Positions 1 through 64,000 of a stretch of 64,000 nucleotides of DNA are shown here, piece by piece. The position numbers were made by a program, and so were the translations under genes. Source of the DNA: an uncultured Holophagales bacterium. GTDB lineage: Bacteria; Acidobacteriota; Thermoanaerobaculia; Multivoradales; UBA5704. The stretch's first letter is position 1. Each line of letters begins with the position of its first letter. The stretch lies in the NCBI GenBank assembly GCA_963842525.1, contig CAWJGT010000001.1, forward strand, positions 320,001 through 384,000, read 5' to 3'. The notes under the pieces are model-generated. The model made no database searches. It was not told the DNA's origin and worked only from the letters and a program-made list of their open reading frames with translations.

Positions 1-35
1 CGGCTCCGAACCTGAACCGACAAGGAGAGACAACC

Positions 36-452
36 ATGAGAGCACTGGTGATCGTCAAGGCGAACGAGGACTCCGAGGCGGGAGTCATGCCCACCGAGCA
101 GATGCTGACCGAGATGGGAAAGTTCAATGAAGAGCTGGTGAAAGCCGGCGTGATGCTCGCGGGTGAAGGGCTCCATCCGAGCTCGAAGGGCGTGCGCGTC
201 CGGTTCGAGGGAGACAAGAAGACGGTGATCGACGGGCCCTTCGCCGAGACCAAGGAGCTGATTGCCGGCTTCTGGATCTGGCAGATGAAGTCGATGGACG
301 AGGCGGTCGACTGGCTCAAGCGCAGCCCCTTCCAGGACACCGAGGTCGAGATCCGCCCGATCTTCGAGGCGGAGGACTTCGGCGCCGAATTCACTCCCGA
401 GCTCCGCGAGCAGGAAGAGCGCCTGCGTGCCGAGATCGACGCGAAGAAGTAA
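36..452 (+). CDS. YciI/DGPF family protein
   Basis: Motif VIDGPFAETKELIAGFW; RBS AAGGAG upstream; adjacent to an ECF42-type sigma remnant. Confidence 0.9.
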   Translation: MRALVIVKANEDSEAGVMPTEQMLTEMGKFNEELVKAGVMLAGEGLHPSSKGVRVRFEGDKKTVIDGPFAETKELIAGFWIWQMKSMDEAVDWLKRSPFQDTEVEIRPIFEAEDFGAEFTPELREQEERLRAEIDAKK

Positions 453-513
453 TCACGTCCTGGAATGCCGCGGGACTTGCATTGACGCCCCAAAGGTGGT
501 GTGATCGGTCGCC

Positions 514-846
514 ATGACGGCGACCGACACCCATCGCACGATCGATGCAGTGTGGAGGATCGAGTCGGCCAGGCTCATCGCCGGTCTCACGAGGATCGTG
601 CGCGATGTCGGCTTGGCCGAGGAGCTCGCGCAGGACGCGCTCGTCCTGACCGCCGAGCCGGCGCTCGCCGGCTACCATTTCCTGCCCAGCGTGCGCGGCG
701 ACCTCCTCGCCAAGCTTGGGCGCCTCGACGAAGCCAGGGAGGAGCTGGAGCGTGCCGCCGCGCTGACGAGAAACGTACGCGAGCGCGATCTGCTTCTCCG
801 CCGCGCCGCCGCGTGCGCGCGCGGACCGGAGGAACCGCAGGCGTGA
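514..846 (+). pseudogene. Internally deleted ECF42-type (TPR/DUF6596) sigma factor
   Basis: Sigma N-terminus (VWRIESARLIAGLTRIVRDVGLAEELAQDAL) joined in frame to the typical C-terminus (LAGYHFLPSVRGDLLAKLGRLDEAREELERAAAL); only 110 aa, with the DNA-binding regions missing. Confidence 0.8.
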
Positions 847-847
847 C

Positions 848-1235
848 CAAGCGTATCCGCCGTGGATGCCCCTATCTGGCGTAGCGGCCCCTATCTGGCG
901 AAGATACCGGTATCCACCGCGACTTAAGCGTATCCACCGCGACATAAGCGTATCCACCGCGACATAAGCTTATCCGGCTCTGCTATGTCTTATCCACCGC
1001 AAGATAAGCTTATAGGCCGCGACATAAGCTTATCCGTCGTGTCTATCCTTATCGGCCGCGACTTAAGCTTATCCACCGCAAGATAAGCTTATCTGCCGCG
1101 CCTAAGGCTATCCACCGCGAGATAAGGATCTCCGCCGCGACTTAAGCTTATCCACGGCGTCTAAGGATATCCACCGCAAGATAAGCTTATCCACCGCGAC
1201 TTATCCTTATCCGCCGCAACTCAAGCCTATCCGGG
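848..1235. repeat. Degenerate 19-20 bp tandem array A, about 19 units
   Basis: Consensus TATCCACCGCGAC(A/T)TAAGCT; units start at 911, 931, 951, 971, 991, 1011 and so on. Confidence 0.95.
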
Positions 1236-1345
1236 ACGTTTTGTGCTAGTCTGCCGCGAGTCAGGCTATTCACCGCGACTTGGACGGCTTTGCGACGTCT
1301 AGGGCCGTCTGCCGCAACCTGGGGCTCGCACTGTTGGAGGACGGA

Positions 1346-1849
1346 ATGAGCGCGAAGCTATCGATTGAGGAAGTGCTGGCGAATCTGGAGCAGCGTGCAG
1401 TCTTCCACCGCGAGCAGGAGGCCTTTCACGCGCAGCAGGAGGCCCATCACCGGGAGCAGCGAGAGGGCCACGCGGCCGAGCTCGCGTCCGTGCTGCAAAG
1501 CCTGGAAGCCTTCCGGACGGCAGCGGCGGCGGCGGTGGGCCTCACCCGGCCGGTTGCGGCACCCCCCGTCCCGGCCACTGTCCAAGAGGAAGAGCTTCCG
1601 CCCCCGGGCCGTCTGCGGGTCAGCGAACTGATCCGGAGGATCGTCCGAAGCCCGGGCCTGCAAGAGCCTTTCGGTCCGAACGCCGTGGCCGAGGAGTTCA
1701 ACCGCCGCTACGCGCAGCGCCTGGGCCAGGGCATCGGCTCGCGAACCGCCTCGGACGTCCTGCGCCGGATGCGCGCCGAAGGCTGGGTCCGCTTGGCCCG
1801 CAAGGGGAAGGCAGTCCACGAGGCGCTGTATACCAGGGTACCGGGCTGA
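1346..1849 (+). CDS. Hypothetical protein: N-terminal coiled coil, Pro-rich linker, possible winged-helix C-terminus
   Basis: RBS GGAGG before ATG 1346; heptad-like HREQEAFHAQQEAHHREQ; C-terminal ASDVLRRMRAEGWVRLARKG resembles a wHTH (inference). Confidence 0.7.
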   Translation: MSAKLSIEEVLANLEQRAVFHREQEAFHAQQEAHHREQREGHAAELASVLQSLEAFRTAAAAAVGLTRPVAAPPVPATVQEEELPPPGRLRVSELIRRIVRSPGLQEPFGPNAVAEEFNRRYAQRLGQGIGSRTASDVLRRMRAEGWVRLARKGKAVHEALYTRVPG

Positions 1850-1962
1850 CCCAGGGAGTGAGCCCGGCTCCGCCGGCTTTTCCTGGGACCATGGGCGTTG
1901 CGCTCATGCCGCTTCTCTACTGCGAGCGGGCCGGTCTACAATGTTCCCGAGGAAAACCAGCC

Positions 1963-2172
1963 ATGAACGAGCTGATCTTTGTCGTAGAGGAGGCGCCTGA
2001 GGGTGGCTATACCGCCCGCGCTCTTGGCGAGTCGATTTTCACGGAAGCGGACGACCTTGCACAGCTTCAGCACCAGGTGCGCGACGCCGTTCTCTGCCAT
2101 TTCGACGAGGAGGAAGCGAGGCCGAAGCTGATCCGCCTCCACTTCGTGCGCGAGGAGCTCATCGCCGTATGA
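1963..2172 (+). CDS. HicB-like antitoxin
   Basis: ELIFVVEEAPEGGYTARALGESIFTEAD; ATGA overlap with hicA. Confidence 0.8.
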   Translation: MNELIFVVEEAPEGGYTARALGESIFTEADDLAQLQHQVRDAVLCHFDEEEARPKLIRLHFVREELIAV

Positions 2173-2426
2173 GGCTCCCTCGTGATGTCTCGGGCCAAGA
2201 CCTGGCTCAGGCGCTCGCCTCACTCGGCTATCGACCCACTCGCCAAACGGGCAGCCACCTGCGGCTCACCACAGAGCAGGCCGGACAGCACCACGTTACC
2301 ATCCCGCGCCACGATCCTCTTCGGGTCGGAACTCTCGCCACGATTCTGCAGGATGTGGCCCAACATTTCGGCTGGACACGCCAGCAGGTCCAAGAGAGGA
2401 TCTTCGGCAAGACGCGGGCAGATTGA
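2169..2426 (+). CDS. hicA: HicA family toxin
   Basis: RQTGSH motif; HVTIPRHDPLRVGTL. Confidence 0.9.
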   Translation: MRLPRDVSGQDLAQALASLGYRPTRQTGSHLRLTTEQAGQHHVTIPRHDPLRVGTLATILQDVAQHFGWTRQQVQERIFGKTRAD

Positions 2427-2499
2427 CCTTGGCGGCGTCACTGCGGGTGATGCCCAGAAGCTCCGCGGCGCGCGATTGGGAGTAGGTGCCAGAGGATTC

Positions 2500-2760
2500 T
2501 GGAGAGCAGGAGGTCTATCATCGAGGGCAGCGAGCGGCCCACGCGGCCGAGCACGAGACCGTGCTGCGGAGCCTTGAAGCCTTCAGGACGGTCGCCGCGA
2601 CGGCGGTAGATCTCGCCCGGGTGGTCCCAGCGAGCACCGTGCCGGCCGCTGTCGAAGAGGAGGAGTTTGCGTCCCCCCGGGCGGCTGATGGTCTTGCCTG
2701 ATCCAGCGAGTCGTCGAGAGCCCGGGCTTGGAGGAACCCTTCGGTCCAGCCGCCGCCGGA
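2500..2760 (+). pseudogene. Decayed paralogue of the 1346-1849 gene
   Basis: HAAEHETVLRSLEAFRTVAATAV versus HAAELASVLQSLEAFRTAAAAAV; EPFGP motif retained; truncated and frameshifted. Confidence 0.75.
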
Positions 2761-2828
2761 TTGGAAAGCCGAAAGCAGCTCCCGAAGCAAACTATCGCGG
2801 TGCTTGAAGATGAGGCAGGGTCGCTACG

Positions 2829-3821
2829 ATGCGAGAAATGGTGCTCACGGCTGGTGGAATACCGGTTAGGTTACTCAGCGACACCTTTGATCCTGTTGCG
2901 CGAAAAACGAACACAGTGATAGGTGTTCCCCGCAACGCATTTCCATGGAATTGGACTGCTCGAGCATACATTCTCGAAGAGAACCAATTTACCGGGCCAT
3001 TGTGGCCGTGTCCCAACGAAGACTCGGACTTACTTGAATCACTTCCTGTAAAGGCCGGTTCAGAAACTGAGACGTTCCGAGATTTCGTTGCCGCCCATCA
3101 AGATGCAATGGTCTTTCTTGAGCCAGCCCTACCAGCGGGTCACTACTATCCACGCATCTGGCGCGGAGGATACCTTCATTCTGAGCAGAACATCTGTACC
3201 TATCCCACGATCGAGGAGACTCCGCACTTCGCTTCATTTGTCAGTGGCATCCGTCGATACGAAGGCCTATGTCAAAGATTGATCGAGCTTTTTCGTGTAG
3301 TTCATCCAAGTTCCGACAACATCGCTGCGTATGGCGATGAATTGCGCAGTATTCTACTCTTGGCTTGCACGGAAGTAGAAAACCAGTGGCGGTCCGTGCT
3401 GAATGCCAACTCATATTCGAAGAAGCGGATGGCGACCAAAGATTATGTCAAGTTGCTCGATGTATTGCGTCTTTACAGGTACCGGATTTCACTAGCTCGT
3501 TATCCCAATTACGCGGCAGTTAAGCCATTTGGCGATTGGGACATCAACTCCCCAACGGCGTCCCTGTCTTGGTATGACGCTTACAATTCAGTGAAGCACG
3601 ATTCCGAGAACAATCTTAATCGCGCAAGACTGGACGTAGCGATCGATGCCGTTGGCGCCATTCTGGTGATGTTGGTTGCCCAATTTGGGCCTTTCGACGT
3701 CCGCGAGTACTTGCAAGATCGAACTTTTACGATCGACGATTTCCCCCGATGGACTCCCGATGCATGGTATTATAGGCCGCGTCCGCGGTGCCTTTGGAAG
3801 GAATGTAGCTATTCGTTTTGA
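2829..3821 (+). CDS. Lower-GC hypothetical protein, possibly HEPN-like
   Basis: 330-aa ORF with LLLACTEVE and SWYDAYNSVKHD motifs; visibly more AT-rich than its flanks. Confidence 0.7.
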   Translation: MREMVLTAGGIPVRLLSDTFDPVARKTNTVIGVPRNAFPWNWTARAYILEENQFTGPLWPCPNEDSDLLESLPVKAGSETETFRDFVAAHQDAMVFLEPALPAGHYYPRIWRGGYLHSEQNICTYPTIEETPHFASFVSGIRRYEGLCQRLIELFRVVHPSSDNIAAYGDELRSILLLACTEVENQWRSVLNANSYSKKRMATKDYVKLLDVLRLYRYRISLARYPNYAAVKPFGDWDINSPTASLSWYDAYNSVKHDSENNLNRARLDVAIDAVGAILVMLVAQFGPFDVREYLQDRTFTIDDFPRWTPDAWYYRPRPRCLWKECSYSF

Positions 3822-4014
3822 CCTGGAAGGTAAGCCTTGGCAGAGATGCGGGCGTCTATTCTGGGAACGTCAACGACTGGGTGACCGTCGAACTGATGTA
3901 GCGCTTTTGCAGCGGGCTCCTGGCGGAGAGTCTCTCTGCCGCCGCGGCGTTACGGGCGGCCCAGGACGGGATCCAGCAGAAGGTGTCTACTCTATGGACA
4001 AAGTCATCAGGCGT

Positions 4015-5427
4015 TTATTCTACGGGAGTAGGAGTCTCTTTCTCTGCCTGTATTTCCGAGCCGTACTGGGGCAGAAGCACCAAGCGGACAACATGACCGC
4101 TCCGATCCCGTTCAAACCGGAGTCGGGCGAAGGAGTTTGCGAAAAAAAATTCGTCGCCGCCTTTGGCAAAGATTTCAAGTGGGGCGGCGCCCTCCTTGTT
4201 CATATAGTAAAGCCGGTCACCTTCCAGAGTAATGCGCCAGATAGTCCCTGGACTTGTACGGTAGGAGCCTGTGTATTTTATGGCGTCACTAACCTGCATC
4301 GACATAGCGGTCGGGTCATAGGGTTTACCCAGGAGATAAGTCGCAATCTTTGGCGCCAAGAAGTCCGGGTCTGGTTTATGGTCCAACGCATTGCTCAGCA
4401 TGATGACAAGGATGCGCGCATCGGGAACGCGAAGGATGTGAGCCTGAAAACCACTAATTCGACCACCGTGTTCCACAAATTGGTGCCCTTCATAATTAGA
4501 AATAGCCCAAGCGTAGCCATAGAAGGTTGAACTCCCACCACTGAGGCGGTAGGGAGTGAAGGCACGCTCTAGCAGTTCGTGTCGGACGAGTCTGTTGTCG
4601 TCCAATGAGGCGCTCCAGAGCGCCAAGTCATCAACATTGGACAGAAGGGCTCCGGCCGCATAGGAGACCCGAGGACTCAAGTAGGGCGCGCGCCAAAATC
4701 CAACCTTTCCGTCTACTACGTAGCCCGAAGCGCGCTGAGGAACTAGAAGGCCCGGCTCGTCGCAGATGGAATGCTTCATGCCTAGGGGTTGAAAGATCTG
4801 CTCTTGAATCACCTCCGAGTAACTCTTTCCGTGAAGCTTCTCAAGGAGGAGGCCTAGAAGGAAGTATCCCGAGTCGCTGTAGGACCATTCCTCGCCAGGA
4901 TTGGAATCGAGAGGCGCTTCAACGATGCGCTTCAAGATTTGCTTAGAATTGATGTCTAGCCGATTCCAGCGCTCGTAGTCAGCAAGCGAGGTGTAGCTCT
5001 TGAGCCCCGAGGTATGTGTCAGGAGGTGCTCGACGTTGACTGAGCGAAGGTAAGCTGGAAACTCCGGGAAGAAACGGGTGATCGGGTCATCTAGTGAGAT
5101 CTTACCCGCTTGCACGAGGCGAAGAATGGCTACTGCGGTGAACTGCTTGCTAATTGAGCCGAGGGCGAAGACTGTTGTCGAATCAATCGGAATCCCCCAT
5201 TCGACGTTAGCCAATCCGTACCCCTTACGAAGAACAATCTCATCCCCTCGCCGAACCAACACCGCAACGCCTGGCTGGTTAGGGGGGTACGCCTCTGACA
5301 CGAGGCGGTCTAGCCGCTGGCTCAGAGTAGGAGGGACCGACTTAGCCGAGAGCGGAAGCCTAAGGAGTAGGACACAGAAGACCGCTAGTACCCAGAGACG
5401 CCGCCGTTGGAATGACGGGCCAATCAT
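4015..5427 (-). CDS. Serine hydrolase (beta-lactamase class C family) with C-terminal extension
   Basis: Signal peptide; FALGSISKQFT (SxxK), LLTHTSG, YSD, HGG motifs. Confidence 0.9.
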   Translation of the reverse strand: MIGPSFQRRRLWVLAVFCVLLLRLPLSAKSVPPTLSQRLDRLVSEAYPPNQPGVAVLVRRGDEIVLRKGYGLANVEWGIPIDSTTVFALGSISKQFTAVAILRLVQAGKISLDDPITRFFPEFPAYLRSVNVEHLLTHTSGLKSYTSLADYERWNRLDINSKQILKRIVEAPLDSNPGEEWSYSDSGYFLLGLLLEKLHGKSYSEVIQEQIFQPLGMKHSICDEPGLLVPQRASGYVVDGKVGFWRAPYLSPRVSYAAGALLSNVDDLALWSASLDDNRLVRHELLERAFTPYRLSGGSSTFYGYAWAISNYEGHQFVEHGGRISGFQAHILRVPDARILVIMLSNALDHKPDPDFLAPKIATYLLGKPYDPTAMSMQVSDAIKYTGSYRTSPGTIWRITLEGDRLYYMNKEGAAPLEIFAKGGDEFFFANSFARLRFERDRSGHVVRLVLLPQYGSEIQAEKETPTPVE

Positions 5428-6041
5428 CTCGGATCCTGGGGGAAACTCCAATAGCCGGGCTTGGGTGCAGGTTGGAGGATCGGATCGTCGTCACCGCCTC
5501 CACCGCCGCCCGATAGACGCGGATCTCTATTGTACGCCGAAAGGACCTCACTTGCTCGTTTTGAAAGCTCTGGGTCCACTTCAAGCCGTTCCAGCGCTTC
5601 CTGATAATGGGCAAGCAGGACTGGATCTGGATCCTTGATTAAGCGGAGCGACGCAAGGGTCTCAAGTTCCATCTCTTGCTCGAGACGGGATAGTTTTATG
5701 TCCTCAGACAGCATAATAATATTAATCTGCTGATCTCTCTGACCAAATAGAGAAGATAGATATGGTACCTTGAGGGTGTGGAAGCCTAGCAAGAAAAAGG
5801 TCAACACAAACGACCCCGGAGGGTTATCCAGTGATAGGCTATAGGCACCGTCACTTGCGGTATAGACGTGCTTCGAGCCAATCTGCGAGGGGAAAATTAT
5901 CTGGACTTCGACATTGGAAAGAGGGGTAAGGTCACTTCTGAAGACAAATCCTCGAATGGCGACTTTCCGCGGACCAGCGAAAGCGGGTTCTGCAACAATC
6001 ATGAAAATCATGCAGAGGACTAACCATATTGTGCGCGTCAT
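5424..6041 (-). CDS. Secreted protein with carboxypeptidase-regulatory-like domain
   Basis: Signal peptide ending AFA; IRGFV...VYTASDGAYSL pattern; ATGA overlap with the downstream gene. Confidence 0.65.
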   Translation of the reverse strand: MTRTIWLVLCMIFMIVAEPAFAGPRKVAIRGFVFRSDLTPLSNVEVQIIFPSQIGSKHVYTASDGAYSLSLDNPPGSFVLTFFLLGFHTLKVPYLSSLFGQRDQQINIIMLSEDIKLSRLEQEMELETLASLRLIKDPDPVLLAHYQEALERLEVDPELSKRASEVLSAYNRDPRLSGGGGGGDDDPILQPAPKPGYWSFPQDPR

Positions 6042-6042
6042 A

Positions 6043-6594
6043 TCAAAAATTCTCCACTATCAGATCATTGAGATGAAGCGGACGACTTGGATCGGACTGG
6101 CCCGACATCTGCACAAGAATGAGAAGACGCCCTTCCCTCTTGAGATCAGGGACTCGAACCTCGAGGTAAGCTCTATCTTTAGTAGGTAGGGCCTTAGCGG
6201 AAGAGAAATAGCCGTCCTCTGTAACTATAAACGCAAGCCCCTTCTCGATGATCATCTGGTTCGGGGCTGGGACCCGTCCCACAAAGCCCTTGCCGGATGA
6301 AATTAAATCCTTAGTTGCCGCTGTGACCACTAACGATTCCTGGGCGCCCTGAAGCCCCTGACCTAGAATCGTCAGCCAGCTTCTACTCCCCTCATCCCGC
6401 AGTTTGGGGTGCCTTGGCTCATCAAACGGGTAGGTTGCTTTGCGGTCTACATTCGCTGACGTAGACGTCGACGCTTTGTCCTCGGCGCTTTGATTTTTGT
6501 AGATTACCGCAACGACAAGCGGAGTTATCAGCCCGACGATGATTGGGATGATTACCTTCTCCGTCCACCAAGGCTTCTTATTCGGCTTCTGCAT
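6043..6594 (-). CDS. Membrane-anchored hypothetical protein
   Basis: Single N-terminal TM (VIIPIIVGLITPLVVAVIY); stop abuts the next start. Confidence 0.6.
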   Translation of the reverse strand: MQKPNKKPWWTEKVIIPIIVGLITPLVVAVIYKNQSAEDKASTSTSANVDRKATYPFDEPRHPKLRDEGSRSWLTILGQGLQGAQESLVVTAATKDLISSGKGFVGRVPAPNQMIIEKGLAFIVTEDGYFSSAKALPTKDRAYLEVRVPDLKREGRLLILVQMSGQSDPSRPLHLNDLIVENF

Positions 6595-6793
6595 AAAACC
6601 TTCCGGTCTTAGGGATTGCATTGAGAACTCTCTATATTGTAGTTCTAAGGGCGGACGAAGTCAAGGGCGCTTGAAGGCGGCCAAGCGGTACGCGCCTACG
6701 CCTTGGAAGAGGCTCGTAGTGTGATCCAGGCGGGAGAGGTGCCAGGCGTTTATTCTGGGGGGCTGATGCGGGGAATGATTCCAGGCCGTAGGA

Positions 6794-6884
6794 TTTCCTG
6801 GGGCCGTGGGCGTCGATTCCACATGCCAGTGCATGCCGCTTCTCTACGGCGAGCGGGTCGGAACTCTCGCCTCGATTCTGCAGG
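6794..6884 (+). pseudogene. Collapsed remnant of the hicBA module
   Basis: 6832-6857 matches 1905-1930 (upstream region) and 6854-6884 matches 2322-2352 (inside hicA). Confidence 0.75.
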
Positions 6885-6899
6885 CCGCAAGCGTCCGAC

Positions 6900-7238
6900 T
6901 CAGAGGTGGAGCACCAAGCGAAGCCCGGCGTCTAGGCTGGCAAGGCTCTCCGCCGAAAGGGCACCAGCGCGTTCGAGGAAGTCGGCCCGAAGAGCCTTCT
7001 GCACGTCATAGACGTTGGCCACCGAGGCCTTCGGCAATCCCGTCGCTTGCCGGGAGAGCTGAACATTGCCCGGCAGGTCCGCCAAGTGGAGACGGCTGGT
7101 CAGAGGCACGACGAGAAACGAGCGGACCCGAGGCTCTCGCACGGCATTGCTCTGGACGACGACGGCCGGCCTGCGCTTATCCACCCGCACCCACCAGACT
7201 TCGCCCCGGCCTGGCAGGGGTTCACCAGTCGTCGTCAC
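6900..7238 (-). CDS. mazF: MazF/PemK family toxin
   Basis: RGEVWWV..KRRPAVVVQSN..VVPLTS; probable GTG start at 7238. Confidence 0.9.
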   Translation of the reverse strand: MTTTGEPLPGRGEVWWVRVDKRRPAVVVQSNAVREPRVRSFLVVPLTSRLHLADLPGNVQLSRQATGLPKASVANVYDVQKALRADFLERAGALSAESLASLDAGLRLVLHL

Positions 7239-7458
7239 GGTACTCCTCGGCCATCCGAGCTTGCTGGTATTGCCGCCAGTTCCCCTCGTCGCCGGCAACA
7301 TCCCAACCGTGTTGGTCAATGTACCGCCGGACCTGCGCCTGTATCTGCTCCGCCTCGAGCAGCCGGGCCAGCAAACCGGACCGGGTGGTGCCGCGACGCT
7401 GCGCTTCTTCGTCGGCAAAGGCAAGGAGGTGTGCGGGCAGGGAGACTCCGATCTTCAT
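7222..7458 (-). CDS. Ribbon-helix-helix antitoxin
   Basis: KIGVSLPAHLLAFADEEAQRRGTTRSGLL; overlaps mazF. Confidence 0.8.
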   Translation of the reverse strand: MKIGVSLPAHLLAFADEEAQRRGTTRSGLLARLLEAEQIQAQVRRYIDQHGWDVAGDEGNWRQYQQARMAEEYRDDDW

Positions 7459-7598
7459 CGGCGGTATGGTATCACAGGCGGAGATACCGCGGTATCTCCT
7501 TCCTTTCTGCCACTTCCTGCCGAGCCGTGCGGTGGCTTCAGCGCGTGCCGAGCCGGATGCCTGGACTGGTGCCAGCGCTGTGCTAGGCTTTGGAGCCT

Positions 7599-8177
7599 AT
7601 GGGAAAGAGCCGCCTCGAGGCATTCAGCGATGGCGTGATCGCCATCATCATCACGATCATGGTGTTGGAGATGAAGGTGCCTCACGGCAGCGGGTTCGGG
7701 ACCCTGGTGCCCCTGATCCCGGTGTTCCTCAGCTATGTGCTGAGCTTCGTCTACCTGGGGATCTATTGGAACAATCACCATCACATGCTGCATACATGTC
7801 ACAAAGTGACGGGGCCGATGCTTTGGGCCAACCTGCATCTCCTGTTCTGGCTGTCGCTGGTTCCCTTCGCCACGGGTTGGATGGGGGAGAATCATTTTGC
7901 CCCGGCGCCGACGGCACTGTACGGCGTGGTCATGCTCATGGCCGCAATCGCCTACTTCATCCTGCAGCAGCTCATCATTGCATCACAAGGGCCAGACTCA
8001 CTTCTGAAGAAAGCTGTCGGAGGTGATTGGAAAGGCAAGTTGTCGCCGGTGCTGTACATGCTCGCCATCGCCACGGCGTTCTGGTCGCGTTGGTTCTCCC
8101 TGGGACTCTACGTCCTGGTGGCGCTGATCTGGCTCGTGCCAGACCGACGCATCGAGAAGGCGCTCTCTCTCAGTTAG
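7599..8177 (+). CDS. TMEM175 family K+ channel (DUF1211)
   Basis: RLEAFSDGVIAIIITIMVLE; YWNNHH. Confidence 0.92.
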   Translation: MGKSRLEAFSDGVIAIIITIMVLEMKVPHGSGFGTLVPLIPVFLSYVLSFVYLGIYWNNHHHMLHTCHKVTGPMLWANLHLLFWLSLVPFATGWMGENHFAPAPTALYGVVMLMAAIAYFILQQLIIASQGPDSLLKKAVGGDWKGKLSPVLYMLAIATAFWSRWFSLGLYVLVALIWLVPDRRIEKALSLS

Positions 8178-8327
8178 GTTAGACATGACCACGGCCGCTC
8201 ACGGGCCTCAAGCGCAGCCGGCGGCATAGAGCTCTCCTGTAACGGCCGCCCCTCCTGAAGAGCCAAAGTGTGCACGGCCGGTCCCGCCGGGGCCGGCCGA
8301 CAAACTCAAACACTGAGGAGATATGAC

Positions 8328-8723
8328 ATGGCATACCACGGCTCGAAAGCACGGCTCTTCATCCTGGGGACGGCCGCCGTCCTGGCGTTTTTCGCTCTCA
8401 ACGTCCACGCCGATCCCATTCAGGACGGAGCCCTCGCGCCCTACCGCGCCGGCTGGTTTGCGAACGCCGGCCCTCGGGGTCCTCTGACCTGTTCCGAGAC
8501 CTGCAAGGCAAAAGCGCCGGGCACCCTTGCCGAGTACGAGGCGAGCCCGGTGTCGCCGACCAAGCGGGCTTTTGTGTGCCGTGTGGCGGGGAAGCCCCAG
8601 GGCAGCATCGACACCTGGCTCTACGGCAGCCAGTTCGACGACCGCGCCGCCTGCTACACGACCGGTCTCGACCTCAAGGGCTCGTACGCGGAGAAGTACC
8701 TCTGCCTCTGCGTCGCCAAGTAG
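8328..8723 (+). CDS. Secreted six-cysteine protein
   Basis: RBS GAGGAG; signal peptide ending VHA; CSETC...FVCR...ACY...YLCLC. Confidence 0.75.
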   Translation: MAYHGSKARLFILGTAAVLAFFALNVHADPIQDGALAPYRAGWFANAGPRGPLTCSETCKAKAPGTLAEYEASPVSPTKRAFVCRVAGKPQGSIDTWLYGSQFDDRAACYTTGLDLKGSYAEKYLCLCVAK

Positions 8724-8732
8724 GTGGAGAGG

Positions 8733-8828
8733 GGGGTGCCTGACGCCTGGCACCCCTGCTGCTTAGGTCTCGAAGACGCGCTCGAAATACCTGCCTTCTG
8801 CCGCTTCTGCCTCTTCCTCGTCGATGCC
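8733..8828. repeat. Direct repeat copy 1 (3' end of the abfD-like gene plus hairpin)
   Basis: 96 bp; about 12 mismatches to 10946-11041 by manual alignment. Confidence 0.9.
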
Positions 8829-8897
8829 TGGAAATTCTCCGGACGGGTCCGTCCAAGGGGATGTACGCCTTGCGAGGCTCGAAAAGGAGATCAACCC

Positions 8898-9215
8898 ATG
8901 GCCTGTGGCAGCATCCATGAAGCACAAGGAGGACAGAGCTTCACCATCAAAGTCAAGGACGGGCCGAAGACGGTCAAAGGCCTCCTCACCTTTGCCGGCG
9001 GCAACGCCACCCCGGGGACCAGAGTGCTCACCGACGGAGTGTTGCGGAATGGGCATACGGAACCGGTCGTGGCAGGGCTCTCCTACCATCTGACTCTCCG
9101 GCGGGAACCTGTCGCCGGGGCCACCACCGTCGAATTCACGGCACCGAGCGGCCAGGTCATGCCGCCCTGCACAAGTGAGGGGCCGATCGTCGGCATTTGG
9201 ATCGTTTTCGCCTGA
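8898..9215 (+). CDS. Small hypothetical protein
   Basis: RBS AAGGAG before ATG 8898; beta-rich appearance; 11 bp before the next gene. Confidence 0.6.
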   Translation: MACGSIHEAQGGQSFTIKVKDGPKTVKGLLTFAGGNATPGTRVLTDGVLRNGHTEPVVAGLSYHLTLRREPVAGATTVEFTAPSGQVMPPCTSEGPIVGIWIVFA

Positions 9216-9226
9216 GGTACCCGCTC

Positions 9227-10903
9227 ATGACTCGAAAAGCATGCACAGCTATTCTATTCATCACGCTTGCAAGCGTCCCGGTTCAAGCTTACGGGCTGGA
9301 GGCTAAGGAGCCCTGCAAAGCCCTGGAAAGCGAGTCTCCCTCCAAGGCCTTCGTGCGCTGCTCCACAGAGATGCAGAAAGTGACAGAGAAGGCCGAGAAC
9401 GGAGAGGTGAGCCCGGAGGCCAAAACCATGGTGCGAGCAGTCGCGAAGAAGGCCCTGGACGAGGCGGGCACGCAAGTGTTCGCACAGGCTTCGAGCGCTG
9501 ATGCGGCGGATGCATCCGGCTCGCGCGTAAGCGATTCCCTCGCCGACCTCCTTCCGCTCCTCCAAGGCGCGGTCACTCCGGCCAATACATCCGGCGACGG
9601 TGTGCCTGTGGTGCTCAACTTCAACTCTCCACCCTTTCTGCGGGGCAAGACTTCGCTGCAGGCAGTCCTGTCCGAGCCCACGCTCTTCGCGCCTCTCGAA
9701 AAGAAGTTCACCGAGGCCGACCGCGATAACGAGACCAAAGCGTTGCTCGATCGTGCGGGTGGGTTTGGAGATACCACCTACACGCTCGGCTGGTCTCCGG
9801 ACCTGCGCGCGGGCAACTGGTCGACGACGCGGCAGCTCTTCGGGCGGGAGCCGAAGACCTATCTTCCTCTCATCAATGAATACGCCGATGACGTCTTGTT
9901 GCCAGAGTTGTTGCCAGAGTACACCGCCAAAGTCGACAAGCTCCTCAAGGACGCCAGGAAGAATCTGCGTGAGCCGGCGAAAAAGCTCGCCAGCCAGCTC
10001 GGCGTCGACCCGGATGTCGTCTACAACGACCTGACATTTTTTCAGCTCCGCGAGAAGGCAGGAGCCACCGCGGATCCCGAAAGTGCCATCGATCTGGTCG
10101 ACCAGATAGAAAAAGCCGTCAACGATCTCTCGATCCTCGAACGAGACGCCCAGGACACGCTCGATGCGAGGGACAAGCTCGACGAGCGCTTCGCGGCTCT
10201 CGTAGGAAACCAACCCGAGCTTCAGGTCCGCGCAAGCTTCCGGGATGCCGACACCGCCGTCGGACCGCGCGATTACGCCCTCTCGGTCGTGTATGCAGCC
10301 GGGTCTCGCAACTTCAACAGCCTGCTCGACGACTATCGAGGGCTTATCAAGCAACGGCCGGATACGAGCGGCGAGATCAAAGCTGAAGAGCGGAGAAAGC
10401 TCAAGAAGCAAGCCTTCGACGAGCTGACAGAGCGTGCGCTCAACAGCGATTGGTGGCGGATGACCTATGCGATCACCTACAAGAAGATTGACGACTACGA
10501 CGAGACGTTCGAAGATACGCTCGACGATGGAATCCAGAAGCTTCCGATCCCTCTCAAGGTGTCCGGCGTCGCGGAATGGCAGCTCCGGCTCAACTATTCC
10601 CAGCTTGCCGGCCCCGACTTCTTCAACGCGGATGCCCGCCCACGCCTCGCTTTTGCTGTCGAGGGGACCTGGGTCCAGGAAGACGGGGACATCCCCGAGG
10701 CATTGCGCCGTCAGGACCGTCTCGTGGGGCGCATCACCTATACGGTCCCATCGACGGACAACCTGACTTTCCCGGTCTCGATCGTCTTCGCGAACCACCC
10801 GGAGTTCCTGAGCGAAGACAAGGACCTCAAGAACCGGCTCTCCGCTCATGTGGGTTTGAGCTACAAGCTGGCCCCGCCGAGAGTGGCCAAACCGGCCGAG
10901 TAA
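9227..10903 (+). CDS. Secreted hypothetical protein, possible beta-barrel with helical inserts
   Basis: Signal peptide; alternating beta segments (TTYTLGW, WQLRLNY, AHVGLSYKL) between helical stretches. Confidence 0.7.
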   Translation: MTRKACTAILFITLASVPVQAYGLEAKEPCKALESESPSKAFVRCSTEMQKVTEKAENGEVSPEAKTMVRAVAKKALDEAGTQVFAQASSADAADASGSRVSDSLADLLPLLQGAVTPANTSGDGVPVVLNFNSPPFLRGKTSLQAVLSEPTLFAPLEKKFTEADRDNETKALLDRAGGFGDTTYTLGWSPDLRAGNWSTTRQLFGREPKTYLPLINEYADDVLLPELLPEYTAKVDKLLKDARKNLREPAKKLASQLGVDPDVVYNDLTFFQLREKAGATADPESAIDLVDQIEKAVNDLSILERDAQDTLDARDKLDERFAALVGNQPELQVRASFRDADTAVGPRDYALSVVYAAGSRNFNSLLDDYRGLIKQRPDTSGEIKAEERRKLKKQAFDELTERALNSDWWRMTYAITYKKIDDYDETFEDTLDDGIQKLPIPLKVSGVAEWQLRLNYSQLAGPDFFNADARPRLAFAVEGTWVQEDGDIPEALRRQDRLVGRITYTVPSTDNLTFPVSIVFANHPEFLSEDKDLKNRLSAHVGLSYKLAPPRVAKPAE

Positions 10904-10945
10904 AAGCGGCCGGAAGGGCTGGCCCCAACAGAGGTACCGTAACAA

Positions 10946-11041
10946 GGGGTGCCAGACGTCTGGCACCCTTGCTGCCTAGGGCTCGAAGACGCGCTCGAAA
11001 TACCCGCCTTCTTCCGGCGTCGCCTCTTCCTCGTCGATGCC
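10946..11041. repeat. Direct repeat copy 2, including the perfect palindrome GGGTGCCAGACGTCTGGCACCC
   Basis: Partner of 8733-8828; the hairpin lies between convergent genes. Confidence 0.9.
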
Positions 11042-12531
11042 GGCGAGCCGGCGAGCCAGTTGCTTCTTGTAGTCGAGATCCATCTGCCGGGCGATCTGGA
11101 TGCGCTGGGCCTGGGGCGAGCCGGCGCCGTGCATCGATTCCGTGAGGTATCCGACGGCGTTGCGGCCGAGCGTCATGTTCTCGATCAGGCGCAGGATCCG
11201 CATCCGGGTCTCCGCCGGGATGTCCGCCCTTCCCTTGAGGTACTTGCGCAGCAGGGGCCCGGTCTCGTCGCTCTCGAGCTCCTTCTCCGACGGCATCGTC
11301 ACCATCAGCCCGCCCGCGAGGTCCTGGGCGAGCCGGCCGATCTCGTAGGGCATCTTCGTCACGTGGTGCTTGCAGACGTTGGCGATCATGTCGTCGTTCA
11401 GGTAGCAGCCCGACTTCATCGGCCGCGCTTGATAGGACGAGGCGATGCCCGTGGAATAGATCGTCTCGTTGAGGTGCGTCATCTCCACGAGCTTGTCCTT
11501 GACATGGGAGGCCTTGTCGACGCCGTTGTATTCGGCGATCGCCGCGGCGGCGCCGATCAGCACGTCGCCGACGCCGCTCTTTGCAGACGTAGCTCCGCCG
11601 GTGATAGCAGGTGAACCGTTCAACCAGCATCGCCGCGTATTCGGTCTCCCCATCCATGAAGACGAGGTCGCGGGGGATGAAGACGTCCTCGAAGATGACC
11701 ATCGCCTCCTGGCCGGAAAACCTTGCATTGCCGGCGTCGAGCCCGCTTCCCTCGAGATGGCGCGTGTCGCAGGACTGGCGGCCGTAGATGTAGGTGATCC
11801 CGGGGGCGTCCACGGGGACGGCGCCGACCACCGCGAAGTCGCGGTCTTCGGGGCCGAGGCGCAGCGTCGGCATGACGATCATCCAATGGGAGTTGATGCA
11901 CCCGGTCTGGTGGGCCTTGGCGCCCCGGATCCACAGCCCCTCCTCGGTGCGCCGGATCACATGGACGTAGAGGTCGGGATCCTCCTGCTGATGCGGCGGC
12001 TTCGAGCGGTCGCCCTTGACGTCGGTCATGGCGCCGCCGACGACCTGATTGCGGCGCTGGACGCCGGCAAGAAAGGCTTTCAGACGCTCGTGGTAGGGGG
12101 TGCCATGCCGCTCGTCGATCTCGCAGGTGACGGAATGGCGCGTTGAAAGCGTCCATGCCCACGCAGCGCTGGAAGCAGGTGCCCGTGAGCTGCCCGAGCT
12201 TGCGCTGCATCTTGTTCTGCATCACGAGGTCCTCGGGGCTGCCGGCGATGTGGAGGAAGCGGTTGACCCGCTCGCCGGTCAGGGGTGAGACCGCCGTGGC
12301 GAGATCGGGCTCGCGCAGCGCCAGGTCGTAGGTCTCGGCCACGGCGTTGATCGAGGGCCGGATCACCGGATGATCGACCGGCTCGTCCACGAGCTCGCCG
12401 AAGAGGAAGACCCTGAGCCCACGCCCGCGGAGGCTCCGGATATAGTCCTCGCCGGTGACAATCGGCTGATCCCGGTCCGGCTCGGAGGTCGGTGCAGCGG
12501 CGATGGGAACATACGCGGCGGATGTGGGCAT
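10976..12531 (-). CDS. abfD: 4-hydroxybutyryl-CoA dehydratase-like protein (HpaB/AbfD family), two apparent frameshifts
   Basis: TGTCFQRCVGMD (Fe-S Cys), MTDVKGDRS, GAKAHQTG, ESMHGAGSPQAQR; frame breaks near 12145 and 11580. Confidence 0.8.
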
Positions 12532-12569
12532 GGTCTCTCCCTTCCAGCGGGATGATACCGGATCAGCTC

Positions 12570-13394
12570 CTAAGCGTCGGGTGCCCGCAGGCAGCGCTCC
12601 AGCAGGCGGGCGTCTCCGAGGCGCTCCGTATATGCGGCGAACGCGGCGGTGGGGCCGCGCCAGCGCAGCTCTTCGATGTCGCGGAAGAGGGGTGCGTCGG
12701 TCCTGAGCGTCGCTAGGTCCTTGAAGAGCAGCGCCAGGTCGCGCTTGTCCTCCAGGACGCCGGGAGGGAAGCTCTCGATGCTGCCGTGGCGATTGAGGAG
12801 CCGTGCCGCCGTCCTGGGGCCGATTCCAGGGATGCCTGGATAGCCGTCTGCGGCGTCGCCGACGAGGGCGAGGAAATCGGGGATCAGGACCGGGTCGACC
12901 TCGAATTTCTCGCGGACTCCGTCCGCCGTGAAGATCTTGTTCCCTCGGCGGTCGACCTGCACCACGCGGTCGCCGCGGACGCACTGTGCAAGGTCCTTGT
13001 CAGGTGTCCAGATGCAGACCTTCTGGACGCTTTCGTCGTCCGCGGCGATGCGGGCGGCGGAGGCGAGCGCGTCGTCCGCCTCCAGCTCGATCATGGGCCA
13101 GACGGCGACGCCCATGGCGGTGAGGGCCTCTTCCAGCGGGTGGAACTGCGCGAGGAGCGCGCGCTCGACACCCTGCGCCGTCTTGTAGCCGGGCCAGAGA
13201 CGGTTGCGGAAGGACTCGATGACGTGGTCGGTCGCCACGCCGAGGTGCGTCGCCCCCTTCTCGATCATCTCCAACACCGTGTGCAGCACGCCGGCCACAG
13301 CCCCGAAAGGCGCATCCTTGCCCTTGTTGAAACGGCGCTGGCCGTAGAAGTGGCGGAACAGCTCGTACGTGCCGTCAAGGAGATGAATCATCAT
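12570..13394 (-). CDS. 5'-3' exonuclease / flap endonuclease
   Basis: HLLDGTYELFR, EADD, PDKDLAQ, LVGDAADGYPGIPGIGPRTA (H3TH). Confidence 0.9.
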   Translation of the reverse strand: MMIHLLDGTYELFRHFYGQRRFNKGKDAPFGAVAGVLHTVLEMIEKGATHLGVATDHVIESFRNRLWPGYKTAQGVERALLAQFHPLEEALTAMGVAVWPMIELEADDALASAARIAADDESVQKVCIWTPDKDLAQCVRGDRVVQVDRRGNKIFTADGVREKFEVDPVLIPDFLALVGDAADGYPGIPGIGPRTAARLLNRHGSIESFPPGVLEDKRDLALLFKDLATLRTDAPLFRDIEELRWRGPTAAFAAYTERLGDARLLERCLRAPDA

Positions 13395-13487
13395 CGGCGA
13401 TCGTAACACTCCAGCTCATGAGCCGAGCTGGCGCCGATGCGGTAGGATGCGGAGACGGAGGATCATTTCGCCTCCAGGAGGGTTCCC

Positions 13488-13964
13488 ATGTCCGCAGAAT
13501 CGAAGCCTTTCATCACACCTGATGCCCTGCTGGCCCAGTGGCAGGGACACCGCCGGCTGACCCGGCGCGTCATCGACGCGTTTCCCGAAGACAAGCTGTT
13601 CACCTTCTCGGTCGGCGGCATGCGGCCGTTCGGCGAGCTCGCGATGGAGATGGTCACCATGGGCGTGCCGATGGTGCGCGGCGCGGTCTCCGGCGAGTGG
13701 AGCACCTCGATGAGCCGCGACCTGCGGCCCAAGGAGGAGATTCTGCGCCTTTGGGACGAGAGCACCGAGCAGCTCGACGCGCTTTGGCCGCAGATCCCGC
13801 CGGAGCGATTCCAGGAGACGCTGACCGCCTTCGGCCAGTACACCGACGTGCTGCACAACCTGATCCTGTACGTCATCGACAACGAGATCCATCACCGCGG
13901 CCAGGGCTACGTGTACCTCCGCGCACTGGGCATTGCGCCGCCCCCTTTCTACGAGCGGGGCTGA
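13488..13964 (+). CDS. DinB family protein
   Basis: NEIHHRGQGYVYLR motif. Confidence 0.9.
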   Translation: MSAESKPFITPDALLAQWQGHRRLTRRVIDAFPEDKLFTFSVGGMRPFGELAMEMVTMGVPMVRGAVSGEWSTSMSRDLRPKEEILRLWDESTEQLDALWPQIPPERFQETLTAFGQYTDVLHNLILYVIDNEIHHRGQGYVYLRALGIAPPPFYERG

Positions 13965-14036
13965 TTCGACTCGATCTCTGGGGCGCGGGGCACCATGAGA
14001 TACGGGAGGACTCACCCTTCCAGAAGGGAGACACCT

Positions 14037-14282
14037 ATGAAAGCTTTGCTGCGTCTCGCCTTGGCCGTCGTCATCCTGGCCGGTGTGGTTACGGTCCCCA
14101 CATCCGCGGACAGCGCCTCGTTGAGCTGGCAGATCGGCAGCGGCTCGTTCGAGCTGCAATGCGCGCAGTTCTGCATGGTGGCCCTCTGCCCCGAACCGCA
14201 GACCTGTGGGGTCTTTACCGACTCCAACGGCCAGCGTGCCTGCGGCTGCCACAATCCCTATGGGGGACCCGTCGGCTCCTGA
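14037..14282 (+). CDS. Secreted Cys-rich peptide (six Cys)
   Basis: RBS GGGAG; signal peptide; CAQFCMVALCPEPQTC...ACGC. Confidence 0.75.
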   Translation: MKALLRLALAVVILAGVVTVPTSADSASLSWQIGSGSFELQCAQFCMVALCPEPQTCGVFTDSNGQRACGCHNPYGGPVGS

Positions 14283-14351
14283 CCGCGAACGTGCGAGGTC
14301 AGACCCGGTCCGGGGAGAGGCCTGCCCTGGACCGGGTGCTCAGGTGACAAG

Positions 14352-14555
14352 TCACCAGCATTCGCAGAAGCATGCGGGGGTGCAGCGACCCAACCCGACT
14401 CCGCAGTAGCTCTCGCAATTCATCTGGCAGATATCCTGATACGGACACCACCAGCCGAGGTTGGACTGCGCCCGCTCGCCGGCCGGCGACAGTTGCGTCA
14501 AGGAAACAAGAAGACAGACAACCGCGGTAGCCATCGCCCTGTGTACAGCTCGCAT
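14352..14555 (-). CDS. Secreted defensin-like peptide (eight Cys in the C-terminal 31 aa)
   Basis: RBS GAGGAGG; hydrophobic leader; WWCPYQDICQMNCESYCGVGLGRCTPACFCECW. Confidence 0.75.
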   Translation of the reverse strand: MRAVHRAMATAVVCLLVSLTQLSPAGERAQSNLGWWCPYQDICQMNCESYCGVGLGRCTPACFCECW

Positions 14556-14651
14556 AGAATGCCTCCTCTGTGTTGATGTCCTGATTCTCTCCTTCAGCCT
14601 TCTACTATACCCGACGAGCCCAGAGACGCCGCACCGATCATCCCGGAAGCG

Positions 14652-16313
14652 TCAGTCGCCGCCCGCGAGCAGGGCGCGGATCTCGTCGTCCTTGCCGGTC
14701 AGTTGCCAGCGGATCAACGACACCGGGATGACCCCGGCGGCATCGACCTCGGCGAAGAAGTCGGAGAGCTTGAAAGCGTTGCCGAGCTGGTGACTGCGCT
14801 CGGCCAGCAGACGCTCGATCTGGTATTTGCCCGTGATGTAGCTGCTGCCGTAGGTGGGCTGGCGTAAGTAGAGCTGCTGCTCGAAGCCGAGGAGATCGAG
14901 GTCTTCCCGCATCCAGCCACGAGGGGTCCACTTGACGTGAAAATCGCGCCCCTGCTGGAGGGTGAATTCGTTGGCGTGGACGTAGAGGGACCCCAGCCCG
15001 CGGGCGGCGCGCTGGGCCAGCATGATCCAGACGATCTCGCGCGCCCGCGGGTTGTCGTCGTAGAGACCGGCGTGCATCATCATCTCTTCCACCCCGGTGG
15101 CCAGGCCCTCGGAGCGGCCGGCGAAGATGTTGTATAGCAGTGGGCCACGACGGATCGGGCTGGCGTGCGGCTCCTCCCGCATGCGCGCCAGGTCCCACCA
15201 GTGATAGAAGTGGGTCCACAGCGTCATGGGCTCGTAGTGGATGGCAATATGAAAGAAATTGCGCGACTCGACGGGCACGAAGGCCCCGAGGTGGGCGCGC
15301 AGCGCCGGATCCATATAGCCGCGGATCGGCATGATCTCTTTCTGCGCCAGGAAGGCGAGGTATTTGCTCGCCGCCTGGTTGGCCCGCCGCGTGTACTCTT
15401 CGGGTGAGGCGATCGCGACCAGGGGCGGCAGATGCCGGTTGCGCTGCTCTTCGAGACGGAGGGAGGCGTGGGCGCGGTCGAGCTCCCGCCGCAGCAGCCG
15501 GACCTCGTCGTCCCAGGTCATCGGGATCAGATGGACGTTGCGCAACGCCCAGTTGTAGTGCTCTTTGCCGATTCCCGACGGGCCGGTCTTCGAGGGCGCC
15601 TGCTGCTCGAGCCAGGCGACGAAGTCCTCCGTCGCGCGCAGGGCCGCGGTGATAGAGCCGGTGAGAGCCTCGCCGGCTCCGCCGGTCCTCCGCCGCAGAT
15701 CCTCGAGCGTTGCCACCTGATCGCGCATCGTCCCGATGCCTGCCAGCCAGAGCTCGCGCGCATTGCCCACCAGGTTCTGCCGCGCCTGTTGGAGCAGAGG
15801 CGGGATGGTCCGGAGCTCCGAGGCCAATCGCGCCTCGTCCGCCGCGGCCAGCGGAAAGGTGTACGTCCACAGCTCGATGATGGCGTGGTGGGTCGGTCCC
15901 TCATGGGCCGGGGTATCGCTCTGGTCGGTCCACACCGAAAGGTAGAAGGCCGGGTCGCGGGCCCAGGGGCGAAGCACCCGGTGGTTGAAGTCGAGCCCGT
16001 TCATCTCGGCCCGTACGAGGTGGTAATCGACCTGCTGCGCGATGGGCCAGCCGCCCGGATCGATGGCCCGCAACCGCGCCTGGAAGGCGCGCAGCCCCTC
16101 GTGCTGAGCCGCCATGGCCGCCGCCCCATAGTCAGGCGCGCCGTCGCGCCGCGGCGGCGGCTCGAAGGCCCTCCACTGCGCGAAGAGGGCGACCAGCGCG
16201 TCGTAGCCCGCCGGCACCTCCTGCGAGCGCACGGTGGGAGGCAGCAGCATCGTGAGCACCAGCCCGAGAGTCAGCGCGCGGCTTGCAAGGTGGCGGGGAG
16301 CTTCAGAGCCCAT
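14652..16313 (-). CDS. DUF885 family secreted protein
   Basis: Signal peptide; WARDPAFY, EGLATGVEE, YGSSYITGK. Confidence 0.75.
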   Translation of the reverse strand: MGSEAPRHLASRALTLGLVLTMLLPPTVRSQEVPAGYDALVALFAQWRAFEPPPRRDGAPDYGAAAMAAQHEGLRAFQARLRAIDPGGWPIAQQVDYHLVRAEMNGLDFNHRVLRPWARDPAFYLSVWTDQSDTPAHEGPTHHAIIELWTYTFPLAAADEARLASELRTIPPLLQQARQNLVGNARELWLAGIGTMRDQVATLEDLRRRTGGAGEALTGSITAALRATEDFVAWLEQQAPSKTGPSGIGKEHYNWALRNVHLIPMTWDDEVRLLRRELDRAHASLRLEEQRNRHLPPLVAIASPEEYTRRANQAASKYLAFLAQKEIMPIRGYMDPALRAHLGAFVPVESRNFFHIAIHYEPMTLWTHFYHWWDLARMREEPHASPIRRGPLLYNIFAGRSEGLATGVEEMMMHAGLYDDNPRAREIVWIMLAQRAARGLGSLYVHANEFTLQQGRDFHVKWTPRGWMREDLDLLGFEQQLYLRQPTYGSSYITGKYQIERLLAERSHQLGNAFKLSDFFAEVDAAGVIPVSLIRWQLTGKDDEIRALLAGGD

Positions 16314-16464
16314 GGCGGATTCCTTTCTCGCACCGCAATCTTGTCACGGCTGCGTTGTCATGAGTCTCTCCTTTCCAGATGGGTCTGAGGAGAAGATGAG
16401 ACACCGCTACGCTTCTTTCAAAGATTGGGGGACAACGGCCCATCTACCTATCCGCCGCAGGCGG

Positions 16465-16610
16465 ATTTAGTTCAACTCGCCGAGTTAAGGCTTATGCGGA
16501 GGAGTTAAGGCTTATCCCGGCCGTTTAAGGCTTAACTCGACGAGCTAAGCCTTAAGTGAATGGCGTTAAGGCTTCGGCGGGCCGTTTAGCGTTAATCGGC
16601 TCAGTTAACC
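16465..16610. repeat. 20-bp-period array B (TTAAGGCTTA plus variable 10 bp)
   Basis: Core motif at 16485, 16505, 16525, 16545, 16566 and 16586. Confidence 0.85.
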
Positions 16611-16747
16611 ACCGCGGCCGCGGCCTGAGCCCTCGTCCTTGAGCGCCCATGGGGGGAGTCTCGGAGCGCTCTCGTCCTGGAGCAGGGTACGGGGTCCCTC
16701 GCTGGTGGCGGGCGTCGAGACCCGAGAAGCCGGGGCTGTGCCGGCCT

Positions 16748-16756
16748 TGCTACAAT
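16748..16756 (+). promoter_or_regulatory. Possible extended -10 element for the defence operon
   Basis: TGCTACAAT about 110 bp upstream of the helicase ATG. Confidence 0.35.
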
Positions 16757-16864
16757 ATCGAGAACACCAGGCAACGGGTGTCTCTGGGTTGGTTCTTGCC
16801 GCCGGGTGCGCCGCACCCGTGGGAACAGCTTGACCGCACCGCTGAGGAGGACTGTAGACGACGC

Positions 16865-20460
<3,596 letters not shown>

Positions 20461-20464
<4 letters not shown>

Positions 20465-21168
20465 AGCCGGCCAAACCTCGGAACAAGCGTCCCCAGGCGA
20501 CCCCTGCGCTTGCCGCTCCGCCCGAGGAACAGACCTTCGCCGAGGTCGTGGAGATGATCCAGGCCGCCCGCGGGCAGGCTCTGGCGGCCGTCAACACCGC
20601 CCTCGTCGATCTCTATTGGCGGATCGGTGAATACATCTCGCGCAAACTGGCGACCGCAAGCTGGGGCGAAGGCGTGGTGACCGACCTGGCCAGCTACATC
20701 GAGCGGCGTTACCCGAACCTCAGGGGCTTCACCCGCCGGAACTTGTTCAGAATGCGGCAGTTCTTTGAGACTTACACGAAGGACGAAATAGTGTCGGCAC
20801 CGCTGACACTATTGCCCTGGACCCACCACCTCCTGATTCTGAGTCGCTGCAGGCGGCCTGAGGAACGGCAGTTCTACATCCGTCTGGCCGTCCAGGAGAA
20901 GTGGTCCAGCCGCGACCTCGAGCGTCAGCTCGCCGGCGCCCTGTTCGAGCGCGCGGTGCTGAATCCGCCCAAAGTCTCAACCGCGTTGAGACAATTACAC
21001 CCCGGCGGACACCGAATGACCCCGAAGAAGAAGCTCATCGAAGTCGCCCTCCCGCTCGACGCCATCAACAAGGCCGGCGCGCGGGAGAAGTCCCCTTCCC
21101 GTTGCGCCGGTACACCATCCGCGTCCCCGGCAGCGCTTGCCCGCAGGTCGGTTACGCATGCCCCTTGA
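20461..21168 (+). pseudogene. DUF1016/YhcG N-terminal domain only, running into a duplicated methylase start
   Basis: VNTALVDLYWRIG, GFTRRNLFRMRQF, LPWTHH, WSSRDLERQ; the PD-(D/E)XK C-terminal half is absent. Confidence 0.8.
21006..21093 (+). repeat. 88-bp duplicate of the DUF1156 gene 5' end (partner at 21450-21537)
   Basis: Identical except for one base; encodes [20 protein letters not shown]. Confidence 0.95.
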
Positions 21169-21428
21169 ACGGTCACGCCTTCCCGTGGAGATGTCGCGCA
21201 TGCCTGTTCGACAGGTAGAGGCTCCCGTTGAACGGTCACGCGCTCCCGTTGAGCGGTCATGCAGAACTTGCTCACGGTCACGCGTTCCTGTTGAACGGTC
21301 ACGCGCTCCCGTTGAACGGTCATGCAGTACTTGCTCACAGTCACGCGCTCCCGTTGAACCGGCACGCGCTCCCGTTGAACGGGCACGCGTTCCCGTTGAA
21401 CGGGCACGCAGAACTTGCTCACGGGCGC
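21160..21428. repeat. 21-bp tandem array C, about 13 units
   Basis: Consensus CCCGTTGAACGGTCACGCGCT, with a variant unit ACTTGCTCACGGTCACGCG recurring. Confidence 0.95.
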
Positions 21429-21459
21429 GCCTGTTCGCGCTCTTCGGAACGGACACCGA

Positions 21460-24400
21460 ATGACCCCGAAGAAGAAGCTCATCGAAGTCGCCCTCCCGCT
21501 CGACGCCATCAACAAGGCCAGCGCGCGGGAGAAGTCCATCCGCCACGGGCACCCGTCCACGCTCCACCTCTGGTGGGCGCGGCGGCCTCTTGCGGCGGCG
21601 CGGGCCGTGATCTTCTCCCAGATGGTGGACGATCCCTCGGCCTACGTGGATGTGCTCCGGGCGGACCCGAAGCTGCGCCGGAAGGCAGAGGCCGTGCTCA
21701 AGGCCCGTCTGAAGCTGTGGCAGGAGGCCCGGACTCTCGCCGAGAAGGCCAAAGAGGCCGGGCTCCCGGTGCCGGAACCAGGGCCGGCACCGACACTCGA
21801 CGACATGCTGGCCGACCAGGAGCGCCAGCGGCTGTTCCGCATCATCGAGGATCTGGTGCTGTGGGAGAACACCACCAACGAGAAGGTGCTGCAGGCGGCG
21901 CGCGACGAGATCTGGCAGAGCTGGCGGCGGACCTGCGCCGAGAACGCCGATCACCCCCGCGCCAAGGAGCTTTTCGATCGCCACAAGCTTCCCGCCTTCC
22001 ACGATCCCTTCGCCGGCGGCGGGTCGCTGCCGCTGGAGGCGCAGCGTCTGGGGCTGGAGAGCTACGCCAGCGATCTCAATCCCGTGGCGGTGCTGATCAA
22101 CAAGGCGATGATCGAAATCCCGCCCAAGTTCGCGGGCCGGCCGCCGGTGAATCCCGACTATCGCAAATCTCTTTTTTCGCTGGGAGCGCCGGCTTCCAGC
22201 CGGCCCCATCCGCCCGAGCACAAGGAATGGTTCAGCCGAGGCTACCTGCCGCACTTCGATGTTCCCGACCTTCTGCAATCCATCACCTTCCGGTTGGCCG
22301 ATTCTCTTCCCCAGGAGGCGTTGGACGAGATGGCCCGTGAGCTCGCGGCACACGCGGAAACCCAACGGCAGACGGAACGAGAGAGGCGCATCGCCACCTA
22401 CCTCGACGCCGGTCACGGCGCATGCTGGCTCAAGGATCCCCGCGTCGCAGCCCTGGTCGAGAACGCCCTCCTCCATTTCGACGGCCAGCGCTACCGGCTG
22501 CTCGCCTGGTGTGTGATGCCCAATCATGTCCATGCCCTCGTGGAGACGAAGGACGGATTCCCGCTTTCGGAGATCGTCCATTCCTGGAAATCCTTCACGG
22601 CCAACGAAGCGAACAAGATCCTCGACCGCAAGGGGGAGTTCTGGCAGCGCGAATATCACGACCGCTTCATCCGGGACGATGACCATTACCGGAATGCTGT
22701 GGTCTACATCGAAAGCAATCCGGTCAAGGCCGGGTTGGCGAAGTCCGCGGAAGCATGGAGATATTCCAGCGCCTGGAGCTACGAAGAAAAAAAGGCCGGC
22801 AAGGATGCCGGCGCTCCCAGCATGTGGCGCGGCGCGCAGGGACTAGCCGAGGACGTGCGCTACTACGGGCAGTGGATGCGCGACGAGGCGGAGAAGCGGA
22901 TCGGCCACCTCTACCCGAAAGTCGAAGTCACGGTCGAGATGGTGAAGGAGCGGCCCGACCTCGAAGTCCTACGTGGGCCAGAAGCTGACAGTGATCGCTT
23001 GGCTCTGGGCGCGCACGGTGAAGAGCCCGAACCCGGCCTTCGCGCAGGTGGACGTGCCGCTCGCTTCCACCTTCATGCTCGCCAATAAGGAGGGCAAGGA
23101 AGCGTACGTCGAGCCGGTGATCGAAGGAGACGGCTACCGCTTCACGGTGAAGATGGGCAAACCCAAGGACGCTGATGCAGTAGAGAGTGGCACCAAACTC
23201 TCGCGCGGAAGCTTCCGATGCCTATGTCTCGGGCGTACCGATCCCGTACGAATATATCAGATGACGAGGCCAAGGCCGACCGCATGGGCGCGCGGCTGAT
23301 GGCTGTTGTTGCCGAGGGTGGGCGCGGGCGAGTTTATCTTACACCGACTGAGACTATGGACATGGTGGCGCAAGCGGCAATGCCGACGTGGAAGCCAGAT
23401 GCTCCGAGCCGAGGGACATGGGCAAGCAATGCTCAAGGGCGCCGTTATGGGTTTCGAACATTTGGCGACTATTTCACCCCCCGGCAACTCGTGGCGCTAA
23501 CGACCTTCTCCGATCTGGTGCAGGAAGTGCGCGAGCGCGTGAAGTGTGATGCCCTCGCCGCAGACCTGCCGGATGACGGCAAGCCTCTCGCCTCCGCCGG
23601 CATCGGCGCTGCGGCCTATGCGGATGCCGTAGGAGTTTATCTTGGGCTTTCTGCAAGCAAGGCGGCCGACAATAATTCGACGATTTGTTCATGGATGCCC
23701 GGCATCAAATACGAAGTCGTAAGGAATACCTTCTCACGACAGGCCATCCCAATGACCTGGGACTTCGCTGAGTCGAATCCCTTTGCTGAGTCATCTGGAG
23801 ATTTCTATCAGCAGGTAAAGCGCGCTCTAACTGTGTTCGAGATTTCCTTCGTCACAGCCGGTGCCAATGGCAGTAGTGCCCAGGCAGATGCGCAGTCTGG
23901 CATCGGCTCTGTTCCCCGGGTTGTTTCTACCGATCCACCCTACTACGACAACATCGGCTACGCCGACCTCTCGGATTTCTTCTACGTCTGGCTGCGTCGC
24001 TCGCTGAAGTCGATCTTCCCCGACCTCTTCGCCACCCTCGCCGTGCCCAAGGCCGAGGAACTGGTTGCGACGCCCTACCGCCACGGCAGCAAAGAGAAGG
24101 CGGAGGCGTTCTTCCTCGACGGCATGACGCAGGCGATGCACCGTCTTGCCGAGCAGGCGCATCCGGCCTTCCCGGTAACCATCTACTAGCCTTCAAGCAG
24201 TCGGAGACTGGGACCGAAGGAGACGGCGGCACTGCCAGCACAGGCTGGGACACCTTCCTCGAGGCTGTGATCCGTGCCGGCTTCGCCATCAGCGGCACTT
24301 GGCCGATGCGCACGGAGCGTGGAGCCCGGTCGATTGGGGTTGGTACAAACGCCCTTGCCTCCAGCATCATCCTCGTCTGCCGCCCCCGAGCGGCCGACGC

Positions 24401-25132
24401 ACCCACCGCCACTCGCCGCGAGTTCGTCACCGCGCTTAAGGCCGAGCTGCCGAAGGCGCTCGCTCTCCTGCAGCGCGGCAACATCGCCCCGGTGGACCTC
24501 GCGCAGGCGGCCATCGGCCCAGGCATGGCGGTCTACACCCGCTACGCCCAGCGTGCTCGACGCCGAGGGCAAGCCGCTTCGCGGTGCGCGAGGCGCTGGC
24601 ACTGATCAACCAGACTCTCGACGAGGCACTGGCCGAGCAGGAGGGCGACTTCGATGCCGACAGCCGCTGGGCGCTGACTTGGTTCGAGCAGTCGGGCTTC
24701 GCCGAGGGCGAGTACGGCATGGCCGAACAGCTCTCCAAGTCCAAGAACACAAGCGTTGACGGCATGGGCGAAGCCGGCATCCTCGAAGCCAAGCGCGGCA
24801 AGGTGCGGCTGCTCCGGCCCGAGGAGCTTCCCGCAGACTGGGACCCGACCACCGACGCCCGCCTCACCGCCTGGGAGATGGTCCACCACCTGATCCGCGT
24901 GCTCGAAGCTGGCGGCGAGCGCGCGGCGTCCGTGCTCGCAGCCAAGCTCGGCACCAAGGCCGAGATCGCCCGCGAGCTCTGCTACCGCCTCTACACCCTC
25001 TGCGAGCGCAAGAAGCGGGCGGCTGAGGCGCTCTCGTACAACGGGCTCGTCCAGAGCTGGCCCGAGATCACCCGCCTCGCCCGGGAAGGGCAAGCTGTAC
25101 CCGACCGGCCGAAGCTCCCTGGAATGGAGTGA
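21460..25132 (+). CDS. DUF1156 adenine DNA methyltransferase with in-frame RAYT insert (apparent frameshifts downstream)
   Basis: [18 protein letters not shown] (SAM binding), [11 protein letters not shown] (DPPY catalytic). Confidence 0.9.
22179..22821 (+). mobile_element. REP-associated tyrosine transposase (RAYT, Y1 HUH) flanked by inverted REP hairpins
   Basis: [23 protein letters not shown] (HUH), [24 protein letters not shown]; 15-bp perfect terminal inverted repeat GCTGGGAGCGCCGGC (22179-22193 and 22807-22821). Confidence 0.9.
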
Positions 25133-25134
25133 CC

Positions 25135-25434
25135 ATGACTCACTTGGCGATCTCTGATGAGCAACTGGCGCAGTTCTGCCGGAAGCAGCACATCCGGCGC
25201 TTATCCCTGTTCGGCTCAACGCTCGCGGGTATTGCGAGGCCCGACAGCGACATCGATCTGCTGGTGGAGTTCGAGCCCGGCCGTGAGCCGGGCCTGCTCG
25301 GGCTTGCCACGATGGAGGCCGAGCTAGCCGCGATGCTAGGCGGGAAAAAGGTCGACCTGCGCACCCCGCAGGATCTCAGCCGGCACTTTCGCGACCAGGT
25401 GGTGCGGACGGCCGAGGTCCAATATGCAGCATGA
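25135..25434 (+). CDS. MNT nucleotidyltransferase antitoxin
   Basis: [16 protein letters not shown]; KVDLRT. Confidence 0.9.
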
Positions 25435-25510
25435 GGATCGAGTCCGCATCCTCCACATCACGGTAGAAGTTCTCCCTTTGTTGCGAGCATTGGCCGGTAC
25501 GATCACCTGA
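25424..25510 (+). pseudogene. Collapsed HepT/DUF86 HEPN toxin remnant
   Basis: 28-aa [31 protein letters not shown] overlapping the MNT stop; resembles a DUF86 start joined to its end. Confidence 0.55.
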
Positions 25511-25521
25511 GAGGCTTCAAA

Positions 25522-28500
25522 ATGGCAACAACCAACCACGACCGCGTCAGCAAGGCTCTCGGGCTGCTCAATGCAGGCCTGCGCCCCTTCGTCGAGCGCG
25601 AGCTCAAGTCAGTGTTCGGCGAAAACTGGGGCGCCGAGGTGAAGGAAACCTTGAGCGATACGCGCCTCGGTGGCGGTAAGGGTGATGCGCTGCAGGATGT
25701 CGCGGTGCAGTTGGTCATCATGGATCGACATTGGGGCGCTGTCTTCCGCAAGACTCTGGGAAAGGCAGAGCGTAGTCTGGTGAACGAGCTTCTGGAGGTT
25801 CGGCATCGTTGGGCGCACCAGAACCTCTTCTCGAGCGACGATGCCGACCGCGCGCTCGACTCCATAGCCCGGCTCTTGACCGCGATCTCGGCGCCCGAGG
25901 CCGACGAGGTCGGCAAGATGAAGATGGAGCTGCGGCGGCTGATGTTCGACGAGCAGGTGCGCAGCGAGAAGCGCAAGAGCGCCGGCACGGCCATCGAGAG
26001 CGCGGCGGCGGGCACCCTCAAGCCCTGGCGCGAGGTCGTCACGCCGCACAAGGACGTGGCGAGCGGACGCTACCAGCAGGCCGAGTTCGCCGCCGATCTC
26101 TGGCAGGTGCATCTGGGCGAAGGGACGGACGAGTACAGGAACCCGGTCGAGTTCTTCCGCCGCACCTACCTCACCGAAAGCCTGAAAGCGATGCTGGTCG
26201 GCGCCGTGCGGCGCCTCTCCGGCCAGGGCGGCGACCCGGTGGTGCAGCTCCAGACCAACTTCGGCGGTGGCAAGACGCACTCGATGCTGGCGCTCTACCA
26301 CCTGTTCTCCGGCGTCGACCCCGAGCGAGCTGGCGGGCATCGACGCGGTGCTGGCAGGAGGCGGGCGTCAAGAGCCTGCCCAGCGGCGCAGCGCGTCGTC
26401 CTGGTGGGCAACAAGATCTCGCCCGGCAATCCGGTCACCAAGCCGGACGGCACCGTCGTCCGCACGCTGTGGGGCGAGCTGGCGTGGCAGCTCGGCGGCA
26501 AGAAGGCCTTCGCCCGCATCCAGGCCGACGACGAGAAGGCCACCAGCCCCGGCGACGTGCTGCGCGAGCTGTTCGTCGAGTACGGACCGTGCCTGATCCT
26601 GATCGACGAATGGGTGGCCTACGCGCGCCAGCTCCACGACCAGAGCGATCTGCCGGCTGGCGGCTTCGAGACCCAGTTCACTTTCGCCCAGGTGCTGACC
26701 GAATCGGCCAAGCTGGCGAGCAACTGCCTGCTCGTCATCAGCCTGCCCGCCTCGGACACCTCCGGCTCACCGCACACGCAGGCGGACAATGTGGAGGTCG
26801 GCGGCCAGCGGGGGCGGGAGGCGCTCGACCGGCTGCGCAACGTGGTGGGGCGCGTCGAGTCCTCCTGGCGGCCGGCGAGCGCCGAGGAGGGCTTCGAGAT
26901 CGTGCGCCGGCGGCTGTTCGAGCCGATCTCGGACCCGGCGCAATATCAAGGACCGCGATGTCGTGGCGCGGGCCTTCGCCGACTTCTATCGCACGCAGGA
27001 AGCGGAGTTTCCGCCCGAGTGCCGCACGGCCGACTACGAGAAGCGCATCAAGGCCGCCTATCCCATCCACCCGGAGATCTTCGACCGGCTCTACACCGAC
27101 TGGTCGACCCTGGTGAAGTTCCAGCGCACGCGCGGCGTGTTGCGACTGATGGCGGCGGTCATCCACAGCCTCTGGGAGAAGGGGGACAGGAACCCGCTGA
27201 TCCTGCCGGCGAACATCTCGATCGACGACAACCGCGTCCAGTTCGAGCTGACGCGCTACCTCTCGGACAACTGGGTGCCGGTGATCGAGAAGGACGTCGA
27301 CGGCCCCAGCTCGCTGCCCCTGCGGATGGACAGCGACGTGCCGAACCTCGGCAAATTCTCCGCCTGCCGGCGTGTGGCACGCACCATCTACCTGGGCTCG
27401 GCGCCGCTGACCCAGGCCGCGCACCGCGGCCTCGAAGACCGGCGGGTGAAGCTCGGCTGCGTGATGCCCGGCGAATCGCCCGCAGATCTTCGGCGATGCC
27501 CTGCGGCGGCTCGCCGGAGCGGCGACCTATCTCTATCAGGATGGCGCGCGCTATTGGTATTCCACCCAGCCCACCGTGACCAAGCTGGCGGAAGACCGCG
27601 CCGAGCAATTGAAGCGCGAGCCGGACAAGGTCGTGCACGAGATCGACAAGCGCCTGCGGGCCGACCTCGCGAAAAAGGATGATCTTCAACCGCATCCACC
27701 CGCTGCCGCCCACCGGGTATGACGTGCCGGACGACCTCGAGGCGAGGCTCGTGGTGATCGGAGTGGATCATTCCTACAGCAAGGAGCCGGGCAACGCGGC
27801 CGAGACCTTCGCGAAGGCCATTCTGGAGATGCGCGGCAACGCGCCCCGCCTCTATCGCAACGCCCTCGTCTTCCTCGCCGCGGACAAGACCCGTCTGCAG
27901 GACCTGGACGAGGCGGCTCGCAAGTATCTCGCGTGGGAATCGATTCTGGCCGAGAAGGCTGGTCACTGAACCTCGATCCACAGCAGGTCAAGCAGGCCGA
28001 GACGCAGAAAATCGCCGCCGACAGCGTCGTCACCGCCCGCATCCCGGAAACCTATCAATGGTTGCTGGTGCCCGGGCAGGAGAAGCCGGACCACGCGATC
28101 GAGTGGCAGGCCCACAAGCTCACCGGCCAGGATGTGTTGTCGGCGCGCGTGAGCAAGAAGCTGCGGAACGATGAGCGCCTGCTGACCGTTTTCGCCGGCA
28201 CGAGACTCCGTATGGAGCTCGACCGGGTCCCTCTCTGGCGCGGCGACCACGTGGAGGTCAAGCAGCTCGCCGAAGACTTTGCGCGCTATCTCTACCTGCC
28301 GCGGCTCAAGGATACGTCAGTCTTGATCGGTGCCATTCGCGATGGGATGACGCTCCTGACCTGGCAGCAGGAGAGCTTCGCCTTCGCCGACAGCTTCGAC
28401 GAGAGCGCCGGCCGCTACCGGGGCCTGCGCGGAGGGCAGGGCATTTCTCTCTCCGGCACCGACACGGCAGGCGTCCTGGTGAAGGGGGACGTCGCCCGCG

Positions 28501-28850
28501 CACAGCTCGATGCCGAGAGCACTCCGGCGCCCGGCGGCGCCGGATCGACCCCGGCCGGGCCGGCGCAGTCCGGAGAGAGCGTCTCGCCCGAAAGCTCGAA
28601 GCCCGTGGCGGTCCAGCCCAAGCGCTTCCACGGCACAGTCACCCTCGATCCCGCCCGCGTCGGGCGCGACGCCGGCCGCGTGGCCGAAGAGGTGATCGTC
28701 CACCTGGCCGGTCTCCTCGGAGCGAGAGTGACTGTCACACTCGAAATCGAAGCCGAGATCCCCGCGGGCACTCCGGATCATGTCGTACGGACGGTCACGG
28801 AGAACAGCCGGACGCTGAAGTTTACGAGCCAGGGGTTTGAGAAGGAGTAA
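25522..28850 (+). CDS. Swt1-like HEPN plus DUF499 AAA+ ATPase (apparent frameshifts)
   Basis: RHRWAH (Rx4H), EFAADL, LQTNFGGGKTHS (Walker A), ILIDE (Walker B), YPIHPE, FQRTRGVLRLMA. Confidence 0.9.
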
Positions 28851-28927
28851 GGGGGAGGCCTTCCGGACAGCTCTCCAAGGCTTTCGAACGTTGGGCTCGT
28901 CACAAAATCAGTGTCTCATCTCGGCGC

Positions 28928-30205
28928 TCAGCGGTTGACCGGCCGCTCGTTGATCCAGTGGAAGCCCCGGCTGATGAGCAGGAACCGGGAATCGTCCATC
29001 CGGCGGAACCGGCCGCGGATCTGCTTGCCGTTCACCGTCCCCTCCAAGGCGAGCACGTCCGGCCCGACCCGCTTGAAGGAGATGGCGGCCTTCCACTCCG
29101 GGTCGCAGCAGAGGGTGAACACGTGTGGCCCGGGATCCAGTCTGAGCTCGTATTCGTGGACCTCGGTCGCGTGTGGGTACTGGATGCCGATGGCCCCCGG
29201 CCACTCGAAGACCAGCCGTCGCCACAGCGTCTCGTCCGTGACCAGCAGCGGCCGGACGGCCCCGTCGACCGCGAGCTCCTCGACCTCCCAGATCCCGTAC
29301 AACCGCTGCTGGGTCGCCACGTCCGCAAATTGCAGCCTGTCCTCGTAGGATCGGTGGAGCGCAGCGACGGTGATGTACAGAATGAACACCGTGCGGAAGA
29401 CCAGCGCGGCGAGGTTGCCTTGGCGGCTGGCGAAGAGCGGGCGCTGCTCGGCCGGCGGCACCGGGCGGTTCCAGACGAACAGGCTCGCGAGCCGCCTCAG
29501 GTCGGGAGCGGCCAGGAAGACGGCCATCAGGAGCAGGTGGGATGAGTACAGCTTGACCGGCACGTCGTAGCTGAGGTTGAGCATGACCACGTTGCTCAGG
29601 ACTCCGATGCACACGAGCGCGCCGAGCAGCGTCGTGCGGCGGGCGACGAGCAGCAGGCCGCCGAGCATCTCGGCCGCGCCGGTGAAGATGACGTAGGGAA
29701 TGGACGCCCCCATGAACGTCCACAGGAGCCCCATCGGCGAGCTCTCGCCGATCGGCTGCAGGAGGGTGCTCGGAAACGGGGTGCCGAACTGCTCCGGGAT
29801 GACCTTGTACGCTCCATACAGGATCATCGCAGCCGCGAGCGCGAAGCGGACGTAGACCCGCAGCCATGCGTGGAGCTGCGCGTAGTTGGCGCGCCGGCTG
29901 TCCAGGAGCGTCCAGACGGCCGTGGCCGCCAGCGCGAGGATCAAATAGCAGAAGATGAGCACGTAGCTGTAGGTCGTGTCTCCCCTGGGGCGATAGAGGA
30001 CCTCGACCCCGAATATGTGCTCTCCCACCCAGGGCGGGACCACTTTCCAGGTCTCCGTATACGACTCTCTCAGGATCTCGCCATAGGCGGGAATGACGCT
30101 CAGGAGGTAGGGGACGTTGTAGAGGACAAGGTAGGAGAACAGGAACCGGAACAGGGCTCGCTGCACGGCTCCCCACGCGGAGTTGTCCTGCCTCAGTTGC
30201 TCCAT
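28928..30205 (-). CDS. DoxX-like membrane protein
   Basis: YGAYKVIPEQF, SPMGLLWTFMG, NLSYDVPVKLYSSHLL. Confidence 0.75.
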   Translation of the reverse strand: MEQLRQDNSAWGAVQRALFRFLFSYLVLYNVPYLLSVIPAYGEILRESYTETWKVVPPWVGEHIFGVEVLYRPRGDTTYSYVLIFCYLILALAATAVWTLLDSRRANYAQLHAWLRVYVRFALAAAMILYGAYKVIPEQFGTPFPSTLLQPIGESSPMGLLWTFMGASIPYVIFTGAAEMLGGLLLVARRTTLLGALVCIGVLSNVVMLNLSYDVPVKLYSSHLLLMAVFLAAPDLRRLASLFVWNRPVPPAEQRPLFASRQGNLAALVFRTVFILYITVAALHRSYEDRLQFADVATQQRLYGIWEVEELAVDGAVRPLLVTDETLWRRLVFEWPGAIGIQYPHATEVHEYELRLDPGPHVFTLCCDPEWKAAISFKRVGPDVLALEGTVNGKQIRGRFRRMDDSRFLLISRGFHWINERPVNR

Positions 30206-30488
30206 CTTGCCTCCGTGGTCGGTGAGGCCAGTGTACCCTACCCCCCTATTTCCCGTTCTCCTGCTTCGGATCGATCCGAAGCCTTCCAGAAGATTTTGGC
30301 GGACTGTCCGGATGACGTGATGCTCATTCAAGAAAGGACTGGGGACAAGATCCACATAACCCTGACGAGAGAGAGGAGATGAGCGGCCCGGCCCGGCGGA
30401 GGTGCAAGGCGTTTATCTGAAGGGGGTGAATGGGGGAGCATAGGAAGGACAGGTTGAAATCATCCAGCTTTACACCTATGCTCCCGCC

Positions 30489-30761
30489 ATGGCATTGAAC
30501 ATCAAGAGCCCGGAGGTGGAGAAGTTGGTGACGGCTGTCGCCGCGATGACCGGCGAGAGCAAGACGGAAGCCGTCCTTCGTGCCTTGGCGGAGCGCCGCG
30601 AGCGGCTGAGCCTGCAACACCCACGTCGTGAGCGCGGCAGCGATTTCCTGCGCTATCTCAACGAGGAGGTGTGGCCGAAGGCCCCGCCGGGCCAACTTGG
30701 CCGTCGCCTCAGCCGCGAGGAGGAGGACAAGATCCTTGGGTACGGACCGGGGGGCGTGTGA
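30489..30761 (+). CDS. vapB: VapB antitoxin
   Basis: MALNIKSPEVE..GESKTEAV..ILGY. Confidence 0.9.
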   Translation: MALNIKSPEVEKLVTAVAAMTGESKTEAVLRALAERRERLSLQHPRRERGSDFLRYLNEEVWPKAPPGQLGRRLSREEEDKILGYGPGGV

Positions 30762-31144
30762 TTCTCGACACCTCGGTCGTTGTCGCCATCGCCTTGCGAG
30801 AGCCGGGCTATGAGGATCTGGTAGCCAGGCTTCGGTCCGCGGAGACGATCGGCATCGGCGCTCCGACCCTCACGGAAGCCGGAATGGTGCTGTCGGCGCG
30901 CCTGGGTGTCGAGCCGCAAGCTCTACTGGATCGGTTTCTCCGCGATTTCGGGGTCGTGCCGGTGGTCTTTGGAGAGCTGCACTGGCGGGAAGCACTGGAA
31001 GCCTTCCGCCGTTTCGGCAAGGGGCGGCATCCGGCCGCCCTCAACTTCGGTGATTGCCTGAGCTACGCCGCCGCCCGGCTCGCCGACCATCCTCTTCTCT
31101 TCGTCGGCAACGACTTCTCCCAGACAGACATCGAGGCGGCCTGA
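30758..31144 (+). CDS. vapC: VapC PIN toxin
   Basis: ILDTS, LNFGDCLSYA, GNDFSQTD. Confidence 0.92.
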   Translation: MILDTSVVVAIALREPGYEDLVARLRSAETIGIGAPTLTEAGMVLSARLGVEPQALLDRFLRDFGVVPVVFGELHWREALEAFRRFGKGRHPAALNFGDCLSYAAARLADHPLLFVGNDFSQTDIEAA

Positions 31145-31225
31145 GCGCCCGCGCTTGAGAGCCCGTGAGGGGGAGTCTCATCCTCCTCGTGGCCGGCTCT
31201 CTATCTTCTAACTGGACCGGGACTG

Positions 31226-31613
31226 TCAGGCCCAAAGGATCTCGACTTCGTAGGGCTCCAGGAGCCGGTCGTGCGTGACGAGGGTCAAGCCTTCGGCTTG
31301 CGCCTGGGCAACCAGCATCCGGTCGAAAGGGTCCCGGTGGTGGGGAGGAAGGGCGCCGGCCCGCTCGGCGTGGGAGAACGTGATGAGGAGCCTCTCGAAA
31401 CCGCTCGCGAGGACACCTGCCTCCATCGTGTCGGGGAAGCTCGAGACGGCCCAAAGAGACCTTGATCGCAGCCTCCCAGGCTGAGGCCGCGCTCACGAAC
31501 ACGATTTCTGCCGATGCGATCTTGCTTTGTACGTCGGCGGCCAACCGAGAGGGCTCGCCACGCCACCAGAGAAAGACGTGGGTATCGAGTAGGAGCCGGG
31601 TTGAAGGGTTCAC
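31226..31613 (-). CDS. vapC: VapC PIN toxin (one apparent frameshift near 31435)
   Basis: LLLDTHVFLW, SAASAWE, HRDPFDRMLVAQA. Confidence 0.85.
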
Positions 31614-31621
31614 TCACGCCC

Positions 31622-31858
31622 TCACTCAAAGGCGACCTGGATCTCCGGCGGCAGGGGAGCGTCGAAGTCTTCCGAGATGCGCACCCTGCCTTCCCATCCG
31701 CCAGGCCGACGCGGCCCAGGAGGCCGATGGAATGGCACAAGCTTGGCGAGAGGCTTGCCCGCCTTGGACAGAATGATCTCCTCACCGTTCGCGGCGCGGT
31801 CGACGAGCCGCGAGAGAGAAGTTTTCGCCTCGTACAGATTGTAGATGACCTCGGACAT
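31622..31858 (-). CDS. Phd/YefM antitoxin
   Basis: NLYEAKTSLSRLV..GEEIIL..GKPLAKL; TGACCAA direct repeat upstream. Confidence 0.88.
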   Translation of the reverse strand: MSEVIYNLYEAKTSLSRLVDRAANGEEIILSKAGKPLAKLVPFHRPPGPRRPGGWEGRVRISEDFDAPLPPEIQVAFE

Positions 31859-32109
31859 CGGAAGACCCCCAGGTTGACCAACCCTGACCAAGTCTAAGGA
31901 GTCCGGTGGTCGCGGTCAAGAGGCAGCGCTCGGCCTTTCTCGCCAACTCCGCAGCCTGAAACAGGTGCACTGTATAGTCAGGGACGGTCCCTCCCTCCCG
32001 CAGTGGGAGACCGGAGCGGATGCCGTTAGACCGGAACGGGCGACATGCCGCTCGGGCGACGGCGAAGAGTTGAGAGGAAATCTCGAAGCGCTCGAAGAGG
32101 ATTTGGCGG

Positions 32110-32365
32110 GCTTTCGGGACGATTCTGGAGGCCTTCCGGACAGTTCTCCAGGGCTTCCGGACGGTTCTCCAAGGCTCCGGAAAGATTCTGGAGCCCTCCA
32201 GAAAAAATTCCAAGGGCTCCAAAAGTTTTTCCAACCCTTCCGAAGACTTCTGGAGCCCTCCAGAACTTTTCTCCAGGGCTTCGGGTCGGTTCCGAAGGCT
32301 TCCGGAAGTTTTCTGGACGGCTCGAAAAAATTCTGGAAGGCTTCGGGAAGCCTCCGGAGCCCTCC
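32110..32365. repeat. Degenerate ~21-bp tandem array D, about 12 units
   Basis: Units such as CTTCCGGACAGTTCTCCAGGG and CTCCGGAAAGATTCTGGAGCC. Confidence 0.85.
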
Positions 32366-32370
32366 CGATC

Positions 32371-33228
32371 TCAATCCTCCTCGTAGCTGATCTCCATCTT
32401 CCGGATGCGCAGCGCCGAGATGGTCACCAGGACCGCGGCGAGGACGAGCAGGCCGGGGATGGCGAGCCAGGGGGGCGGCGCGTCCGCGAGGACGGCGAGC
32501 GGGCCGGCGGGGAGCGGCACCGGGCAGAGCGATTGGAGGTAGTGGATCACGCTCACCTTCTTGAGCATCGGCGGCAGCAGGAAGTGGAGCCCTTCCCAGC
32601 CGAAGACGAGGAGCGCGGGGATCGCCGGGCTCTTGAAGAAGAAGCCGAAGGCGAGAAAGACCGCGCCGTAGCCGATGCAGCCCAGGAGCGTCACCAGCAT
32701 GTAGGCTCCCAGGTGCCCCAGCCCGGGGCCGCGCAGCAGGAACTGCCCGAGCCCCTCGTGCGGCGCGTAGGCCAGGATGAAGGAGACCACCGTCGAGATC
32801 TCGAAGAGCACGGCCGTCACGATCAGGCCGGTCAGGTACTTGGCGGCGACCAGCACCTCGCGCCGCACCGGCGTGAGGAAGTAGTAGTGGAGGGTCCGCT
32901 CCAGCACCTCGCGCCGGATCAGGTTGCCGAAGACCGCCACGCAGCCCAGGAAGACCAGTCCCCGTAGGATGAATTGGTAGGTTAAGGCGTAGATCCGTGT
33001 CGCTTCGGTCATGTCGCTCGGATCGTCCACGCCGCCGCCGATGATCCGCATCATGAGGATGAAGACCGGCGCGAAGGCCAGCAGGTAGAGGCCGATGCCG
33101 CGCCGCCCGAGGAAGCTCTTGCGGAGCTCCAAGCGGAGGATCGCGCGCACTTGGGACCACCAGCGCCGCCAGGGGAGGTTGCGGCCGGCGGACCGGACGG
33201 TTGCCGAATGCGTCACCATCTCGCTCAC
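32371..33228 (-). CDS. ABC transporter permease
   Basis: Multi-TM protein; [22 protein letters not shown]. Confidence 0.85.
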
Positions 33229-34181
33229 GATTTTCCTCCAGTCGAGCCGATCAGATACTGGTAGACGGCGTGCACGTCGGCGTCCGTCGGCATCACCGAT
33301 TCGACGGTGAGGCCGCTGTCCACCACGATCTCGTTGAGCAGCAGATAAAGGCTGTCGGCGTCGCGAGTTCGTACGAAGAGGCCCTTGCCGTCGTCGTGGA
33401 TGCGCGCTTCGACGACATGGTCCTGCGCGAAGACCCGCGAGGCGAGGAGCGACGGCCGGTCGCAGCGCACGAGCACCTGCGCCGGATGCTGCTCTTCCAT
33501 CTCGTCGCGCACCCCCGAGATGTCCCCTTCGGCCACGACGTAGCCGCCGTTCAGGAGCACCACCTGGTCCGAGATCAGGTCGACCTCGTGGAGGATGTGG
33601 CTCGAGACGACGACGTAGAGGCCGCCCGCCGCGAGCTCGCGGAAGAGGGCGATCACCTCGGCGCGGGCCATGGGGTCCAGGCCGTTCAGCGGCTCGTCGA
33701 GGATCAGCACCGTTGGCTGGTGGGAGATGGCCTGGGCGAGCTTGATGCGCTGCCGCATGCCCTTGCTGTAGCCGGCCACTTTGCGGCCGGCGGCCTCGGT
33801 GAGCCCGACCCGCTCGATGGCCTTCCAGGTCAGTGTGTCGGCCTCGGCGTGTGGCATTCCATGGACGCGCAGGAACGAGTAGATGAACTGGTAGCCGGTC
33901 ATCCCCGGCGGGAAGGCGTCGTACTGGGTCGAGTAGCCGATGATCCGGAAGAGCTCCTCCGGCTGGTCGGTCGGCACGCCCAGCACGCGGACCGAGCCGC
34001 GGGTGGGCTGGAGCAGGCCGACCGTCAGGTTCATCAGCGTGGTCTTGCCGGATCCGTTCGGCCCCACCAGGCCGGTGATGCCGGGCGGGATCGACAGGGT
34101 GACCCGGTTGCAGCCGAGCACCTCGCCGTAGAACTTGGAAACGTTTTCGAAGACGATCCGTGCTTCGTTGGGAGCGCTCAT
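33225..34181 (-). CDS. ABC transporter ATP-binding protein
   Basis: [23 protein letters not shown]. Confidence 0.92.
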
Positions 34182-35050
34182 CGCACCACCTCGTACGCCC
34201 GGATGCGGCGGGAGAGGAGCCACAGGCAGAGGCCGCAGCCGGCGGCCAGGGCAACCCAGGCGGGACCGGTCGGCGGCAGCTCGTTGCCCAGCGGGGTCCG
34301 GAACAGGGAGGCCCAGATCGAGCCGATCACCTGCAAGGGGGACAGCAGCATGCCCCACCAGGTGTCCAGGACTTCGTTGAGGACGTTGCCGAAGCCCATG
34401 GGGACGAAGAACAGGGCGATCAAGGCGATGCGGGCCACCGGCTTCCACTTCACCCAGCTTGAGATCGCCAGGGCGAAGAGTGACAGGAAAACGATCCACG
34501 CCACGCTGCCAAGGAAGATGGCCAGGCCGATCCACCAGTTCGCGGCGAGCCAGCCTCCTCCCTCCAGGTAGGCCTGGAAGAAGAAGAGGAGCAGACCCGG
34601 CACCCAGGTGATCGCCGAGAGGAGGATCAACAGCACCGACATCTTGCCGAGCACGTATTCGCTGCGCGAAAACGGCCGCGAGAGGTACAGCGGCAGGCCG
34701 TTGTTGCGCAGGTCGGGCGCCACCAGGGCCGGACCGATGAACAGGACGAGCAGGAACGACAGAAACCCCTGGAACGAGAAGCCGTTCTGGAAGAACTCGT
34801 TGTCGATCGGCAGGAACTGCTTGAGCTGCTCGACCGGCAGGTCCATGAACAGGAGCGCCGAGACGTTGTGGTGCAGGTAGATCATCAGCAGCCCCGCGAA
34901 CGGGACCGCGAAGCAGAGAGCGAAGAAACCCGTGAAAAGCTTGCTCTTGAACACCACCTCGTAGGCGTAGCGGGGCAGGATCAGGAAGCGCCACCGCTCC
35001 GCGGTCGCCGGCCCGGTGTAACGCACATAGGTCTGCTCATACACGGCCAT
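34178..35050 (-). CDS. ABC transporter permease
   Basis: [24 protein letters not shown]; multi-TM. Confidence 0.88.
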
Positions 35051-36032
35051 GGTCGCCGCCCTCCATCGCCTTGAGGAAGATGTCTTCGAGAGAGTCCCGC
35101 TTGTAGTCGAGACGGCGGATCTGTACGTTGCGCGACGCCGCGAGCTTGTAGAGGTCGCGGATCTCCATCCCCTCCGGCAGCACCAGCTTGATGCGCTGGC
35201 GGGTGCCGGCCGCGCACTCGCACCCCATCTCCTCGACCGCGGCGGCGAACCCGCCGGCGTCGTCGCCGTTCTCGCCGCGCAGCTCGATCTCCAGGAACTT
35301 GCGGTTGGCCCGCCGTTCCTCCTCCAGGTTGCTGTAGACGGCGATCTGCCCCTGCTTGAGCACCAGGACCTCCTCGCAGCACTCCTCGACGTCGCGCAGC
35401 AAATGGGAGGAAAGAATCACGTGCACCTCGCCGGCCTCGCGGATGTCCTGGATCAGCCGCAGCATGCGCTCGCGGGCTGGTGGATCGAGCCCGTTCGTCG
35501 GCTCGTCGAGGAAGAGGAGCTTGGGGCCGTGGACCAGGGACTGGGCCAGCTTGGCGAGCTGCTTCATGCCGAGCGAATAGCTGCCGACGTCGCGGTAGCG
35601 CGCCTCGCCCAGGCCGACATAGAAGAGGACTTCGTGCGCCCGTTCGAGGGCTTGCGACCGGGGGACGCCGGACAGCTCGGCCATCAGGCGGACGAAGTGG
35701 ACGCCGCTCATGCCGGCGATGAAGGCGTCGTTTTCCGGCATGTAACCCAGCAGGGCCCGGATCTCTCGCATTTCGGTCCGGATGTCCCGGCCGAAGATGC
35801 GGGCGGTGCCGCTGCTGGGAGGATGGAACCCGAGAAGGGTGTGGAGCAGCGTGGTCTTGCCCGCCCCGTTCGGGCCCAGAAGGCCGATGCACCGGCCGGT
35901 GAGGGTCGCGCTCAACCCCTTGAGGATGGGGCGGCCTCCGAGGGGAACCTGCAGGCCCTGGAGCTCGATCACCGGCTGTGCGGCGGTGGTGACCGGAGCA
36001 GCGGCAGGGGCGTTCGATGTCATCGACTGCAT
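35037..36032 (-). CDS. ABC transporter ATP-binding protein
   Basis: [25 protein letters not shown]. Confidence 0.92.
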
Positions 36033-36128
36033 GGCGAGGTTGGACACGGGCTGCTCCTTGGATGCTTGGATGCGGAAAGGGCGCCGCAGCAGTCTCTACT
36101 ACGATGTGCGGCGCCCCGGGGTTTCTGC

Positions 36129-38819
36129 CTACTCGGCCTCGAAGTGCTCGGCGTCCGGGACGTGCCCGTTCATCATGCCGAGGACCCCGCCGAAGCCGGC
36201 GAGCGTCTGGAGGTTCAGGCCCAGCGGGCTCTCGTTGGTGCTGGCGAAGAGGATGCGATCCTCATGCGCGTAGGCGTAGACCAGGGTCGGCCCCTGGCCG
36301 AGCAGGAAGGTGGCCATCTGGCCCTGGCGGTCCGCCGGTCCGAGCGCGCCCTTGGGCAGCATGTCGGCCGCAGCGTCGGCCAGCGGCTTCAGGTTCTGGT
36401 AGAAGAAGGCGGAGACGTTCACCTGGCCGTCCGGACCCAACAGGTCGCGGAACTTGGGCGCCGTGGCCAACGTCACACCCGAATCGCGGAGCTGGAGAGC
36501 CCGCTCGAGCAGGGCGCGGCTGGGCGCCGCCACCAGGTAGCCGTCCTCGAAGATGTAGTGCACCTCGTGCTTCGGCTGCTTGGTCCCGAAGGTGTACCAG
36601 GTCCGGCCGCCGGAGCGCTGCTCGGTGACCTCGACGGTCGGTTTCCCGTTCTTCCGCAGCTCGTCGTTGAGACGGTCTGCGACCCGCTCGATGGTCTGCT
36701 GCAGGCGCGCCGGGTCGTAGACCTCGACCACCAGCTTCCAGGAGGGAGTGGGGAGCAATGGACCATCGACCCCAATGGCGACCTCACCGCCCAACGGCGC
36801 GGCCAGATCGTTGCGCAGGTCGAAGCCGTGCTCGTTCTGCAGCTTCGCGAGCTCGGCGGCGATCTCGGGGTTGATGGCCAGCAGGTCGTCCAGCAGGGCC
36901 ACGGGCTGCTTGACTACGAAAGCGCCTGCCAGGTTGGTCTCGGGCGAGAAGAACGAGAGGCCGCCCATGGGCGCCGGAGCGGCGAGCCAGGAGGCCACGC
37001 CCCGCCGGGCCTGGCTGAAGGTGAGAGAGGCGCGGGTCTCGGCCTTGTTGTCGATCTCGCGGCGGTTGAGGATGAAGTGGTCGAGGTCGAGGACGCCCAT
37101 CTTCTCGGCCACGTCGTGCTCGTCACCATGGCTGGCGTCTTCGCCGACCAGGGTGGCGAGGTCGGCCGCGAACAGCCAGTTGGCGCCGTCGCGGTACTCC
37201 TCGGCGATGCGGTCGTGGAAGCGGCTCCCGGCGAAGGGGTTGGCTCCGCCGGAGGCCAGGGCCGCCACCTTGCGCAGCTCGTCGCCGCTCGGGGTGGCCA
37301 CGAACAGGCCCTGCCCGATCCACAGCCAGGCACCTTCGGTCTCGCCGGTCGCGTCGGCCGGGTCTTCGATGATGCGCAGGCCCTGGTGACCGTCGTCGTG
37401 CGCGGCGATCTCCTGCTCGAGCACGGCGCGGAAGGCCGCCGGGTTGGTCACCTCGGCCATGATCACCGGCTCGCCGTGGTCCTCGTCCTCACCCTCGCCC
37501 CCCTCTCCATATCCGGGACCGAGGGCGATGGCCACCTCGCCGCCGAGGTGCTGGCCGAGCGCGCCGAGCTTGTCGATCATCTGGTGGAACTTCTCGTCCT
37601 TGTTGTTGGAGCCGATCGTCTCCCGCCACCACTGCTGGAGGGTCCCGTTCTCGGCGATCTTCTGGTCGAGGATCCGCTGCGTCTCCTGGAGGTTCCGGCC
37701 CAGGTTGGGCAGGCCGATCCAGACCCGCGTCCCCTCGGGAGCGAGGTCGAGCAGGCGGGTGGAGTAGCGCAGGCCGGGCCGTTCCACCTGGGCGTCGATG
37801 TCCTGCCCGGCGGCGGTCAGAGCGGCGAGCAGCTCTTCATACTTCTTGGCGTTGCGGCTCCAGGCGATCTCCTGGCGCACCGGGACGGCGGACACGCTGG
37901 CGTGGGTCGCCACCTGGTCGCCCGGGTGGAGGATGCTGTCCAGCTTGGCCTGGCGCACCCGCACCTCGCCCTCGATCACCGAGACGCGGGAGCCCTTGGT
38001 GCCGTGGTTGACGGAGAAGATGGTCCCGGTGACCGAGACCATGGCGTCGCGGGTGGCCACGAACAGTTGGCTCTTGCGCTGCTTGGCGGCCTGGACGATG
38101 ACGCGCCCGCGGTCGAGATGGATGGTGTTGCCCTTGCGGCCGGCGTCGAGCCACATGCCGGCGCGGTCGCTCATCTCGATGAGGGACCCATCGGCCATGC
38201 GCACCAGGGCGGTCGAGCCCTTGGCGGTGCGGATCTCGTCGCCCTCGGCGACCCAGGTGCCGGCATCGATCGGCTCGCTGTCCTCGCCGTCGAGCAGGTA
38301 GAGGTTGCCGGCGATGGATTCGACGCGGGCCATCCGAGCGCCGCCGGCGAAGACGTCCTGGAGGACGAAGAAGACACCGAGGCCGAGGCCGATCACCAGC
38401 AGGGCGGCCAGGCCCATCCAGGCCTGCCGCATCCGGGGATTGGGAACGGCTTTGGCGGCCGGACGGGTGGCTTCGCGGTGGCCTTCCTTGGCCTCGCGAA
38501 GAGCCCGGCGGCAGGGGATGCAGCTCCGGGTGTGGTCCTCGACGAGCAGGGCGCGCGCCGGGGACAACTCACCACGCAGATAGGCGGGAATCAGGGACTG
38601 GAAGTCCTCACAACTGCGGAGGCTCCCGGCGGAGACGGCGACCGGCTCCGCCACGGGCTCGGCGCTGGCGTGGAGCTCCGCGGTGCCGGAGGCCTGGGCA
38701 GACAGCCGCTCCCAGACGCGGGCGGCGGCCTGCTCGGCCACGACCGGGTCGATCTCTTCGCCGTGGACTTCGGCGACGGCCCGGTCCAGGGCGTCTTCGC
38801 TTTTATTGAAAAGGCTCAT
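36129..38819 (-). CDS. Anti-sigma factor: zinc finger, TM, FecR domain and large periplasmic domain
   Basis: HTRSCIPC (HxxxCxxC); TM helix; VTGTIFSV..VSVIEGEVRV (FecR). Confidence 0.85.
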   Translation of the reverse strand: MSLFNKSEDALDRAVAEVHGEEIDPVVAEQAAARVWERLSAQASGTAELHASAEPVAEPVAVSAGSLRSCEDFQSLIPAYLRGELSPARALLVEDHTRSCIPCRRALREAKEGHREATRPAAKAVPNPRMRQAWMGLAALLVIGLGLGVFFVLQDVFAGGARMARVESIAGNLYLLDGEDSEPIDAGTWVAEGDEIRTAKGSTALVRMADGSLIEMSDRAGMWLDAGRKGNTIHLDRGRVIVQAAKQRKSQLFVATRDAMVSVTGTIFSVNHGTKGSRVSVIEGEVRVRQAKLDSILHPGDQVATHASVSAVPVRQEIAWSRNAKKYEELLAALTAAGQDIDAQVERPGLRYSTRLLDLAPEGTRVWIGLPNLGRNLQETQRILDQKIAENGTLQQWWRETIGSNNKDEKFHQMIDKLGALGQHLGGEVAIALGPGYGEGGEGEDEDHGEPVIMAEVTNPAAFRAVLEQEIAAHDDGHQGLRIIEDPADATGETEGAWLWIGQGLFVATPSGDELRKVAALASGGANPFAGSRFHDRIAEEYRDGANWLFAADLATLVGEDASHGDEHDVAEKMGVLDLDHFILNRREIDNKAETRASLTFSQARRGVASWLAAPAPMGGLSFFSPETNLAGAFVVKQPVALLDDLLAINPEIAAELAKLQNEHGFDLRNDLAAPLGGEVAIGVDGPLLPTPSWKLVVEVYDPARLQQTIERVADRLNDELRKNGKPTVEVTEQRSGGRTWYTFGTKQPKHEVHYIFEDGYLVAAPSRALLERALQLRDSGVTLATAPKFRDLLGPDGQVNVSAFFYQNLKPLADAAADMLPKGALGPADRQGQMATFLLGQGPTLVYAYAHEDRILFASTNESPLGLNLQTLAGFGGVLGMMNGHVPDAEHFEAE

Positions 38820-39400
38820 GACAATTCTCCTTGAAGCGACCCGAGCTCTTGCTGGAGCCGGTGCCGCGCACGGTGCAGGATGACGGCGATTGCGGTCTGC
38901 GAGCTGCCGAGCATCCTGGAGATCTCCAGGTTGCCCAGCCCTTCGAGGTAGCGCAGCGCAAAGATTTCGGCCTGGCGGGGAGAGAGGCTACCCATCGCCT
39001 CTCGCAGCCGGCGGGCGAGCTCACGGTGGCCGCGCTGCCGTTCCGGCCCCGCGGTGTCGTCCACCAGTTGGTCGCCGACCTCGTCGAGGTCGACGGCCCT
39101 TGCCCGCTTCCTCCTCCGCATCAAATCGAGTGCGGCGTTGACGGCCGCGCGGTGGAGGTAGCTCCCAGCGCTGTTGGATAGATCGGGTTGCTCGTCTCGG
39201 CGCAGCAGCCGGGTGAACACGGTTTGCAGCACGTCCTCCGCGTCGGCACTGTTGCCGGTGATGCGGTATGCGGCGCGGTAGACGGCGCCGTGATGCTCTC
39301 GGAAGATGCCCTCCAAGCTGTGGAGCGCTTCCGGGCTCGCGGCGGGTTTCTCATAGGCTGCAGCTTGCACGCCTCCTGCCCTCCTTTCTCCTTCACCCAT
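38816..39400 (-). CDS. ECF sigma-70 factor
   Basis: DAEDVLQTVF; LSPRQAEIFALRYLEG..LHRARHRL. Confidence 0.92.
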   Translation of the reverse strand: MGEGERRAGGVQAAAYEKPAASPEALHSLEGIFREHHGAVYRAAYRITGNSADAEDVLQTVFTRLLRRDEQPDLSNSAGSYLHRAAVNAALDLMRRRKRARAVDLDEVGDQLVDDTAGPERQRGHRELARRLREAMGSLSPRQAEIFALRYLEGLGNLEISRMLGSSQTAIAVILHRARHRLQQELGSLQGELS

Positions 39401-39482
39401 GGAACGCTCCTCCAAGGAGATTGTTACACCCCCCAGGATACGCCCGGGGGAGGGGGGACCGGGGCCGAGCTGTCTTGTCAGC

Positions 39483-39503
39483 GTATGCTAGTATGCGAGT
39501 ATG
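39483..39503 (+). promoter_or_regulatory. Probable RHH operator / leaderless promoter
   Basis: GTATG(C) three times at 8-bp spacing, overlapping TGCTAGTAT and the ATG. Confidence 0.45.
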
Positions 39504-39752
39504 AAGCGTGCCACGATCACCCTGCCTGACGATCTCGCCGAGATGGTGGACCGGGAAGCCCGGCGGCGGCAGACGAGCTTCTCGGAAGTTGTCCGCCACT
39601 TCATCGTGCAGGGCTTCTCCGGATCGGCGGAGAAGCCGCGGGAGATCCCCTGGGCCGGCCTCTTCCACGATCCGGACATGGTCCCCGCTGAGCGCTTGGA
39701 CGAAGAGCTGGCGAAACACTGGGCCGATGATCTCGATCGGGATCGTCGATAG
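39501..39752 (+). CDS. CopG/RHH antitoxin
   Basis: MKRATITLPDDL..REARRRQTSFSEVVR. Confidence 0.85.
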   Translation: MKRATITLPDDLAEMVDREARRRQTSFSEVVRHFIVQGFSGSAEKPREIPWAGLFHDPDMVPAERLDEELAKHWADDLDRDRR

Positions 39753-40140
39753 CAGCCCGCTCGTCGCCGCGGCGAACACGGCCGATCCGGCGCACCGCGC
39801 CTGTCTCGACGCGCTCCGCACGCCGGGCCTCCACCTTGTGATCCCCGCTCTGTGTGTCGCCGAGGCGGCCTACCTGATCCACAGTCGCCGCGGGCCGCGG
39901 ACCGAGGCCCGTTTCCTCCGCGGGTTGGAGGGCTTCGACGTCCAGGCTCCTTTCGCCGAAGATTGGCCGCGGATCGCCGAGCTCGTCGAGCAATACGCGG
40001 ACCTTCCCCTCGGGGGAACGGATGCGTCGATCGTTGCCCTGGCGGAGCGCTTCCGGACCGATATCGTCCTCACCCTGGACCATCGCCACTTCGGGATCGT
40101 CCGGCCGAGGCACTGCGAGCGCCTCCGCCTGCTGCCTTGA
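39727..40140 (+). CDS. vapC: PIN domain toxin
   Basis: IVDSSPLVA, TDASIVALAER, TLDHRHF. Confidence 0.88.
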   Translation: MISIGIVDSSPLVAAANTADPAHRACLDALRTPGLHLVIPALCVAEAAYLIHSRRGPRTEARFLRGLEGFDVQAPFAEDWPRIAELVEQYADLPLGGTDASIVALAERFRTDIVLTLDHRHFGIVRPRHCERLRLLP

Positions 40141-40215
40141 AGGCGATCCGCCCTCCGTACAGGCTCGGATGCGGAGGGCGGCCGTCCCGGATCAGGCTTC
40201 TGGAAGGCCGCCGGC

Positions 40216-40605
40216 TCAGCTATGAGTCGGCGCGCTCACCTGCAGGGCCAGCATCATGCCCTTGTCCTGGCTGTGGTGCTCCAGCGGGCAGTAGACGCGG
40301 TAGGTGCCGGGCCAGAGGTCCATTTCCAGAGTCGTGGTCTTGCCGGGCTCCAGGGCGGTCTTCAGCCCGTTTTCGCCCGCAGGGCCGTCGACCTCGAAGC
40401 TGTGGGGCGTCGTGCCGTTGTTGGTGAGCTTGAACGTGGTCTTGCCGGGGCCCACAGAAGCCGGCATCTGGATCTGGTGCTCGACAAGCTCGACCTGCAC
40501 CACCTGGCCCGTCTGAGGTTGCGGTTCTTTACCGCCGCAGGCGGCGAGGAGAGGCAGCGCAACGAGCAGCGCGGCCAGCCAGGGAGAATTGGGGCGATAA
40601 TTCAT
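40216..40605 (-). CDS. Cupredoxin-domain lipoprotein
   Basis: Lipobox LAAC; H..YCPLEHHSQDKGM copper-site pattern. Confidence 0.8.
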   Translation of the reverse strand: MNYRPNSPWLAALLVALPLLAACGGKEPQPQTGQVVQVELVEHQIQMPASVGPGKTTFKLTNNGTTPHSFEVDGPAGENGLKTALEPGKTTTLEMDLWPGTYRVYCPLEHHSQDKGMMLALQVSAPTHS

Positions 40606-40736
40606 TGATTCATCCTCCTCAGAAAAACTGAATCGTACCCGTAGACCGTTTCGATTCCCTTCACAAGCGAGGAGCCTCTGCTTGCTATTCCCGCTTTAGA
40701 CTGCCCTGCGGCGAAAAGGTTCCCGGGGATTTCGCC

Positions 40737-42810
40737 TCACCACACCCGGCAGACCTTCTCCGATTCCCTGACCATCGGCTGGCCCGGCTTGCAGGAGAAG
40801 GCGGCGGCGAGCTCGGGCATGTTGACCACCACGCCGTTGATCCGGTACTCGGCAGGCGAGTGAGGGTCCACCTGAGCGCGCAGGCGCCTGGACTCGGGCC
40901 GCTCGCCGCCGCAGTCCCACTGGGCGAAGCCCACGAAGAAACGCTGCTCGGGGGTGAGGCCGTCGCGCTGCTCCAGCTTCTGCCCCCGTGTGGCCTCCTT
41001 CCAGGCGAGGTAGGCGATGATGGTGCCTCCCAGGTCCGCCACGTCCTCCCCGAGAGTGAGCTTGCTGTTGATCTTGATGTCGTCGATCACCGTGTACTGC
41101 GCGTACTGGTCGGCGACGCATTGGACCCGCTTGCGGAACTCCGTATCGTCCTCCTTGGTCCACCAGTCCCGCAGGTTTCCCTGGGCATCGAACTGCCGTC
41201 CCTCGTCGTCGAAGCCGTGGGTCAGCTCGTGCCCGATGGTGCTGCCGGTGTTGCCATAGCTCGGGGCGGCGTCGAGCCGGGGGTCGTAGAGCGGCGGCAG
41301 GAGCACCCCGGCCGGGAAGATCATGTCGTTGACCAAGGGGTTGTAATAGGCGTTGACGGTGGGCGGCGTCATCTCCCACTCGTCCTTGTCGACGGGCTGG
41401 CCGATCTTGTCCAGGTCGCGGCGCGACTCGAAGGTGCGGGCCCGCTCCACGTTGCCCAGGAAATCGCCGCGGCGCACCTCCAGGGCCGAATAGTCGCGCC
41501 AGCGCTCCGGATAGCCGATCTTGTCCCGCATGGTGTGCAGCTTGTGCAGCGCCTGCTTCTTGGTCTCCGCGGTCATCCAGGGCAGCTCCTGGATGCGCTT
41601 CTCCATCACCGACTTGATGAGACGCACCATCTCCTGCGTGCCGGTCTTGACTCCGGCCGGGAAGACCTTGCGGACGAAGACCTCTCCCAGGGCCTCGCCC
41701 AGGTCGCGGTCCACCCAGTCGACGCAGTCTTTCCAGCGGGGCGATTTCTCCTTCACCCCGCGGAGATAGGCATCGTAGAAATCGAAGTTGGCCTGGACGA
41801 AGGGGGAGGAGAGATACCGGGCACGGGCCCGCGCGAGGTGCCAGCGCAGGTAGGTCTTCAGGTCGTCGAGGGCTGTTGGCCGCGATCTGGCGCTCGACCT
41901 CGCGGTAGAGCTCGGGCTGGGTGACGTTGAAGTCGTCGAGGTTCGGCTCGCCGACGGCCTTCAGGTAGTCGTCCCAACGGAACGAGGGGGTGAGGGCCTG
42001 GAGCCCGGCCCGCTGCATCCGGTGGTAGATCTTGTAGGGGTCGCGCTGGTCCACCCGGGAGAGGGCGGCCTTGGCGAGGGCGGTCTCGATCCGCATCACC
42101 GTTTCGGCGCTCCTGGCCGGCGCCGGGTCTCCCAGGAGCTCGAACATCCTCCGCACCAGGCCCAGATAGCGTTCGCGGATCTCTTTCGACTTCGCGTCGT
42201 CCTTCAGATAGTAGTCGCGGTCGGGCAGGCCGAGGCCTCCTGCATTGGCCTTGCCGATGACCTGGGACGAATCCTGGAAATCCTGTCCGGAGCCGAAGCC
42301 GAAGAGCATACCCCCTCCGCCCAGTCCGGGGTGGAGCCGGCCGAGCAGCGACGCCAGCTCCTGCTTCGAGCGCAGCCCGGCAATGGCGTCGAGACTGGGC
42401 CGCAACGGGGCCGCGCCGGCCTTCTCGAGGGCCGGCTCGTCCATGCAGGCGGCGAAGTAGTCGCCGATCTTCTGGGTGTTGGCGTCGCGTCCAGGATCGG
42501 GCCGTGCCGCCTCCTCGAGCATCCCCCAGAGGAACCGCCGGTTGTCCTCGCCCACTTTTGCGTACACGCTCCACCGCGCCCGGTCGGGCGGGATCGGGTT
42601 CTTCTCGAGCCACTTCCCGCAGGAGAAGCGGTAGAAGTCGACGCAGGGGTCGACCGAGCGGTCCATGAAGGACGGCTCCAGGCCGGGGGTGTAGGGGAGC
42701 GCCGTCAGCGGCCGCTCGGAAGTGGCGGCAGGCGGCGCCGCGAGGGCCGGCGGTGCGGCGGCGATCGCGAGCAGGAGAAGGGCGAAGAAGGCGGCGCAAC
42801 GAATTTTCAT
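40737..42810 (-). CDS. M13 family metallopeptidase (one apparent frameshift near 41870)
   Basis: DPCVDFY, VNAYY, GHELTHGFDDEG, GEDVAD, DPHSP. Confidence 0.92.
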
Positions 42811-42949
42811 GCAAGGGCTCCTTGGGCGTGTCTCGTCCGGGACGTATGATTCTAGAGCCTCAGGGTTTTCCGCGTCCCACCCCTTGCCTGCGGCGGCCCA
42901 GGAGGAGTAAGCTTTGAGCAGGAGCTAGCCAAGTTCGGAGGGTACGATC

Positions 42950-43579
42950 ATGCCCCCTATACAACCGTTCACGCCGCCTGCCGCCGCACGGGTCCCCGCG
43001 AGCCATGTCCAGGCCGCCCTGGCGCGCCATGCGCAGGTCACCCAGGCGAAGCCTGCGGCTACGGCACCGGCTACCGCTCCAGTCCGGGTGTCCCCGGTCG
43101 CGCCGCCCCGCGTCACGGCGCCCGGCGCTCCGCAGCAGCCCGGCAGGCCAGGGACTCCCGCGCAGGCCAAGCCGGGACCCCAGCCGCCGCAGCACGGGAG
43201 TGGTTTCCGCATCGTGACGGCGAACCCGCCCGGTGGAGCCCACCATATCCGGATCGCCGCCGGCGGCCGGGAGGTCGGCTCGGTCGAGCTGCTCGACGGC
43301 GGCCGCGATGCCGTCCGGGTGGTGAACCTGAAGGTCGACCCCGAGCAGAGGGGACAGGGGGCGGGTTCCCACCTCATGCGCGCCGCCGCCTTCGAAGGGA
43401 TGCGGATGGGCAAGAGCCGGGTCACCCTCGAGAGCCAGGACAATGGCAGCGGCAAGCTCACGCGCTGGTACGAGCGCATGGGCTTCACGCCGCGCGGGCG
43501 GAGCGATCGCGGGATGGTCATGCTCGAGACCTCCGCCGCGTCTCTCCAAACCCGGCTCGCCCGGCAGGGCGACCGATAG
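42950..43579 (+). CDS. GNAT acetyltransferase with Pro/Ala/Gln-rich N-terminal extension
   Basis: VDPEQRGQGAGSHL, WYERMGF; N-terminal HVQAA and two QAKP motifs. Confidence 0.8.
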   Translation: MPPIQPFTPPAAARVPASHVQAALARHAQVTQAKPAATAPATAPVRVSPVAPPRVTAPGAPQQPGRPGTPAQAKPGPQPPQHGSGFRIVTANPPGGAHHIRIAAGGREVGSVELLDGGRDAVRVVNLKVDPEQRGQGAGSHLMRAAAFEGMRMGKSRVTLESQDNGSGKLTRWYERMGFTPRGRSDRGMVMLETSAASLQTRLARQGDR

Positions 43580-43601
43580 ACCCAACACTGTTCGCTGAGC
43601 C

Positions 43602-44069
43602 TCAGTCGTCGAAATCGTCGAAGGCCCGCTCGTGGACCCTTTCGGAGTAGGGCATCACCACGAAACCCTCGATGGTAGCGGCGAGGCGGAGCCTGTCGTC
43701 CAGGCAGACGAACGAGGTACCGCCGCCCAACTGATGGCGCCAGACTAAGGCAGCACCAAGTTGTAAGGCGTCCGCTGCACGCAGGCGGTGCGCCGAGACG
43801 AGCCGAAGTGCATGCTCGCGGACCCCTTCGAGCGGCATGATCTCGGCTGCGCTCATCGACAGAGATGCAAGTTGGATCAGTGCTCTCTGCACATCGGACC
43901 GCCGGACACGGCCTTCACGCTCTAGCCGAGCCAACGCCCCCGAACACTCCACCCGGGTCGGCCACCAGACGATGATGCCGCGATCCCTGCGGAACAGATC
44001 GTGAATTCTGTGGCTGGTGGCCTCCTGCACGAACAAGGGCACAAGGGCGGAGCTGTCCCAGAACCTCAA
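43602..44069 (-). CDS. vapC: VapC PIN toxin
   Basis: FWDSSALVPL, LRAADALQLGAA, FVCLDDRL. Confidence 0.9.
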   Translation of the reverse strand: MRFWDSSALVPLFVQEATSHRIHDLFRRDRGIIVWWPTRVECSGALARLEREGRVRRSDVQRALIQLASLSMSAAEIMPLEGVREHALRLVSAHRLRAADALQLGAALVWRHQLGGGTSFVCLDDRLRLAATIEGFVVMPYSERVHERAFDDFDD

Positions 44070-44353
44070 CGCCCGTGCCGCCGATCATCGAGCAATGCGG
44101 CAAGCACCAGACCTTCAGGATCCTCAAGCTTCGGCATCCGCAAGAACTCTTCGACGTCCAACGGCTTGATGGGAGGACGCATCAGCCCCTTCCGGATCAA
44201 CTCCTGCATGGCCTCTTCCTCCGGCAGCACTTGAACGAGCTTCGCGATCGGCTCGCCGCGCTCGGTGATGACGATCTCGTCGCCCGCCTTGACCTGCGCC
44301 AGGGTTTCGGAGAGAGAGGATCTCAGCTCTTTGATGCCCATCTTTCTCAACAT
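44066..44353 (-). CDS. Phd/YefM antitoxin
   Basis: GIKELRSSLSETLAQVKAGDEIVITERGEPIAKL. Confidence 0.9.
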   Translation of the reverse strand: MLRKMGIKELRSSLSETLAQVKAGDEIVITERGEPIAKLVQVLPEEEAMQELIRKGLMRPPIKPLDVEEFLRMPKLEDPEGLVLAALLDDRRHGR

Positions 44354-44408
44354 GCCCCGATCCTATTCGGGCGATAACGACCTGTCAATCCGGAACAGTG
44401 CGGCGTCC

Positions 44409-44648
44409 CTACGCCGTGCCCTGCCCGGACGAGGGGGGCTGCGGCTTGCCGGCGATGGCGAGGAAGAGCTCGTGGACGATCTCCTTGAGCTCGACGGTGT
44501 AGGTGGCCAGGTCGCGCATCGACTGCTCGAGCATCTCCGGCGTGGGCCGCACCATGGAGCCCCCCGACCGGGGACGGACCTTGTGGGTCAGCCGCTCGTC
44601 GAGGAGCTGGAGCTTCTGATAGGCGTCCTTCAGTCTCTGGGGGTCCAT
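44409..44648 (-). CDS. Small helical hypothetical protein
   Basis: RBS AAGG; last gene of the tightly coupled run from 46083. Confidence 0.65.
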   Translation of the reverse strand: MDPQRLKDAYQKLQLLDERLTHKVRPRSGGSMVRPTPEMLEQSMRDLATYTVELKEIVHELFLAIAGKPQPPSSGQGTA

Positions 44649-44649
44649 G

Positions 44650-44970
44650 TCAACCGCCTTTCCGCGAAGGGAGCTGGAGGGTGAAGTCGATGAGCCTCTC
44701 GACCTCTTCGGGGGTGAGCCGGCGCCGGAATGCGGGCATCGGGCCGTCCCCCTCGACGATCTGCTGCCGCACGGCCGCGCGGTCCCCTTGCCGGACCATC
44801 GGCGAATCCAGGAGGCTCAGATAGGGGTAGAGCTTGTTGGGACGGCGCCCCTGGCCGCGGTCGCCGTGACAGCGCGCGCAATACTTCCGGTAGAGGCCCG
44901 GGCCGCTGCGGTCCTGCGGGCCGCAGCCCGCGAGCAGCGGCAGGGCCAGACAGAGCCAGACCCATCTCAA
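44650..44970 (-). CDS. Monoheme cytochrome c lipoprotein
   Basis: TTG start overlapping the upstream stop; LAGC; CARCH; MPAF. Confidence 0.85.
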   Translation of the reverse strand: MRWVWLCLALPLLAGCGPQDRSGPGLYRKYCARCHGDRGQGRRPNKLYPYLSLLDSPMVRQGDRAAVRQQIVEGDGPMPAFRRRLTPEEVERLIDFTLQLPSRKGG

Positions 44971-45317
44971 CGAGAGGTCCCGGGCGGGCGCAGCGTGCGC
45001 ACGTACTTCACCAGGGAATTGACCTCCTGATCGGTGAGCTGGGGATAGCCGGGCATCTTGCCGAAGACGCCCCCGCGGATCGCGCCGCGGATGGCGGTCT
45101 CGCTGCCCCCGGTCCTCCAGAACTCGTCGGTGAGGTCGGCGTACTGGTCGCCCATGTAGGCCGGAGTGTTTCCCGAGCCGTCGATCCCATGGCACTTGGC
45201 GCAGTGCTCGCGGTAGAGCCGCTCCTCCGGAGTCCGCCCCTGCTCGCAGCCCGTCAGCACCGGGAGCATGAAGACCAGGGCGAGCGCCGGCAGCGCGGAA
45301 CGGCGGAAGGTCTTCAT
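44967..45317 (-). CDS. Monoheme cytochrome c lipoprotein
   Basis: LTGC; CAKCH; MPGY. Confidence 0.88.
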   Translation of the reverse strand: MKTFRRSALPALALVFMLPVLTGCEQGRTPEERLYREHCAKCHGIDGSGNTPAYMGDQYADLTDEFWRTGGSETAIRGAIRGGVFGKMPGYPQLTDQEVNSLVKYVRTLRPPGTSR

Positions 45318-46083
45318 GGCGTGGTCTCCCGGCGGTGCACCGCGGTCGCGGTTGCCTGATCGCGCGGTCGTACCACGATCTCGTCGATGTTGACATGCGA
45401 GGGGCGGGTCGTCGCCCAGAGGACGCAGTCGGCGATGTCTTCGGCGGTCAGCGGCGTCATGCCGCGGTAGACGCTCTTCGCCCGCTCCGCGTCGCCGGCA
45501 AAGCGGACGAGCGAGAACTCGGTCACCACCAGGCCCGGTGCGATCTCGGTGACCCGTACCGGCCGGCCGAGCAGCTCCAGCCGCAGGGTGCGGGTGAAGG
45601 CGCGCACGGCATGCTTGACGCCGGTATAGCCGGCGCCCCCGGCATAGGTCTCGAAGCCGGCGATCGAGCCGATGTCGATGACATGGCCGTCGCCCGAGGC
45701 TTCGAGAGCGGGCAGGAGCGCGCGGGTCATGCGCAGGGTGCCGAGGACGTTGCTCTCCCACATCGTCCGCCAGGTCTCGTCGCTGGCGTCCTCGATCCGG
45801 TCGAGCCCGAGGGCTCCGCCGGCGTTGTTGACCAGCAGGTGGAGGACCTCCGGGAGCTGGGCGACGAAGGAGGCGACGCTCGCCGCGTCGGTCACGTCGA
45901 GAGGCAGGGCGGTCGCGGTCCGCGTCCGCCAGCCGCTTCGATGGAGGCGGCGATCTCGCGCAGCCGGTCCAGCCGGCGCGCTCCGAGGAACACCTGAAAG
46001 CCCGCGCCGGCCAGGGCCCGCGCCGTCGCCGCACCGATCCCGGAGCTGGCTCCGGTCACCACCGCGATCTTGCCGTCCGCCAT
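45314..46083 (-). CDS. SDR oxidoreductase (apparent frameshift near 45900)
   Basis: [18 protein letters not shown]. Confidence 0.9.
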
Positions 46084-46135
46084 GAGAGTCTGCGATCCTC
46101 CGGCCTTATTTATATATGCGAAGGGGGTGCGGGCA

Positions 46136-46212
46136 AAAGGACCACAAGGACACCAAGGACCACAAGGACGGGTTTTTGAGTCCTTGAAGTCCTTGGTGTC
46201 CTTGTCGTCCTG
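46136..46212. repeat. Inverted pair of 9-bp tandem repeats
   Basis: Four AAGGAC-cored units facing four GTCCT(T)-cored units. Confidence 0.8.
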
Positions 46213-46233
46213 GGTGGGTGGTGGCCTGCCTCC

Positions 46234-46907
46234 TCACACCTCGCCGAAGGGCAGAGGTCGGCCACCACGCAGGCGGCGCATGCGGGACGGCGCGCCTGGC
46301 AGATCTTCCGGCCGTGGTCGATCAGGAGGTGGGACCAGACCGTCCAGTCCTCCTGCGGCACCAGCTTGAGCAGGTCCTGCTCGATCTTCTCCGGATCGGT
46401 CTCCCAGGTCAGGCCGAGGCGGCGGGCGAGGCGCTGGACGTGGGTGTCGACCACGATTCCGACGTTCTTGCCGAAGGCGTTGCCCAGCACCACGTTGGCG
46501 GTCTTGCGGCCGACTCCGGGCAGGGGCGTCAGCTCCTCCATGGTCTGCGGCACCTCGCCACCCTGGTCCGCCACCAGGGCCTGGCCCATGGCCTTGAGCG
46601 TCTTCGCCTTGTTGCGGTAGAAGCCGGTGGTGCGCACCATCTCCTCGAGCTCGGGCAGGTCGGCCTCGGCGTAGTCACGGGCCGTGGGATAGCGCCGGAA
46701 GAGCGCCGGGGTCACCTCGTTGACCCGCTTGTCCGTGCACTGGGCCGAGAGGATCGTGGCCACCAGGAGCTGGAGCGGCGTCGCGAAGTCGAGGGCGCAA
46801 CGGGTGTCCGGATATTCGCGCCGCAGCCGCGCGAGGATCTCGAGCGCCCGCGCCCGCTTCGCCCGCTGCGACTCCCGCTTCGCCTGCGCCGGAGTGATGC
46901 CCGCCAT
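46234..46907 (-). CDS. nth: Endonuclease III
   Basis: [31 protein letters not shown]-x6-C-x2-C-x5-C; the 3' end is inferred across a likely frameshift. Confidence 0.92.
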
Positions 46908-47260
46908 CAATCCGACTCTCCCGGCGCCAGGGCCCGCACCAGCCAGTTCACCACCGCGATCACCAGGCCGCCCAGGATCGCCGGCATGCAGCCGTCGACC
47001 CGGAGGCCGTCGAGCAGCCAGTCGGCGAGCAGGAGCACGAGCCCGTTGATCACCAGGTAGAAGAGGCCGAGGGTGAGGACGATCAGCGGGAAGGAGAAGA
47101 AGGAGACGATCGGCTTGACCAGCAGGTTGATCAGGCCGATCACCAGGCCGGCGAGGAGCAGGTAGAACAGGCCGCCGGTGTAGTGGATCCCCGGAATCAG
47201 CCGCTCGGCGATCAGCAGGGCGACGCCGTTCAGCACGATCTGGAGCAGTGTGCGGATCAT
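46907..47260 (-). CDS. Four-TM YvlD / phage-holin-family membrane protein
   Basis: [26 protein letters not shown]. Confidence 0.85.
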
Positions 47261-47272
47261 GAAACGGATCTT

Positions 47273-47505
47273 ACCTCACCCCCTGTCCCCCTCTCCCCTC
47301 TCCCCCCCGCCGACCGGGAGAGGGGGGACGTAGCTGGAGCGGAGATGGCGAGTCCACGAATGTCATTCTGAGCGCAGCGAAGAATCTGGGCGGGCGGAGC
47401 TTCCCAACCCCCAGATCCTTCGCTGCGCTCAGGATGACACAGCAAAGGTCCCCCTCTCCCGGCGGGGGTTGGGAGGGAGATGGGAGAGGGGGTTAGGGGG
47501 TGAGG
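47273..47505. repeat. Nested REP-like inverted repeats
   Basis: Outer arms CCTCACCCCC..CCCCCTCTCCC and GGGAGAGGGGG..GGGGGTGAGG; inner palindrome TGTCATTCTGAGCGCAGCGAAGAATCT...AGATCCTTCGCTGCGCTCAGGATGACA (47361-47439). Confidence 0.85.
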
Positions 47506-47993
47506 ACCTCCTGCGCCTTCCCCTCCAAAATCTCACGGGCCTGTTTGACCGCCTGGCGCTCGTTCTCGAAGGTCAGCCGGGTGATGCCGGCGGTCCAGGA
47601 GAACCAGCCGGTGCCCGAGACCTCGTCGGCGTCGAAATTCACGGGATCGCCGCTGATGTACTCCAGGAGGAAATAGTCCACCTTTTTGTGGATGCGGCGG
47701 GCTCCCCGCTCGATGTACCAGTACTCGACGCCGGGCAGCGGCGCCACGATGCGGCCGGTGACGCCCGTCTCCTCGCGGACCTCGCGGATGGCAGCCTCTT
47801 CCGGGGTCTCGCCCTCCTCGATGTGCCCCTTGGGGAGCTGCCAGCGACGCCCCTCCTGGGTGGCGATGAGGAGGATGCGCGAGCCGCGGACGATCAGGCC
47901 GCCGGCCGAGCGGTGATGCTCGGTCCGCAGCTGCCGGATCCGGCCGGAGGACGGGTTGCGCGGGGGGCTCTTGCGGCGGCGGGCGGGCTTCAG
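47493..47993 (-). CDS. NUDIX hydrolase (start uncertain)
   Basis: LPKGHIEEGETPEEAAIREVREETGV. Confidence 0.88.
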   Translation of the reverse strand: MKPARRRKSPPRNPSSGRIRQLRTEHHRSAGGLIVRGSRILLIATQEGRRWQLPKGHIEEGETPEEAAIREVREETGVTGRIVAPLPGVEYWYIERGARRIHKKVDYFLLEYISGDPVNFDADEVSGTGWFSWTAGITRLTFENERQAVKQAREILEGKAQEVLTP

Positions 47994-48598
47994 TTGGTCG
48001 TCTCCCCGCCCCGGGCCGGCGCCGTCCAGGATGGGAGCGCGGCAGGGTCGACCCCGACCGAACGCAGGGCGGCATTCCACACCTCGTCCGGGTCGGGAGC
48101 GAAGATGAGGTCGGTCTGGACCGGGGCGGTCAGCCAGTCGTTGCGGAGGATCTCCTCCATGAGCTGGCCGGCGCCCCAGCCGGCATACCCGAGGAAGAGC
48201 CGGAAGGCCGGCGGCGGCGTTTCGGCGAGCGTCACGAGGTCGCCGATGTGCTGGGTCAGGGACACGCCGGGGAGGACCTCGGTCGCGGCCTCGGTCTCCA
48301 CCTCGGTGGGCGCGAAGAGGACGGTGCCGAGCTGCGGCCTCACCGGCCCGCCGAAATGGGCGACCGCCTCGGTCTCGCCGTGCCAAGTCACCTGCATCCC
48401 CTTGAGGATCTCGGGGAGGCGGATGCCGGTCGCGCGGTTGATGATGAACCCGAAGCTCCCCTCTTCCTCGTGATGGATCAGCAGGACGACGCTGCGGTGG
48501 AAAAACGGGTCGAGCACCTGCGGCATGGCCACCAGCAGCACCGGGGTCGTCAGGTCGGAGGACACGCCGTCCGTTATCCCATCCATCATCCCGTCCAT
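47990..48598 (-). CDS. yqgE: YqgE/AlgH family protein
   Basis: LLVAMP..DPFFHRSVV, GGPV, GYAGWGAGQL..E..W. Confidence 0.9.
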   Translation of the reverse strand: MDGMMDGITDGVSSDLTTPVLLVAMPQVLDPFFHRSVVLLIHHEEEGSFGFIINRATGIRLPEILKGMQVTWHGETEAVAHFGGPVRPQLGTVLFAPTEVETEAATEVLPGVSLTQHIGDLVTLAETPPPAFRLFLGYAGWGAGQLMEEILRNDWLTAPVQTDLIFAPDPDEVWNAALRSVGVDPAALPSWTAPARGGETTN

Positions 48599-48711
48599 CT
48601 TATCGCGAACCCTCTTGGCGGGCATGGTATCGTTGAAGCCCCCGGGCGGGTCCAATCCGGCCGGCGGCGCCTCCGGCGCCATCCCCCTGTGAGATCCGAG
48701 GAGACTGTCCC

Positions 48712-51486
<2,775 letters not shown>

Positions 51487-51499
51487 TTTCGTCACCCAT

Positions 51500-51608
51500 G
51501 CCCCGCCCGGCGATGAAGCGCCGGGCTAGGAACGGCGCCCCATGAATGGGGCTTGAAGCCGGTTCACCCGGCGCTGTTCCTAGCCCAGGCATTCATGCCC
51601 GGGCGGCA
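51500..51608. repeat. REP-like inverted repeat cluster
   Basis: GCCCGGCGATGAAGCGCCGGGCTAGGAAC mirrored by GTTCCTAGCCCAGGCATTCATGCCCGGGC; central GCCCCATGAATGGGGC. Confidence 0.75.
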
Positions 51609-51611
51609 GGG

Positions 51612-51780
51612 GCGGTAAAGCAGAACATCAATCTGCACATCCAGAACATCTTCGAGGAAGGAGAGCTCGATCCCGGGCCAACCATCCGGAAATTCCGGAT
51701 AGTTCAAACCGAAGGAAAAAGGGAGAGTGCGCGGCTCGTCGACCACTACAACCTCGACGTGATCCTCGCCGTCGGCTATG
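51612..51780 (+). pseudogene. RhuM-family fragment
   Basis: NINLHIQNIFEEGEL..RKFRIVQTEG..HYNLDVILAVGY; has no start and ends at array E. Confidence 0.8.
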
Positions 51781-51789
51781 AGGCACGTG

Positions 51790-52160
51790 GTATCGATTCA
51801 GGGTTACGCTGCATCGATCCAGAAAATTTGGAACGCGTACAGAAATTTTGGAAGCGGTCCAGAAAATTTGGAACGCGCCCAGAATTTTTTGGAACCGCTT
51901 CCGGGTTTCGCTGCATCGATCCAGAAAGTTTGGAACGCGTACAGAAATTTTGGAAGCGGTCCAGAAAATTTGGAACGCGCCCAGAATTTTTTGGAACCGC
52001 TTCCGGGTTTCGCTGTATCGATCCAGAAAATTTGGAACGCGTACAGAAATTTTGGAAGCGGTTCCAAAAATTTGGAACGGGTCCAGAATTTTTTGGAACC
52101 GATCCAGAAAATTTGGAACCCGTACAGAATTCGTGGAATCGACCCCAGTTCATCCTGGAT
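51790..52160. repeat. 20/21-bp A-tract array E with 102-bp higher-order repeat
   Basis: CCAGAAAATTTGGAACGCGT-type units; five-unit blocks start at 51819, 51921 and 52023. Confidence 0.95.
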
Positions 52161-52165
52161 TCCGT

Positions 52166-53188
52166 TCAGGCACCCTTCGAACGATGAAATGTACCGTCTC
52201 TTCGGACCATGGAGATCCCGATCCAGAGAAGAGACTTGGCATCCTCCGCGACTCCGGGGAACCGCGCCTCGGGATCGTGGCGTGCCCGCAGGAGGAAAGC
52301 GGCAACCTGGCGGGCCAGCCCGGAGCTGGCTGCCTCGGTGAGCGCCGCGCTCTGAAACACCGCCAAGGCGGCGATCGCCTCGCGATGGACCTCCTGGGAG
52401 AGGAAGACCGGGACCATCCCGAGGACGAGCTCCTTGACCGGTGACCTGCCCCTCCTCGGCATAGAGGCCCGCCAGATCCAGAGCCGCGAGGGCGGCATCA
52501 TAAGCCATCCCCCTGTCCAGAAACGCGCGCCAGACCTCGTCAAGCATCCGCACCGCCTCCCCCCGCTCACCGGTCCCGGCTGCGACCCGCCCCTCGGCCC
52601 ACCGCAAGCGCACCAGATCCAGCGCATTTCCCAGCTCCTGACAGAGCCCCTGGACGCCGGGGAGAAGCTCCCGGGCTTCTGCGAGCCGGCCAAGCATCGT
52701 CAGATTCCAGACGAGGTTGTGCTGGCAACATAGAAGGAGACGAGGATCGCGGCCCGGGTCTATAAGATGGACGGCCTCCTTCAACAGCTCGACCGCCGCT
52801 GCCGGTTGCTCGGCGTCCGAGAAAGCGAACGCCTTCTTGACCATAGCCCGCCCTGCCAGATGCGAATCTCGCTGCTCCGGTCTCCCTTCCTTATAGATAG
52901 AGATCACGCGGTCCAGCAGGCCCAAAACCTCGGGGAACCGCCGCTGAGCGATCCGCAGAGAGGCTTTCAGATCCCAGAGGACCGGCCCGTAGCCGAGAGC
53001 ATTCTCCTCCCGATCAGCCCAGAATCGATCCGAGGCCGCATCGGCCTCCTCGGCGCTCCGGAGATCGCCAAGCACCCTGCGCGCGTTGCCGAGGTGGGCC
53101 CAGGCCAGCGACCGCACCTCGTCGAGCCAGTCCTCCTCGAAAGGCTCCCCCGCCTTCAACCGATCGCCAAGAACCACCGCCAACTCGC
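52166..53188 (-). pseudogene. TPR-like helical repeat protein, N-terminally truncated and frameshifted
   Basis: AWAHLGNARRVLGDL, RLRWAEGRVAAG, YDAALAALDLA, VHREAIAAL. Confidence 0.7.
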
Positions 53189-53304
53189 ATGACCGCGCTC
53201 CTGCCGGAGTCCTGGAAGAAGGGAAAGGCCTGGGCAAGCCCAGGGGATAGAAGAGCTGTCAGAACGAGGGCTGCGATCGTACGGCCCGTCTTGGGAGGGA
53301 ACAT
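53189..53304 (-). pseudogene. Truncated small secreted peptide gene joined to the TPR remnant
   Basis: RBS GAGGAG; signal peptide MFPPKTGRTIAALVLTALLSPGLAQA. Confidence 0.5.
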
Positions 53305-53454
53305 GGCAAGGCTCCTCTGCAAGCGGCTGCGCCTCACCGCCGCCACGGCCGCGAGCGAGCCGCCCTCAACAACGAGAGTGTCCTGGCTTGGCGACAACGA
53401 TCCTCCAAGCAAGGCTGGGCGGTAACAGTCTTCCGCCGGGGTGCGGTGGGAGGC

Positions 53455-53569
53455 CCCTGGGACCGCGGGCGTCCCGCCCGCCCAGGCTTCCAGCTACCTG
53501 TGCGTTGCCGGAAGCCCTACGCCGGCCCCAACGTCGTGGAGGGCGGGCGAGACGCCCGCGGTCCCAGGG
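53455..53569. repeat. REP doublet (REPIN-like)
   Basis: CCCTGGGACCGCGGGCGTCCCGCCCGCCC and GGGCGGGCGAGACGCCCGCGGTCCCAGGG, 29-bp arms with one mismatch. Confidence 0.9.
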
Positions 53570-53644
53570 AGAAAAACCTATTGATGGGTGGCTATGGCAT
53601 CAGAACTGACTTATCGAGATTTGAGCCCTCCTTCCAGGACGCCT

Positions 53645-53830
53645 TCTGGGTTTATTGAAGTCCATCACCTCAAGCCGCAAGCGGAGATTCAGATGGAGTA
53701 TGAGATTGACCCAATCTCGGATTTGCGCCCGATTTGCCCGAACTGCCACGCAATGATTCACCGAGGCAGGGAGATGATGTCGATTGACGACCTGAAACGA
53801 TTGATTCACGACCATGCCGAACCAAGGTAG
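53645..53830 (+). pseudogene. HNH endonuclease C-terminal fragment
   Basis: FIEVHHLKP..DLRPICPNCHAMIHR. Confidence 0.75.
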
Positions 53831-53901
53831 AAATTGGGTACAATAGGAAGGAGGCAACAAGGTGGAGCCATAGCCATATGCGCGGAAGCAAGGTCTGGTT
53901 C

Positions 53902-53967
53902 GGCCAACCAGAAGCTTACAGCGAACAGCCAGCTTCGAGTCTGTCGCTGAAGATGCTGCCGTCACGA
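53902..53967 (+). other. Degenerate attC-like site
   Basis: GGCCAAC, then CTT(A)CAGCGA(A)CAG pairing with CTGTCGCTGAAG with two bulged bases; the right core is degenerate (GTCACGA). Confidence 0.45.
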
Positions 53968-53980
53968 GTCCGCTTTCCGC

Positions 53981-54241
53981 TTGAACGAACCAAACGAATC
54001 CTACCTCTCGCGACCAGTTCGCGTCGCACGCGCGGTGTCAATCGTCGCGTCGTGGGTGATCTGGGTTTCCGTCTTACTTATCGGGTTCATGCATGTGATT
54101 CCGCAGGGAGTAGTCATACTTCTCTTTGCTGCCGGCCTCGCGCCGTACCTTGCTTCGCTGCACATCGTCGAGCCATGGCTAATGCGTCGCGAAGAGAGAA
54201 AACATCAGAACCGCCGTGCTGAAGAGCGCGGTGACGGCTAA
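53981..54241 (+). CDS. Small two-TM membrane protein
   Basis: Two hydrophobic helices; stop codon lies within GGCTAAC. Confidence 0.5.
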   Translation: MNEPNESYLSRPVRVARAVSIVASWVIWVSVLLIGFMHVIPQGVVILLFAAGLAPYLASLHIVEPWLMRREERKHQNRRAEERGDG

Positions 54242-54613
54242 CTCGGTTCTGCAGCCGACGCCAACCCGCGCCGCGTGATCGGCCCCTATAAAGGCAGAGC
54301 TACAGATGGGGTGAGACTCTAGCTGTCGCCTCCCGGAACGCCGCCGCGAACAAGCCATAGGCCTCGTAGAGTTCTTTGCCGATTTGGCAACAGTCCGTTT
54401 TCTCTCGGTCGCCGCCTCGGCCTCGATCTCGTCTATGAGCTCGGCGGCGGCCTTGACGCAGGGTTGGGAAGAGGTGTAGCTTGCGTCAAGCCCAAGAGGG
54501 TGAGCACCTTGCGTGCTCGACCCCTGGGGCCGGCCGCGGAGTTGACCCGCAGGTTGTATCGTATACGCCTGTGGGTGCCTGCGAAACATCACATATCGAA
54601 AGGTCAAGTGATC

Positions 54614-55063
54614 ATGTCCACAAACACCATTCGACTTCACCGTGTGCTGCGTGCGACACCTGAAAGAGTCTATCGGGCATTCCTTGATGCCGATGCCATG
54701 GTCAAATGGCTTCCGCCGAACGGCTTCACCGGTAAGGTTCACCATCTGGATGCCAAAGTTGGCGGCACCTACAAAATGTCGTTCACGAACTTCAGCACAG
54801 GCAACAGCCACTCTTTTGGCGGCGAGTATCTCGAGCTGGTACCCAACGAACGCATTGTGCACACGGACAAGTTCGATGACCCGAACCTGCCCGGAGAAAT
54901 GCAGACGACGATCTCCTTGCAGCAGGTGTCGGTCGGAACCGAGCTCAACGTAGTGCAAGAAGGAGTCCCCGAAGCCATTCCGCCCGAGGCCTGCTATCTC
55001 GGCTGGCAGGAATCGCTCACCCTGCTTGCGCAACTCGTCGAGGCAGAAGTTCCAGAGCAATAA
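54614..55063 (+). CDS. SRPBCC (AHSA1-like) family protein
   Basis: IRLHRVLRATPERVYRAF, FGGEYLELVP, CYLGWQESL. Confidence 0.9.
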   Translation: MSTNTIRLHRVLRATPERVYRAFLDADAMVKWLPPNGFTGKVHHLDAKVGGTYKMSFTNFSTGNSHSFGGEYLELVPNERIVHTDKFDDPNLPGEMQTTISLQQVSVGTELNVVQEGVPEAIPPEACYLGWQESLTLLAQLVEAEVPEQ

Positions 55064-55091
55064 CGCTGAGACATTGACCAGGACGGAAAGC

Positions 55092-56558
55092 CTACTTTTC
55101 CAGATCCAGCCCTGCGAACGACGGCTTGCCGAGCGGTGACGGGAAGAGGTTCTTCACCCGCGGACCGTGGGCGAAGATCGCCGCGCCGTACATGAGGGGC
55201 ACGAAGGGGGCCTCTTCGCCGATGCGGCGGAGGAAGGCGGCGCGGAGGTCGCCCCGCGGGTCCTGGCGCAGCTTGGCGAGCGTCCGGTCGGTCTCGGGGT
55301 CGTGCCAGCGGCTCAGGTTGGCGCCTACGATCGTCTTGCGGTGCGGCACCGGGATCGACTCGGAGCCCAGAATCGCTTCGAGGAAGTCGACCGGATCGAG
55401 CGTGTCGGCGATCCAGCCGGCGAGCGCCAGGTCGTAGTCCCCGTGCTGCGTCCTGGCTTGATACTCCTGGACGGTGGCCGTCGGCACGATCTCCACCTCG
55501 ATCCCGAGCTCGCCGAGGCGGGCCGCGATGTACTCGCCGACCTGTTGCGGGTTCGGCAGGTAGGGCCGGGGACCGAAGATGAGGAGGAGCTGCAGCCGCT
55601 CCGGTTTCCGGACGCCGGGCTGGGCCAGGAGCTCCCGCGCCTTTCTCCGATCGAACACCAGGCCGTCGTGCAGTTGTCCTCCCTGGGGGCCCCCCTGGGA
55701 GAGGATCGGCGGCAGCAGGCCCGTGGCGGTGAAGGCCGAGGCCGTGGCGTAGAACATCCTGGCGATCTCCCGCCGGTCGATCGACAGCGCGATGGCCCGC
55801 CGCACCCGCGGATCGCCCAGCCCCGGGCGGTCCGTATTCATGTAGAGGAGGGCGGTCGAGCTGCCCGGCTCGGTCCAGCGGCGGACGTTCTTCAGGCGCA
55901 GGATGTCCTCGCGGGAGAGGACGTTCGAGAAGTCCACCTCGCCGGCGTCGAGGGCGGCGAGCAGGGCCTCGGGCCGCCGGTTCTCGTCGAGTGGATAGAC
56001 CACGAACACGACCTCGTCGAGAGCCGGCGGGTTGCGGTAGTACGGGTTGCGCACCAGCCGCATCCGCTCCGGCGTCGCGTCCTGGGCGGGGAGGAAGGGG
56101 CCGGTGCCGAGGAGCGTGCCGCCGGCCTCGCGGGTGGTTTCACGGGTAATATTGCAGAAGCGCCGGGTGAGCACCAGGTCGAAGCGGGCGTTCGGACGCT
56201 TCAGACGGAAGTACACCCGGTCGCCGTGCGCCACCACGTCCGCTTGCTCGAGGAAGGTCGAGGCCTTGGACAGCGAGTCGGCCACGTGCTGCGCGGTCAG
56301 CGGCGTGCCGTCCGAGAAGAGGATGTCCGGGCGGACGGCGGCGGAGAAGACGGGAGCGCCGTCCGAGGGCCGCTCCGGGCGCAGCCGCTCCTGGAAGAGG
56401 ATCGGCTCGGGAGAGACCCCGGCAGCCCGCGGCTGGGCGAACGGCGTCTCGTAGACCTGCAGGACCGCGAAGGCGCTGACGAAGTCCTGCGCGTCCCGCG
56501 GGTCGAGGGTCGTGACCGGGGTGAGGACCCCCACGCGTAGCGTCTTCGTTCCGGCCAT
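55092..56558 (-). CDS. Family 5 ABC substrate-binding-like protein, no signal peptide
   Basis: TLDPRD, FSDGTPLTA, GTGPF, DPRVRRAIALSIDR. Confidence 0.85.
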   Translation of the reverse strand: MAGTKTLRVGVLTPVTTLDPRDAQDFVSAFAVLQVYETPFAQPRAAGVSPEPILFQERLRPERPSDGAPVFSAAVRPDILFSDGTPLTAQHVADSLSKASTFLEQADVVAHGDRVYFRLKRPNARFDLVLTRRFCNITRETTREAGGTLLGTGPFLPAQDATPERMRLVRNPYYRNPPALDEVVFVVYPLDENRRPEALLAALDAGEVDFSNVLSREDILRLKNVRRWTEPGSSTALLYMNTDRPGLGDPRVRRAIALSIDRREIARMFYATASAFTATGLLPPILSQGGPQGGQLHDGLVFDRRKARELLAQPGVRKPERLQLLLIFGPRPYLPNPQQVGEYIAARLGELGIEVEIVPTATVQEYQARTQHGDYDLALAGWIADTLDPVDFLEAILGSESIPVPHRKTIVGANLSRWHDPETDRTLAKLRQDPRGDLRAAFLRRIGEEAPFVPLMYGAAIFAHGPRVKNLFPSPLGKPSFAGLDLEK

Positions 56559-56616
56559 GGCGATCTCCCTGGCGGCCCTTCGTACCACATCTCGGGCGCC
56601 ATCGCCAAAGCCGGAG

Positions 56617-56790
56617 CCCTCTCCCCCTGGCCCCCTCTCCCGTGCGTCCCCCGTCCCACCGCCCCGAACGGGAGAGGGGGAAAACACCGTGGCAGCAGCA
56701 GGAGGAGAGAATCGTTGGGTGGTGGCGCCCCTCTCCCGCTCGGGGTGGGGAGTGGTGGCCGCGCGGGGGAGGGGTCGGGGGAGGGGCCGC
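56617..56790. repeat. REP-like CCCTCTCCC / GGGAGAGGG cluster
   Basis: Same family as the outer arms at 47273-47505 and 63068-63180. Confidence 0.75.
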
Positions 56791-58053
56791 TCAGCGCCGA
56801 CCGAGCATGTAGACCGACGTCTCGGGGTTGTACTCCCGCCAGTCGAACCAGTAGTCCCTGAGGATGGAGACCTTGGAGAGCTTTTTGCCGGCGAGGGGGC
56901 CGCTGCGGGCCACGCCTGCGAAGTCCCATTCACTGCCCGTCTCGGCGTCGACCATCCGGAGCGGGGACGAGCCCGGTTTCACGAAGAGCTGCAGCTCGCG
57001 GCCGTCGATCGATCTGTCGAGGGCGCGCACCGATTTGCCGTCCTCGGCCACCACGAGGACCACCGGGATGCCGCCCAGCCGGTCGAGCACCGGGCTCTGC
57101 CGCCGCAGTGCTTCTATGGGATAAGCTCGCGCCGCGCCGCCGGCCTTGACGCCGATCACGATGGCGCGGGGCTCCAGAGGGTCGTCCTTCCGCCGCGCGG
57201 TCACGACCGGCAGCCGCGCGGTCTCCACCTCCCAGTTTTCGGAAAACTCGCGCCAGGGGGCGCTGTCGTCCGGCCGGAGCACCCGTCCCTGCGGATGCTC
57301 GCGCCGCCAGGTCCCGAAGGTCAGCTCCTCATGGGAGACCAGGTCGAGCTGCCGTCCGGCGAGCGGGCCGTGGAGCGCCTTGCCGGTCACCTGCTGCCAC
57401 CACGAGCCCGTCTCCTCGTCCTGCATGAGGAAGTTCTGGTTGTTGATGCCGGCGAGGTGGAACGTCAACCTCCGCCCATCGACTTCCGCTCTCCACACCA
57501 GACCGGTGTGACAGAGCGTTCAGTAGGTGGCCGCGATCGGCACGCCGCCGACCACGTCCTGCACCACGTGGTGGTACGAGACCTGGCGGACCGGGTAGGC
57601 GACGGACTCGCCGCCGGCGACGACCGCGAGCACCATGTCCCCTTCCTCGACCCAGCCGGCCTCGGCGGCCGGAGCCTGCCGGGCGGCGGAGAGGGGGGCG
57701 AACATCCGCTCGAACATGTTCTGGCGCGTCCACCAGGAGGCGGCCGTGAGCAGCAGGAAGGCCAGGAGGAACGCCGTCCGCCCCCACCGGGAAGCGCCGC
57801 GCCACAGCCACACCGTCAAGGCGAGCACCGCCGCCGCGGCGATCAGGGTTCCCACGGGAGCCCACCGGCGCAGGGCGAAGGCCAGCGCGATCCCCTCCGG
57901 CGTCTGGGCCTTGAACGGCCGGATCACCAGGATGGGGATCACCACGGCCGCCGCCGTCAGGAGGACCAGGAGAAGGGTCAGGACCCCGGCGAGTATCCTC
58001 CGGGAGCGCCGTTCGCGTTCCGGGCTTGCAGACCGATGGGACATGTCGGGCAT
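56791..58053 (-). CDS. DUF3179 domain selenoprotein (in-frame UGA at 57520-57522)
   Basis: Reads ATY-UGA-TLCHTG in one frame (UxxC in place of CxxC); continues MQDEETGSWWQQVTG..WFDW. Confidence 0.88.
57487..57518 (-). promoter_or_regulatory. Bacterial SECIS element
   Basis: Directly 3' of UGA: CGCUCU-GU-CACACC-GGUCU-GGUGUG-G-AGAGCG stem-loop. Confidence 0.85.
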
Positions 58054-58248
58054 GAAGGCTTCTCCCCGAGTCGACCGTCTTTGCCGGGATCTTACCCCGG
58101 ACCAGGGCTTTTCGTCCTGGAAGCGGAGATAAGGTAAAATACCCTCCGGCATGGAACCCGAGGCGCGTTTGCACACCTGGAAGCCGGCACCTGCAGGGAG
58201 CGGAGCCGGGCTTGACTCCTCCGGCGCTCTGGCGCCACGATCCCTGCG

Positions 58249-58636
58249 ATGCACACGATCTTCAAGGACTTCACATTTCGCCGCGGCGCATGCGATCCGG
58301 GGGCACACCCGGGGGTGCCAGAACCTGCACGGGCACAACTACCGGGTGCGGGTCCACCTGCGGGCCGAACGGCTCGATGCGCTCGGCATGGTCCTCGATT
58401 TCGCCGACTTGAAAGCTATGATGCAGGAGGTCGTCGGACCCTTCGACCATCGGGTGATCAACGAGATCCCCCCGTTCGACCAGCGCAACACCACGGCCGA
58501 GCTGCTCAGCGAGTACGTCTTCGAGGAGGTGGAGAAGCGGCTCGCCGGCCAGGAGCGCGTCCGGGTCGTCCGCGTCGAGGTCTGGGAGACCGACACCTCT
58601 TGCGCCCTGTACGAGCGGGAACAAGGCGGTATATAA
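58249..58636 (+). CDS. queD: 6-carboxytetrahydropterin synthase (apparent frameshift near 58275)
   Basis: FAAAH, CQNLHGHNY, GMVLDF, FDHR, TTAE, VWET. Confidence 0.88.
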
Positions 58637-58748
58637 TCTCTCTGGATCGCGCCGGAGCAACTTTTGCCGCAGGGCGACGTATTGGCTTCTGCCCGGCGCT
58701 CCCGATGTGCAGCGGAGCTGCCTCCGGGTCTCCTGCAAGGAAAAAAGA

Positions 58749-59981
58749 TGGCTCGAGAAGGCTTCTTTGGAAGGGCTGCGGATCGACCGCGGCGCGGCAT
58801 CCGAGACTTCTGGACGGCGGATCTGGATCCCGATCGTCGTGGTCCTGCTCCTGGTGGCCGCGGGCCTGTTCGCCTGGCTCCGTCTGCCCCGTGCCCCGGA
58901 GGTGCGGGTGGCGGCGGTGCGCGAGCAGCCCGGCGGCAGCGCGGCCGGTGCCGTGCTCAACGCCTCCGGTTACGTGACCGCGCGCCGCCAGGCCACGGTT
59001 TCCTCCAAGGTCACGGGCAAGGTGGTCGACGTGCTGGTCGAGGAGGGGACGGCATCGCGAGGGGACAGCCGGTCGCCCATCTCGACGATGCGACCGTGCG
59101 CAAGGAGCTCGCCCTGGCCGAGGCGCAGGCTGACCTCCCAGCGCCGCTCTCTGACCGAGACCGAGGTGCGCCTGCGCGAGGCCCGGCTCAGCCTGAGCCG
59201 CGCGCGCCGGCTGCAGGAGCAGGGGATCTCGACCCAGGCCGACCTCGACGCCGCCGACGCCCAGGTCGACTCGCTGGCGGCGCGGCTGGAGGTCGGTCGC
59301 CAGGAGGTCGAGGTCTTCCGAGCGGCAGGTCGCGCTGCGGCGCCAGGATCTGGACGACACGGTGATCCGCGCCCCCTTCTGCGGGGTCGTGGTCACCAAG
59401 GACGCCCAGCCGGGCGAGATGATCTCGCCGGTGTCGGCCGGCGGCGGCTTCACCCGTACGGGCATCTGCACCGTGGTCGACATGAACTCGCTGGAGATCG
59501 AGGTCGACGTCAACGAGAGCTACATCCAGCGGGTGCGGCCCGGCCAGAAGGCGATCGCTACGCTGGACGCCTATCCGGACTGGCAGATCCCGTCGCGGGT
59601 CATCATGCCCGTGCCCACGGCCGACCGGCAGAAGGCGACCGTGCGGGTGCGGCTCGCCTTCGAGCAGCTCGATCCGCGCATCCTGCCCGACATGGGGGTC
59701 AAGGTGGCCTTCCTCGGCGACGAGGAGGCCGGAGGGCCGGCGGCGGGAGGCGGGCCGGCGCGCCCGGCAGTTATTGTGCCGCGCAAGGCGGTGCGCAAGG
59801 ATGGAGACAAGGACGTGGTGTTCGTGATCGTCGGGAACCATGTCGAGCGGCGGGCCATCGGGCTCGCGGCCAATCCCGGCGACGAGGCGGTGGTCCTCTC
59901 CGGCCTGCGGCCGGCGAGCAGGTCGTGGTCGAAGGGCCGGCGGACCTCACGGACGGCGCCAAGGTCGCCGTCCTGCAATAG
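58749..59981 (+). CDS. Efflux periplasmic adaptor subunit (apparent frameshifts)
   Basis: LNASGYVTARRQATVSSK, IRAPF.G, EVDVNESYI, ILPDMGVKV. Confidence 0.88.
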   Translation, partial: WLEKASLEGLRIDRGAASETSGRRIWIPIVVVLLLVAAGLFAWLRLPRAPEVRVAAVREQPGGSAAGAVLNASGYVTARRQATVSSKVTGKVVDVLVEEGTASRGDSRSPISTMRPCARSSPWPRRRLTSQRRSLTETEVRLREARLSLSRARRLQEQGISTQADLDAADAQVDSLAARLEVGRQEVEVFRAAGRAAAPGSGRHGDPRPLLRGRGHQGRPAGRDDLAGVGRRRLHPYGHLHRGRHELAGDRGRRQRELHPAGAARPEGDRYAGRLSGLADPVAGHHARAHGRPAEGDRAGAARLRAARSAHPARHGGQGGLPRRRGGRRAGGGRRAGAPGSYCAAQGGAQGWRQGRGVRDRREPCRAAGHRARGQSRRRGGGPLRPAAGEQVVVEGPADLTDGAKVAVLQ

Positions 59982-59992
59982 GAGATAGAACG

Positions 59993-60689
59993 ATGGACCA
60001 GAACGGCACGGTCGTCCGGGTGCAGGACGCCCACAAGGAATACCGTCGCGGCAGCGAGCGGATCGACGTCCTGCAGGGGATCGACCTCGAGATCCCCCCG
60101 GGGGACTTCCTGGCTCTCATGGGGCCGTCGGGGTCGGGCAAGACGACGCTGCTCAACCTGATCGGCGGGCTCGACCGGCCCTCGTCCGGCACGGTCGAGG
60201 TGGCGGGCGAGCCGGTTCACAAGCTGTCGGACGGCCAGCTCGCCAAGTGGCGCGCCCGCCACATCGGCTTCGTCTTCCAGTTCTACAACCTGCTGCCGGT
60301 GTTGACCGCCGAGCGCAACGTCGAGCTGCCGCTCCTGCTGACCCACCTCTCGAAGCGCGGAGCGGAAGAAGCACGTAGCGACGGCGCTCTCGGTCGTGGG
60401 GCTCGCCGACCGCGCGCGGCACTACCCGCGCCAGCTCTCGGGCGGCCAGGAGCAGCGGGTCGGCATCGCCCGCGCCATCGTCACCGATCCGACGCTGCTG
60501 CTCTGCGACGAGCCCACGGGCGACCTCGACCGCAAGTCGGGCGACGAGATCCTCGACCTCCTGCAGGCGCTCAACCGGGAGCACGGCAAGACCATCATCA
60601 TGGTCACCCACGACCCGCACGCCGCGGCGCGCGCCCGCCGCACGGTCTATCTCGACAAGGGCAGCCTCGTCACGGAGCCGGTGCCATGA
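59993..60689 (+). CDS. ABC ATP-binding protein, LolD/MacB type (apparent frameshift)
   Basis: [28 protein letters not shown]. Confidence 0.9.
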
Positions 60690-61854
60690 AATTCCTCCCG
60701 CTGGTCTGGAGCAACCTGAAGCGCAAGAAGCTGCGCACGGCCTTCACGCTGCTGTCGATCCTGGTCGGCCTTCATCCTCTTCGGCTATCTGGCGGCGATC
60801 GAGAAGGCCTTCAGCATGGGGGTGGACGTCTCCGGCGCCGACCGCCTGATGGTCATCCACAAGGTGACGTTCATCCAGCCGCTGCCCATCTCCTACCAGG
60901 AGCGCATCAAGGCGTCTGCCGGGGGTCGAGGCAGGTGAGCCACGCCAACTGGTTCGGCGGCATCTACCAGGACCCGAAGAACTTCTTCGGCCCAGATGGC
61001 GGTGGACACCGACACGTTCCTCGACCTCTACCCCGAGTTCATCCTGCCGGAGGATCAGATGAAGGCCTGGAAGGCGGACCGCACCGGCGCCATCATCGGC
61101 CGCGTCACCGCCGAGCGGTTCGGCTGGAAGGTGGGGGACAAGATCCCGATCCAGGGAACCATCTTCCGCAAGCCGGACGGCTCGGCCGTGGGAGTTCAAT
61201 ATCTCCGGCATCTACGACGGGGAGGAGAAGGGGACCGACGACTCCAGCATGTACTTCCACTACGACTACCTGAACGAGGCGGCGCGCGGCGGCGACTTCG
61301 GCCTGGTGGGCTGGTACATCATCCGCATCGCCGATCCGGCCCAGCGCCGCCGAGATGTCGTCGAGCGGATCGACGGCCTGTTCGCCAACTCGCCGGCCGA
61401 GACCAAGACGCAGACCGAGAAGGCGATGGCGCAGTCGTTCGCCAACCAGATCGGGAACATCGGCACGATCATCACCGGCGTGCTGTCGGCCGTCTTCTTC
61501 ACCATCCTGCTGGTGGCCGGCAACACCATGGCGCAGTCGGTGCGCGAGCGCACCGAACGAGCTGGCGGTGCTCAAGACCCTGGGCTTCACGCCATGGCCA
61601 GGTGCTGGCGCTGGTGCTCGCCGAGTCGTGCTTGCCTCGCGCTGCTGGGCGGCGCCCTGGGGCTGGGGCTCGCCTGGGTGATCATCACCGCCGGAGGCGA
61701 TCCCTCGGGTGGGTTCCTGCCGCTGTTCTACCTGCCGGGCGGCAAGCTGGCCCTCGGTGCAGCCCTGGCGCTGCTGCTCGGCCTGGCCACCGGCCTGCTG
61801 CCGGCCGTGCAGGCCATGCGGCTCCGCATCGTCGATGCGCTGCGGAGGGTTTGA
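60686..61854 (+). CDS. ABC permease, FtsX/MacB type (apparent frameshifts)
   Basis: [26 protein letters not shown]. Confidence 0.85.
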
Positions 61855-61856
61855 CG

Positions 61857-63064
61857 ATGGTATCAAATACCTTCCACTGGCTTTCCCAGGTCTGTCGCCG
61901 TCACCGGGCTCAACCTGCGCACTCTGGGCCAGCGCCGCGGCGCCTCGCTCGCCACGGTCTTCGGGGTGGCCGGCGTGGTGGCCGTCCTCGTCGCCGTGCT
62001 GTCGATCGCCGAGGGCTTCCGCAAGACGATGACCGCGGCCGGTTCGCCCGACACGGCGATCGTGCTGCGCTCGGGGCAGCGACACCGAAATGACGAGCGG
62101 CCTCGGGCGCGACGACACCCGGGTCATCGCGGAGGCTCCGGGCGTGCTGCGGGCAGGACAGGTGCCGGCCGCCTCGGCCGAGCTCTACGTCATCGTCGAC
62201 CTGCCGAAGCGTTCGACCGGCACCTACGCCAACGTGCCCTTGCGCGGCGTTCAGCCGGGCGCCTTCAAGGTGCGCGATGAGGTGGAGATCGTCGAGGGCC
62301 GCCGTTTTCGAGCCGGGAGCAACGAGGTGATCGTCGGCCGGGCCGCGGTCGCCGAGTTCAAGCGGGCTCGAGCTCGGGTCGACCGGCTGCGCTGGGGCGA
62401 GGACGATGGACATGTGGTCGGCATCTTCACGGCCGACGGCGGCCATCGCCGAGTCGGAGATCTGGTGCGACGCCGGAGTGCTCCAGCCGGCCTACCGGCG
62501 GGGCGACAGCTTCCAGTCGGTCTATGCGAAGCTCGACTCGCCGCAGGCGTTCGACCGTTTCAAGGACGCCCTGACCGCCGATCCGCGGCTGGACGTCAAG
62601 GTAGTCCGGGAGACGGACTACTACGCCGAGCAGTCGGAGATCCTCTATGCGATCATCACCGGCCTGGGCACGGTCATCGCTGGCCTGATGGCGGTCGGCG
62701 CCGTGTTCGGTGCCCTCAACACCATGTACTCGGCGGTCTCCGCGCGGAGCCGCGAGATCGCCACCCTGCGCGCCCTCGGCTTCCGCAGCGGCCCGGTGGT
62801 CCTCTCGGTGGTGGCCGAGTCGCTGGTGCTCGCGGTCGCCGGCGGGGCGGTCGGCGCGGGTCTGGCCTATCTCGCCTTCGACGGCTACCAGGCCGCGACG
62901 CTCAACTGGTCGAGCTTCAGCCAGGTCGCCTTCGCCTTCGCGGTTACCCCCGCGCTGCTCGTCCAGGGGATCATCTGGTCGCTCCTCATGGGCCTGGTCG
63001 GCGGTCTCTCCCGGCGATCCGGGCGGCGCGCCTGCCGGTGGCGACGGCGTTGCGCGAGCTGTGA
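61857..63064 (+). CDS. ABC permease, FtsX/MacB type (apparent frameshifts)
   Basis: [25 protein letters not shown]. Confidence 0.85.
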
Positions 63065-63067
63065 GGA

Positions 63068-63180
63068 CCCTCACCCCCCTGGCCCCCCTCTCCCATCCGC
63101 ACTCCCTTCCCCCGGGAGAGGGGGGAAGAAGACAGGAGATGCCAGCGGGCCGGTTTCTTGCAGCCCCCTCCCGCAGGGGA
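63068..63180. repeat. REP-like CCCTCACCCCC..CCCCCTCTCCC..GGGAGAGGGG element
   Basis: Same family as 47273 and 56617. Confidence 0.75.
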
Positions 63181-63241
63181 TAGAATCCTCGCTGGCGTTC
63201 CAGCCCCCGGGGGGCTCGGTACGACCTCTGGGAGACCCGCA

Positions 63242-64000
63242 ATGTCTCAGCAAACGAAAGATCTGGTCGAGGAGCCGCCGATCGCGGACACCTCGCCGAG
63301 CAACGCTCGGCTCGCCCTCGACGGAAAGGAATATGAGCTGCCGGCCGTCGTCGGTACCGAGGGCGAGGTCGGCATCGACATCATGCAGCTCCGCGCGAAG
63401 AGCGGAGCGATCACGCTCGATCCCGGGCTACGGCAATACTGGCGCTTGCGAGAGCGCCATCACCTTCATCGACGGCGAGAAGGGGATCCTGCGCTACCGC
63501 GGCTATCCCATCGAGGAGATCGCGGGGCAGGCCCAGTTCACCGAGATCTGCTATCTGCTGATCTACGGCGCACCTGCCGAGCCGCGACGAATTCGCCGAC
63601 GTTCGAGGCGCGGCTGACCCGCCACAGCCTGCATCCACGAGGACATGAAGAAGTTCTTCGAAGGCTTCCCGACCAGCGCCCACCCGATGGCGATGCTGTC
63701 GTCGATGGTCGCCTCGCTGTCGGCCTACTATCCCGGACGTCCGATGACCTCGACCTGAACATCATCCGGCTGCTCGCCAAGGCGAAGACGATCGCGGCGT
63801 TCTCGTACAAGAAGAACGTCGGCCAGCCGTTCATGTATCCGCGCAACGAGCTGTCGTACTGCTCGAATTTCCTGCACATGATGTTCGCGGTGCCGGCCGA
63901 GCCGTATACCGGTCAGCCCGGTGCTCGGAACGGGCGCTCAACCTGCTGCTGATCCTGCACGCCGACCACGAGCAGAACTGCAGCACGTCGACGGTGCGCA
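63242..64000 (+). CDS. gltA: Citrate synthase, partial (apparent frameshifts)
   Basis: [43 protein letters not shown]. Confidence 0.93.

Follow-up and report, generated by a model that had tools for sequence, protein, structure and literature searches.

The window analyzed here is a 64,000-nt stretch of DNA from an uncultured Holophagales bacterium (GCA_963842525.1, contig CAWJGT010000001.1, positions 320,001–384,000, forward strand). It encodes HmaB, the DUF1156 N6-adenine methylase of the Hma (helicase-methylase-ATPase) defence system, with matches to the HmaA and HmaC profiles on either side (PADLOC). Inside the HmaB reading frame lies a RAYT with a REP hairpin at each end. The features of the locus are:

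16862..20452, + strand: hmaA (SNF2 helicase with a C-terminal nuclease-like domain), with at least 7 frame changes (PADLOC, tblastn)
20542..20953, + strand: fragment of a DUF1016_N ORF between hmaA and hmaB (Pfam PF17761)
21006..21537, + strand: duplicated start region of hmaB around a 21-nt tandem array (repeat search, Tandem Repeats Finder)
21460..22157, + strand: N-terminal part of hmaB, with DUF1156 and the SAM motif DPFAGGG, up to the loop that we call site A (Pfam, PADLOC)
22158..22178, + strand: left junction filler, encoding YRKSLFS, in place of the native loop (compared at the nucleotide level to L014 and L015, where the site is empty)
22179..22205, + strand: left REP hairpin with head GCTGGGAGCGC, stem GCCGGC, and loop TTCCA, translated as LGAPASSRP (read off the sequence)
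22222..22779, + strand: core of the RAYT (Y1/HUH transposase), with HUH at MPNHVH and the tyrosine at YIESNP, and with no start or stop of its own (Pfam, phmmer, AF2)
22794..22821, + strand: right REP hairpin, inverted, with loop AAGGAT, translated as AGKDAGAPS (read off the sequence)
22825..25132, + strand: remainder of hmaB with DPPYY, split into five frame segments (P0003 and P0002 as tblastn queries)
25129..25434, + strand: small ORF of 101 amino acids between hmaB and hmaC (ORF list); by eye, we take it to resemble a nucleotidyltransferase antitoxin
25522..28850, + strand: hmaC (DUF499 AAA+ ATPase), interrupted by at least 3 frame changes (PADLOC; tblastn with the HmaC parts of L062 and L083)

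The ORF at 21415/21460..23088 (+) is open throughout, insert included, so the claim of an earlier note that the DUF1156 frame runs from 21460 to 23088 without a stop is correct. The ORF contains DUF1156 at amino acids 11–76 (E = 3.5e-27) and a D12 methylase motif at amino acids 169–219 (both Pfam), and the HmaB profile matches as well (E = 1.2e-127, PADLOC). P0002 and P0003, two proteins that lack the insert, share 97–99% identity with the N-terminal part of hmaB. Alignment with insert-free homologs, which the earlier note had proposed, defines the empty site: using these two proteins and the genomes G003 and G018, we bounded the insert at amino acids 239–453, or 215 codons (about 645 nt; window 22158–22824), close to the 214 codons that had been estimated from the sequence.

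The insert is a REPtron: a left REP hairpin, a RAYT with HUH and tyrosine motifs, and a right REP that is inverted. The inverted arms (22179–22197 and 22803–22821) are 19 nt long and 95% complementary, and each arm is a hairpin in its own right. As the earlier note had it, both hairpins are translated. The KSLFS part of the left filler moves with the element, as P0240, which is the nearest relative of this RAYT and lies outside HmaB, begins MSSKSLFSLGGPASS.

The transposase identification also holds. Y1_Tnp (PF01797) matches amino acids 344–419 with 39.2 bits, against a cut-off of 23 (Pfam), and in an alignment of 270 domains, HVH and the tyrosine of YIESNP fall in invariant or near-invariant columns. 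The core is 87% identical to P0240 and matches 4er8_A by sequence (phmmer, E = 1.8e-6). In the AF2 model, pLDDT is 83–96 over roughly amino acids 265–445, which is the RAYT core, and below 50 in the linkers; the segment encoded by the left REP hairpin is one of these low-confidence linkers. The top PDB match of the RAYT model by fold is again 4er8_A (Foldseek, E = 6.3e-7, TM 0.68 on the target). The model thus predicts that both hairpins are flexible linkers in the protein and that the RAYT is a separately folding domain.

From the left hairpin to the RAYT core there is no in-frame ATG, GTG, or TTG, and beyond the core there is no stop, as had been noticed from the sequence. Because its own start and stop are absent, the RAYT has no route to translation other than within HmaB. 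We also found no Hint or intein domain in the ORF at E = 0.01 or better (Pfam), and the junction residues, S/L and S/M (..FS/LG.. and ..PS/MW..), are unlike those of inteins, which agrees with the earlier reading that intein splice motifs are missing.

The usual view of RAYTs is that they are free-standing genes, present in single copy and inherited vertically. The insert belongs to the RAYT family by its Y1_Tnp motifs, its TnpA-REP fold, its flanking inverted REPs, and the dispersed REP population of its genome. It is not a free-standing, single-copy gene: it lacks its own start and stop, and it has two paralogs, at C22 and C9. This is a departure from the usual organization of RAYTs, not from the protein family.

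The earlier note treated the window's copy as an intact fusion, but the whole hma locus is broken. Comparison with P0003 (tblastn) places hmaB in frame 1 until ~22962, in frame 2 until ~23225, in frame 1 again until 24186, then in frame 3 until 24551, and finally in frame 2 until 25087. The four frame changes are near 22962, 23225, 24188, and 24552–24580. DPFAGGG is upstream of the insert and DPPYY is downstream, so the order that had been described is right, but the SAM motif and DPPY are not in one intact frame, because the frame is lost about 140 nt past the insert. The HmaA profile matches at 19271–20464 (E = 4.2e-90, PADLOC), and the pieces of hmaA lie in alternating frames, several of them 82–96% identical to L027 (tblastn with the HmaA parts of L027 and L030); a GC3 frame plot agrees with this split. 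HmaC is matched twice (E = 2.8e-108 and 9.6e-60, PADLOC). Between hmaA and hmaB, PF17761 matches amino acids 141–277 of the ORF at 20122..21168 (E = 1.5e-42, Pfam). The duplication of the hmaB start comprises 88 nt at 21006–21093 and 21450–21537, 99% identical and including 12 nt before the ATG, and the tandem array at 21221–21409 has 9 copies of its 21-nt unit (Tandem Repeats Finder).

These frameshifts are either real decay or consensus error. Elsewhere in the window's genome, rpoC is one open frame of 1397 amino acids; the N-terminus of rpoB is also split, so some of the hma frameshifts may be consensus errors. Single bases at 22962/3, 24552, and 24579/80 are absent from related contigs of runs X2, X3, and X5. 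Either way, the window's copy says nothing about methylase activity and cannot on its own show a working fused methylase. At most, a 542-amino-acid product with the N-terminus of HmaB and the RAYT could still arise here.

Related sequences include both filled and empty alleles. The left junction is spanned by X1 contigs that are 100% identical (Logan); X1 reaches no frameshift site, and 21141–21422 is covered by no other run. Among the sequencing runs that match, none contains half or more of the words of the queried stretch, and none is an RNA run. Both junctions are spanned by a 6296-nt contig from X2, which is another study (about 94% identical, Logan); it retains the insert and does not have the extra base at 22962/3. 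On the other side, the flanks adjoin without an insert in a genome from the same genus (G003) and one from the same family (G018), and insert-free alleles in X2, X3, and X5 connect 22155/7 to 22824. The contigs that skip the insert are at most about 90% identical and come from other organisms. In a search with the N-terminus of HmaB, the insert is absent from 118 of the best 120 matches. The filled site is not a clean insertion: L014 and L015, whose sites are empty, retain about 18 nt of the native loop that are replaced here. Because of this replacement, simple excision would not recreate the empty sites.

RAYTs of this lineage are found in 743 proteins of 707–2253 amino acids. Among the best 120 of these long carriers, 104 align to HmaB, with the RAYT at two recurrent loops (A and B); seven others contain PF01555 and one is HmaA-like. 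The HmaB-embedded RAYTs have stereotyped junctions (LGARASRP...AGGTPALPG). The lineage is also embedded in IspG, in MetH-like proteins, and in AlaRS-related proteins. The histidines and the tyrosine of the catalytic site (His-u-His and Tyr) are conserved in 156/157 embedded copies (73/73 at site A, 40/41 at site B, and 43/43 elsewhere). Also, two proteins (P0072 and P0261) have a REP but no RAYT, in frame, at the same HmaB loops.

The earlier note suggested searching for Y1_Tnp domains inside methylases and asking if in-frame cases exceed the one third expected by chance. In a frame-blind sample of 80 RAYT loci at the DNA level, 10 were in hmaB, and 8 of these 10 had a frame open across both junctions that extends at least 229 codons upstream and at least 527 downstream. 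The other two were closed on one side (L029 and L101). We considered P0234 as the product of L101 and rejected it, as the two are just 62–66% identical. Four further RAYTs in the sample are in ORFs with Eco57I/N6_Mtase, HsdM, N6_N4_Mtase, or MmeI domains, so that 12 of the 14 sampled RAYTs with long surrounding open frames are in ORFs with DNA-methylase or restriction-modification domains. An open HmaA or HmaC flanks the fusion at 7 of the 8 in-frame hmaB loci. Inverted repeats flank most of a set of 14 embedded loci that we examined: eight have arms of 17–46 nt with a GGGAGCGC-type head and stems that vary compensatorily; in three more, the best arm is the stem alone and the head is displaced or degenerate; and in L096, L101, and L039, the repeats are weak or atypical. 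In-frame nesting of RAYTs is widespread, and HmaB is its most frequent host; after it come DNA methylases of other kinds, HmaA, and a handful of metabolic enzymes.

The window's genome also has the REPs that would be expected to accompany this RAYT. We found 55 exact copies of the head plus hairpin, compared to none in the reversed-genome control. Of these, about 20 are in the same subfamily as the insert's hairpins (loops ATCCTT, ATCCCT, and TTCCA), and several are inverted doublets. Two adenylation domains of NRPS genes have REPs in frame (confirmed with Pfam). A table of open frames across all 79 REP elements of the genome was discarded as evidence, because long open frames are expected by chance at 67% GC. 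Another fusion-bearing genome, G043, has 82 exact REP copies (and none in the control). The other three of the four that we tested have 1–2 copies each, so their RAYTs have no REP population to serve.

In a phylogenetic tree of the RAYTs, free-standing and embedded copies are intermixed. The HmaB-A label changes 12 times on the tree, with at least 5 changes forced by well-supported branches, and the HmaB-B label changes 11 times, with at least 4 forced; these changes could be escapes as well as entries, and since RAYTs were called free by protein length and lack of homology to HmaB, some of the free ones may be fragments. The window's RAYT clusters with P0240 and P0241, neither of which has an HmaB context (support 95). 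The stereotyped junctions may reflect a few ancient insertions that spread with hmaB instead of many events. We also considered a discordance in identity (98–99% in the RAYT, 76–80% in the backbone) as a sign of element transfer. We rejected this because the low identity sits in the variable middle of HmaB, where a sliding comparison indicates mosaicism.

The earlier note proposed an intein-like but non-splicing REP-RAYT unit that persists in tolerant loops of modification enzymes. At the level of the family, this idea is supported by the two HmaB loops, the other DNA methylases, the excess of open frames, the inverted REPs around most copies, and the mixed tree, but the window's copy cannot itself show a usable methylase. 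We estimate a probability of roughly 60% that the insert is a selfish REP-RAYT unit, lodged in frame without splicing, that rides on mobile defence genes. The selfish (as opposed to useful) nature of the lodging, the translation of the fusion, and the activity of the RAYT are what we infer.

The REP-RAYT-REP unit occupies site A, a variable surface loop of HmaB, without breaking the frame, and we propose that it persists as follows. The GC-rich REPs would be read through, having no stop codon in any frame, and an insert with a length divisible by three would, in a permissive loop, not disable the host protein. Where the host gene is hard to lose, it would protect the insert from imprecise deletion, and horizontally moving defence genes would bring it to new genomes. 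As part of the fusion, the RAYT would have a population of roughly 20 matching REPs to serve in the window's genome. Several observations do not fit so well. As hmaA, hmaB, and hmaC are all broken here, the in-frame state might simply have outlived a dead gene. A simple model of permissive loops does not predict the bias towards Hma and other DNA methylases, which a functional fusion fits equally. The junction is unclean, and REPs are few in three of the four other fusion-bearing genomes tested.

A broader version of the idea is that the members of this RAYT lineage, REP ends included, are non-splicing inteins. As an in-frame extra domain of proteins that cannot cheaply be lost, chiefly mobile anti-phage methylases (and a helicase), the RAYT lineage would obtain a promoter, a start codon, and horizontal transfer from its host, and the RAYT would both seed and maintain REP families in each new genome. 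We consider this broader version tentative, with somewhat less than even odds.

It is also conceivable, if rather unlikely, that the RAYT is a co-opted, working part of Hma-type and other methylases and is kept by selection on the host. It might be a nuclease for single-stranded DNA or hairpins, as in the second alternative of the earlier note, or a DNA-binding module, that aids defence, or the methylase might deliver the RAYT to its targets. The predominance of defence genes among the hosts fits co-option, as do the retained catalytic residues; both are predicted by selfish lodging as well. Co-option is further favored by fusions whose operons include an open HmaA or HmaC, and by the near absence of dispersed REPs from three fusion-bearing genomes, where mobilizing REPs cannot be the role. 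On the other hand, the insert is missing from nearly all of the closest relatives of HmaB and from a genome of the same genus. Inverted REP hairpins persist in the DNA around most of the embedded copies examined, and a mere protein domain would not need them. The presence of the lineage in IspG, MetH-like, and AlaRS-related proteins, the REPs without RAYTs at the same loops, and the predicted disorder of the linkers (AF2) also argue against co-option.

An improbable explanation is that the hma island is a cluster of pseudogenes into which a REP-RAYT fell in frame by chance (1/3), with no bearing on function. The many frame changes and the duplicated 5' end, as against an intact rpoC, are consistent with such an accident. 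However, hundreds of intact proteins share the in-frame arrangement, as do most of the hmaB loci sampled at the DNA level, and the 94%-identical contig from another study keeps the insert without the extra base. Also, the broken pieces are still 82–97% identical to intact homologs, which is odd for natural decay, and, given the split in rpoB, some of the shifts may be consensus errors.

We think it very improbable that the insert is removed, by protein splicing, RNA splicing (as in an IStron), or frequent precise excision as single-stranded DNA. Relatives in the IS200/IS605 group do excise precisely, and filled and empty alleles coexist among related organisms. But the lack of an intein domain and of intein-type junction residues, the replaced loop that simple excision would not restore, and the distance of the insert-skipping contigs all speak against removal. 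Finally, although the repetitive nature of REPs and the many indel-type defects of the locus would favor it, mis-assembly of the insert into hmaB is already contradicted by the independent contigs that bridge the left junction (X1) or both junctions (X2, 6.3 kb) and by the same architecture in hundreds of database proteins.

If our preferred reading of a selfish lodger is true, nesting in defence methylases gives a RAYT lineage both a shield against loss and a horizontal route. Such nesting would then also join inteins and self-splicing introns as a third mode in which selfish elements reside in genes. If the broader version holds as well, then defence islands are vectors for the spread of REPs and RAYTs, and the REP populations of many phyla trace back to methylase-borne RAYTs. 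In-frame nesting would account for odd "methylase/transposase" annotations, and it marks two loops of HmaB as tolerating a domain of 200 residues. Some Hma systems possibly have an extra HUH nuclease.

Our literature search, which covered openly accessible main texts, found no paper on RAYTs nested in methylases or in DUF1156 proteins, and in-frame nesting of RAYTs is apparently undescribed so far. Hma (HmaA/B/C) is called "Type-1 BREX-related" in bioRxiv 10.1101/2025.10.09.681413, and the main text of that preprint does not contain the terms transposase, HUH, RAYT, IS200, mobile, or intein. The system is also treated in PMC11232893. The window's locus resembles Hma in matching the PADLOC profiles for HmaA, HmaB, and HmaC in the usual order, and it differs in that all three genes are frameshifted.

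A REPtron is a RAYT, or TnpA-REP, with flanking REPs (Nunvar 2010, PMC2817692; Bertels 2017, PMC5581495); an example is the TnpA-REP of E. coli (PDB 4ER8). The insert shares with REPtrons a Y1_Tnp domain with HUH and tyrosine, with 4er8_A as the best match by both sequence and fold, as well as inverted REP hairpins around the gene and matching dispersed REPs, often in inverted doublets. Described RAYTs are free-standing and have their own start and stop (as does the paralog at C22), whereas the window's RAYT is an internal domain. The words fused, fusion, and in-frame are absent from the main text of PMC5581495.

Rickettsia palindromic elements and other small repeats form in-frame fusions with protein genes (Ogata 2000, cited in PMC3184786). 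These too are selfish palindromic DNA that survives in coding sequence by keeping the frame, and the REP-only inserts in HmaB and in the two NRPS genes behave likewise. Unlike those elements, our insert carries a transposase gene, its roughly 645 nt give a folded extra domain, and within one protein family it is found at defined loops time and again.

An IStron combines a group I intron with an IS200/IS605 transposase, and it is removed at the RNA level. Both IStrons and our insert are Y1-family elements that limit the harm to the gene they interrupt, but nothing in the window suggests splicing. Inteins, for their part, have a Hint domain and characteristic splice-junction residues, which the insert lacks. 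The insert presumably stays in the mature protein, and its nuclease, in contrast to a homing endonuclease, is an HUH enzyme that acts on single strands. Like inteins with homing endonucleases, though, the nested RAYTs are in-frame selfish inserts at recurrent sites in proteins that are hard to lose, and the inserts are distributed sporadically among close homologs.

The RAYT (REP-associated Y1/HUH transposase; REPs are small hairpin repeats) lies within a methylase gene. PADLOC identified the host gene in the window as HmaB, the DUF1156 methylase. Upstream of it is the helicase HmaA and downstream the ATPase HmaC, an arrangement that marks an Hma (helicase-methylase-ATPase) defence locus. A passage in a 2025 preprint describes Hma as a "Type-1 BREX-related system" (10.1101/2025.10.09.681413). 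The features of the host frame and the insert are:

21460-23088, + strand: open frame (ORF reading) with, in order, the DUF1156 domain, the D12-type SAM motif DPFAGGG, Y1_Tnp, and the start of a conserved HmaB segment
22158-22824: the insert (residues 239-453), as defined from the insert-free sequences P0002, P0003, G003, and G018
22179-22197 and 22803-22821: inverted arms bounding the insert, from a repeat search
22179-22205 and 22794-22821: full hairpins, one per arm, as read from the sequence

The window sequence has no in-frame ATG, GTG, or TTG from the left hairpin to the RAYT core, and no stop codon 3' of the core in this frame. The earlier note had described an open frame and inverted hairpins around an insert without its own start or stop, and this is correct. 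The 542-residue product (the N-terminus of HmaB plus the RAYT) is still open in the window.

Comparison with insert-free DUF1156 homologues, which the earlier note had proposed, defined the empty site. Two HmaB proteins without the insert (P0002 and P0003) are 97-99% identical to the window's HmaB across 231 N-terminal residues, and the flanks of the insert adjoin directly in genomes from the same genus (G003) and the same family (G018). At the nucleotide level, the insertion at this site (site A) is unclean: a native loop of 33 nt (encoding ESRGKLDHSKS) is swapped for 21 nt, the element, and ATG. The left filler seems to belong to the element, because part of it (KSLFS) is also present in the nearest RAYT relative (P0240, 87% identity), which is outside the HmaB context. 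Logan contigs from one sequencing run (X1) match the window at 100% identity over 22055-22242 and 22225-22770. Because this run could be the source sample, independent support for the junctions comes only from a 6296-nt contig from another study (X2), which is ~94% identical and is colinear with 21449-23116 through both junctions.

The insert is a genuine RAYT, and a REP family that matches it is present in the genome. Its sole sequence match in PDB is 4er8_A (E. coli TnpA-REP), which is also the best fold match of the predicted model. In this prediction, also proposed beforehand, the RAYT core is confident (pLDDT 83-96) and the hairpin-encoded segments are below 50. The window's genome contains 55 exact head-plus-hairpin REPs, versus 0 in the reversed control; ~20 are of the insert's own subfamily, and there are several inverted doublets. 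A paralogue on contig C22 is free-standing, with its own ATG and stop and an other-subfamily REP upstream. A third RAYT paralogue (G000:C9:1310295-1310927, - strand) is 56% identical, with one TAG within the match, and lies in a 531-codon open frame. Two NRPS modules of the window's genome, L103 (G000:C19:480580-483960) and L104 (G000:C3:610778-615826), also contain REPs of the insert's family in frame within the AMP-binding (adenylation) domain. There is an inverted doublet of 87 nt in one module and a single REP in the other, each directly upstream of the motif LAYVxYTSGSTG.

The window's case is not unique. Using the RAYT part of P0072 as the query against proteins of 707-2253 residues, we found 743 RAYT matches among 1187 candidates. 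Among the best 120 of these 743, 104 aligned to HmaB (P0179 weakly). The other 16 were seven PF01555 proteins, two MetH-like, two IspG, two MttB, one AlaRS-related, one creatininase, and one PF13020 protein, which is HmaA by eye. Within HmaB, the RAYTs are at two sites with stereotyped junctions (numbered as in P0003): site A, which is the window's (~235 to 242), and site B (~486 to 490). Four proteins (P0121-P0123 and P0125) have a RAYT at both. Also, IspG, MetH-like, and AlaRS-related metagenome proteins (P0181, P0187, P0202, P0225, and P0173) have two RAYTs each in a single open frame. RAYT-free REPs are found in frame in these same loops and in others (P0072, P0242, and P0261). HmaB has a third recurrent site of lodging: after window position 23116 (after VEPVI and before ..GYRF), the X2 relative (~94% identical) has an extra REP copy, and in P0072 the position is occupied by a REP doublet in frame.

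The earlier note had suggested a genome search for Y1_Tnp within methylases or helicases. In a test blind to the host frame, we matched RAYT peptide patterns against species genomes and retained the 80 best loci out of 561 that were confirmed. Ten of these 80 RAYTs are inside hmaB, and eight of the ten are open through both junctions; seven of those eight are flanked by an open HmaA or HmaC. Another seven are in long open frames, four of them with DNA-methylase or restriction-modification domains. Individual loci were:

L029: in hmaB, open on the left side only
L101: in hmaB, with the upstream part in a different frame
L070: host frame with Eco57I/N6_Mtase
L074: host frame with HsdM
L094: host frame with N6_N4_Mtase
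L039: host frame with MmeI N-terminal and helicase-spacer domains and no methylase domain detected; the frame stops 107 codons past the RAYT
L024 and L065: resemble read-through fusions
L089: Y1_Tnp is the sole domain seen

The in-frame excess and the host bias are plain, though the sampled cases share ancestry, and we attach no probability to them.

The hma locus in the window is broken. There are four frame changes in hmaB 3' of the insert (tblastn with P0003), at least seven in hmaA, and at least three in hmaC, or ~15 in 12 kb (16862-28850). The pieces are still 82-97% identical to intact homologues; for comparison, rpoC is a single open frame, and in rpoB the N-terminus is split, with profile positions 1-69 in a separate short frame. 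Either real decay or consensus error could account for the frame changes; the observations point tentatively to consensus errors, in an island that is strain-variable or has low coverage. Single bases are missing in related contigs from X2, X3, and X5 exactly at 22962/3, 24552, and 24579/80. Whichever the cause, the window gives no support for the activity of its own fused methylase.

Around the start of hmaB, 88 nt (including 12 nt before the ATG) are duplicated at 99% identity, 444 nt apart (21006-21537), which could be a true duplication or an assembly artefact. Between the copies is a 21-nt tandem array with nine copies, a 63-nt super-period, and HALPLNG-like heptads; 21141-21422 is covered by no other sequencing run. 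Between hmaB and hmaC is a small ORF (25129-25434) that by eye resembles a nucleotidyltransferase antitoxin. HmaC has ~165 additional N-terminal residues before its profile match (25522-25990), and HEPN-fused DUF499 variants are reported in a passage of the 2025 preprint (10.1101/2025.10.09.681413). In several related genomes, a second hmaB paralogue lies within a few kb of the first (G018:C5, G031:C1, and G019:C47). Paralogues and alleles of hmaB diverge mainly in the middle, target-recognition part, which suggests that specificity domains may be swapped. An apparent discordance between RAYT and backbone was set aside as an artefact of these mosaic middles and is no sign that the RAYT moved.

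We think that the insert is a selfish in-frame lodger, with a probability of roughly 60%. Both histidines of the His-u-His motif and the tyrosine are kept in 73/73 domains at site A, 40/41 at site B, and 43/43 other embedded domains. In eight of 14 embedded loci, the inverted arms are 17-46 nt long, with a GGGAGCGC-type head and compensatory variation in the stems. In three, the best arm is the stem alone, with the head displaced or degenerate, and in the other three (L096, L101, and L039) the flanking repeats are weak or atypical. A FastTree tree was built from 270 RAYT domains. In it, 12 changes are required for the HmaB-A label and 11 for HmaB-B, of which well-supported branches force at least 5 and at least 4, respectively. 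The window's clade (23 rows) intermingles free-standing copies with those at sites A and B and in HmaA. These mixed contexts favor an element that is still changing lodgings. On the other hand, the extreme host bias argues against a selfish lodger, as does the presence of just 1-2 REPs in three of the four other carrier genomes (G043 has 82). That the host has co-opted the RAYT seems unlikely to us.

In literature searches and passages of main text, no paper came up that describes RAYTs embedded in methylases or DUF1156 proteins. Small palindromic repeats lodged in frame are already known, according to a passage in PMC3184786 that cites Ogata 2000.
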